A DNA stretch of 42,742 bases from assembly GCA_934167685.1 (NCBI GenBank), contig CAKPLQ010000004.1, positions 1 through 42,742 on the forward strand. Reading direction: 5' to 3'. Below the pieces are notes generated by a model, which saw nothing but the letters and a program-made list of their open reading frames with translations, did no database searches and had not been told where the DNA came from. This DNA is from an uncultured Clostridia bacterium (GTDB lineage: Bacteria > Bacillota > Clostridia > TANB77 > CAG-508). Below are positions 1 to 42,742 of this stretch, piece by piece. Numbering within the stretch: the first letter of the stretch is position 1; each line of letters begins with the position of its first letter. Both the position numbers and the translations under genes were made by a program.

Positions 1-190
1 ACTGAGTGCAATATAAAAATATAAACTTTGCATTTCGTTACTCGGCTTACTTCAAAGCTCTAGAATTTCTAATTTATTTTACGGCGCCCTTCCACTAGCG
101 TGAACTCTTTCCGTAAAATTGCATAGAAATTCTGGAGCTTTTCCGTGCACATTCGTAACTACATTTAAAGTTTATGTTTTCATATTGATG
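1..190. repeat. Long imperfect palindrome / hairpin-forming intergenic element (left arm ~8-95, right arm ~97-190)
   Basis: The reverse complement of 97-190 aligns by eye with 8-95. Matching blocks are caatat.aaaa.ataaacttt, agctctagaatttct versus agaaattctggagct, and attttacgg versus ccgtaaaat. The right arm recurs at 21972-22035. Confidence 0.5.
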
Positions 191-438
191 AATTTTCTAG
201 TAAGCAATAATGTAAGCAAAAAGTGAGAGTCGTATTCTCACTGGAATAAAATTTAATAAAAAAACAAGAAGAAAAACATTAGATATCAATGTTACTTCTT
301 GTTTTTTTGTAGCTATGCAAATAGAGAATGTGTTAAATAAAAGAAAAAACAGCTAAGTCATAGCAGATGCTTGGTTTATCAGCAATTCTAGTGTATAATA
401 GGGACATTGACAAATGTCAGTTTTATATAAATTTCCTT

Positions 439-467
439 TTGCAAGCTAACTTTTGTTAGCATAATAA
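439..467 (+). promoter_or_regulatory. Putative promoter TTGCAA-17-TAATAA with a perfect palindrome in the spacer
   Basis: TTGCAA (439-444), a 17-nt spacer that is almost entirely GCTAACttttGTTAGC (445-460), then TAATAA (462-467). It lies ~35 nt upstream of the ATG at 502. Confidence 0.4.
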
Positions 468-501
468 TAGATACTATAAACAACATTTTGGAGGGAGACA
501 T

Positions 502-876
502 ATGAATGATTATTTTGAGAGTATTAAAAACAAAAAATTAGCACTTCGGACATATAACATACTAATTGGGGCTGTTATAGCGTGGGGACTTGGAATAAAT
601 GTATTAATATTTAATTTAGGTGCTCAAGGTCTTAAAAATCTGGATTTTAAAGCAACAATGACAAAATTCGAAACAACACTTATTAATGATGCAATTGTAA
701 CAACGATAGTTTTAACATTATTAATGATTTGTTTAGCAGGTTTTATACCAAGCTTTTTTTTGTCGATGCAAAAAATATTCTTTGGTTGGCTTGTCGGGAT
801 TTTTGTTATTGAAGGTATAAGTATTTTGATGAGAGTTTCAAGAGTTTTATGGTTGGAATTTTGTGGTGAATTGTAA
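502..876 (+). CDS. Hypothetical small membrane protein (about 3 hydrophobic segments)
   Basis: ORF with a GGAGGGAG RBS 5 nt upstream; hydrophobic helices in the translation; no recognisable family motif. Confidence 0.5.
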   Translation: MNDYFESIKNKKLALRTYNILIGAVIAWGLGINVLIFNLGAQGLKNLDFKATMTKFETTLINDAIVTTIVLTLLMICLAGFIPSFFLSMQKIFFGWLVGIFVIEGISILMRVSRVLWLEFCGEL

Positions 877-975
877 TGTTATCAACTTATTGATAATATT
901 GTTAGTGATAAAGGAAAATTGAAACGAAAAAAGTGCATTGCTTGAAGTTTGAGCATAGCACTTTTTTCAATTATA

Positions 976-1338
976 TTATCTTTTTTTAATTAATAAAGCT
1001 AATTCTTCAACAATATTAAGAGCCTTTATAATTTCTTCTTCTGTATAATTTTTTAATAATTTTTTCGTTTTGTTAATACAGCTATCGTCAATTCCAAATA
1101 AGATATAATCAGCGGAATGACCACTAAGCTCTCGAAGTTTCTTTAGACTGTAATAAACAAAATTTCCTTTGCCTTCTTCAACAAATCCTAAAAATTGGCT
1201 CGAAGTGCCAATCGCTTTTGCAAGTTGAGTTTTATTCATTCTCAACTCATCTTCTCTAATTCTTTTGATTCTTTGTCCTCGTTCATATTGTTCTTTTCTT
1301 TCTACGTCAATTGGTACATTAGCTCTTTTTCTTCCCAT
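976..1338 (-). CDS. XRE-family helix-turn-helix transcriptional regulator
   Basis: GGAGGAG RBS. Typical XRE HTH: RIKRIREDELRMNKTQLAKAIGTSSQFLGFVEEGK. Confidence 0.8.
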   Translation of the reverse strand: MGRKRANVPIDVERKEQYERGQRIKRIREDELRMNKTQLAKAIGTSSQFLGFVEEGKGNFVYYSLKKLRELSGHSADYILFGIDDSCINKTKKLLKNYTEEEIIKALNIVEELALLIKKR

Positions 1339-1649
1339 GATAAAACTCCTCCTTTTCTATATATATTTTAAAGTATAATTCTAACAATGTGTTGATAAAA
1401 CATGATGATAATTTTTGATAAATTTTGATATTTTTTAATATGCAAAACAAATAAAAAATAAAATAATGAAAAAAGACTGTTAAGAAAATTTTACTTAATA
1501 GGCTTTTTTTTTAGTCGTATTTTGCTATAAAATGTAGAAATTTGTAATAAATTCTTATCAGCTAATATCGCCAGTTTTGAGCCACAGAGTGGTATTTTTA
1601 ATGTGCAAGTTGGAACGAGCACAAAGGATAAAAAAGGTGGTGGAAAAGT

Positions 1650-1700
1650 ATGAGTTGGTGGGAAGAATTAGCTGATTACATAAAAAAATGGTTAGGATAA
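1650..1700 (+). CDS. Candidate 16-aa peptide ORF (MSWWEELADYIKKWLG)
   Basis: ATG 8 nt after AAGGTGGTGG; not in the ORF track because it is too short. A short hairpin plus T-run follows (~1722-1760). It lies just upstream of the kinase-like genes. Confidence 0.25.
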   Translation: MSWWEELADYIKKWLG

Positions 1701-1821
1701 AAAAGAATGTGAAGTATAGTAAGGCAGTATCGCTAAAGGCAATACTGTCTTTAATTTTTTGCTTTTTTTATTGAAGAATTTGTAATTTTTGTATATAATA
1801 AAAATGAGAAGAGGAGATTAT

Positions 1822-2175
1822 ATGCAAATTGAAGATATACAAGCTGACATGATAGCAGTTATTATAAAAACAGTAAAAATATTTTTATTAACATACTATT
1901 GTAATTTTAAATTAACTAATAAAAAATTTAAGGTTAACTATAAAGCTATTGCATTAATTGTTGTAGCAGGTATGATTTGTGGAATAATAAAATATAAAGT
2001 AAATTATTTAGTAAGTGCTCTAATTTTAATAATAGTAGTAAGTCTACTATTTTCAAGAGAAAATTTAGAAAATAGTATATTAACAACAATGATTTCATTA
2101 AGTATCAATTATGCACTAGAATTAGTAGCTATAATACTTAGTTTTTGTTCAAATAAGTTATTTCGGAATAAGTAA
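1822..2175 (+). CDS. Membrane protein; probable N-terminal sensor segment of a frameshift-split AgrC-like kinase
   Basis: AGGAG RBS before the ATG at 1822 (the track start at 1789 has no RBS). The protein is polytopic and hydrophobic. The next ORF's reading frame is already open from 2135 in another frame. Confidence 0.5.
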   Translation: MQIEDIQADMIAVIIKTVKIFLLTYYCNFKLTNKKFKVNYKAIALIVVAGMICGIIKYKVNYLVSALILIIVVSLLFSRENLENSILTTMISLSINYALELVAIILSFCSNKLFRNK

Positions 2176-2188
2176 TGACTATATTAGA

Positions 2189-3244
2189 ATGATAATAATT
2201 GCAGTATTACATATATTTATGTTGTATAAGTTATTTAAAATCAGAAGATTTAAATATGGAATATCATATTTACAAAAAGATAAGAATAATGAACATATAA
2301 ATTTATTAATATTAAATATAAGTGTTGTTATGATTTTTTCTGTTATTGTAATATTTAACTCAAATTCAAGAATTGTTAATTTTATTATAAGTACAGAAAT
2401 ATTAATTTATGCAATCATCATGTTCATAACCATCAAAAAATCATTAAACTTATATTACAAGCAAAAATTATTAGAAAACGAAGTAAAAGAAACTAAAGAA
2501 GAGTTAGAAAAAAAGAAAAGAGAAATACAAGAATTAGAAGCAGAAAACTTAAGTTTCAGCAAGAAAAGTCATTCATTAATACATAAGCAGAAATCATTAG
2601 AATACAAAATACAGCAAATGATGAATGGAACCGAAATAAGTGAAGAGCAATCTGCGGAAGTAAGAGAAAGACTAAACAAAATAGGAGAAGAAATATACAA
2701 AGAAAAAGAAAAAATAGAATTAGACAAAACAGGAATTGAAAACATAGATGACATGTTAAAATACATGGAAGCAGAATGTAGCAAAAACCAAATAGAATTT
2801 AATTTGCAAATAAAAGGGAACATACATCACATGACAAACAATGTGGTATCAAAAGAAGACTTAGAAATATTATTAGCAGACCACATAAAAAATGCAATTA
2901 TAGCAATAAAGCATACGGACAATATAAATAGAAGCATAATGGTAAAAATAGGAGATATAAATTCTGTATATGGAATAAATATTTATGACTCTGGAATAGA
3001 GTTTGAGTTAGAAACATTAAAGAAGTTAGGGAAAACGCCAAGTACAACACATGCAGAAGAAGGTGGCACAGGCATGGGCTTTATGAACACATTCGAAACT
3101 CTGGCAAAATATAAAGCAAGTTTAACAATAGAAGAATATAATAAGCCTAACAAGGATAACTATACTAAAATGATAAGTATAAAATTCGATAATAAAAATG
3201 AATTTGAAATAAAATCATATAGGCAAAATGAAATAAAAAAATAA
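2189..3244 (+). CDS. GHKL-type sensor histidine kinase, AgrC/ComD-like (HPK10-like), C-terminal portion
   Basis: Three N-terminal TM helices and a coiled coil. N-box-like LLADHIKNAIIAI, G1-like YDSGIEF, G2-like GGTGMGF. No response regulator is adjacent. Confidence 0.65.
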   Translation: MIIIAVLHIFMLYKLFKIRRFKYGISYLQKDKNNEHINLLILNISVVMIFSVIVIFNSNSRIVNFIISTEILIYAIIMFITIKKSLNLYYKQKLLENEVKETKEELEKKKREIQELEAENLSFSKKSHSLIHKQKSLEYKIQQMMNGTEISEEQSAEVRERLNKIGEEIYKEKEKIELDKTGIENIDDMLKYMEAECSKNQIEFNLQIKGNIHHMTNNVVSKEDLEILLADHIKNAIIAIKHTDNINRSIMVKIGDINSVYGINIYDSGIEFELETLKKLGKTPSTTHAEEGGTGMGFMNTFETLAKYKASLTIEEYNKPNKDNYTKMISIKFDNKNEFEIKSYRQNEIKK

Positions 3245-3257
3245 TGGAGGTAGCAAA

Positions 3258-3806
3258 ATGGAAGAACTATGGGATATATATGATATAAATAGAAACAAAA
3301 CTAATAAAGTTGCAGGGCGAGAAACACACGAGTTTACAAATGGAGAATATCATTTAATTACAGTAGCAGTAATAATAAACTCAAAAGATGAAATTTTAAC
3401 AGCCAAAAGGGCAAAGACTAAAAAAAGAGACCCACTAAAATGGGAGCTATCTGGTGGAGGCGTAAGAGCTGGGGAAAGTAGCTTAGAAGCAATAATTAGA
3501 GAAGCTAAAGAAGAAATTGGGTTATCATTTAAACAAGAAGATGCAATTTTATTAAAAGAAGTAAGAAGAGACAACGAAAAAGGAGGAGGCTCATTTAAAG
3601 ATTTTTGGCTATTCAAGTCAAACATAGATGCAGAGCAAATAAAGTTTCCAGATAAAGAGGCTACTGAGGCAAAATGGGTAACAATAGATGAATTTATGAA
3701 GATGCAAGAAGGTGGAAAAGTTATTACCGGGCTTGATTTTGAAAAAGAAGATTATGAATTAGCCATAAAGATATTGACAAATAGCGAAAGAAATAATAAA
3801 TTATAG
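3258..3806 (+). CDS. NUDIX hydrolase
   Basis: Complete Nudix box GGVRAGESSLEAIIREAKEEIGL (G-x5-E-x7-REUxEExGU). Confidence 0.85.
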   Translation: MEELWDIYDINRNKTNKVAGRETHEFTNGEYHLITVAVIINSKDEILTAKRAKTKKRDPLKWELSGGGVRAGESSLEAIIREAKEEIGLSFKQEDAILLKEVRRDNEKGGGSFKDFWLFKSNIDAEQIKFPDKEATEAKWVTIDEFMKMQEGGKVITGLDFEKEDYELAIKILTNSERNNKL

Positions 3807-3854
3807 ATGTAACAATGTAAATATAGCTTTTCTAAAATTAGAAAGGAGAAAAAA

Positions 3855-5720
3855 ATGAGACATCAAATTATTCAACTGGCAAAAGATGAAAATGGAGCAG
3901 AATTTAAAATTTCAGTACAAATTCCATTTGAGCTTGGCTGGATTGAGCGGGTGAAATTAAATGTTACAACAAAATGGCAGAAAAATGTTTATCAAATGAA
4001 ACATGTCAAAAACGAAAATGATGAGGCATATTTCGAAACAACAATAAGATTGGACACATGTGCAATCTATCATTATTGTTTCTCCTTCGAAGCTAACGGG
4101 CAGTTCCAGTATTATAAAAAAGAAAACACTAGTGGAAACCATAGTGTAACAGACGCAGAATGTTGGAAAATGTCAGTTAATTTCGATGTTCCAGAATGGG
4201 CAAAAGGTGCTATGATGTATCACATTTTTGTAGATAGATATAGAAGAACACCAGGGCTTAAAAAGGAAATTATGCCTAAAAGAAGAATTCATAATAACTG
4301 GTATGAACCTCCTGTAATCGAAGCAAATGAAGATGGAGAATGGAATGTCGATTTTCATTGTGGTGATTTAAAGGGAATAACAGATACAATTAAATATATC
4401 CAAAAATTGGGTGTAACTATTTTGTATCTTAGCCCTATAGTCAAAAGTCAATCAACTCATAGGTATGATGCAGCTGACTATATGCAAATTGACCCATATG
4501 CAGGAACAAGCGAAATGTTGGCAGAACTGTGTGATAAAGCACATAAACATGGAATGAAAGTAGTTCTGGATGCTGTTTTTGACCATACTGGAAATGATAG
4601 TATTTATTTCAACCAATTTGGAACTTATGATAGCATTGGCGCATATCAGGTAGAAAAAGATGAAAAATACAAAGGAATGGAATCGCCATATAGCAAGTTT
4701 TACAAAAAATATTGCCATTATGGTGAACATTACTTTAAGTATTGGTGGAATATGGATAATATGCCTGCATGCGATGATAGTTCAGAAGAGTGGAGAAATT
4801 TTATCTGTGGGCCAAATGGAGTAATTGATACATGGTTTAATCTTGGAATTGATGGATTACGGCTTGATGTGGCAGATGAATTTTCTGATGAATTTGTTGG
4901 AAAAATTCATGAGGCTGCAACAAGAAATAAACCAGACGCATTTATTCTTGGCGAGGTATGGGATAAAAATCCAATGAACAGAGGGTTTATTAGTTCTGCT
5001 AAAGGTATGCATTCTATAATGGATTATGAATTAGTTGATGGTTTGATTAGATTTTATAAGTATTCTGATATTTGGAAGTTGGATAGAGTTTTAAATCTGA
5101 TTTTTACAGAATATCCAACAGAGACAATTCAGACACTTATGAATTTTACTTCAACCCATGATATTTCTAGGGCTATCGAAATCTTCGGCGGTGATAATTT
5201 TAATCAATATTCACTGTGGGGGTGGGATTTGCAAATGGAAAAAAATAATCCGGAATGGATTAAAAAGCATGACATGACTAAAGAAGAGTATCATTATGGA
5301 AAAATGACATACAAATCATATTGTTTTGCATTGACATTTTTGCCAGGAATTTTTTCTATTTTTTATGGAGATGAAGTTGGACTTAAAGGAATTGGAAATC
5401 TTGCAACTAGAGCACCATATCCATGGGGGAAGAGAGATAAAGATTTATTAAAATTCTTCAGAAAGATTGGAAAAGTGCGCAAAGAAGAACAGTTTTTAAG
5501 AACAGCTGAATTCAAAAAAATCAAAATTGACCATGACCAATTTGTATTTGAACGGTATAACGAACAAGAAAGTATTATTGTTTTTGTAAGTAGAACACAT
5601 ACTTGTTCTGCAGTTGATTTGCCAGAAGAATACAAAGATGGAGAAATTATTTTTAAGCTTAAAGGATGTAACAAAGAAGAACTGCAACCATATGGAGCAA
5701 TTGCAGTAAAGAAAAAATAA
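3855..5720 (+). CDS. Glycoside hydrolase family 13 (alpha-amylase / neopullulanase-like)
   Basis: GH13 conserved regions DAVFDHTG, GIDGLRLDVADE, LGEVWD and FTSTHD; AGGAG RBS. Confidence 0.85.
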   Translation: MRHQIIQLAKDENGAEFKISVQIPFELGWIERVKLNVTTKWQKNVYQMKHVKNENDEAYFETTIRLDTCAIYHYCFSFEANGQFQYYKKENTSGNHSVTDAECWKMSVNFDVPEWAKGAMMYHIFVDRYRRTPGLKKEIMPKRRIHNNWYEPPVIEANEDGEWNVDFHCGDLKGITDTIKYIQKLGVTILYLSPIVKSQSTHRYDAADYMQIDPYAGTSEMLAELCDKAHKHGMKVVLDAVFDHTGNDSIYFNQFGTYDSIGAYQVEKDEKYKGMESPYSKFYKKYCHYGEHYFKYWWNMDNMPACDDSSEEWRNFICGPNGVIDTWFNLGIDGLRLDVADEFSDEFVGKIHEAATRNKPDAFILGEVWDKNPMNRGFISSAKGMHSIMDYELVDGLIRFYKYSDIWKLDRVLNLIFTEYPTETIQTLMNFTSTHDISRAIEIFGGDNFNQYSLWGWDLQMEKNNPEWIKKHDMTKEEYHYGKMTYKSYCFALTFLPGIFSIFYGDEVGLKGIGNLATRAPYPWGKRDKDLLKFFRKIGKVRKEEQFLRTAEFKKIKIDHDQFVFERYNEQESIIVFVSRTHTCSAVDLPEEYKDGEIIFKLKGCNKEELQPYGAIAVKKK

Positions 5721-5731
5721 AAGTCTCAAAA

Positions 5732-5755
5732 GGGGTTCTTAGAAATAAGAACCTC
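5732..5755 (+). terminator. Hairpin downstream of the GH13 gene
   Basis: ggggttctta-gaaa-taagaacctc, a 10-bp stem with one G-U pair. The T-tail is poor (tt then an A-run), so it is only a moderate candidate. Confidence 0.45.
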
Positions 5756-5842
5756 TTAAAAAATTTATAAAAAAAATATTGAAAAATAATGCATAAATGG
5801 TATAATTTAATAGATAATAAATTAAAGGAGATGTGATATAGC

Positions 5843-6382
5843 ATGAAAATTTATTATGTAAGGCATGGCCAAACAGACTGGAACCTAGCAAGAAAAATGC
5901 AAGGTGGAGGAACAGAAAAAGAGTTAAATTCAACAGGAATAGAGCAAGCGAATGAAACTAAAAGAGAACTAGAAAATATTCAATATGATATTGTAATATG
6001 TTCTCCAATGCATAGAGCCATTCAAACTGCGCAGATAATAAATAAAGATAAAAACATTCAAATGATAACAGACGAAAGAATTAGAGAAAGAAAACTAGGG
6101 GAACTAGAAGGACATGAAATAACTGATGAAATGGAAAGTAAAATTTGGAATTATGATTTAAATTATCAAATTCCAGGTGGAGAAAGTGTTCAAGATTTCG
6201 AAAAAAGAATAATAAATTTTATGGAAGAAATAAAAGAGAAATATCAAGATAAAACAGTTTTAATTGTAGCACATGGAGGCGTTGCCAAAGTTATAAAAGC
6301 CCATTTATATGGAATGCCAGATAGTAAAAACTTATCAGAGATAGAAATGAAAAATTGCGAAATAATAGAAGCAGAAATATAA
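5843..6382 (+). CDS. Histidine phosphatase family protein (phosphoglycerate mutase-like)
   Basis: N-terminal RHGQTDWN catalytic motif, later AHGG; AAGGAG RBS. Confidence 0.85.
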   Translation: MKIYYVRHGQTDWNLARKMQGGGTEKELNSTGIEQANETKRELENIQYDIVICSPMHRAIQTAQIINKDKNIQMITDERIRERKLGELEGHEITDEMESKIWNYDLNYQIPGGESVQDFEKRIINFMEEIKEKYQDKTVLIVAHGGVAKVIKAHLYGMPDSKNLSEIEMKNCEIIEAEI

Positions 6383-6401
6383 ATAAAGAATGGAGAATAG
6401 T

Positions 6402-7004
6402 ATGAAAAACTACTATGAAATATTAGAAGTAGACAAAAAAGCATCACCAGAAGTAATAGATAAAGCATATAAAACTCTTGTAAAAAAATATCATCCAGAT
6501 TTGCAGGATGATAAAATGCATGTAGAATATGAAGAAAAAATGAAAGAAATAAATGAGGCATATTCTATATTATCAGATGAGTATAAAAAAACTAACTATG
6601 ATGAACAGCTACAAGAAACAATGGTATCTATAGAAGAATATCAACGAGTTTTGCTAGAAAATCAACAATTAAAGGCACAACTAGAAAATAAAAATCCAAC
6701 TAGTTCAAATATTGGAAGCGTAATAAGAGAAAATATGAAGCAAGCTACAGCTAAGGCTTATCAAGATGCATACCAAGATGCTTATGTGCAAGACATGAAA
6801 AATAGAGGGTATACAATAAAATATAAACATGATTTAAAATATTATTTAAAGTTTGCAGGATGTATATGTATTGTAATTCTAGTTTTTCTATTAGCATATC
6901 AAATTCCAATAATAAAAAGATTTTGTAACCAGCTATATGAAGAAAATCTATTGGTTCAATCTATAGTGAATATATTTAAGAAAACTTTTTTTACAAAAAT
7001 ATAA
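6402..7004 (+). CDS. J-domain (DnaJ-like) protein with a C-terminal membrane anchor
   Basis: NYYEILEV...[14 protein letters not shown]-domain with the HPD tripeptide; C-terminal hydrophobic helix. I prefer the start at 6402 (GGAGA RBS) to the track start at 6390. Confidence 0.75.
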
Positions 7005-7084
7005 TATAGAGAAGAAAAATTTAACATTTAGAGCCTTTTTCAGAGAGGGACTCTATTTGGTATAATTAATTAAGTAATCAAAAA

Positions 7085-7114
7085 ATTCATACTGTAAGAG
7101 GTATGAATTTTTTT
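7085..7114. terminator. Rho-independent terminator-like hairpin
   Basis: attcata-N10-tatgaat, flanked by an A-run on the left and TTTTTT on the right, so it could work in both directions. Confidence 0.6.
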
Positions 7115-7124
7115 AACATATCTA

Positions 7125-7185
7125 TTGACAATAACATATAATAATGTTAATATGAAAACATAAACATATGAACAACTATTCATAT
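7125..7185 (+). promoter_or_regulatory. Promoter TTGACA-17-TAATAT plus an ArsR/SmtB-type inverted-repeat operator
   Basis: TTGACA at 7125-7130, TAATAT at 7148-7153. Inverted repeat ATATGAAcaactaTTCATAT at 7166-7185, just downstream of the -10. Confidence 0.6.
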
Positions 7186-7215
7186 AAAACAAAAGAACAA
7201 AAATTAGGAGGGAAA

Positions 7216-7566
7216 ATGGAAGACGGAATAGTAGATATAGAAAAAGTGAAAAAAATAAAGAAGATAATGCCAAGTGATGACTTGTTATTTGATATAGCAG
7301 AAGTATTCAAAGTATTTGGAGATACAACAAGAATGAAAATAATAAGTGCATTATTAGAAGCAGAATTATGTGTAGGAGATATAGCAGAAATAACAAATTC
7401 TACACAATCAGCAATATCGCATCAATTAAGGGTCTTAAAACAAGCAAAATTAGTGAAGTTCAGAAAAGAAGGTAAAATTGTATATTATTCACTAGATGAT
7501 GAGCATGTTTCAGAAATGTATGAAATGGCTAAGAGACATATAGAAGAGGGATATGAGCATAAATAA
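7216..7566 (+). CDS. ArsR/SmtB-family metalloregulatory repressor
   Basis: ELCVGDIAEITNSTQSAISHQLRVLKQAKLV winged-HTH signature. The AGGAGGG RBS precedes the ATG at 7216; the track start at 7168 sits inside the operator. Confidence 0.85.
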   Translation: MEDGIVDIEKVKKIKKIMPSDDLLFDIAEVFKVFGDTTRMKIISALLEAELCVGDIAEITNSTQSAISHQLRVLKQAKLVKFRKEGKIVYYSLDDEHVSEMYEMAKRHIEEGYEHK

Positions 7567-7575
7567 ATTGTAAAA

Positions 7576-7647
7576 ATGCACCGCAGAGAACCGGTCCCAA
7601 ACGTGCAAAAAAATGCACCGCAGAGAACCGGTCCCAACGGTGCAAAA
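7576..7647 (+). repeat. Tandem GC-rich hairpin repeat (two ~36-nt units), copy A
   Basis: atgcaccgcagagaaccggtcccaaacgtgcaaaa followed by atgcaccgcagagaaccggtcccaacggtgcaaaa. Unit 2 forms TGCACCG-N17-CGGTGCA. A near-identical copy is at 22463-22534. Confidence 0.85.
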
Positions 7648-7663
7648 TAGAAGGAGGAAGTAT

Positions 7664-9730
7664 ATGAAAAAGTATGAATTTATATTAAAAGATTTAGATT
7701 GTGCTGCATGTGCAAATGAAATACAGGAAAAGCTAGCAAAGAATCCTGAATTACACAATGTAAATGTTAATTTTGCAAAACTAAAATTAACATATGAAAC
7801 TGATACAGTTAGTGTTGAAGAAGTTAGAAAAGCCGTAAAAGAGCAAGAACCAGATGTTGAAATGATTTCAGCAGAAAAAATGAAAAAGATAGAAAACAAA
7901 AAAGAGTCTAAAACAGGTACTCAAGTTGCAAGATTAGTAATAGGAATTATAATTGCAGGAATTGGTTTATATGCAAAATTACCTGATACAGTTAGTACAA
8001 TATTTATAATTTTAGGTTATATAATTTTATTATATAGAACTGCCAAAAATGCATTTAAAATGTTATTTGCAAGTAAAAAAATAAACGAAAACTTTTTAAT
8101 CACAGTTTCATGTGTTGGTGCTTACTTAGTTGGAGAACACATGGAAGGATTAATGGTAATTATTTTATATGAAATAGGAAAAATACTTGAAGAAAAATCA
8201 ATTAGTAAAAGTAGAAAGTCTATTAAAGATTTAATGGACATTAAACCAGAATATGCAAATTTAAAAACAGAAAATGATATCAAAAAAGTTTCACCAGAAG
8301 AAGTAAAAATAGGTGATACAATATTGGTTAAAGAAGGCGAAAAAGTTCCATTAGACGGAATTGTAACAAAAGGAACAGCGGATTTAAACACAGCTTCTTT
8401 AACTGGTGAAAGTAAATTGACACAAGTTTCTGAGAATAAAAATGTATTATCAGGAAGTATTGTTGTAGATGGAATGATAGAAGTAAAAGTTACAGAAGAA
8501 TACAAAAATTCTACAGTAAGCAGAATTTTAGATTTAGTAGAAAATGCAACAGATAAAAAAGCTAAAACAGAAACATTTGTAAATAAAGCATCATCAATTT
8601 ATACGCCAGTAGTTATAGGTTTAGCAGCGATTGTAGCAATATTTTTACCAATATTTACAGATATTCCATACACAGGAAACAATGGAAGTATTTATAGAGC
8701 ATTGATATTTTTAGTAATTTCATGTCCATGTTCAATTGCGATATCAGTACCACTTAGCTATTTTTCAGGAATAGGAAAATCTTCAAAAGAAGGAATTCTT
8801 ATTAAGGGAAGTGATTACATAGATGCAATAAAAGACATAAAAGAAATTGTATTTGACAAAACAGGAACACTTACAAAAGGTGAATTTGAGATAACCAAAA
8901 TAGATACATTCGAAAATTATACTGAACAAGAAGTACTAAAATATGCAGCAATGGGAGAGAAATATTCAAACCATCCAATTGCAAAATCGATTATGAAGGC
9001 CAATAAAGAGGAAGTAGCAGAAGTTCAAAAGTTCAAAGAAATTGCAGGAAAAGGGCTAAGTTATCAATATAATGGAGAAACAGTATTAGTAGGAAACTCA
9101 GTTTTAGTTGGTGCAAATAATGTAAACAAAGAAGGAGCAACAAAAATATATGTAAAAATAAATGATAAATTAGCAGGAATAATCTACTTAGGTGATACAG
9201 TAAAAAATGGAGTGGTTGAAACAATAAAAGAACTAAAAGCATTAGGAATTAAGACAAATATGTTTACAGGAGATAACAAGCAAATAGCAGAAAAAACAGG
9301 CAAAGAAATTGGAATACAAAATATAAAATCTGAAATGTTACCACAAGATAAATATAATGCATTTGAAGAAATTATTAATAAAAAAGATAAAAAAATAAAA
9401 GTGGCATTTGTTGGAGATGGAATAAATGATTCACCAGTTTTAGCAAGAGCAGATGTAGGTATCTCAATGGGCGGAGTTGGTTCTGAATCAGCAATAGAAG
9501 CATCTGATGTGGTTATAATGACAGATAATATTTCAAAGATTTTAGATGCTATAAAAATTTCTAAAAAGACTTGTGGAATTATAAGACAAAACTTAGTTTT
9601 TGCAATTACAGTTAAAGTTTTAATATTATTCCTTAGTACAATTGGTCTTAGTGGTATGTGGCAAGCAGTTTTTGCAGATGTAGGTGTTACAATTTTAACT
9701 ATATTTAATACATTAAGAATTTTAAAATAA
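7664..9730 (+). CDS. Heavy-metal-translocating P1B-type ATPase (Cd/Zn/Co-type, cadA-like)
   Basis: N-terminal CxxC metal-binding domain (DCAACANE), membrane CPC motif (SCPCS), DKTGTLT phosphorylation site, GDGINDSP hinge. I prefer the ATG at 7664 after AAGGAGGAAG. Confidence 0.9.
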   Translation: MKKYEFILKDLDCAACANEIQEKLAKNPELHNVNVNFAKLKLTYETDTVSVEEVRKAVKEQEPDVEMISAEKMKKIENKKESKTGTQVARLVIGIIIAGIGLYAKLPDTVSTIFIILGYIILLYRTAKNAFKMLFASKKINENFLITVSCVGAYLVGEHMEGLMVIILYEIGKILEEKSISKSRKSIKDLMDIKPEYANLKTENDIKKVSPEEVKIGDTILVKEGEKVPLDGIVTKGTADLNTASLTGESKLTQVSENKNVLSGSIVVDGMIEVKVTEEYKNSTVSRILDLVENATDKKAKTETFVNKASSIYTPVVIGLAAIVAIFLPIFTDIPYTGNNGSIYRALIFLVISCPCSIAISVPLSYFSGIGKSSKEGILIKGSDYIDAIKDIKEIVFDKTGTLTKGEFEITKIDTFENYTEQEVLKYAAMGEKYSNHPIAKSIMKANKEEVAEVQKFKEIAGKGLSYQYNGETVLVGNSVLVGANNVNKEGATKIYVKINDKLAGIIYLGDTVKNGVVETIKELKALGIKTNMFTGDNKQIAEKTGKEIGIQNIKSEMLPQDKYNAFEEIINKKDKKIKVAFVGDGINDSPVLARADVGISMGGVGSESAIEASDVVIMTDNISKILDAIKISKKTCGIIRQNLVFAITVKVLILFLSTIGLSGMWQAVFADVGVTILTIFNTLRILK

Positions 9731-9733
9731 TAG

Positions 9734-9760
9734 AAGGCAGCTTGAGTGGCTGTCTTTTAT
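9734..9760 (+). terminator. Rho-independent terminator after the metal ATPase
   Basis: aaggcagc-ttgagtg-gctgtctt stem-loop followed by TTTT. Confidence 0.65.
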
Positions 9761-9824
9761 TTACTACTAAAACTTGAAAAAAGATTTTAAATCTGTTAAA
9801 ATGTAACACAAAGGAAGTGTAAAA

Positions 9825-10340
9825 ATGGAAGAACAAATAGAAGCAATACTAAAATTTCATATGCCAAGGTGGAATGAATTACCAGATATAGACTTATATT
9901 TAGACCAAGTAGTAAATTATATAGAAAGATATTTAGGGGCATATTCTATAAATAAAGAAGACAAAGTAATAACCAAAACAATGATAAATAACTATGTAAA
10001 ACAAGGAGTAATGCCAGCGCCAGAAAAGAAAAAATATAATAGAGCACAAATAGCATATTTATTAGTAATATGCATATTAAAGCAAGTATATAGTATAAGT
10101 GATATAAAAAAATTAATAGCATTAACAATTCAAAATTACGAAGTAGGAAAAGCATATAATAGATTTTGTGCAAATTTAGAAGTATCCATACGACATGTAT
10201 TTACCAAAAAAGAATTCCCTAAATGTGACCAAATGACAGAAGAACAATATTTATTAAAAAATGTAGTGCAATCATTTGCAAACAAATTATATGTAGAAGT
10301 CAAATTTTTAAATAAAGAAAAAATCTCAGCAGATGAATAA
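9825..10340 (+). CDS. DUF1836-family protein
   Basis: MPRWNELPDIDLYLDQV...ITKTMINNYVKQGVMPAP matches the pattern I recall for DUF1836. Confidence 0.65.
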   Translation: MEEQIEAILKFHMPRWNELPDIDLYLDQVVNYIERYLGAYSINKEDKVITKTMINNYVKQGVMPAPEKKKYNRAQIAYLLVICILKQVYSISDIKKLIALTIQNYEVGKAYNRFCANLEVSIRHVFTKKEFPKCDQMTEEQYLLKNVVQSFANKLYVEVKFLNKEKISADE

Positions 10341-10417
10341 GTCTCCTGAGATTTTTTCTAATGCTATTAAAAATAACATATAAAAAAATTCCACATATAA
10401 TAATAAAGGAAGGAACG

Positions 10418-10552
10418 ATGTTTATGAAAGACAATATAATAATTGAAGAAATTCAATTTACAGAAGATTTATATAAGAAAAACTTAGAAGAAAACGAATT
10501 TGCAGAAGATGATGCACATGGGATAGGGGAGGATGAAGATGGAAATAATTAA
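10418..10552 (+). CDS. Small acidic protein (44 aa), hypothetical
   Basis: AAGGAAGG RBS before the ATG at 10418. The 3' end overlaps the amidase start by 20 nt. Confidence 0.35.
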   Translation: MFMKDNIIIEEIQFTEDLYKKNLEENEFAEDDAHGIGEDEDGNN

Positions 10553-11264
10553 AATGTTAGTGCCAGAAAGTAAATATGCAATAAAATGTCCGCATCAAAT
10601 GACGCCAGAATTTATAATAATTCACAATACTGCAAATGATGCATCTGCTATGGCAGAGATATCTTATATGATAGGAAACAACAATAAAGTATCATTTCAT
10701 TGTGCAATAGATAATTATAGAATTGTGCAAGGTGTACCTTTTAATAGAAATACTTGGAATGCAACTGATGGAGGAAATGGGAGTGGAAACAGAAAGGGAA
10801 TTGCACTTGAAATATGTTATTCAAAATCAGGAGGAGAAAGGTTCGAGGAAGCACAAAGGCTTGCCGCCGAATACACTGCGTATTTATTGAAACAAAATAA
10901 TTGGGGAATAGATAAAGTAAAAAAACATGAAGATTTTTACCCACCAAAGGGATGTCCTCATAGAACATTAAGTGAAGGTTGGCAAAAATTTTTGGATTTA
11001 GTTCAATCTTATATGGTTGATAGACCAATAGATAATAATATAGAAAGTGGGAGTGATGAACCAGTGAAAACGTATCAAAACGGTAGTACGAGCGAAAATG
11101 TTTATGCTGATACTGATTGCACGAAGAAAATCGGAAGTTTAAATCCACGAGAAAAGTGTGATTGTTTTGGGATTTTTAAAGATAGAGCAATGGTTAGATA
11201 TTTAGTTAATGGAACTTCAAATTATAAAATTGGCTTTTGCAAATGGACTGGTGGAGTAAAATAG
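10533..11264 (+). CDS. N-acetylmuramoyl-L-alanine amidase (Amidase_2/PGRP type) with a C-terminal SH3-like domain
   Basis: IIHNTANDASA...HCAIDN...ALEIC...KKHEDF...CPH pattern typical of phage-type amidases; GGGGAGGA RBS. Confidence 0.8.
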   Translation: MKMEIIKMLVPESKYAIKCPHQMTPEFIIIHNTANDASAMAEISYMIGNNNKVSFHCAIDNYRIVQGVPFNRNTWNATDGGNGSGNRKGIALEICYSKSGGERFEEAQRLAAEYTAYLLKQNNWGIDKVKKHEDFYPPKGCPHRTLSEGWQKFLDLVQSYMVDRPIDNNIESGSDEPVKTYQNGSTSENVYADTDCTKKIGSLNPREKCDCFGIFKDRAMVRYLVNGTSNYKIGFCKWTGGVK

Positions 11265-11267
11265 AAA

Positions 11268-11296
11268 AAAGCTAGCGGGAATTTCCCACTAGCTTT
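11268..11296. terminator. Bidirectional hairpin between convergent genes
   Basis: aaagctagcggga-att-tcccactagcttt, a 13-bp stem with one mismatch. The A-run on the left gives a T-tail for the minus-strand gene. Confidence 0.6.
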
Positions 11297-11317
11297 CGAC
11301 ATTATATGTTTGTTGAA

Positions 11318-12043
11318 TTACGCATGCACTTTTTTGTGGCATGCCCAGGCAATTGGAGCCTGATTGAAAAGAGTTTCAGCGTTTACTTTTCGTACCTCAT
11401 TAGAGGTTGTAGTTGTAATAATAGCCTCATCCTCTCTGATGGCCCAAATGATTACAGCTTCATTTGAGCTTAATGAAGGGTCATCATGCAACCAGGAAGT
11501 AGGAACTAACGCGATTACTGGATGGCATCTGCAAACAGAATCGACAGCTTCGAATTTAGAACACTGAATTTTTGTTATTATTTCATATTTCATTTCCAGA
11601 ACTTTATCCATAGCAATCCAGAGTGTACCAGAACTTTTTGTACGGTAATTATTGTTTACTAAAGTTTTTCCGATATCTATCAAAAGTTCCTCTCTGTTTT
11701 TGAATTCTGTTTTTCCATTGTTGAGTGCTTCATATACCGTTGCCATAGCACACGGTATTGAGCCACCGATAGCCATTGTTTTGTATGGCTCTGATGGTTC
11801 TTCAAAGGTTGAGCCCTTACTAAAACAACCGCGATAATCAAAAACGATATTTGAATATTGTTTTTGATTGTATGGTACAGGAATGCGCTCTTCCTTTATC
11901 CCTACAGATAAGTGAGGATAAAGCTCTGTTTGTAAAGATTCCTTCCAGGTAGACTTAAGAAATGCAACTTTCTTTATATATTTCTCGTAAGTTGCTGAGT
12001 CTACATGTGCGTTGATACCTGTGTTCCGTAACATTTCTAACAT
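11318..12043 (-). CDS. Hypothetical protein, GC-richer than its neighbours; possible papain-fold Cys/His peptidase
   Basis: AAGGAGG RBS and its own consensus promoter. GGSIPCAMATVYEAL and a later CHPVIALV resemble C39-like peptidase Cys and His blocks; the resemblance is weak. Confidence 0.6.
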   Translation of the reverse strand: MLEMLRNTGINAHVDSATYEKYIKKVAFLKSTWKESLQTELYPHLSVGIKEERIPVPYNQKQYSNIVFDYRGCFSKGSTFEEPSEPYKTMAIGGSIPCAMATVYEALNNGKTEFKNREELLIDIGKTLVNNNYRTKSSGTLWIAMDKVLEMKYEIITKIQCSKFEAVDSVCRCHPVIALVPTSWLHDDPSLSSNEAVIIWAIREDEAIITTTTSNEVRKVNAETLFNQAPIAWACHKKVHA

Positions 12044-12112
12044 ATTATATGTCCTCCTTGTTGTTGGTAAGAGAGATTTTCTCTCTTATTAAATTATAAA
12101 GTTTACATATTA

Positions 12113-12141
12113 ATTATACAGTAAATGGTTATAAATGTCAA
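12113..12141 (-). promoter_or_regulatory. Consensus sigma-A-type promoter for the 241-aa gene
   Basis: On the minus strand: TTGACA (12141-12136), exactly 17 nt, then TATAAT (12118-12113). A 7-bp leader hairpin aagagag-aaaat-ctctctt follows. Confidence 0.75.
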
Positions 12142-12144
12142 TAG

Positions 12145-12465
12145 TTATCTAGGTTCTTGGCCATTAGACTCAACTTTTTTAGAAGTAAATAAATCTTCTT
12201 TTATTTTTTCTTTGCCTAGAGGGTCTTTAGTTAAATCTCCTAATTTTTTAGCTCTACTATGAGTAATTGAGCAAGTATAACCTGTACCAGGTTGATTTAA
12301 AGAAACGCTACTGTTAGTATGAGCATATGATTCTGCAATTGAAACAGTCAAATAATTAGGACCTTTACCAGAAATATAAACAGCCTTTCCTTGAGGAACT
12401 TCTGGAACTACTACTTTAGGTAAATTATTTTCGTCATAAGTTGTAATGCCCTCTGGTAAATCCAT
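12145..12465 (-). CDS. Stand-alone Csx3/Crn3-like domain protein (106 aa)
   Basis: Aligns over ~75 aa with residues ~321-392 of the 496-aa ORF. Motif VYISGKGPNYL...SYAHT...QPGTGYTC...THS. No clear RBS. Confidence 0.5.
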   Translation of the reverse strand: MDLPEGITTYDENNLPKVVVPEVPQGKAVYISGKGPNYLTVSIAESYAHTNSSVSLNQPGTGYTCSITHSRAKKLGDLTKDPLGKEKIKEDLFTSKKVESNGQEPR

Positions 12466-12508
12466 TTCATATTCAACTAAAACAGATATAAATATATTTT
12501 TAAAAATT

Positions 12509-13006
12509 TTAAGCTTTAGTATTATTATAAATATTTTTATTTATAACATAATCAGTAAAAGTAGATAAAGTATTTTTAATATTATCAGAATAAGATAGAA
12601 AATTATAACTCAATGATTCACATATATAACCTAAATTAATAAAATCGTCATTAGAATTTAAATCGGTTATAATTATTTCATCAAAATTATCAAACATTCT
12701 AATATCAATAAGTTCTTCAACATTAAAATTTAAAAGTTCCTTATTTTCTATATAATCTTTAAATATATTGCTATCGGTTTTAACTAATAAATCAGCTACA
12801 TTACCATCAAAATCAAGAACGGTATATTTATAATAATTAATATTTAATTCTTTTTGTAGAAAAATAATTAATTTATCAATAATCAAATTTTTATTTTGAT
12901 ATAGAATATTTTTAATTTTATTCAAAGCTTTTTTATCTTGTTCTAATTTTAATTCTACTGTAGAAGCCATATCTAATAAATTTTTATATGATTGTATCAT
13001 TTTCAA
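12509..13006 (-). CDS. Hypothetical protein (165 aa), extremely AT-rich
   Basis: ORF in the operon between the NTPase fusion and the Csx3-like ORF. Weak AAAGGA RBS; no recognisable motif. Confidence 0.5.
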   Translation of the reverse strand: MKMIQSYKNLLDMASTVELKLEQDKKALNKIKNILYQNKNLIIDKLIIFLQKELNINYYKYTVLDFDGNVADLLVKTDSNIFKDYIENKELLNFNVEELIDIRMFDNFDEIIITDLNSNDDFINLGYICESLSYNFLSYSDNIKNTLSTFTDYVINKNIYNNTKA

Positions 13007-13098
13007 ATCCTTTCTGTATATAATTGTTTTATCTGAATAAATTATATAATAAATCTTTTTAAAAGTAAAATTAATATTTAAAATACGGAATATTAATT

Positions 13099-14589
13099 TT
13101 ACTTATATATAGGCTCGGAAATATTCTTGGTTGGAGTCGTGTGAAAAGATTTATCAGTTTCAAATTCAGAGACTTTTAAGTCATCTTGCAAACTATGTTT
13201 ATTAGTAGGAACAGATATACTAATAGGTTCTTCAACAACATGAGATTTTATTGCTGAATTAATATATTTTTTGTTTCCTCTATATTGAGTAAACCATTTT
13301 TTTAGTTTAGCAAAAATAGTAGGAGGTTCAAAAACATCTATTGATTTTGCAGTATGGGCCTTTTTTCCATCCTCAAAATATTGAGTTATATTTAATCCAT
13401 CAGGACCATCAACAATTTTTCCTAGTTCTTTTTCGGCTTGGGATTCAATACAAGTAAATCCTTTTCCAGGTTGGAAAGTGAAAATTTTATTTGAATCATA
13501 GCTATTAGTTATAGAGGCTAAAAGCCAATGAGGTACTCTACCAGAAATAAAAAGATTCTTATTTTTATTTATCTTTGGTAAAACACAATCATCAAATTCA
13601 TCTGCCTCATATATTCCATCTGGAATTGAGATATCCAAAAAGGCATTAGTTTTGTTTTCTAACAAGTTAAAAGTTAAGCTTGTTACTTGACGTACACCAC
13701 GTTTTTGAGGTAAATTTCTTAAAGGAATATAAGTATTTGTCCATATATCATAAATACTTATATCTTCACAGCCACATTTTTTGGCAGTTTTGGCTATAGA
13801 ACACACTGCAAAATTAGCTTTAAATCCATATAATTTTAAAGATTTGCCTGGTTGTAGTTTATCTGAAACAGCTTTTTGAATTTTAGATATTGCAGATGTT
13901 GGCCAAATAACTCTTTGGATTGTTTTGGGTTGATTGTTTTCAGGATTAGTATATTCATGAGATTGACAATATCCTAATTTAGTTCCTAAATCTAAGTTAT
14001 CTATTAAAATTTCTTGTGAGTTTGACTCCACAAATTTTGGTTTTTCATCATAATTAATTTTTGAAAGAAGGTCAAATACAAAAGAGTTTAAGATTGGTGA
14101 ATTTTTTATAGTATTTCCTCTTTCTAAATTTGTTATTTTTCCTTGAAGATAAGGTTTTTTAGAATAAATTCTATCTTTTCCTTCAAGTGATGAATCTAGA
14201 CAAGCTAAACAAGTTAAACCAAGGCTTTCACCAAATTGTAGCCATTTATTTTTTTCTTCTTCATTATTACTTAAAATAACAAAACTATCACAATGCTTGA
14301 AAATTGTAGCATTTTCAGGTGTAAGCTTTCCTCCAACATCTACCATAACAATTGGATGATTTTTTTGGTTATCTATTATTTCACATACATTTTCTACAAA
14401 TTCAGTTGTAAATTCACCTTTACGCCTAACCAAAAGAGTCTCATTTTGATTAGGATTATTACTCCAAGAGCCTTCGCCATCTGGGCAAGCTCTAATTGTT
14501 GAATATGAATCTGCTGGAAGAGCATTAGATATATTTGTAAAAAATACACTTTTACCAGAATGTGGAGGTCCGCAAAATATTATTTTCAT
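13099..14589 (-). CDS. P-loop NTPase fused to a Csx3/Crn3-like domain (496 aa)
   Basis: Walker A GPPHSGKS and Walker-B-like PIVMVDVGG. C-terminal LFISGRVPHWLLASITNSY...QPGKGFTC block (nt 13405-13683). Its GGAGG RBS (14599-14603) overlaps the LysR stop codon. Confidence 0.7.
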   Translation of the reverse strand: MKIIFCGPPHSGKSVFFTNISNALPADSYSTIRACPDGEGSWSNNPNQNETLLVRRKGEFTTEFVENVCEIIDNQKNHPIVMVDVGGKLTPENATIFKHCDSFVILSNNEEEKNKWLQFGESLGLTCLACLDSSLEGKDRIYSKKPYLQGKITNLERGNTIKNSPILNSFVFDLLSKINYDEKPKFVESNSQEILIDNLDLGTKLGYCQSHEYTNPENNQPKTIQRVIWPTSAISKIQKAVSDKLQPGKSLKLYGFKANFAVCSIAKTAKKCGCEDISIYDIWTNTYIPLRNLPQKRGVRQVTSLTFNLLENKTNAFLDISIPDGIYEADEFDDCVLPKINKNKNLFISGRVPHWLLASITNSYDSNKIFTFQPGKGFTCIESQAEKELGKIVDGPDGLNITQYFEDGKKAHTAKSIDVFEPPTIFAKLKKWFTQYRGNKKYINSAIKSHVVEEPISISVPTNKHSLQDDLKVSEFETDKSFHTTPTKNISEPIYK

Positions 14590-14602
14590 TAGTTTAATCC
14601 TC

Positions 14603-15490
14603 CTATTGATAGTAATTTTTAATTTCTTTAATCAACTCTAAAGTTGCTTTATTAGCCATTTTAGGATTTAATACTGCAATTCCTTCCTCTGTTATATCAA
14701 ATTCTATTTCTTTTAAAATTTTAATATCATCCTTAATATTTTCAATATTTTCAGTATTAGTAAATCCAATGCCAATATCATTTAATACTAACTTTTTCAT
14801 TATAGAAGAACTAGAAACTTCATAATTAGCAGTCAAATTTAAATTGTTTTCTTCACAATAGTCATTTAATATTTTTCTCTTAGATGAAAGTGGAGATGGT
14901 AATATCAATTTATGATTTTCAATATCTTTGAAATTCTTGACAGGATGTTCTTTTATATATTTTTTGCTAGCAAAAAAACAATAACTAGATTCTTTTAATG
15001 GTATAATTTCAACATTAGAGTTCTTAGTGATTTTTTGTTGCAAATTTAAAGCAACTATGTCAATTTCACCATTAGAAAGTTTTTGCAATAACGAATCAGT
15101 TAGTCCACTTTTAATAGAAACATCTATGTCTGGATATTTTTTCATAAAAGATATAATTGGAGGAAGAATTAGAGTAGTAACTAAAGAATTACCACCAGCG
15201 ATTCTAATTTTTCCTTTTTCTAAATTAATATATTTTGAAAATATATTTTCTGCATTATTCATAGTTTCTATACTGTCTTTTATATATTCATATAAATGTT
15301 TGCCTTCTTCAGTTAATTCAACACCAGTTCTACTTCTATAAAACACTTTACCGCCAAGTAGACTTTCAAGCTTTTGAATAGACTGGGTAATTGCTGACTG
15401 CGAAATATATAGACTTTCAGCAGTTTTTGAAATATTTTTATATTTTACAACTTCACAAAATACTTTATATAATTCTAAATCTGTATTCAT
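14603..15490 (-). CDS. LysR-family transcriptional regulator
   Basis: N-terminal HTH NISKTAESLYISQSAITQSIQKLE and a typical ~295-aa LysR substrate-binding layout. Confidence 0.9.
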   Translation of the reverse strand: MNTDLELYKVFCEVVKYKNISKTAESLYISQSAITQSIQKLESLLGGKVFYRSRTGVELTEEGKHLYEYIKDSIETMNNAENIFSKYINLEKGKIRIAGGNSLVTTLILPPIISFMKKYPDIDVSIKSGLTDSLLQKLSNGEIDIVALNLQQKITKNSNVEIIPLKESSYCFFASKKYIKEHPVKNFKDIENHKLILPSPLSSKRKILNDYCEENNLNLTANYEVSSSSIMKKLVLNDIGIGFTNTENIENIKDDIKILKEIEFDITEEGIAVLNPKMANKATLELIKEIKNYYQ

Positions 15491-15629
15491 AACTTTTTCT
15501 CCTATATCTACAATATAAACTAAAATTATAAAATAATCAATAAAATTAATAAAAAAAGATAGTTTTAAACATAGCTTTTGAATAATCAGATTTTATGTGT
15601 AGGATTAATTGTTTGACACATAAGCGTGA

Positions 15630-15699
15630 CTTATAATAGCTATACAAATAATTAATTTTACTTATTTACATAAATGTGCTAAAATTTAATTGTAGCAAG
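15630..15699 (+). promoter_or_regulatory. Promoter region, paralogous copy 1 (extended -10 TGCTAAAAT)
   Basis: The 30-nt core caaataattaattttacttatttacataaa (15645-15674) matches 16524-16553 with one mismatch. TGCTAAAAT is at 15677-15685. Confidence 0.6.
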
Positions 15700-15777
15700 C
15701 CAAAAGGCTTAAGTAAAAAAACTAAAAAATAGAAAGTTACTATTTTTTAGAACCATAAGAAAAAGGAGACTATAATT

Positions 15778-16416
15778 ATGAAAATGTCTGAAATCTTAAA
15801 CAAAAAAGGAATCGAAGCCGAAAATCAGTACTATAACGAGCCAGCTCTGAATGGACGTTCTAGAAGAGGTGTAATCCGCAAGGAAATGCGGATATATGGC
15901 CCAACAACTTGGACAGATTCAGTTTACTCCATTGTTGGAGTAGAAATAGACACAGAAGAGAGGTCAATTAAGGTAGACTTCTTAATGGGAGCCATGCCAA
16001 TGGCCGAGAACTTGTTTCTGGCACTCCTGGCGGACAGAGATGTTCGTCGACTGATAAAAGGATATCAGGAAATAGGACGGTGCCAAGGACAAAAATATCG
16101 TGTCTGGAGCACAACAGGGATGACAGGAAGGGAAGATATATTCCTGACAACGGGCAGAACTGTTGGTGGCTTTGCAATAACCAGAACTATAAAGCTCTGC
16201 CATATCTCTCAGTTTGGAAAACTGAACGAGGGATTTGGCGACAAGGATTCTTCAATGTATGTTGGAGACTTTGTCGAATTGGCAGTCTATATGGGTCTGA
16301 CAGACGACATGTCTGTCAAAGGTTTAAGAAAAAGGGCAGGAGGTGTCAAGTATCTTAAACCGAAGTTTGCAGAAGAAATTGCTGACTTCAAAGAAGAAGT
16401 TAGCAAGATATTGTAA
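15778..16416 (+). CDS. Hypothetical protein (212 aa), compositionally foreign (GC-rich)
   Basis: AAGGAG RBS and a clean ORF followed by a strong terminator. G/C content is far above the flanks; no family recognised. Confidence 0.65.
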   Translation: MKMSEILNKKGIEAENQYYNEPALNGRSRRGVIRKEMRIYGPTTWTDSVYSIVGVEIDTEERSIKVDFLMGAMPMAENLFLALLADRDVRRLIKGYQEIGRCQGQKYRVWSTTGMTGREDIFLTTGRTVGGFAITRTIKLCHISQFGKLNEGFGDKDSSMYVGDFVELAVYMGLTDDMSVKGLRKRAGGVKYLKPKFAEEIADFKEEVSKIL

Positions 16417-16436
16417 GTAATATAGTTTTTCGAAAA

Positions 16437-16480
16437 GGCTCTATAGGATATTTTAATTAAAATATCCTATAGGGTCTTTT
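16437..16480 (+). terminator. Strong rho-independent terminator
   Basis: Perfect palindrome ctataggatatttt-aatt-aaaatatcctatag extended by G-C/G-U pairs, then TTTT. Confidence 0.8.
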
Positions 16481-16508
16481 GGTTTAAAATATTTAAATAT
16501 AAGTATGG

Positions 16509-16579
16509 CTTATGATAAATATGCAAATAATTAATTTTGCTTATTTACATAAAAATGCTATAATGTAATTATAGTAAGA
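16509..16579 (+). promoter_or_regulatory. Promoter region, paralogous copy 2 (extended -10 TGCTATAAT)
   Basis: Same ~70-nt block as 15630-15699. TGCTATAAT is at 16556-16564. Confidence 0.6.
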
Positions 16580-16639
16580 GAAATTCTTAAAAATATATTA
16601 ACAAATTTAAAAAATTAAAATAAAGAAGGATGTTGAAAA

Positions 16640-18400
16640 ATGAGAAAAACGAAGAAACAAATAATGGAAGAAATATATGAATATGCCGATAATAAAGAGG
16701 TAACAAAGTCTACAATAAGAAAATATTTAATAGAAGAGCTTAAAATGAGTAGAAGTTCGGCATATAGATTTTTAAATAAATCAGATGAAGAAGAAATTGA
16801 AATAAAAAATAGAGAAACAAAAAAACGAGATGATATAGAATATTCTGAAAAAGAATATGAAGAGATTGTAAGTAAATGTTATGAAATAATTCATTCTAAA
16901 TATGGATTAAAAAGTAATGATATGATAACTCTTAAATTAGCCAAAAGTATAGCAGAAGATGCAGGAGTCAATTGTAGATGGTTATGTTGCAATATTTTAG
17001 GAATGAACACAAATAATTATGATAAATTAGAAAGAGGAAATAGTAAGACAAGCAAAATTTCAATAGGATTAGGTTTCAAGAATCCGGAAATATCAAAAAA
17101 AGTAAAAGAATTGAGACATGAATTAATAGGTACTAAATTAGGTGAGAAATTTTCTTTGCAAGATATACAAGACTTAGCAGAAGAAAAAGAAATTCCTATG
17201 CAGATAATTTTAGAAAAAGTATTTTGCTTAACAAGAGGTCATATATATAGACTATTAAAAGGAAGCAATATTATATTTAACAATAAAAGAGAATTTATTG
17301 ATTATGAATATAATGAAGAATTAGAAGATGACAAGTTAGATACATGGATTGATGACATAAAAGAAAATAGTGAACAACCATATCAAGAATATAAGTTTTT
17401 TAAAGAAGAAGATAAAGAAGATCAATTATGGGAAAATCCTGAGTACTATTATTTAAATGCATCTAGTCAAGAAGAGTATATCGAAAGATTAAATATAAAA
17501 AGAGAAGAAATGAAAATAAGAAGGCAAAATCAAATAAAAAAATATGATGAAATGTACGAAATGTTATTAGAATCATATAAAGAATTAAATATAGCTAATA
17601 ATAAAAGTTCTTTAACTACACCAAATACCAATAAAATAATGAAGAGATATATAAAAGAAATCAAAGAAATAATCACAAGAAATCCTAAATATTATACATA
17701 TTATCCACCTAAATTAAAAATTGTAGATTTTGAAAAGATAGCTAAAGATTTTAATTTCGACACTAGCTATTTAGCTTATGAGATGTTTGGAGAGTCTCAT
17801 TATATAAGACAAAAAACAGAAGAATCAGCCTTTGAATTACCATATGAAAAATTACCATTAGCAACGGAATTTTATGAATTATTTCATACCGATATGGAAA
17901 AAGCAATAAAAAGAATTATAAGCAATATAACATCAAAAAATCGAGATACTGTTACTAATGGGCTAGAGGATGATATGATGCAAATCTTGAACATAAATAT
18001 ATTAGAAAGAGGAAATCAATTATTATTTTATGGAGAAGATAATAAAACAAAAGAAGAATATTTATCTACAATTTATAGATATTTAAAAGTAGTTTGCAAG
18101 CAAAAAGTTAGGAGTTTAAAACAATATTCAGTTTCATTAAATAAGAGAGTTAAGGAAGATTCTGATAAAGAACACGGAGATTTAATAAAAGACGAAAAAA
18201 CAAATGTTGAAAATGAGGCAACAGGGATTTTGGATATGATATCAGATGAAGAAAGTTTTGAAATAATTCAATTAATGATTCAAAATCTAAATGAAACAGA
18301 GTCAAGAGAAGAAGCATTAGCAAAAGTAGCAGAGCAATTAAAAATATCAACAAAAGAGCTTAAAGATAAATTGAATGATATTTATGAACAAATTGTATAG
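16640..18400 (+). CDS. Large Lys/Glu-rich protein with several HTH-like modules; C-terminus resembles sigma-70 region 4
   Basis: N-terminal KSTIRKYLIEELKMSRSSAYRFLNK; internal HTH-like segments; C-terminal EALAKVAEQLKISTKELKDKLNDIYEQI. AAGGA RBS. Function unknown. Confidence 0.6.
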   Translation: MRKTKKQIMEEIYEYADNKEVTKSTIRKYLIEELKMSRSSAYRFLNKSDEEEIEIKNRETKKRDDIEYSEKEYEEIVSKCYEIIHSKYGLKSNDMITLKLAKSIAEDAGVNCRWLCCNILGMNTNNYDKLERGNSKTSKISIGLGFKNPEISKKVKELRHELIGTKLGEKFSLQDIQDLAEEKEIPMQIILEKVFCLTRGHIYRLLKGSNIIFNNKREFIDYEYNEELEDDKLDTWIDDIKENSEQPYQEYKFFKEEDKEDQLWENPEYYYLNASSQEEYIERLNIKREEMKIRRQNQIKKYDEMYEMLLESYKELNIANNKSSLTTPNTNKIMKRYIKEIKEIITRNPKYYTYYPPKLKIVDFEKIAKDFNFDTSYLAYEMFGESHYIRQKTEESAFELPYEKLPLATEFYELFHTDMEKAIKRIISNITSKNRDTVTNGLEDDMMQILNINILERGNQLLFYGEDNKTKEEYLSTIYRYLKVVCKQKVRSLKQYSVSLNKRVKEDSDKEHGDLIKDEKTNVENEATGILDMISDEESFEIIQLMIQNLNETESREEALAKVAEQLKISTKELKDKLNDIYEQIV

Positions 18401-18412
18401 GAGGTAATAAAA

Positions 18413-18916
18413 TTGATAGAAATAGAAATTGGAATCATATATTTAGACGAATTAAAAAATGATGAAACTAAAGAGTTAGAAGAGCAAATAAAAATTTTTA
18501 ATGATAATTATTTAAACAATTATATTTTTTGCAAACAATATTTAATTTTTTCTAATATAAAATTAACTTCAAAAGAAGCAAGTTGTTTGGTCGATATTAT
18601 TCAAACAGATGAAGGATTTGACTTATTATATGGTAAAGGAATAGAGACAACATATGCTAGATACATAGCTTTTAAAGAAAGTGAAAATAAGAGTGATAGA
18701 GGTATAAAAGATTATATAGAAAAAGTTACGAAAATGATTGAAATTAAAGATATTAATGAAATAAATAAAAAATATGAGACAAAGGTTAAAGAGGTTGAAG
18801 AATATAAAAAAGAGATTTGGGAAAGAAATGAATTGCTAAAACAATATCACAGATTATTAAAGGATAAAGATAAAGAAATAAATGAATTACGAGAGCAGGT
18901 AAAAATAAATATTTAG
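18413..18916 (+). CDS. Hypothetical protein with a C-terminal coiled coil (TTG start)
   Basis: TAGGAGG RBS 8 nt before the TTG at 18413, only 12 nt after the upstream stop. Confidence 0.55.
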   Translation: MIEIEIGIIYLDELKNDETKELEEQIKIFNDNYLNNYIFCKQYLIFSNIKLTSKEASCLVDIIQTDEGFDLLYGKGIETTYARYIAFKESENKSDRGIKDYIEKVTKMIEIKDINEINKKYETKVKEVEEYKKEIWERNELLKQYHRLLKDKDKEINELREQVKINI

Positions 18917-18974
18917 AATAAGGTTAGAATTGATTTTTTTTAATAAGTATGATATATAAAAATGAGAAAGAAAA

Positions 18975-20318
18975 ATGAAAGGAACGAAAGAAAAAATGAA
19001 AGAAAAAGGAATTTTACTTCCAATATTTTCACTTCCAACTAAATATGGAATAGGGGATTTTGGATATGAAGCATATGAATTTATAGATATATTAAGTGAA
19101 AACAATATAAAATATTGGGAAATATTACCGATAAATGAAAGTAATAGACATCCATATTCACCTATAAGTTATTATGCATTAGAAGAAGATTATATTTCTT
19201 TAGATAAATTACAAGAACAAGGCTTAATAAAAAATGTAGAAACAAGAGAAAACAAAGACAGAGTAGTATATGATAACTTCAAACAGAAATATTATGAAGA
19301 AGCATTTAAAAATTTTAAGCCAGATAGTGAGTATGAAGAATTTATACAATTAAAAGAAATGAATGAATATGCTGAATTTTCAAGTGATAGGAGCCACTAC
19401 AAAAAGGAATACTATTTATTTCTTCAATATATTTTATACAAACAATGGATGGAATTAAAAGAATATGCAAATTCAAAAGGTATAAAAATAATAGGAGACA
19501 TGCCAGTATATCCTGTATTTGATTCAGTAGAAACCAAGTATAATCCAGAATGTTTCGAAATGAAAAATGGAAAATTCACATTTGAATCAGGAACACCACC
19601 AGACTACTTTAACGAAAATGGGCAGAAATGGAATAGCCCAGTGTATAATGTAGAAAATTTTAAAAAAGACAATTATCAATATTTAATAAAAAGATTTAGA
19701 TATCATTTAAAATTATTCGATAAAGTTAGAATTGATTACTTTAGAGGATATGACTCATTTTTCAGAATTCCAATAGGAAAAACAGGAAAAGAAGGTTCAT
19801 ATACAGACGGAGTTAGTTATGGATTTTTTGATGAGTTATTTAAAGATGGAAATATCAAGGTCGAAAATCTAATAATTGAAGACTTAGGAGAAATTAGAGA
19901 AGAAACAATAAAATTAAGACAACATTATGGATTTACAAGACAAAAAATATTACAATTTTCAATAGACTTGGACAATTTTTATGATAGAGACAATGAGAAT
20001 GAAAATGTATTAGTTTTTCCAGGAAACCATGATTGTAATACAATTTACGGATGGTATAAAACACTTGATGATGAACATAAGTGGAAATTAAAAGAATTTT
20101 TAAGAAGAAATGAATGCTATGACATTAATGTTAATATTGGAATTATGCAATATTTATTAAAGTGTAAGGCAAAAATGCCAATTATTATGATTCAAGATAT
20201 ATTGGGGCTAGATGAAAATGCTAGAATTAATGTTCCAGGAACAGAAAGTGATAAAAATTGGTCGTGGAAGTTAATTGATTTTGAAGATTTTAAGGAACGA
20301 ATTAAAGATTGGAAATAG
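18975..20318 (+). CDS. malQ: 4-alpha-glucanotransferase (amylomaltase, GH77)
   Basis: GILLPIFSLPTKYGIGDFG N-terminal signature and overall GH77-like length. The start is uncertain (alternative ATG at 18996). Confidence 0.85.
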   Translation: MKGTKEKMKEKGILLPIFSLPTKYGIGDFGYEAYEFIDILSENNIKYWEILPINESNRHPYSPISYYALEEDYISLDKLQEQGLIKNVETRENKDRVVYDNFKQKYYEEAFKNFKPDSEYEEFIQLKEMNEYAEFSSDRSHYKKEYYLFLQYILYKQWMELKEYANSKGIKIIGDMPVYPVFDSVETKYNPECFEMKNGKFTFESGTPPDYFNENGQKWNSPVYNVENFKKDNYQYLIKRFRYHLKLFDKVRIDYFRGYDSFFRIPIGKTGKEGSYTDGVSYGFFDELFKDGNIKVENLIIEDLGEIREETIKLRQHYGFTRQKILQFSIDLDNFYDRDNENENVLVFPGNHDCNTIYGWYKTLDDEHKWKLKEFLRRNECYDINVNIGIMQYLLKCKAKMPIIMIQDILGLDENARINVPGTESDKNWSWKLIDFEDFKERIKDWK

Positions 20319-20339
20319 TTGGTGAAAGGGGAAAAAACA

Positions 20340-20812
20340 ATGGCTTTTATGGGAAGAGCAGATGTTCCATCAATGGGATTTGGAAATAATTCAGATGATA
20401 ACAATACAAATCACGATAACAGAGAAAGAGAAGAAAAAAACTTTTTGGGTTAGGAATGCTGACAATGCTAATTTTTTACGGAATAAAAATAAATTTAGAT
20501 ATTACTTATACAAGAGAAAAATTTGAACAGATATATAATGAACAGAATATTAATGAAAATGCAGAGACTAAGTCTCAAATAAATGTGGAGATAAAAGGAC
20601 TTAGCATAAAATCTGAAAAAGAATACTACATTGATGAATGTATGGAATTATATAAAATTTTCAAAATAAAAACTTATGGAACACTGGGAGTAAATTTTTT
20701 ACTAAATATTTTATTAGTATTTCAAATATTTAGAATAATTGAAATTAATAATAAAAAAATTAAATTAAGCAAAGATGATGCAATATTGTTTGATGAAGAT
20801 AAAGGAGATTAA
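20340..20812 (+). pseudogene. Small membrane protein apparently split by a frameshift in an A7 run
   Basis: ORF 20340-20453 (37 aa, AAGGGG RBS) overlaps ORF 20456-20812, whose frame is open from 20420. A shift in gaagAAAAAAAc (20434-20440) would join them. Confidence 0.4.
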
Positions 20813-20816
20813 TTAA

Positions 20817-20954
20817 ATGACTGATGAATCAGTAGTATACTTAATACTATTGTTTATAATTAATAAAGATTTGGCAAATACTGATAATCCAACTAAATAT
20901 AAAGAGAATACTGATTGGTTTTATGAAGATTATGATGAAAATAAAGAAAAGTAA
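20817..20954 (+). CDS. Candidate 45-aa small protein with one hydrophobic segment
   Basis: AAAGGAGA RBS 8 nt upstream of the ATG at 20817. A terminator follows directly. Confidence 0.3.
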   Translation: MTDESVVYLILLFIINKDLANTDNPTKYKENTDWFYEDYDENKEK

Positions 20955-20984
20955 AAGAAACTACCTATTTTTAGGTAGTTTCTT
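20955..20984. terminator. Bidirectional terminator (13-bp stem)
   Basis: aagaaactaccta-tttt-taggtagtttctt. On the minus strand it lies just 3' of tRNA-Pro and is followed by T-runs. Confidence 0.7.
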
Positions 20985-21002
20985 GCACTGAAATTGATTA
21001 TA

Positions 21003-21078
21003 TGGTCGAGGCGACAGGAATCGAACCTGCGACCTCATGGTCCCAAACCACGCGCGCTACCAACTGCGCTACGCCTCG
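21003..21078 (-). tRNA. tRNA-Pro (anticodon UGG), CCA encoded
   Basis: The reverse complement folds as a cloverleaf: acceptor CGAGGCG/CGCCTCG, D-arm GCGC/GCGC, anticodon stem CGTGG/CCATG, loop TTTGGGA, T-arm GCAGG-TTCGATT-CCTGT, then ACCA. Confidence 0.92.
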
Positions 21079-21173
21079 ATAAATATTTCATTGCTAAACG
21101 CTTATATATAATAGCACAATTAAAAAATAAAATCAAGGCTTTTTTGAAAAAAATCCAAAAAAGTCCTTGATGG

Positions 21174-21857
21174 TTAATCTTTGTGTTTACCAAACAAAGA
21201 CAATATACGAAGAAAAATATTAATAAAATCTAGATACAATTCCATAGCACCATAAACATACAACTTTTCATCTTCGCAAAAACCAGCTTGTTGCATAAGT
21301 TTAATTTTATTTATATCATAAATAGTCAAACCAAAGAAAATAAGTAAAATAGCCCAGTCTAAAGCGATATCCAACATAGTACTACCAACAAAAATGTTAA
21401 TAATAGTTAGAACAATACCAACTAAAAGAGCTACAGTTAAAATATTCCCCCAATTAGAAATATCCTTGTCAGTTTTATATCCAATTAAAGATAAAACACC
21501 AAATAAAGCTGCAGTTCCTGTGAATGCATAGACAATAGAAGTCATTTCATATGCAACAAAAATTACTGATAAAGTAAGACCATTTATACAAGCATAAGTA
21601 AAAAATAAAATTGTAACAGCTGCAGGGGAAAGCTTTTTAAACAATAAAGAAAAAATTAAAACAACAGCAATCTCAACAATTCCCAAAGCTATATAACTAC
21701 CGTTTGTAAGAATGGAAATATACAGACCAGATTTGTAAACATAGAAAGCAGTTATGGCGCTTGCAAGTAAACCTAGAAACATTCTAAAAAAGGTATTTGT
21801 AAGAACTTGGTTTGTGTCAACAGTATGAATAGCATTATTATCATCATATGTCTCCAT
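21174..21857 (-). CDS. Bax inhibitor-1/YccA-family membrane protein
   Basis: Seven-helix profile with the typical N-terminal FFRMFLGLLASAITAF and C-terminal charged tail. Confidence 0.75.
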   Translation of the reverse strand: METYDDNNAIHTVDTNQVLTNTFFRMFLGLLASAITAFYVYKSGLYISILTNGSYIALGIVEIAVVLIFSLLFKKLSPAAVTILFFTYACINGLTLSVIFVAYEMTSIVYAFTGTAALFGVLSLIGYKTDKDISNWGNILTVALLVGIVLTIINIFVGSTMLDIALDWAILLIFFGLTIYDINKIKLMQQAGFCEDEKLYVYGAMELYLDFINIFLRILSLFGKHKD

Positions 21858-21971
21858 AATATCACCACCTTCATTAATATATGCAATAATTAATAAATTA
21901 TAAAATATATTGTAAATATAAAAGGAAAAAAAGTCAATAAAAAATGGGATATTAGAGTTACATTGTTACTA

Positions 21972-22035
21972 TAAAATTGCATAGAATTTCTAAAATTTCT
22001 TCATGCACATTAAAAATTTCATTCAAAACTTATAT
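21972..22035. repeat. Partial copy of the right arm of the 1-190 palindromic element
   Basis: taaaattgcatagaatttct (19/20 versus 114-133), tgcacatt at the same 32-nt offset, then cattcaaaacttat versus catttaaagtttat. Confidence 0.5.
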
Positions 22036-22066
22036 TTCTAGGTCTTATTTGCATTAATTTCATATT

Positions 22067-22312
22067 TCAAATTCCTTTATTTTTTATAAAATCAACAACA
22101 ATTCCACAAATAATAAACTCAACAGCAAAAGTAAAACTAGATTTTATTAAACTCAAACCTAAGTGATATAAGAAATTTATTCCTAAAAATATGTATATTA
22201 ATAAAATACAGACGGCTGTAAGACAAACAAGACCCGAAAATAATAAACCATATTTCATTATTTTATATGTATTTTCATCTAAATTTTTGAGTCCTCCAAA
22301 AAAATTATTCAT
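22067..22312 (-). CDS. Small membrane protein (81 aa)
   Basis: The AGGAGG RBS precedes the ATG at 22312. The longer track ORF (to 22555) only reads through the GC-rich repeat. Confidence 0.5.
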   Translation of the reverse strand: MNNFFGGLKNLDENTYKIMKYGLLFSGLVCLTAVCILLIYIFLGINFLYHLGLSLIKSSFTFAVEFIICGIVVDFIKNKGI

Positions 22313-22462
22313 AATGACCTCCTGGTAAAGAGATAGAACTCTTAAATAAAAATAAATTATCTTATAGATATAATAACATGATAGGCTCACAAAATCAAAG
22401 GAAATAAATACCAAGTATTGTAATTCAAATAAAAATATGATAGTATAAAAATCACATAGAAA

Positions 22463-22534
22463 ATGCACGGCAGAGAACCGGTCCCAAACGTGCAAAAAAT
22501 GCACCGATGAGAACCGGTCCCAACGGTGCAAAAT
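22463..22534 (+). repeat. Tandem GC-rich hairpin repeat, copy B
   Basis: atgcacggcagagaaccggtcccaaacgtgcaaaa followed by atgcaccgatgagaaccggtcccaacggtgcaaaa. It differs from 7576-7647 at only about five positions (counted by eye). Confidence 0.85.
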
Positions 22535-22548
22535 AGAAGGGAGACAAA

Positions 22549-23910
22549 ATGGCAAAAGCGAAGACGGTATTTGTATGTAGTGAGTGTGGAAATGAATCGC
22601 CTAAATGGTTGGGAAAATGTCCGGCATGCAATAGTTGGAATACATTTTATGAGCAAAAAATTGAAAAATATACTGAGACAAATAAGATAGAAAAAAAGAT
22701 AAATAATACGCCAAAGCCTTTAAGCAGTTATGTTGGGCAAGAGGCTAATAGAACATCAACAGGATATTTAGAATTAGATAGAGTATTAGGCGGAGGTTTA
22801 GTAAAAGGATCATTAATATTGCTTGGAGGAGAACCAGGAATTGGTAAATCTACATTGATTTTGCAATTATGTGAAAAAGTTCAAGGCGAAGGAAAAGTGT
22901 TGTATGTTTCTGGAGAGGAATCGGCTGAACAAATAAAGTTAAGGGCAGATAGGCTTGAAGTTAAAAATGAAGAGTTGATGTTTTTAGGAGAAACTAATAT
23001 AGATGTTATTAAAGATGCAATAGCTGACATGAAGCCTAAACTTGTAATAATAGATTCTATACAAACAATGTATTCAGACGAAATTACTGCTGCTGCAGGA
23101 AGTGTTAGTCAAGTAAGAGAAATAACAGCTCAAATTATGAGAATGTGCAAAGCTCAACAAATAACTACCATTATTATAGGTCATGTTACTAAAGAAGGAA
23201 ACATAGCTGGTCCAAGAGTTTTGGAACATATGGTAGATACGGTGTTATATCTAGAAGGAGAAAGATATAATACATATAGAATTTTAAGAGCTGTAAAGAA
23301 TAGATTTGGTTCAACAAATGAAATCGGAATGTTTGAGATGAGGCAAGAGGGAATGTGTGAAGTAACAAATCCATCTGATATATTGATAACGGAAAGAGAA
23401 GATAATCCATCAGGTTCTTGTATTTTGGCAAGTGTAGAAGGTACAAGACCAATTTTAGTAGAAGTACAAGCATTAACATCACAAACAGTATTTGGATTAC
23501 CCAAAAGAACTGCAAATGGTTTTGATTATAATAGATTAGCTGTTTTAATAGCAGTATTAGAAAAAAAGGCAGGATTATCACTTGGAAATCAGGATGTATA
23601 TTTAAATGTTGCAGGAGGAATGAAAATTTCTGAACCAGCAGCAGATTTAGGAATTATTGCAACAGTGGCATCATCATATAAAAATGTGCCAATCTCTCAA
23701 TCTACCGTAGTTATGGGAGAGGTTGGTTTAACAGGAGAAGTAAGACGAATAAATTTAATAGAAAAAAGGTTGAAAGAAGCAGAAAAATTGGGATTTAAGA
23801 CATGTATTATTCCGGGAAATAATAAAAAAGGCTTGAAAGATGACTATAAATTAGATATAATAGGTGTCAAGAATATAGGGGAAATGCTAAGAATACTTAA
23901 AATTAAGTAA
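22549..23910 (+). CDS. radA: DNA repair protein RadA/Sms
   Basis: N-terminal Cys4 zinc finger CSECGNESPKWLGKCPACNSW, Walker A GEPGIGKST, KNRFG motif, Lon-like C-terminus. Confidence 0.93.
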   Translation: MAKAKTVFVCSECGNESPKWLGKCPACNSWNTFYEQKIEKYTETNKIEKKINNTPKPLSSYVGQEANRTSTGYLELDRVLGGGLVKGSLILLGGEPGIGKSTLILQLCEKVQGEGKVLYVSGEESAEQIKLRADRLEVKNEELMFLGETNIDVIKDAIADMKPKLVIIDSIQTMYSDEITAAAGSVSQVREITAQIMRMCKAQQITTIIIGHVTKEGNIAGPRVLEHMVDTVLYLEGERYNTYRILRAVKNRFGSTNEIGMFEMRQEGMCEVTNPSDILITEREDNPSGSCILASVEGTRPILVEVQALTSQTVFGLPKRTANGFDYNRLAVLIAVLEKKAGLSLGNQDVYLNVAGGMKISEPAADLGIIATVASSYKNVPISQSTVVMGEVGLTGEVRRINLIEKRLKEAEKLGFKTCIIPGNNKKGLKDDYKLDIIGVKNIGEMLRILKIK

Positions 23911-23946
23911 ATAAGTATTAAAACTTTAAGGAGGTAGAGCACAACA

Positions 23947-25020
23947 ATGAGTACCGTTAAAGAAGACCCGATAGCAAAAATATTAAGAAAAATTGCCCCG
24001 GGAACGCCGATAAGAGAAGGACTTGAAAATATATTAAAAGCCAAAACAGGAGCATTGCTACTTATAACAGATAAGCCAGAAGTTATCGAAGAAGTGGTTG
24101 ATGGAGGATTTTTTATAAATGAAGATTATACTTCGTCAAAATTATATGAATTAGCCAAGATGGACGGTGCAATAGTTTTGAGTGGAGATATGAAAAAAAT
24201 TCTATTTGCAAATGCACAATTAATTCCATCATATCAAATTCCTACAGTTGAAACAGGAACAAGGCACAGAACAGCTGAAAGAACAGCAAAACAGACAGGA
24301 GAATTGGTAATAAGCATATCTCAAAGAAGAAATATAATAACAGTGTTTAAAGAAAATTATAGATATATTCTAGAAGATACGGAAGCAGTGTTAAATAAAG
24401 CCAATCAAGCTATTCAAACATTAGAAAAATATAGAAAAGTTTATGATAGTAAATTAAGCATTTTAAATGAATATGAATTTAATGATATAGTAACTTTAGA
24501 TAATGTATTAACAGTTATACAAAGAGCAGAAATGGTAATGAAGATAGTGGAAGAAATCCAAAAACAAATTTACGAACTTGGTAATGATGGCCGATTAGTA
24601 AATATGCAATTAGAAGAATTAATTGGAGGACTTGCTAAAGAAGAACTTCAAGTCATAAAAGATTATCAAGTAAATGAGATAGAGGCAGAAGAGATATTAG
24701 AACAGTTATCTAAACTAAGCCATGAGGATTTAAGAAAAGAACCAATAATCGCTAAAACATTAGGATATGAAAGTTTTGAGAATTTTGAAGAACTAGCAGT
24801 ATATCCTAAAGGGTATAGAATCTTAAGTAAAGTACCTAGAATGCCAAATACTATAGTAGAGAATTTGGTAAAGTCATTTAAATCATTCCAACATATTTTA
24901 GTTGCCGAAATAAGTGACTTAGATAATGTTGATGGAATTGGAGAAGTAAGGGCAAAAACAATAAAACAAACTTTGAAAAAGATGCAAGAACAATTTGCAT
25001 TTGATAATATATTAATTTAA
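23947..25020 (+). CDS. disA: DNA integrity scanning protein DisA (diadenylate cyclase)
   Basis: Follows radA as in other Firmicutes. N-terminal DAC-type domain (GALLLITD...DGAIVL...RHRTAER) and a C-terminal HhH (VDGIGEVRAK). Confidence 0.88.
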   Translation: MSTVKEDPIAKILRKIAPGTPIREGLENILKAKTGALLLITDKPEVIEEVVDGGFFINEDYTSSKLYELAKMDGAIVLSGDMKKILFANAQLIPSYQIPTVETGTRHRTAERTAKQTGELVISISQRRNIITVFKENYRYILEDTEAVLNKANQAIQTLEKYRKVYDSKLSILNEYEFNDIVTLDNVLTVIQRAEMVMKIVEEIQKQIYELGNDGRLVNMQLEELIGGLAKEELQVIKDYQVNEIEAEEILEQLSKLSHEDLRKEPIIAKTLGYESFENFEELAVYPKGYRILSKVPRMPNTIVENLVKSFKSFQHILVAEISDLDNVDGIGEVRAKTIKQTLKKMQEQFAFDNILI

Positions 25021-25049
25021 AATCTGATACAAAGAAAGGAAGAAAGAAA

Positions 25050-25874
25050 ATGAAGAAAGCATCAAATATAATAACAATAATAGCATTAATTTTAATTGTA
25101 GCATTAATAGGAGGAGTATCTTACGGATACTATAAAAAAGCAACAATGGAAGTTAAAAATCCAATAGTAACAATGGAAGTGCAGGATTTTGGAACAATAA
25201 AACTTGAATTATATCCAGAAATGGCACCACAAACAGTAGCAAATTTTGTGGCACTTGCTCAACATGGATTTTATGATGGACTTAAATTTCATAGAATAGT
25301 AGAAGGATTTATGATTCAAGGTGGAGATTCAAATGGGGATGGAACAGGAGCTCCAAAGTTAAGCGATTTAGGGATAGATGTAAAAGATGGTGAAGATAGA
25401 GATTATTGTATAAAAGGAGAATTTTTATCAAATGGATATAATAAAAATACTCTAAAACATAAAGAAGGTGTAATTTCTATGGCCAGAGCAGATTATACAC
25501 AACAATATTCGAAAGCATTAACAACAGAAAGTTATAATTCAGCTGGTTCTCAATTTTTTATAATGACAGCAGATAATTCTTCATTAGATGGAAATTATGC
25601 ACCATTTGGAAAAGTAATTGAAGGAATGGATATAGTTCATAATATTGAAAAAGTTGAAGTAAAAGAAGCAGATTCAAGTAGTTCTAGTGAAGATTCTTCA
25701 TCAGAAAGTGAATCAAAAGAGAAAAGTACACCTGTTAATGATGTAATAATTTCAAAAGTTTCAGTTGAAACATATGGAGTTGATTATGGAAAACCAGATA
25801 CATTAGAAACTTGGAATTATTATGATTGGGTTTATAAAACATATGGAATTAATTTAAAACAATATCAACAATAA
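25050..25874 (+). CDS. Cyclophilin-type peptidyl-prolyl isomerase, membrane-anchored, with a Ser/Glu-rich insert
   Basis: FHRIVEGFMIQGGD and SMARA...GSQFFI motifs; N-terminal TM helix. Confidence 0.85.
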   Translation: MKKASNIITIIALILIVALIGGVSYGYYKKATMEVKNPIVTMEVQDFGTIKLELYPEMAPQTVANFVALAQHGFYDGLKFHRIVEGFMIQGGDSNGDGTGAPKLSDLGIDVKDGEDRDYCIKGEFLSNGYNKNTLKHKEGVISMARADYTQQYSKALTTESYNSAGSQFFIMTADNSSLDGNYAPFGKVIEGMDIVHNIEKVEVKEADSSSSSEDSSSESESKEKSTPVNDVIISKVSVETYGVDYGKPDTLETWNYYDWVYKTYGINLKQYQQ

Positions 25875-25878
25875 ACAG

Positions 25879-25921
25879 AAAAGTTGTCAATGAGAAAAAA
25901 TTTTCTTCTTGGCAACTTTTT
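25879..25921 (+). terminator. Rho-independent terminator
   Basis: aaagttgtcaa...ttggcaacttt stem followed by Ts. Confidence 0.7.
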
Positions 25922-26029
25922 AGTATGTAATTGCATTATTATGTAAAATATGGTATACTATAAATGATTAGGCCAAGGGCCTTATATATACGTAACTTAA
26001 AAAAATTTTTTGACACAGGAGGAATTATT

Positions 26030-26644
26030 ATGACAACAACAGAGATTAAAAAAATTAAAATCGAGGATGCTGGTTTTTCAAATAAAGCCTATAATGCTTT
26101 AGCTCGGATGGGATTAAAAAATCTCGGAGATGTTTGTGAAAAGACAGAAGAAGATTTAGCGCAAAAAAGAAGCTTAGGGACTAAAACTCTTAACATAATA
26201 AAAGAGGTTTTGGCAAGTTATGGCCTAAAGTTAAAAGACCATGCGGAAAATCATATATCTAATCTTAAATTAGATAAAAGAGTCTATAGAATGCTTATAG
26301 TTGCAGGGATAGACACAATTCCTAAGCTTGCAGGTACAACCCAATACAAATTTGAGGATATTGGTTTTGGTGCAGCTGCTATCAAGACAATAAAACAGAA
26401 ACTCAAAGAAAAAGGAGTTGACTGCGAGAAATATAAGAAACAGATAACAATAGACTCGGGATTGGATGAACTGGATGTATCTGCACGGACATACCATGCC
26501 CTAAGAAATTACAGAATAATTACAGTTCGAGACATTGTAAGACTTTCAAAGTCAGAACTGATGAGAATTCGAAACTTTGGAGAAAAGTCTGCAAATGAGC
26601 TGGATGCTGAACTGCGAAAGCATGGCTTACAGCTGAAAGAATAA
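26030..26644 (+). CDS. Protein of three tandem RNA polymerase alpha-subunit C-terminal-domain-like (HhH) repeats
   Basis: Three units of the type LDELDVSARTYHALRNYRIITVRDIVRLSKSELMRIRNFGEKSANELDAELRKHGL. The AGGAGG RBS precedes the ATG at 26030. TTGCAT-17-TATACT promoter upstream. Confidence 0.7.
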   Translation: MTTTEIKKIKIEDAGFSNKAYNALARMGLKNLGDVCEKTEEDLAQKRSLGTKTLNIIKEVLASYGLKLKDHAENHISNLKLDKRVYRMLIVAGIDTIPKLAGTTQYKFEDIGFGAAAIKTIKQKLKEKGVDCEKYKKQITIDSGLDELDVSARTYHALRNYRIITVRDIVRLSKSELMRIRNFGEKSANELDAELRKHGLQLKE

Positions 26645-26663
26645 TAGAGTTTTAAGTTACAAA

Positions 26664-26695
26664 AAGAGGTGACCTATGTTGATGGGTCACCTTTT
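26664..26695 (+). terminator. Rho-independent terminator
   Basis: aaagaggtgacc-N10-ggtcacctttt. Confidence 0.75.
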
Positions 26696-26744
26696 AAACA
26701 TGTAATGGAAATTTGCAATAAAAAAAGTGGCCGAATTCCACTTT

Positions 26745-27011
26745 TTACGCAATAGCTGCATTTAATTTCTTAGATAGACTAGATTTTTTTCTAGCAGCTG
26801 TATTTTTTACGATTACACCTTTTGTGCAAGCTTGATCAATTTTCTTTGTAGCTTCTGCAAATAAAACTTTTGCTTCTTCTACTTTTCCGGCTGCAATAGC
26901 TTCTTCAAATTTCTTAACAGCTGATTTATATCCAGTTTTTATCATATTATTTCTTAATGTTTTTTTCTCAATAATTTTAACTCTCTTTTTTGCTGATTTA
27001 ATATTTGGCAT
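26745..27011 (-). CDS. rpsT: 30S ribosomal protein S20
   Basis: MPNIKSAKKRVKIIEKKTLRN... is a canonical S20 N-terminus. Terminator hairpin aaaagtgg-N7-ccactttt at 26723-26745. Confidence 0.93.
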   Translation of the reverse strand: MPNIKSAKKRVKIIEKKTLRNNMIKTGYKSAVKKFEEAIAAGKVEEAKVLFAEATKKIDQACTKGVIVKNTAARKKSSLSKKLNAAIA

Positions 27012-27186
27012 GTTTGATGCACCTCCTCTTGGTAAAAATAATCTATAACGTGTAACATTATATCATACAAGTTTTGATTTGACAAGAGATAAAGCGAAAA
27101 TTTCGCAAAAATATTGCACTAGCTTGAATAATATGGTATAGTATTAAATGTAGAAAAAGAATAAAAACACAAGAAAGGTGAGTGAT

Positions 27187-27636
27187 ATGATGATAGCAAT
27201 AGGAAGTGACCATGGAGGGTACAAATTAAAAGAAGAAATAAAAAAGTATTTAGAAGAAAAAGAGATTGAATACACTGATTGTGGCACATTTAATGAAGAA
27301 AGTGCAGACTATCCGGAGATAGCAAAAACAGTAGCTTTACAAATACAAGATAAACAATGTGATAAAGGAATATTAATATGCCGTTCAGGAATTGGAATGA
27401 GTATAGTAGCAAATAAATTTAAAGGAATAAGATGTGCAAAATGCAATGACGAAGAAGAAGCAAAATTTTCAAGAATGCATAATGATTCAAATATATTAGC
27501 ATTAGGGGCTGACTACACAGATACAAGTAAAGCAATAAGAATTGTAAGAATGTGGATCGCAACAGAATTCGAAGGTGGAAGACATCAAGAAAGAATAAAA
27601 ATAATTGAAGAAATAGAAAATGAAAATATGAAATAA
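27187..27636 (+). CDS. rpiB: Ribose-5-phosphate isomerase B (RpiB/LacAB family)
   Basis: MIAIGSDHGG...ILICRSGIGMSIVANK motifs. I prefer the ATG at 27187 after AAAGGTGAG to the GTG at 27178. Confidence 0.88.
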   Translation: MMIAIGSDHGGYKLKEEIKKYLEEKEIEYTDCGTFNEESADYPEIAKTVALQIQDKQCDKGILICRSGIGMSIVANKFKGIRCAKCNDEEEAKFSRMHNDSNILALGADYTDTSKAIRIVRMWIATEFEGGRHQERIKIIEEIENENMK

Positions 27637-27652
27637 TGGAGGCCAAATTTAA

Positions 27653-28753
27653 ATGTGGGGGAATATAGCAATAGCATTTTTATTAGCATTTATAGTATCA
27701 TTTATGGCTACGCCATATACTATAAAAATTGCTACCAAAATTGGTGCAGTTGATGTGCCAAAAGACAAAAGAAGAATGCATACTAAAAAGATGCCTAAAT
27801 TTGGAGGACCAGCAGTAATAATAGGTTTTTTAGTATCAATGGCTTATTTATTGATAGTGATGAGTATTGAAGGAAGTATTGATTTATTTACAGAGCAAGA
27901 ATATGGAAAAAAACTTTTAGGTTTATTATTAGGAATAGTAGCAATTGCAATTACAGGGGTTTTAGATGATACAAAAACATTAACTTGGTGGCAACAATTA
28001 ATAGGACAAGTTGTTGCAGCAGTGATAGTAGTTGCATTTGGGATAAGAATAGAACATTTGGATATTCCATTTTTATATAGAGTGGGATTAAACGAAGTAT
28101 TTTCCACAATTGTTACTATTGTGTGGATTGTAGGAGTTATAAATTCAATAAATTTAATTGATGGACTAGATGGATTATCATCAGGAATATCATTAATATC
28201 GTGTATATCACTATTAATTATATTTTTAATGAATGATTCACCGATGATTGCAACTATAATAGTTACAGCAATGAGTGGAGCACTAGTAGGTTTTTTACCA
28301 TTTAATTTTTCACCAGCAAAAACATTTATTGGTGATACAGGTTCAAACTTTTTAGGATTTATGCTAGCAGTAGTATCAATACTAGGAGTTGCAAAAACAT
28401 ATACAGCGGCAGTAATTGTTTTACCAGTAATAGTGTTGGGATTACCTATATTTGATGTTTTATTTGCAATAATAAGAAGAATAGCTAAAGGAAAATCTAT
28501 AAAAGCCGTATTTAAGCCAGATAAAGGACATTTGCACCACAAACTAGTTGCAAAAGGATTTACGCAAAAACAGGCAGTATTAATATTATACGGTTTAAGT
28601 GCATCGCTTGGAATGTTTGCAATAATATTATTTGATAGTGGAATTTGGAAAGCATTATCATTTTTACTAATGATTATTGCAGCAGTTGCAATAGGATATA
28701 GAAATTTTATAAAAGAAAAAGAAAAAAAGCCAAAACTAATTGATAATAAATAG
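27653..28753 (+). CDS. Glycosyltransferase family 4 (MraY/WecA/TagO-like undecaprenyl-phosphate sugar-1-phosphate transferase)
   Basis: Polytopic membrane protein with NLIDGLDGL and GDTGSNFLGF motifs. Confidence 0.85.
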   Translation: MWGNIAIAFLLAFIVSFMATPYTIKIATKIGAVDVPKDKRRMHTKKMPKFGGPAVIIGFLVSMAYLLIVMSIEGSIDLFTEQEYGKKLLGLLLGIVAIAITGVLDDTKTLTWWQQLIGQVVAAVIVVAFGIRIEHLDIPFLYRVGLNEVFSTIVTIVWIVGVINSINLIDGLDGLSSGISLISCISLLIIFLMNDSPMIATIIVTAMSGALVGFLPFNFSPAKTFIGDTGSNFLGFMLAVVSILGVAKTYTAAVIVLPVIVLGLPIFDVLFAIIRRIAKGKSIKAVFKPDKGHLHHKLVAKGFTQKQAVLILYGLSASLGMFAIILFDSGIWKALSFLLMIIAAVAIGYRNFIKEKEKKPKLIDNK

Positions 28754-28765
28754 AAGGGAGAAGCG

Positions 28766-29650
28766 ATGAAAGACCAAATAATAAAATTTTTAGCTTATGA
28801 TGAAAAAATCTCAATTACATGCATATCTACAACAAATTTAGTAGAAGAAGCTAGAAGAATTCATGACCTAAGTCCATTAGCAACAGCGGTAATGGGAAGA
28901 ATATTAACGATAACTGCACTCATTGGAGCCGATATGAAAAACGAAACAGATAAATTAACAATACAAATAAAAGGAAATGGACCAGTAGGAAAAATAGTTG
29001 CAGTAGCTGATAATACACCAAAAGTAAAAGCATGTATAACAGAGCCACATGTTGAATTACCATTAAATGAATTTGGTAAATTAGATGTAGGTGGAGCAGT
29101 TGGAAACGAAGGATTTATAAATGTAATAAAAGATATTGGATTAAAAGAACCATATATAGGAATAAGTCCATTAATGTCAGGTGAAATTGCAGAAGATTTT
29201 GCAAATTATTTTCAAACATCAGAACAAAAGCAAACAGCGGTTGCATTAGGAGTATTAGTGGATAAAAATGGAGTACGTTCAAGTGGAGGTTATATAATAA
29301 GTCCAATGCCAGATGCAACAGATGAGGAAATATCAAAAGTAGAAAAGGCAATATTTGAAGCAGGTGCAATATCAAGAATGCTAGATAATAATTTGACACT
29401 TGAGGAAATTGCCAAAAAAGTTACTGGGGACAAAAAAGCAAAAGTAATAGATGCCTCAAAAGAGCCTAAATACGAATGTGAATGTAATAAGCAAAGATTT
29501 GCAGATGGATTAATGACACTTGGCAAAGAACAATTGACTGAATTAATTGAAGAAGATGAAAATGCAGAAATTAAATGTCAATTTTGTAATAAGGTTTATA
29601 ATTTTAATAAAGAAGAATTAGAAGAAATATTAGAAAAGGTAGGTAAATAA
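28766..29650 (+). CDS. hslO: Hsp33 redox-regulated chaperone
   Basis: Hsp33 fold-length protein with a C-terminal zinc centre CECNKQ...CQFCNKVY. Confidence 0.88.
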   Translation: MKDQIIKFLAYDEKISITCISTTNLVEEARRIHDLSPLATAVMGRILTITALIGADMKNETDKLTIQIKGNGPVGKIVAVADNTPKVKACITEPHVELPLNEFGKLDVGGAVGNEGFINVIKDIGLKEPYIGISPLMSGEIAEDFANYFQTSEQKQTAVALGVLVDKNGVRSSGGYIISPMPDATDEEISKVEKAIFEAGAISRMLDNNLTLEEIAKKVTGDKKAKVIDASKEPKYECECNKQRFADGLMTLGKEQLTELIEEDENAEIKCQFCNKVYNFNKEELEEILEKVGK

Positions 29651-29651
29651 T

Positions 29652-30569
29652 ATGGAAGAAGTAATAGTATTTGGACACAAAAGTCCTGACACAGACACAA
29701 TCTGTTCAGCAATAGTAATGGCAGATTTACAAACAAAATTAAAAGGAGAAAAAGTTATTCCTTGTAGATTAGGGGAAATAAATGAAGAAACTAAATTTGC
29801 ATTAAAAAAATTTAAAGCTGAAGAACCTAAATTAATCGAAAAGGTAGAACAAGGACAAAGAGTAATCTTAGTAGACCACAACGAATTTTCTCAATCAGTA
29901 GAGGGAATAGAAAATGCCAAAATAGAATCAGTAGTTGACCATCATAGAATAAACAATTTTGAAACAGCAGAACCACTATTTTATTATGCTCAACCAGTTG
30001 GATGCACATCAACAATATTATTTGAATTATATAAATCAAATAATATTGAAATAACAGCTCAAATGGCAGGGTTAATGTTAAGTGCAATAATATCTGATAC
30101 ATTATTATTAAAATCTCCAACAACAACAGAAAAAGATAAAAAAGCTTTAGAAGAACTTGCTAAAATAGCTGATGTAGATGTAAATATCTATGGCTTAGAT
30201 ATGTTAAAAGCAGGAACAAATCTAGATAAATACACAGAAGACGAATTAATTCGTTTAGACGCTAAAAAAATAGAAAAAGAAGATATTAAATATGTTATTG
30301 CTCAAGTAAATACAGTAAGCATTCCAGATGTATTAAAAAGAAAAGCAAAAATTGAACAAGAAATAAACAAAGAAATTTTAGCAAAAGGTTTAAGTTTATT
30401 TGTATTTGTAATTACAGACATTGTAAATAGCAATTCAGAAGCTATTGTTTTAGGAGATAGAGTAGATGCAATATCAAAAACTTATGAAGTAAATGATAAT
30501 ATTGCAGTTATGCCAGGAGTTGTTTCTAGAAAGAAACAAATACTTCCATTAGTAGAGAAAAATATATAG
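29652..30569 (+). CDS. ppaC: Manganese-dependent inorganic pyrophosphatase (family II, DHH)
   Basis: FGHKSPDTDTICSAI, VDHNE and DHHRI motifs. Confidence 0.9.
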   Translation: MEEVIVFGHKSPDTDTICSAIVMADLQTKLKGEKVIPCRLGEINEETKFALKKFKAEEPKLIEKVEQGQRVILVDHNEFSQSVEGIENAKIESVVDHHRINNFETAEPLFYYAQPVGCTSTILFELYKSNNIEITAQMAGLMLSAIISDTLLLKSPTTTEKDKKALEELAKIADVDVNIYGLDMLKAGTNLDKYTEDELIRLDAKKIEKEDIKYVIAQVNTVSIPDVLKRKAKIEQEINKEILAKGLSLFVFVITDIVNSNSEAIVLGDRVDAISKTYEVNDNIAVMPGVVSRKKQILPLVEKNI

Positions 30570-30582
30570 TGAACGTATTGTG

Positions 30583-30611
30583 AAAAAAAGTCAAAAATCT
30601 TGACTTTTTTT
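30583..30611 (+). terminator. Rho-independent terminator
   Basis: aaaaaaagtcaa-aaatc-ttgacttttttt. Confidence 0.8.
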
Positions 30612-30663
30612 CTATTTAAGTATATACTCTTACTCGAAAGAATAAAATGATAAAGAGGTAAAA

Positions 30664-32067
30664 ATGAAAGTTAAAGAATTAGCAATAATTATACTAATGA
30701 CAATAATGCTAATGCTATTAAACACAAAAGTAGAAGCAACAACAGGAAAGATAAATTCTGAAACAGTAAGATTAAGAAAAGAACCAAATACAAGTTCAAC
30801 AATAATAGAACAATTAGACAAAGACACAGAAGTAGAAATTATTGAAGAAGAAGATAATTGGTATAAAATTAAAGCAAAAGTAAATGGTGAAAGTGTAACA
30901 GGATATGTAAGTAAAAAACTAGTTGATGCAAAAGAAGAAAATACAGCAACAACGAATGAAGTTACAAAAGCACCAATAGAAACTGAAACCAAAGTAGACA
31001 AAGCAAATCCAGAAATATCACTTTATGATAATATTGCAGAACCTTCAACAGTAACTGTAAATACTACAAATGAAATACAAGAAAATGAACAATATAAAAT
31101 AGAACAAGAAACAGAAATAAAAGTAGTACCACTTATAAATGCGAAGACTAAATCAAAAATTGTTGGAAATGTAAAAGTAATAGAAATAATTAATGATTGG
31201 TGTAAAATAGAAAATGACTTGACAGATGGTTGGGTAAGAAAAAGTATATTAAAATCAACAGAGACACAAGAAACACAACAAGAAGAACAACAACCTGTAG
31301 TAGAAAATTCAACAGTAGAGACAAATCAAGAACAGGAAAAAGAGCCAGAAGTTACAGATAAAAAAGAAGAAACAACAACAGTAAAAAGTATAAGTAAGAC
31401 TGGATATGTGTCAGCAGACGGTTTGATAGTAAGAAAAGAAGCATCTACATCAAGTGATGAAATAGATAGTTTAGCCAAAAATGATAAAGTAGAAATAATA
31501 GGTCAAGTAGACGGATGGTATCAAATTAAGCTAAATGGGAAGACAGGATATGTATCAGCAAAATACATTTCAGACACAAAAGTAACTGAAACAACATCAA
31601 GAAGCGGAAGCACAATAAAGGAAGAAAAAGTTACACCAATGGAGGTAGAAGAAAAGACAGAGGAAACAACAAGTTCAACTACTTCAAATTCAAATAAAGG
31701 TACATCAGTAGTTGAATATGCCAAAAGTTATCTAGGATGTAAATATGTATCTGGTGGGTCATCACCATCAACAGGATTTGACTGTTCAGGATTTACATCA
31801 TATGTATATAAAAACTTTGGAGTATCACTAAGTAGGGCATCTAAAGGTCAAATAAATGATGGAGTTGCAGTATCTAGAAGTGATTTACAACCAGGGGACA
31901 TAGTAGTATTCAATAATTCAGGAAATACATCAATAGGGCATGTTGGAATATATATCGGGGGAGATAATTTTATACATGCTGCAAATCCAAGTCAAGGAGT
32001 AACAATAACATCATTATCATCAAGCTATTATAGCAAAAGATATGTAGGAGCAAGGAGAGTAAATTAA
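30664..32067 (+). CDS. Secreted SH3-domain / NlpC-P60 (C40) cell-wall hydrolase
   Basis: Signal-like N-terminus, repeated SH3b-like GYVS...W units, C-terminal FDCSGFTSYVY...GHVGIY catalytic Cys/His. Confidence 0.88.
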   Translation: MKVKELAIIILMTIMLMLLNTKVEATTGKINSETVRLRKEPNTSSTIIEQLDKDTEVEIIEEEDNWYKIKAKVNGESVTGYVSKKLVDAKEENTATTNEVTKAPIETETKVDKANPEISLYDNIAEPSTVTVNTTNEIQENEQYKIEQETEIKVVPLINAKTKSKIVGNVKVIEIINDWCKIENDLTDGWVRKSILKSTETQETQQEEQQPVVENSTVETNQEQEKEPEVTDKKEETTTVKSISKTGYVSADGLIVRKEASTSSDEIDSLAKNDKVEIIGQVDGWYQIKLNGKTGYVSAKYISDTKVTETTSRSGSTIKEEKVTPMEVEEKTEETTSSTTSNSNKGTSVVEYAKSYLGCKYVSGGSSPSTGFDCSGFTSYVYKNFGVSLSRASKGQINDGVAVSRSDLQPGDIVVFNNSGNTSIGHVGIYIGGDNFIHAANPSQGVTITSLSSSYYSKRYVGARRVN

Positions 32068-34535
32068 TTGAATAGACCAATTTTAATTGTAGTAATTGGT
32101 TATATTATAGGTATAATATGGGGGATATACTTTAAAGTGAGTATACTCCCATTTTATTTTTTTCTATTTTTAATCTATATTATAATCAGATTACCATATA
32201 AAAAAAGAAAATTTAATATTCTTTCAATCAAGAGATATTTTAGATATATCAAGTTGATTTTTAAAATCAATATTATTATAACAATTATTATTTCATCTTT
32301 TATATCAAATATAATAATCAAAATTCTAGAGAATAAATATGAAAATTTATATCATGAAGGAGAAGAATTAAATATTAGTGCAATTGTAATAGGAAATAAA
32401 CAAGAAAAGGACTATTACGATAGATATAAAGTAAAGGCTACTGATGGAAAGTATAAGAATACACAATTATATATTAATATATCCAAAAAGAAACAACTAG
32501 AATATGGAGACAAAATAACCTTTAAAGGAGAATACAAAGAACCATCTAAAACTAGAAACTATAAAGGATTTAATTACAAACAATATTTAAAAACATTGAA
32601 AATATATGGAACAGTAAAAACTAAAAAAATTGAAATATTAGAAAAGAACAAAGCAAATCCAATAATGCAGATTTCAAACAAGACTTTTTTTAAAATCAAA
32701 AATAATATTGAAAAAACATATAGTAATAAGATGGCGAAAATAATTTTAGGAATAATGCTAGGAGATACAACAGAGATTGATGAGCAAACTAAAGAAGATT
32801 TTGCAAATAGCAATATTTCACATGTTTTGGCTGTATCAGGGCTACACATATCATATATTATATTGCTAGCTACAAAGTCAACAAAAAACATATTTGGAAA
32901 AAAGCAAAGTAAAATTATTGCAGGTATAATTTTAGCAATATATATGGCTATTACTGGATTTAGTATATCTATTGTAAGAGCAAGTATTATGGGGATTTTA
33001 ACCTGTATGGCATTTGTAGTATATAGAAAGAGTGATACATTAAATAATATTGCAATATCAACACTAATAATATTAATAAGTAATCCATATAATCTAATAA
33101 GTATAAGTTTTTTATTAACTTATGGCGGGACATTAGGGATAATATATTTTCAGCCAGTTGTAGAAAAAATAATTAAAAGCTTTAAAATAAGAAATAGAAG
33201 ATGGAAATATGCTTATTTAAGAATTCAAAGAAAATGTGAAAATATTATTTCAATAATATCTGTGTCAATTTCAGCACAGATTATCATTGCACCAATAATG
33301 GTACTATATTTTAATAGTGCCGGATTAGGTTTTTTAATAACGAATTTATTACTTAGTTTTGTAATAGGAATAATAGTAATTGGCGGTTTTATTCAAATTT
33401 TAATATCATTAATTTCAATAAAGGCGGGTATAGCACTTGCAAAAATAATAGAGATTCCACTATATGGAATAATAATAATTTCAAAAATCAATATTGCAAA
33501 TTTTAAAGTCATAACACCAGATATTTATCAGATTACTTTATATTATTTTACAGTTTGTATTTTAGCTTATTTGTATAAAATTTTTAATCAAAGGCATTGT
33601 AATATAACTCAAGAGAGAATCAAAAACACTTTGTATTTATTAAGGTATAAGTCAAGACCTCATTTTAAGAAAGTTAAAATTTTAATAATTATTTTAGTCA
33701 TTGTATTTTATTCAATTAACAAAATTCCAGATAATTTAAAAATTTATTTTATAGATGTAGGGCAAGGTGACAGTACATTGATAGTTACACCAAGCAACAA
33801 AAAAATTCTTATAGATGGAGGAGGAAGTAGTTCGTATGATGTTGGTAAAAATACATTATTACCATATTTGCTAGATAGAAAAATTAAAAAAATAGATTAT
33901 ATGATAATTAGTCATTTTGATAATGACCATGTTCGGACGGGTTGTTATATATTCTACAGGAAATTAAGGTAGAAAGAATAATTATAGGAAGACAATTTGA
34001 AACTTGTGAAAATTATGAGGAATTTCAAAGAATAGTAAAAACTAAAAAAATCAAAGTAACTATAGTGGAAACTGGAAATAAAATTGCAATTGAGAAGGGG
34101 TTGTATTTTTATGTATTATGGCCTTCGGAGACAGATATGATTTCTAATAATGCAATAAATAATAATTCATTAGTATGTAAGCTAATATATAATAATTTTT
34201 CTATGTTGTTTACAGGGGATATTGAAGAAATTGCAGAAAAGGCAATTCTATCAAAATATGTTAATAAAACAGAGTTGTTAAATGCTGATATTCTGAAGGT
34301 TGCTCATCATGGTTCTAAAACATCTTCTATAAAAGAATTTATAAATGTGGTTAACCCTAAATATGCCGTTATTGGAGTGGGTAAAGATAATAAGTTTGGA
34401 CATCCTTCTGAAAAAACTTTGGAAACCTTGAATGATAAAAATGTGAAGATTTATAGAACTGATATTTCTGGAGAAATAATGATTATAATTGATGGAGATA
34501 GTGTGAAGGTAAAAAGTTTTTTGAATACGAGTTGA
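32068..34535 (+). pseudogene. comEC: ComEC/Rec2 DNA-internalisation protein, split by a frameshift inside the metallo-beta-lactamase motif
   Basis: ORF 32068-33972 ends ...ISHFDNDHVRTGCYIFYRKLR*. ORF 33942-34535 continues in another frame as (D)GLLYILQEIKVERIIIG...VAHHGS. Confidence 0.75.
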
Positions 34536-34546
34536 GAGTTATGAAT

Positions 34547-34590
34547 GCAATAAATTTTATAGAAACAATTGAATAAGCAATAAATTTTAT
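34547..34590 (+). repeat. Direct repeat GCAATAAATTTTAT x2 (30-nt period) upstream of the toxin-antitoxin-like pair
   Basis: Identical 14-mers at 34547-34560 and 34577-34590, immediately before the AAGGAGG at 34599. Confidence 0.6.
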
Positions 34591-34682
34591 GTTAAAATAA
34601 GGAGGAAAAGAGATTGAACAAAAATTTACTAGATATTGAAGTTATAAGAGGATTTGTAACAAAAAGAAAAGTTGACTAGACG

Positions 34683-34940
34683 ATGCATTGTTTGAATAGA
34701 TTAAATCAAAGAAATATATCAATATTAGATGTAAAAAATGCTATTCAAAATGGTAGAATAATAGAATATTATTATGATGATTATCCATATCCAAGTTGCT
34801 TAATATTAGGGTATAACATAAATTATAAGAAAATACATATTGTATGTGGAATAAGCTCAGATACAGTCCATATGATTACAGCATATTATCCAGATACAAA
34901 TTATTGGGAAAAGGATATGAAAACGAGGAGGGAAAAATAA
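34683..34940 (+). CDS. DUF4258-family toxin-like protein (possibly a nonsense-interrupted longer gene starting at TTG 34614)
   Basis: HCLNRLNQRNISILDVKNAI...HIVCG...ITAYYPD pattern. The ATG at 34683 has no RBS, whereas AAGGAGG precedes an in-frame TTG at 34614 that is separated by a TAG at 34677. Confidence 0.6.
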   Translation: MHCLNRLNQRNISILDVKNAIQNGRIIEYYYDDYPYPSCLILGYNINYKKIHIVCGISSDTVHMITAYYPDTNYWEKDMKTRREK

Positions 34941-35170
34941 TGAAATGTTTTATGTGTGATGGAGATTTAGAAGAGAAAAAGGTGAATTATGTAGTTGATT
35001 TAGAAGAAACGATTATCATTATTAAAGGTGTACCAGCAAAAGTTTGCCCACAATGTGGTGAACAGTATTTTGATGATAAAACATCAGAAAACATTGAAAG
35101 AATTGTAAATCAATTGAAACAGTTGGCAACGGAAGTGACAATTGTTAATTATACTGAAAAAGTTGCATAA
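34940..35170 (+). CDS. YgiT-type zinc-finger protein (MqsA-like antitoxin N-domain)
   Basis: MKCFMCDG...VCPQCGEQYF double CxxC. The start overlaps the upstream stop (TAATG); GGAGGG RBS. Confidence 0.75.
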   Translation: MKCFMCDGDLEEKKVNYVVDLEETIIIIKGVPAKVCPQCGEQYFDDKTSENIERIVNQLKQLATEVTIVNYTEKVA

Positions 35171-35442
35171 TCTCCTGTTAAATTTTGTATAAAAATTACA
35201 ACCTTGGTAATAATATGAAAAACGGAAGGTTGTGAGAGGTTGAAAAATAATTACAATTTTGGCTACTTCAAATTTCATTTAAAACGCGGTTACATACACC
35301 ACGTATGCGCCCTTGCCTTTTAAATAAAATTTTCAGCTCTGCATACTGAGGCTGTAACAAGCAAGCTTTAACAGCCTCAGTGATTGCCAAAATTTAATTC
35401 TTTTCCAACCTGGTTCGTGCCTTGAGAAAGGAATGAATAAAA

Positions 35443-36051
35443 ATGAAAAATACAGGAAAAATCATAATTATAAGTATAGTATTAGCAATATGTGCAGGGG
35501 TTGCAACATATTTTATAGTAAAGCAAAATAAAAAAAGTGAAATAATACCAGAAACGAATACGTATATATCAGAAAAAATAGAAGACGAATGCACAGAAGA
35601 ATACAAAGAAGAACAAGGACAAGAAAATACAACAGTAGTATCTTCAACAGAAGAGAAGGTAGCAGCAAATGCGATATTGATATTAAAAAAATATTATACC
35701 AAATGTGACCATACAATAAATGAATATGTAGAATTGCCACAAGAATTGGTAAATTTAACGAAAGAACAAGTTCAAGAAAAATATAAAGATTGGCAAGTAA
35801 TTGGATTTGAAAAAGGAAAAGTAACATTATATAAAGAATTTGACGATGTATGTGGGGAACATTTTAAATTAAAAATAGAAAATGGAAAAGTTGTTGTATA
35901 TACTGTAAATAATGATGGAACAGAAACCCTTTATGAAAAAACAAATATTTCAAGTGAATATCTTACAGAAACAGACTTACTTAATATGCAAGATGGATTA
36001 GAGATATACGGAAAAGAAGAATTAAATCAAGTTATTGAAGATTTTGAGTAA
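35443..36051 (+). CDS. Membrane-anchored protein with a BofC C-terminal-like domain
   Basis: N-terminal TM helix. C-terminal KIENGKVVVYTVNNDGTETLYEKTNIS...LQDGLEIYGKEEL resembles the BofC_C pattern (from recall). Confidence 0.5.
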   Translation: MKNTGKIIIISIVLAICAGVATYFIVKQNKKSEIIPETNTYISEKIEDECTEEYKEEQGQENTTVVSSTEEKVAANAILILKKYYTKCDHTINEYVELPQELVNLTKEQVQEKYKDWQVIGFEKGKVTLYKEFDDVCGEHFKLKIENGKVVVYTVNNDGTETLYEKTNISSEYLTETDLLNMQDGLEIYGKEELNQVIEDFE

Positions 36052-36108
36052 TAAATTAAAGACAAGCCACATAAAATTTAACTAAAGAGATAAACGAGGA
36101 GGAAAATT

Positions 36109-38709
36109 ATGTGGGAAACTTTAAGAAAAGAAGATATTTTACAGAAACTAAGGACAAAGCAAGGTGTAGGATTATCGCAACGAGAGGTACTTGTAAGAAA
36201 ACAGAAATATGGGAGTAACAAATTAGAAGAAAAAAAGAAAGAAACACTATTAGTAAAATTTATAAAACAATTTAATGATTTTATGATTATTATTTTAATA
36301 ATAGCATCAATTTTATCAGCTGTTACCTCATATTTTCAAGGTGAAAATGATTATGTTGATTCAATAATTATTATTGCTATTGTAGTATTTAATGCACTTA
36401 TGGGAGTAATTCAAGAAGCAAAGGCTGAGAAATCAATTGAGGCATTAAAGCAAATGACTCCACCTAAAGCTAAAGTTATAAGAGATGGACGAGTACAAGA
36501 AATTAATGCAGAAGAGTTAGTACCAGGAGACATTGTTGAATTAGAAGCGGGAATTTATGTGCCAGCAGATTGTAGATTATTAGAAAGCCATAATTTAAAA
36601 ATAGAGGAATCAAGTTTGACAGGAGAAACAGAGCCTGTTCTGAAAAATGCAGATATGATAGCACAAAATGATGTGCCATTAGGAGACATGTTAAATATGG
36701 CATTTATGGCAAGTATTGTGGTAAATGGCCATGGGAAAGCAGTAGTAACTGAAACTGGAATGAATACACGAGTAGGCAAAATTGCAAATATGATTATGGA
36801 AGACGAAATACCTGAAACACCAATCCAGAAGAAGTTAGCACAAGTTGGAAAAACACTAGGAATAGTATGTTTGGCGATTTGTGCACTTATATTTTTTATA
36901 GGAATGATAAAACATATTTACCCAATAGAGATGTTTATGACTTCAGTGGGATTGGCAGTTGCGGCTATACCAGAGGGATTGCCTGCAATTGTAACAATTA
37001 TGCTCTCAATTGGTGTAAGTAAAATGGCTAAAAATAACAGCATTATAAGAAAGTTGCCAGCAGTAGAAACTTTAGGATGTAGTAATGTTATTTGTTCAGA
37101 TAAAACAGGGACATTAACTCAAAATAAGATGACAGTTGTAGAGATAAAGGCCAAAGATACAATATTAGCAAGTAAATTTGCAACAATGTGTACTGATAGT
37201 AATATTATTCATCAAAATGGACAAACAAAAGTAAATGGAGAGCCTACGGAAATTGCCTTGGTACAGAATGGACTTAAACATAATTTAAATAAAAATGATT
37301 TATATAAGGAAATGCCACGAGTGGCAGAAATTCCATTTGATTCTAATAGAAAAATGATGACAACAATACATAAAAATGGAGGTAGATATCTGGTTATAAC
37401 TAAAGGTGCTCCAGATATATTGCTTAATAAATGTAATTTAATGAGTATGGAAAAACGTAGAATAGAGATTGAAAATCAGCAAATGGCTGAAAAGGCCTTA
37501 AGAGTAATTGCAGTAGCATATAAAGAAATTGATAATTTACCTAGAAGTTTAGAAATGAATTTATTAGAAGATGGGTTGAATTTTGTTGGATTAATTGGGA
37601 TGATAGACCCTCCTAGAGATGGTGTAAAAGAAGCGGTACGAACTTGTAAAAAGGCAGGGATAAAAACTGTAATGATTACAGGTGACCATATTGCAACTGC
37701 TAAAGCAATTGCGAAAGAGTTAAATATTTTATCGCCACATGATAAAGCAATAACAGGAAAAGAACTTGACAAAATTTCTCAAGAACAATTAGTAAAAGAT
37801 ATTAAAGATTATTCAGTATTTGCAAGGGTAACTCCTGAACATAAGGTCAGAATTGTAAAGGCATGGCAAAGTGCAGGAAATGTAGTCGCTATGACAGGCG
37901 ATGGTGTAAATGATAGTCCGGCATTAAAATGTGCAGATATAGGAATTGCAATGGGAAAAAACGGTACTGATGTTGCTAAAAATGCTTCTGATATGATACT
38001 TGCAGATGACAATTTTGTTACAATTGTAAAAGCAGTAAAACAGGGGAGAAATATATATGATAATATCAAAAAGGCTATTCACTTTTTGATTGCAACAAAT
38101 ATAGGTGAGATAGTAACTGTATTTATGGGACTGGTTCTAGGGTTAAAATCACCATTATTAGCAATTCAATTATTATGGATAAATTTGGTTACAGATTCTT
38201 TGCCTGCAATTGCAATTGGCTTAGAACCACCTGAAAAAGATATCATGAAAAGACCTCCTGTAGATAATAAAAAAGGTATTTTTGCAGATGGTCTATGGAA
38301 TAAAATTGTTATTGAAGGAATCATGTTAGGAATTTTAACACTTGTTGCATTTGGAATAGGAAATAAATATTATGATTTAGAAGTAGCAAGAACAATGGCT
38401 TTTGTTTCTTTAGGATTATTAGAACTTGTCCACAGTTTTAATATAAAAAGTGAACAGTCTATATTTCAAATTGGGTTATTTGAGAATAAGTATTTGATTG
38501 GAAGTTTTGTGTTAGGTGCTATAGTTCAGACTATTGTTGTGTTTGTTCCAACATTAGCAGATGTGTTTAAGTTAGTTCCATTGACTCAGACACAATGGTT
38601 TATTACAATTGCTATTTCGTTGCTACCAATAGTGATTGTTGAGTTACAAAAGAAGTTTTCTTCTATGAATTTGGTTAAAATTATTTATATGAGGAAACAA
38701 GAGGCGTAA
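36109..38709 (+). CDS. P2-type cation-transporting ATPase (Ca2+-ATPase-like)
   Basis: ICSDKTGTLTQN, IPEGLPA, MITGDH and MTGDGVNDSPALK motifs with ten-helix topology. Confidence 0.9.
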   Translation: MWETLRKEDILQKLRTKQGVGLSQREVLVRKQKYGSNKLEEKKKETLLVKFIKQFNDFMIIILIIASILSAVTSYFQGENDYVDSIIIIAIVVFNALMGVIQEAKAEKSIEALKQMTPPKAKVIRDGRVQEINAEELVPGDIVELEAGIYVPADCRLLESHNLKIEESSLTGETEPVLKNADMIAQNDVPLGDMLNMAFMASIVVNGHGKAVVTETGMNTRVGKIANMIMEDEIPETPIQKKLAQVGKTLGIVCLAICALIFFIGMIKHIYPIEMFMTSVGLAVAAIPEGLPAIVTIMLSIGVSKMAKNNSIIRKLPAVETLGCSNVICSDKTGTLTQNKMTVVEIKAKDTILASKFATMCTDSNIIHQNGQTKVNGEPTEIALVQNGLKHNLNKNDLYKEMPRVAEIPFDSNRKMMTTIHKNGGRYLVITKGAPDILLNKCNLMSMEKRRIEIENQQMAEKALRVIAVAYKEIDNLPRSLEMNLLEDGLNFVGLIGMIDPPRDGVKEAVRTCKKAGIKTVMITGDHIATAKAIAKELNILSPHDKAITGKELDKISQEQLVKDIKDYSVFARVTPEHKVRIVKAWQSAGNVVAMTGDGVNDSPALKCADIGIAMGKNGTDVAKNASDMILADDNFVTIVKAVKQGRNIYDNIKKAIHFLIATNIGEIVTVFMGLVLGLKSPLLAIQLLWINLVTDSLPAIAIGLEPPEKDIMKRPPVDNKKGIFADGLWNKIVIEGIMLGILTLVAFGIGNKYYDLEVARTMAFVSLGLLELVHSFNIKSEQSIFQIGLFENKYLIGSFVLGAIVQTIVVFVPTLADVFKLVPLTQTQWFITIAISLLPIVIVELQKKFSSMNLVKIIYMRKQEA

Positions 38710-38782
38710 TTAATTTATATATAGTGAGGCACGGCACATTTGTTTTAGAGAATTGATGGGCCGTGGCTTTTGAATTAAAACT

Positions 38783-39616
38783 TTATTTGACTTCTAATAA
38801 TTTTTTTTCTTTTTCTAATTGTTTTAGACTTTTTTCTGGAGTGGGTAAATCTTCTGGCATAGTGCCACCAAGTTCTTTTATTGTATTTCTTATTTTGGAA
38901 CCAACTTCATAATGTGTTTTATTAGCAGCTGATTCAGTTTGTATGTTATCTCGTTTTAATCTTGACTCAGTTTGTGTAATACGAAATAGATTTGCTGCAA
39001 GTTCTTCACTGCCCATATTATCTAAAATATCTTCTCTATATCGTAGATCTTTTCTTTTGGCTATATCGTCAGCAGTTTCGCCATTATATAATCCTTTATA
39101 TCCAGCGTTATGGAATTTATCAAAGTTTTTTACTCCTGCATTTTTGGCAGCCTGGTTAAGTGAATAGTTTCCTTTTCTTGTTAGATTTCTTTGGTAAAAT
39201 CTTTTTTCGTCCTCTGTTAACATACTGTATTCTTTTTCTGTAAGTTCTTGCTTTCTTGTTTGAATTGCAAAATATGTTTGGGCAAGAGCTATGACTTTTT
39301 TTCGGCTATCACCATTTTGAGCAATTAAGTAACAGGCATAGCGGGTTAGTTTGTAATCTTTAATTTCTTTTTCAGCTCCAGAGCCTATTGCCACCATCTT
39401 CCTGACATCAAGAAAATGGTCAAGATTACTTATATTGCTGTTTTCACAAGATTGTTTGGCCTTTCTTATTACTTTCTCGAAATTTTCCCATTTGTTATAT
39501 TCTAAAATCTTTTGTAATTCTCTAGCATACCAATATTCAACTCCATTTTCATCAATGTGCTTAATATTTTCAAAGTTTTCATTTGTATAACTTGAAGTTT
39601 TTTCTAATTGTTTCAT
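38783..39616 (-). CDS. dinD: DNA damage-inducible protein D
   Basis: ENGVEYWYARELQKILEYNKWENF...LTRYACYLIAQNGDSRK... matches the DinD pattern I recall; AAGGAGGTG RBS. Confidence 0.75.
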   Translation of the reverse strand: MKQLEKTSSYTNENFENIKHIDENGVEYWYARELQKILEYNKWENFEKVIRKAKQSCENSNISNLDHFLDVRKMVAIGSGAEKEIKDYKLTRYACYLIAQNGDSRKKVIALAQTYFAIQTRKQELTEKEYSMLTEDEKRFYQRNLTRKGNYSLNQAAKNAGVKNFDKFHNAGYKGLYNGETADDIAKRKDLRYREDILDNMGSEELAANLFRITQTESRLKRDNIQTESAANKTHYEVGSKIRNTIKELGGTMPEDLPTPEKSLKQLEKEKKLLEVK

Positions 39617-39685
39617 TTTTTCACCTCCTTTTTTATATTATTTATGATATTATACTACAGTTAAATAGAGATTACAATATAAGAG

Positions 39686-39699
39686 CGAAAAAAAGTTCG
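39686..39699. promoter_or_regulatory. Cheo/LexA-box-like palindrome upstream of dinD
   Basis: The minus strand reads CGAACTTTTTTTCG, one mismatch from CGAAC-N4-GTTCG. It lies 8 nt upstream of the dinD promoter TTGTAA(39677-39672)-17-TATAAT(39654-39649). Confidence 0.45.
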
Positions 39700-39790
39700 A
39701 AAAAATTATATTGACAAAAAAATAAAAAAATGTTACTTTATAAGAAGTGTAACTAATTATACTAAAAGATAAAAAGAAAGGGGAAAGAGT

Positions 39791-40357
39791 ATGAAAAAAT
39801 CAAGTATGGGAATAATCTGTATTGTTATAGTTTTAATCATTGTTGGTATAGCAATGGTTAGCAGCTATAATGGTATGGTGTCAAAACAAGAAGCAGTAGA
39901 AAGTTCATTATCAGATTTAGATGTAATGCTACAGAGAAGAGCAGATTTAATACCTAATTTAGTAAGTACAGTTAAAGGTTATACAAGTCATGAAACAGAA
40001 ATTATTGATAAGATAACAGAAGCAAGAAGTAATTTGGTAAATGCTAAGAGTGTAGAAGAAAAATCTAAAGCAAATGATGAATTATCTAAATCTTTAAATG
40101 CATTGATGGTAGTAGTAGAAAATTATCCAGATTTAAAATCATCTGACAATTTTAAACAATTATCAGATGAATTAGCAGGAACAGAAAATCGTATTGCTGT
40201 TGCAAGAAAAGATTATAACAGTGCTGTAAAAACATTTAACACAACAATTAAAAAGTTTCCTAACAATATGTTAGCTGGTATGTTTGGTTTTGAAAAAGGT
40301 ACATATTTTGAAGCCGACGAACAGAGTACGGAGGTGCCTAATGTTAATTTCGAATAA
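39791..40357 (+). CDS. lemA: LemA-family protein
   Basis: N-terminal TM helix, then YNGMVSKQEAVESSLSDLDVMLQRRADLIPNLV, a typical LemA signature. Confidence 0.88.
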   Translation: MKKSSMGIICIVIVLIIVGIAMVSSYNGMVSKQEAVESSLSDLDVMLQRRADLIPNLVSTVKGYTSHETEIIDKITEARSNLVNAKSVEEKSKANDELSKSLNALMVVVENYPDLKSSDNFKQLSDELAGTENRIAVARKDYNSAVKTFNTTIKKFPNNMLAGMFGFEKGTYFEADEQSTEVPNVNFE

Positions 40358-41309
40358 AAAGAAAATGACATTAAAAATTATAATTATGTTCATTATATTA
40401 ATTAATATTTTTAGTATAAGAACATTGGCTGTAGTAAATCCAACAACAGACTTTTATGTTAATGATTATGCTAATTTACTTAGCGAAGAAACAAAGAATT
40501 ATATTATTACAACAAATAAAAGTTTATATAATCAAACAGGAGCTCAAATTGTTGTTGTAACTGTGCCAAGCCTTGATGGAAATTCTTTAGAAGATTATGC
40601 GACTCAACTATTTAGAAAATTCGGAATAGGAGATAGCAGTAAGAATAATGGAGTACTTTTATTGCTAGCGTTAGAAGAACGACAATTTAGAATTGAAGTT
40701 GGTTACGGTCTAGAAGGGGCTTTACCAGATGGAAAAACAGGAAGAATACAAGATGAGTATATTATTCCATATTTAAAACAAAATAACTGGGATGATGGAA
40801 TAAAGAATGGATTTAGTGCAGTATTACAAGAGGTTGCAAATGAATACAATATAGAAGTTGGAGCTGAAGATGCAATAGCTGTAGCTAATAAGAGTAGTGA
40901 TGATGAAATGCTGATAGGTTTTGTTGCAATTCCATTTTTATCATTTGCAGTGGGAGTTTTATGTGGAAAATTTACAAAAAATAATAAACTAAAAATTGCT
41001 GGAGCTTTATATCTAATTGTAATAGCTGTTCTTTATAGTTTTATTTTAAATGGAGCAACTATAGTTGGAATAGGAACAGCTATAGTAAGCCAGATAATAA
41101 TGATTGTATTTTTTGTATTATTTAATTTTATTTGGTTTGTATCTGGAGCTAATATGCTTTCTAAAAAGCCACGAGGAAGAGGACACTATGGAGGAGGTTT
41201 CTTTGACGGAGGAAATGATTCTTTTGGAGGAGGTAGTAGCTCATTTGGAGGAGGTTCCTTTGGAGGAGGAGGTTCTTCTGGTGGAGGCGGAAGCTCAAGA
41301 GGATTTTAA
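40341..41309 (+). CDS. TPM-domain (YgcG-like) membrane protein with a Gly/Ser-rich tail
   Basis: FYVNDYANLLSEETKNYI...LLLLALEERQFRIEVGYGLEG TPM pattern. The GGAGG RBS precedes the ATG at 40341, overlapping the lemA end. Confidence 0.85.
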   Translation: MLISNKKKMTLKIIIMFIILINIFSIRTLAVVNPTTDFYVNDYANLLSEETKNYIITTNKSLYNQTGAQIVVVTVPSLDGNSLEDYATQLFRKFGIGDSSKNNGVLLLLALEERQFRIEVGYGLEGALPDGKTGRIQDEYIIPYLKQNNWDDGIKNGFSAVLQEVANEYNIEVGAEDAIAVANKSSDDEMLIGFVAIPFLSFAVGVLCGKFTKNNKLKIAGALYLIVIAVLYSFILNGATIVGIGTAIVSQIIMIVFFVLFNFIWFVSGANMLSKKPRGRGHYGGGFFDGGNDSFGGGSSSFGGGSFGGGGSSGGGGSSRGF

Positions 41310-41433
41310 TTTTTAAACAAGAAAGTGGAATTTTATTCCGCTTTCTTGTGCTTACAAAATATTTTTCTTTTCATTTGCTAAATACAATAAAGTATGGTAA
41401 AATTAACAAAATTGTAATTATATTGTAAGGGAG

Positions 41434-42642
41434 ATGCTAGATTTAATGAAGTGTTTGTTAATGAATAAAAATAGACCGATTGTGTTAATAGAATATAATA
41501 CGAAATATAACTCAATAGAAAAAGTATATGAAATTTATGATATTAAATATGCTCCGTTATCTGTATATAATGCATACACTAATAAAGCGCAAAACTTAAC
41601 TGAAGCAATCAACAAATGGTTTAGAAATAGAGGAATACCAGCATGGAGAAAAGATATTGAAAGACTATTAGAAAGATTAAATGTAGAAACAACAGAAGAA
41701 TTGATTAATAAAGCATATGCATTGGGGCTATCTGACCAGTATTGGATAAAAGAAGAAAAAAGTTCTATAAAGTGGTCTGACATAAATTTTTTTGAAAATG
41801 ATTTTAAATATAAAGGATACTTACAAGCATCTTTAAGCCAAGGAAAGTATAATAGCAAAATAGAACAGGCAGAGCTAATGTCACCCAATAATACAACAGA
41901 TGGAATGTTGCAAAAAGGCTGGATTATCGAAAACAATAAAAGAATATTAGTAAAAGGAACATATCAGGCAAGCAGAGAAGAGCCGATAAATGAATGGTTA
42001 GCTGCAGAAATATGTAAAAGGCTAGGATTTTTTCATTGTAATTACTGGATTGATATAGTTAATGATAATCTTGTGTCAAAATGTGAAGATTTCATTAATG
42101 AAGATGAAGAAATAATATCAGCATATGATATATATTATTTTGAAAAGAAATCTAATAGCATAAATGATTATCAACATTATATAAGTATTTTAGAAAATCA
42201 AGGAGTACCAAATGCAAGAGAGAATGTAGAAAATATGTTTATATTAGATTACTTAATAATGAATATAGATAGACATATGAAAAATTTTGGGGTAATTAGA
42301 GATGTAAATACTCTTGAGTGGGTAAGAACAACTCCAATATTTGATAATGGAGAGAGTATGCAATGTGAAAAACTTACTAATAATATTAACTTTTCTAATG
42401 GTAAAGGAAAATTTTTTAGTAATACAAATAAAGATTATGAAGAGATACTAAAAAGTATTGGGCATAATATATCTAGAATTGAGATAACTAAACTTGATGG
42501 TTTAGTTGAAGAATATAGAGAAAAATTAAAAAAGTATAAAGATTATACAGATAGTTCAGAAGAAAGAATAGATAAACTTTGTGAAGGATTGCAATATAGA
42601 ATAAATATGTTAAATAAAAAGATAAACGAGAGTATTTTTTAA
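41434..42642 (+). CDS. HipA-like serine/threonine kinase-fold protein (orphan)
   Basis: LIMNIDRHMKNFGVIRD (D-x-H-x-x-N catalytic-loop-like) and TPIFDNGES (Mg-binding DxG-like). The start is uncertain (41434, 41446 or 41461). Confidence 0.65.
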   Translation: MLDLMKCLLMNKNRPIVLIEYNTKYNSIEKVYEIYDIKYAPLSVYNAYTNKAQNLTEAINKWFRNRGIPAWRKDIERLLERLNVETTEELINKAYALGLSDQYWIKEEKSSIKWSDINFFENDFKYKGYLQASLSQGKYNSKIEQAELMSPNNTTDGMLQKGWIIENNKRILVKGTYQASREEPINEWLAAEICKRLGFFHCNYWIDIVNDNLVSKCEDFINEDEEIISAYDIYYFEKKSNSINDYQHYISILENQGVPNARENVENMFILDYLIMNIDRHMKNFGVIRDVNTLEWVRTTPIFDNGESMQCEKLTNNINFSNGKGKFFSNTNKDYEEILKSIGHNISRIEITKLDGLVEEYREKLKKYKDYTDSSEERIDKLCEGLQYRINMLNKKINESIF

Positions 42643-42742
42643 GTATTCTCGTTTTTGTATGTGAGAAAATTTAACTTTACACACAAACCAATAAAATAAA
42701 TTGAAAAAGTGTTGACTATAAATAGTAGAAATGATAAAGTAA

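What the first reader, a model, noticed from the sequence alone, without database searches (positions are those of the whole stretch)
12145..15490. CRISPR-less operon: LysR regulator, P-loop NTPase fused to a Csx3/Crn3-like domain, an orphan, and a stand-alone Csx3-like protein
Seen in the sequence: four co-directional minus-strand ORFs lie 13, 92 and 43 nt apart. They are LysR (14603-15490), a 496-aa ORF (13099-14589), a 165-aa ORF (12509-13006) and a 106-aa ORF (12145-12465). The GGAGG of the 496-aa ORF (14599-14603) overlaps the LysR stop codon, which implies translational coupling. The 496-aa protein opens with a Walker A (GPPHSGKS) and a hydrophobic-strand-Asp (PIVMVDVGG), so residues 1 to ~185 form a compact P-loop NTPase. 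Its residues ~321-392 align with the 106-aa ORF over ~75 aa. The matching blocks are SIPDGI/DLPEGI, LFISGRVPHWLLASITNSY/VYISGKGPNYLTVSIAESY, QPGKGFTC/QPGTGYTC and ELGKI/KLGDL. From recalled knowledge: the layout strand-'ISG(R/K)xPxW/YL'-helix-'..PG.G' is what I remember of the Csx3 family (Cas_csx3, renamed Crn3). That family is the metal-dependent cyclic tetra-adenylate ring nuclease associated with type III CRISPR-Cas. ATPase-Csx3 fusions have been noted in CRISPR-neighbourhood surveys. Inference: there is no cas gene, CRISPR array or Cas10/CD-NTase-like cyclase anywhere in these 42.7 kb. The module is instead joined to a LysR regulator and orphan proteins inside an accessory block. This looks like a Csx3-type oligonucleotide-binding or -cleaving domain recruited into a CRISPR-independent NTPase system. 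It could be a defence module, an anti-defence module, or second-messenger housekeeping.
Basis: partly seen in the sequence, partly recalled or inferred. Interest (0 to 1): 0.85.

Follow-up and report, generated by a model that had tools for sequence, protein, structure and literature searches.

The report
CRISPR-less NTPase–Csx3 module, partly decayed
This is a partly broken copy of a conserved gene set from gut Clostridia, built on a protein fold that normally destroys the alarm molecule of type III CRISPR immunity but found here with no CRISPR system nearby; it suggests a testable two-protein mechanism for a family whose function is unknown.

Summary
The ORFs, spacings, Walker motifs and internal similarity (BLASTP E 3e-13) are real. 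The Csx3 call is confirmed by Pfam above its gathering cutoff, by PDB sequence hits and by Foldseek (TM about 0.8). Four corrections apply. (1) The NTPase–Csx3 fusion is a described but uncharacterised type III accessory family ("AAA-Csx3"). It carries two tandem Csx3-like domains, and its NTPase is MinD/Mrp-like, not AAA+. (2) The 165-aa "orphan" is a conserved partner (24 of 26 loci). (3) The 106-aa "stand-alone Csx3" is the 3' remnant of a tandem-Csx3 gene, cut by a 377-bp deletion. (4) The real unit is fusion + LysR + ~160-aa protein + tandem-Csx3 partner, which often carries a 2H phosphodiesterase. It occurs as mobile-element cargo or as a chromosomal islet, never with CRISPR within 10 kb. 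The fusion keeps the Crn3 Asp/Arg face and the partner keeps the His face. Best guess (0.4): an oligoadenylate-binding and -degrading device working by Crn3-like stacking. This window's copy probably cannot cleave.

The parts
14603..15490 (-). LysR-type transcriptional regulator (295 aa). It is always next to the fusion gene in this clade.
   Evidence: Pfam HTH_1 (3.5e-17) and LysR_substrate (6.3e-25). Homologues at 66-88% identity lie within 7 kb of the fusion in 25 of 26 loci and are directly adjacent in 22.
14599..14603 (-). GGAGG Shine-Dalgarno sequence of the fusion gene, overlapping the LysR stop codon
   Evidence: Read directly...CAA TAG GAGG ATTAAACTA ATG.
14035..14589 (-). Fusion protein residues 1-185: P-loop NTPase domain, SIMIBI-like (MinD/Mrp/ParA/HypB)
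   Evidence: Walker A G7-S14, D37/E39 and D84-G87 are invariant in 110-111 of 111 homologues. PADLOC PDLC01515 hits residues 1-169 at E 2.8e-49. Foldseek hits ApbC, MinD, ParF, HypB and Npa3 at E 3e-4 to 1e-2. The domain is 29-35% identical to the NTPase of cyanobacterial Csx3-AAA proteins.
13690..14013 (-). Fusion residues about 193-300: diverged first Csx3-like domain (D1). It carries D281 (equivalent to AfCsx3 D69) and W283 (R71 position; Arg in 100 of 111 homologues).
   Evidence: The AF2 model shows the same beta-beta-alpha-beta-alpha-beta-beta order as D2. hhalign against partner D1 gives 97.5% probability, E 5e-12, and partner D1 against AfCsx3 gives 92.8%. Residue census.
13396..13689 (-). 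Fusion residues 301-398: second Csx3-like domain (D2). It has the S349-G350-R351...P353.W355 ligand loop, but N362, D365, Q373, G375 and Q384 in place of H57, H60, D69, R71 and H80.
   Evidence: Pfam Cas_csx3 24.7 bits, residues 325-390. phmmer against AfCsx3 gives E 1e-3. Foldseek against AfCsx3 gives TM 0.76-0.82 and rmsd about 2 A. Census.
13099..13395 (-). Fusion residues 399-496 plus the stop codon: basic, mostly disordered tail with an amphipathic helix (PTIFAKLKKWFTQY)
   Evidence: pLDDT is below 50 for residues 415-437 and 458-496. Hydrophobic moment and pI 9.1. Most family members of about 380-400 aa lack the tail.
12509..13006 (-). Conserved ~160-aa partner of unknown fold (probable start ATG 13000), with a basic N-terminal helix and an acidic C-terminal two-thirds
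   Evidence: Homologues in 24 of 26 loci. No hit in Pfam, NCBIfam, PADLOC, PHROGs or PDB. pI 4.6 overall, 4.05 for residues 61-165.
12145..12486 (-). 3' remnant of the tandem-Csx3 partner gene. Only domain 2 survives. The ORF is 12145-12465, and in-frame remnant codons run up to the deletion junction at 12486/12487.
   Evidence: blastn against L036 shows a 377-bp deletion. The remnant is 79-81% identical to the C-terminal ~100 aa of the 244-aa and 388-aa partners. Pfam Cas_csx3 25.5 bits. It keeps E, H and H at the positions of partner E171, H175 and H195, but has lost domain 1 with H76, H79 and H101.
11318..12043 (-). 241-aa gene of unknown function, specific to this lineage (L001, L036). It is the last gene before the terminator.
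   Evidence: Perfect TTGACA-17-TATAAT promoter at 12141-12113, and terminator at 11297-11267. Homologues occur only in L001 and L036. No family hit.
15778..16416 (+). 212-aa gene transcribed divergently from LysR. It recurs beside the module. GC is 42% against 25-29% for its neighbours.
   Evidence: Homologues at 44-57% identity next to the module in L010, L011, L017 and L019, and at 99% in L036. GC. No family hit.

Best explanation
The locus is a partly decayed copy of a conserved four-gene module of gut Clostridia. The genes are (i) a MinD/Mrp-like P-loop NTPase fused to two tandem Csx3/Crn3-fold domains, (ii) a LysR regulator, (iii) a ~160-aa acidic protein and (iv) a second tandem-Csx3 protein that often carries an N-terminal 2H phosphodiesterase.

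Shown: the folds, the conserved gene set, the absence of CRISPR within 10 kb, and a complementary split of the Crn3 catalytic residues. The fusion keeps the Asp69/Arg71 face, and the partner keeps the His57/His60/His80 face.

Inferred: each tandem pair forms a pseudo-dimer like the Crn3 homodimer. The fusion binds a cA4-like oligoadenylate on its Asp/Arg face. The partner stacks head-to-tail onto it and supplies the metal-binding His face, so a composite phosphodiesterase site forms, as it does between two Crn3 dimers. The 2H, PHP or MYG1 phosphoesterases found alongside finish off the products. The NTPase couples ligand-driven assembly to nucleotide hydrolysis, and LysR sets expression.

The net role would be removal of an oligoadenylate immune messenger made elsewhere. 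That acts as an off-switch when the module is chromosomal and as anti-defence when a mobile element carries it.

The window's copy has lost the partner's His-bearing domain and carries R283W, so it can probably bind the ligand but not cleave it.
For: Csx3 fold. Tandem domains: two Cas_csx3 stretches in the full partners, hhalign links, matching secondary-structure order.

Complementary residues: the fusion has D281 in 111 of 111 sequences and R283 in 100 of 111, with no His at the 57, 60 or 80 positions. The partner's D1 has H76 and H79 in 111 of 113 and H101 in 98 of 113, with no Asp or Arg. Crn3 needs both faces from separate dimers, and mixing the inactive H60A and D69A variants restores activity (PMC7371418).

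Recurrent phosphoesterases: the 2H domain on the partner (HxT motifs; CNPase hits; Acb1 and viral 2H PDE hits), PHP in L004, and MYG1 in place of the partner in L038.

Mobile-element cargo: an element bearing serine recombinases splits a peptidase S11 gene in L004. Mob_Pre, RepA_N or integrase genes lie nearby in L003, L037 and L038.

Decay in the window.
Against: No binding or cleavage has been measured, and no complex could be modelled.

The partner is absent from 10 of 26 loci, yet D281 is universal and R283 is kept in 7 of those 10. So these residues do not depend on a locally encoded partner and may serve binding only.

Domain 1 of the fusion lacks the S44/R46 ligand contacts, so the site is asymmetric and the ligand may not be cA4.

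The role of the NTPase is pure inference.

In one widespread species the bare unit is fixed among housekeeping genes with no mobile-element hallmarks. It is absent from 50,697 phage records, from IMG/VR and from 72,556 plasmid records. Both points fit poorly with a dedicated anti-defence weapon.

No messenger synthase is known in the same genomes.
Confidence: 0.4

Rival explanations
1. The module is a defence or signalling effector rather than a messenger remover. The tandem Csx3 domains of the fusion sense cOA made by a type III CRISPR system (or another cyclase) elsewhere in the genome. The bound ligand switches on the NTPase, as Shah et al. proposed for AAA-Csx3. The output goes through the ~160-aa protein, the basic amphipathic tail or the LysR regulator. 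The His-bearing partner and its 2H domain are just the built-in off-switch.
For: The family is a described type III accessory. Distant members sit next to cas1-cas2 and an array, a WYL regulator, or Cmr genes. The module occurs both as cargo and as a stable chromosomal islet, as defence systems do. The fusion evolves faster (48-64% identity) than LysR (66-76%) or the partner (about 80%) between the same loci. The partner is dispensable in 10 of 26 loci.
Against: The core has no recognisable toxic effector domain: no nuclease, TIR, pore or protease. No cyclase or cas gene lies within 10 kb of any of the 26 loci. The only recurrent accessory enzymes are phosphoesterases.
Confidence: 0.3
2. The module has a non-immune role in nucleotide or RNA housekeeping under LysR control. 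For example, it might bind and turn over c-di-AMP/pApA or short RNAs, or process RNA ends. In this reading the Csx3 domains act as RNA or dinucleotide binders, as in the older 'deadenylase' and STAS-like descriptions.
For: LysR regulators typically control metabolic operons. The module sits at a fixed housekeeping site in a widespread species. Only one of the two domains keeps the canonical S-G-R loop, so the ligand could be half the size of cA4. The associated 2H, PHP and MYG1 enzymes also act on RNA ends and nanoRNA. AfCsx3 binds and trims RNA in vitro (PMC7371418).
Against: The distribution is patchy, mobile and often decayed, which is unlike a housekeeping function. All the closest structural matches are the cA4-bound ring nuclease. 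The 2H domain is structurally closest to messenger-degrading viral enzymes and CNPase.
Confidence: 0.15
3. In this particular window the whole block is a non-functional relic. The module is being lost after a deletion and a catalytic-site substitution.
For: A 377-bp deletion removed half of the partner gene together with its RBS. R283W occurs only in this lineage. The nearest relative, L001, has lost the partner completely and has a shortened 131-aa version of the ~160-aa gene.
Against: The 496-aa, LysR and 165-aa ORFs are intact. The fusion is 98% identical to P0001, and all NTPase motifs are preserved. L036 carries W283 together with an intact partner, so W283 predates the deletion and was tolerated.
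Confidence: 0.15

Closest known systems
AAA-Csx3 (cluster 67, 'C3a67', e.g. Caur_2269) of Shah et al. 2019; PADLOC PDLC01059
   Same: Same domain order: N-terminal P-loop NTPase followed by Csx3. The profile match covers residues 3-366 at E 2e-48. The function is unknown in both.
   Different: The described members are type III CRISPR accessories. This clade is CRISPR-less within 10 kb and is instead locked to LysR, a ~160-aa protein and a tandem-Csx3 partner. It also has a ~100-aa basic tail. The second Csx3-like domain and the SIMIBI nature of the NTPase were not found described in the papers read here.
Crn3/Csx3 ring nuclease (A. fulgidus AF_1864; PDB 3WZG, 6YUD, 6VJG)
   Same: Same fold (TM 0.76-0.87, rmsd 1.3-2.3 A). 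The S-G-R...P.W ligand loop is retained in domain 2.
   Different: Crn3 is a ~100-aa homodimer carrying both catalytic faces. Here two domains are fused in tandem, and the Asp/Arg and His residues are divided between two different proteins. Both window domains score far below the TIGR02579 cutoff (17-18 bits against 55.4). There is no type III locus nearby.
Cyanobacterial Csx3-AAA (cluster 35; e.g. the gene on Synechocystis pSYSA)
   Same: Homologous NTPase domain: 29-35% identity over residues 1-175, and PDLC01045 at E 1.2e-39.
   Different: The domain order is reversed. The gene is embedded in a Cmr type III locus on a CRISPR plasmid.
Ring nucleases encoded by mobile elements and used as anti-CRISPRs (AcrIII-1/Crn2, Crn4b, viral SAVED)
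   Same: The concept is similar: a cOA-degrading fold carried by mobile elements away from CRISPR loci (PMC12830947).
   Different: The folds are unrelated, and those are single small proteins. No Crn3 was found in 28,114 phage genomes (PMC12409355), and none was found here in phage, IMG/VR or plasmid collections. This module has several genes, is regulated and is NTPase-linked.
Acb1 (anti-CBASS 2H phosphodiesterase) and other 2H phosphoesterases (CNPase, viral NS2/VP3)
   Same: The N-terminal extension of the long-form partners has two HxT motifs and a 2H fold.
   Different: It is present only in relatives (L003, L016, L019, L037), not in this window. It is fused to tandem Csx3 domains, and its activity is untested.

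Membership tests
Csx3/Crn3 (Pfam PF09620 Cas_csx3) | Domain-level sequence match above Pfam's gathering score | tested here: met
   24.7 bits (496-aa protein, residues 325-390) and 25.5 bits (106-aa ORF) against a cutoff of 21. The full-length partners score 44-52 bits with two stretches each.
Csx3/Crn3 (Pfam PF09620 Cas_csx3) | Csx3 three-dimensional fold | tested here: met
   In Foldseek, AfCsx3 entries are the top hits: TM 0.76-0.82 for the fusion and 0.82-0.87 for the partner, probability 1.0.
Crn3 ring nuclease, equivalog level (NCBIfam TIGR02579) | Score at or above the curated equivalog cutoff (55.4 bits) | tested here: not met
   17.3 and 17.9 bits.
Crn3 ring nuclease | Metal-face histidines H57, H60 and H80, which are absolutely conserved and essential (PMC7371418) | tested here: not met
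   Fusion D2 has N362, D365 and Q384, and fusion D1 has K267 and K270. The 106-aa remnant has E and A with only the H80 equivalent (plus an H61 equivalent). The histidines are present in D1 of intact partners (H76, H79, H101), which the window has deleted.
Crn3 ring nuclease | Catalytic D69 and R71 on the ligand face | tested here: not met
   D2 of both proteins has Q and G (109-112 of 111-113 sequences). Fusion D1 has D281, but in the window the R71 position is W283; it is Arg in 100 of 111 homologues.
Crn3 ring nuclease | cA4-contacting loop S44-G45-R46 and I49/W50 | tested here: met
   S349-G350-R351...W355 in fusion D2, and S-G-K...Y in the 106-aa remnant. The loop is only partly kept in D1 (G255, F260).
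Crn3 ring nuclease | Single-domain ~100-aa protein acting as a homodimer or tetramer | tested here: not met
   Both family proteins carry two tandem Csx3-like domains. The oligomeric state itself is not testable here.
Crn3 ring nuclease | Mn-dependent cleavage of cA4 | not testable with these tools
   Needs biochemistry.
Type III CRISPR accessory gene | Encoded within or next to a type III cas cassette | tested here: not met
   The window has no array and no cas gene, and neither does any of the 26 related loci within 10 kb. The rest of the genome could not be examined.
AAA-Csx3 (Shah cluster 67; PADLOC PDLC01059) | N-terminal P-loop NTPase followed by Csx3, matching the family profile | tested here: met
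   PDLC01059 at E 2e-48 over residues 3-366, aligned to positions 7-346 of the 382-position model.
SIMIBI-class P-loop NTPases (MinD/ParA/Mrp/HypB/GPN) | Walker A, Walker B of the DxxG type, and fold similarity | tested here: inconclusive
   The motifs are invariant. Foldseek hits ApbC, MinD, ParF, HypB and Npa3 only at E 3e-4 to 1e-2 with TM 0.3-0.5. There is no deviant Walker A lysine.
LysR-type transcriptional regulators | N-terminal HTH_1 plus LysR substrate-binding domain | tested here: met
   Pfam E 3.5e-17 and 6.3e-25.
2H phosphoesterases (relatives' partner extension only) | Two HxT/S motifs and the 2H fold | tested here: met
   The long-form partners have MHITF and PHITVS and hit CNPase, Acb1 and viral 2H PDEs. 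The domain is absent from the window.

The most novel reading that the evidence does not exclude
The module is a natural 'split Crn3'. It would be a heteromeric ring nuclease whose active site exists only when the Asp/Arg face of an NTPase-linked tandem-Csx3 protein and the His face of a separate tandem-Csx3 protein (with or without a 2H domain) sandwich an oligoadenylate. NTP hydrolysis would gate assembly or turnover. The device would work independently of CRISPR loci, either as a mobile, LysR-regulated anti-signalling (anti-type III or anti-CBASS) system or as part of an undiscovered CRISPR-independent oligoadenylate pathway in gut Clostridia.
Probability: 0.2. Interest if true: 0.8.

Novelty: new variant of a known kind. 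Interest (0 to 1): 0.58.

Why it matters
Reviews have listed Csx3 fused to an 'AAA' ATPase as a type III accessory of unknown function since 2018 (PMC6546367, PMC8284326, PMC12409355). This locus led to a clade in which that fusion has left CRISPR loci and travels with three fixed partners. The essential Crn3 residues are divided between two proteins, in a pattern that mirrors the published H60A + D69A complementation experiment. That gives the family its first concrete, mutational prediction that can be tested. If the module clears immune messengers, it would be a new class of regulated, multi-protein off-switch or anti-defence device in abundant human and animal gut bacteria. If it senses them instead, it would be a type III-style effector acting in trans. 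Either result would widen the known reach of cOA signalling beyond CRISPR loci.

Tried and rejected
- Megablast of the 5.2-kb block against the phage and plasmid collections found nothing.
- tblastn of the fusion and the partner against phages found nothing. Against plasmids, only cyanobacterial NTPase domains matched.
- IMG/VR scans with both alignments found nothing.
- PHROGs gave no meaningful hit for any module protein.
- The 165-, 212- and 241-aa proteins have no hit in Pfam, NCBIfam, PADLOC or PDB, so their roles stay open.
- A homologue search with the 106-aa ORF returned only 15 short fragments. Repeating it with the full-length partner from L004 worked.
- Direct hhalign of fusion D1 against AfCsx3 is not significant (0.6%). 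Homology rests on the link through partner D1.
- I tested whether R283 is retained only where a partner is present. It is not: R is kept in 7 of the 10 partner-less loci. I therefore lowered the obligate composite-site idea.
- An AAA+ identity for the NTPase was rejected, because Foldseek points to SIMIBI NTPases.
- A STAS or anti-sigma-antagonist reading was considered. No STAS structure appeared among the top 50 hits.
- PADLOC's 'Csa3/CasR' and 'Specificity_I' labels elsewhere in the window were checked and are not cas genes.
- The CARF-superfamily classification paper (Makarova 2020) is not held in the library.
- No paper mentions Csx3 together with LysR in a relevant way.

Full report
**1. 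The observation**

The four minus-strand ORFs exist at the stated coordinates, with gaps of 13, 92 and 43 nt. The GGAGG at 14599-14603 overlaps the LysR TAG stop codon, 9 nt upstream of the ATG of the 496-aa ORF. The 106-aa ORF aligns with residues 320-398 of the 496-aa protein at 33% identity, BLASTP E 3e-13. A weaker second match (E 0.043) falls on residues 237-268.

Pfam Cas_csx3 (PF09620) hits both proteins above its gathering score: 24.7 and 25.5 bits against a cutoff of 21. phmmer finds the A. fulgidus Csx3 structures at E 1e-3 to 1e-4. An AlphaFold2 model of the 496-aa protein (pLDDT 80, pTM 0.79) has AfCsx3 entries as its 12 best Foldseek hits, with TM 0.76-0.82, rmsd about 2 A and probability 1.0.

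The window has no CRISPR array. None of its other 33 substantial ORFs hits a Cas10, Csm/Cmr or CD-NTase model. A 'Csa3/CasR' label belongs only to the HTH of an ArsR-like repressor next to a metal ATPase. The only cyclase is the housekeeping DisA of the radA-disA pair. The window is a 28.7% GC Firmicute chromosome segment.

**2.

(a) The fusion is a known architecture. PADLOC-DB's 'C3a67 AAA-Csx3' model covers residues 3-366 at E 2e-48. Two further 'Csx3' models match the NTPase domain alone, at 2.8e-49 and 1.2e-39. These models derive from clusters 67 and 35 of Shah et al. Those authors described AAA-Csx3 and Csx3-AAA as type III accessories of unknown function, and they speculated that cOA regulates the ATPase (PMC6546367). 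Later reviews still call the ATPase 'of unknown function' (PMC12409355; PMC8284326).

(b) The NTPase is not AAA+. Its structural neighbours are SIMIBI NTPases such as ApbC/Mrp, MinD, ParF, HypB, GPN and FtsY. Walker A, a DGEGxWSNN segment and Walker B (DxGG) are invariant in 110-111 of 111 homologues.

(c) The fusion has two Csx3-like domains. Residues about 193-300 (D1) have the same strand and helix order as residues 301-398 (D2). By hhalign, D1 matches domain 1 of the partner protein at 97.5% probability (E 5e-12), and partner domain 1 matches AfCsx3 at 92.8%. D2 matches partner domain 2 at 98.4% and AfCsx3 at 91.4%.

(d) The 106-aa ORF is a gene fragment. It is 79-81% identical to only the C-terminal ~100 residues of the 244-aa and 388-aa proteins in related loci. 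Locus L036 carries the same arrangement as the window, with an intact 233-aa gene. Window 16470-12487 matches L036 1-3984 at 98.6% identity, and window 12486-10701 matches L036 4362-6148 at 92.3%. So 377 bp are missing at the 12487|12486 junction. They held the GGAGG, the start codon and about 120 codons.

(e) The 165-aa 'orphan' is a conserved partner (see section 3).

**3. The conserved module**

The fusion has at least 399 close homologues. A profile search finds 726 representative clusters at 50% identity, most of them about 380-400 aa.

I examined 26 distinct, informative loci of the Clostridia clade:

| Feature | Loci (of 26) |
|---|---|
| Closely related LysR (66-88% identity) within 7 kb | 25 |
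| LysR directly adjacent and co-directional | 22 |
| ~160-aa protein | 24 |
| Full tandem-Csx3 partner | 15 |
| Partner truncated (the window) | 1 |
| Partner absent | 10 |
| CRISPR array | 0 |

The usual order is fusion, LysR, ~160 aa, partner. The window, L001 and L036 have LysR first. A homologue of the 212-aa gene recurs in six loci.

The module is sometimes cargo. In L004-6 an element of about 13.8 kb bearing serine recombinases splits a peptidase S11 gene. L003, L037 and L038 have integrase, RepA_N or Mob_Pre genes nearby. In one widespread gut species, however, the bare four-gene unit sits at a fixed site among housekeeping genes.

The module is absent from phage records, from plasmid records and from IMG/VR.

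Distant homologues (33-39% identity) lack the partner genes. In Treponema saccharophilum the homologue lies beside cas1-cas2 and an array. In a Bacteroidales MAG it precedes a WYL regulator. The cyanobacterial relative on pSYSA lies in a Cmr locus. The clade has therefore swapped a CRISPR context for a LysR context.

**4. Catalytic residues**

In AfCsx3, H57, H60 and H80 (the metal face) and D69 and R71 (the ligand face) are essential. The active site forms between two dimers that sandwich cA4, and mixing the inactive H60A and D69A variants restores activity (PMC7371418).

I aligned 111 fusions and 113 partners in register with AfCsx3:

| Domain | Residues at the Crn3 catalytic positions |
|---|---|
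| Fusion D1 | D281 (D69 position) in 111 of 111; R283 (R71 position) in 100 of 111; Lys at the H57 and H60 positions |
| Fusion D2 | keeps S-G-R...P.W; has N/S, D, Q, G and a variable residue at the 57, 60, 69, 71 and 80 positions |
| Partner D1 | H76 and H79 in 111 of 113; H101 in 98 of 113; V/M and Q at the 69 and 71 positions |
| Partner D2 | E171, H175 and H195 almost invariant; Q and G at the 69 and 71 positions |

So the Asp/Arg face survives only on the fusion, and the His face survives only on the partner.

In the window's lineage alone (the window, P0001 and P0002) R283 is Trp. The window's deletion removed exactly the partner domain that carries H76, H79 and H101.

A caveat applies. 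D281 is universal, and R283 is kept in 7 of the 10 partner-less loci. These residues are therefore not maintained only for a locally encoded partner.

**5. Associated phosphoesterases**

Long-form partners carry an N-terminal extension with MHITF and PHITVS motifs. In a model of the 388-aa form (pLDDT 87), this extension matches the CNPase catalytic domain at probability 1.0. Among viral proteins it matches anti-CBASS Acb1, phage '2'-5' RNA ligase superfamily' proteins and the 2H phosphodiesterases of toroviruses, coronaviruses and rotavirus. L004 inserts a PHP-domain gene after the fusion. L038 has a MYG1 exonuclease where the partner normally sits. Four kinds of phosphoesterase therefore recur around the fusion.

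**6. Interpretation**

Best explanation (confidence 0.4): the module binds and degrades oligoadenylates. The two tandem-Csx3 proteins would stack as Crn3 dimers do and form a composite site. The NTPase would couple assembly to nucleotide hydrolysis, and LysR would control expression. The module would act on a messenger made elsewhere, as an off-switch when chromosomal and as anti-defence when carried by a mobile element.

The folds, the gene set, the context and the residue pattern are shown. The ligand, the stacking, the catalysis and the NTPase role are inferred.

Rivals:
- A cOA-sensing NTPase effector acting in trans with a distant type III system (0.3).
- LysR-controlled nucleotide or RNA housekeeping, for example c-di-AMP or pApA turnover (0.15).
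- For this window only, a relic in the process of being lost (0.15).

The window's copy is best seen as partly decayed. The fusion, LysR and the 165-aa gene are intact, but the partner is a promoterless fragment with no ribosome-binding site, and the Arg is lost.

**7. Novelty**

The fusion family is known but uncharacterised. No paper searched here links Csx3 with LysR. The 2025 ring-nuclease survey found no Crn3 in phage genomes. The following appear to be new: the CRISPR-less four-gene module, the tandem-domain architecture, the split of catalytic residues between two proteins, the 2H fusion, and the SIMIBI assignment of the NTPase. I rate the finding a new variant of a known kind, of moderate to high interest. 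The interest lies mainly in making the long-open question of AAA-Csx3 function directly testable.

Noticed in passing
window 7577-7645 (+) and 22464-22531 (+): The 32-nt element TGCACCGNAGAGAACCGGTCCCAAACGTGCAA occurs four times, as two tandem pairs. One pair lies between an ArsR-like repressor gene and a heavy-metal P-type ATPase gene, and the other just upstream of radA. None is expected by chance. A pair folds at -27 kcal/mol (z = -5.5). It could be a shared operator or a REP-like element.
   Followed up: partly
window 38783-39616 (-) and 41434-42642 (+): A 277-aa protein hits PADLOC candidate defence family PDC-S13 (E 2.7e-111) and the N-terminal part of a type I specificity-subunit model. 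A 402-aa protein hits PDC-M03A (E 2.7e-18). Both are possible defence genes about 25 kb from the module.
   Followed up: partly
window 15778-16416 (+): The 212-aa gene transcribed divergently from LysR has 42% GC, against 25-29% for its neighbours. It recurs next to the module in five other loci but has no family, PHROG, PADLOC or PDB hit. It is a candidate LysR target or fifth module component.
   Followed up: partly
window 11318-12043 (-), promoter 12141-12113: The 241-aa gene has a perfect TTGACA-17-TATAAT promoter and a strong RBS. It is present only in this lineage (L001, L036) and has no detectable family.
   Followed up: partly
L004 3093-3518 and 17300-18091: A peptidase S11 (D-Ala-D-Ala carboxypeptidase) gene is split by an insertion of about 13.8 kb. 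The insertion carries two serine recombinases and the module, which gives a clean example of the module as cargo of an integrative element.
   Followed up: yes
L028 12934-16560 (Treponema saccharophilum DSM 2985): A distant (35%) AAA-Csx3 homologue lies about 1.7 kb upstream of cas1-cas2, which are followed by a CRISPR array. This shows that the deeper family is CRISPR-linked.
   Followed up: partly
Partner homologues P0145 and P0196 (406-417 aa), P0158 (340 aa), P0249 (407 aa): The tandem-Csx3 partner is also fused to at least two other unidentified N-terminal extensions and one C-terminal extension, besides the 2H domain.
   Followed up: no
window 13150-13395 (fusion residues 399-480): The basic C-terminal tail contains an amphipathic helix (PTIFAKLKKWFTQY) that recalls the membrane-targeting helices of MinD-type ATPases. 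It is modelled with low confidence.
   Followed up: no
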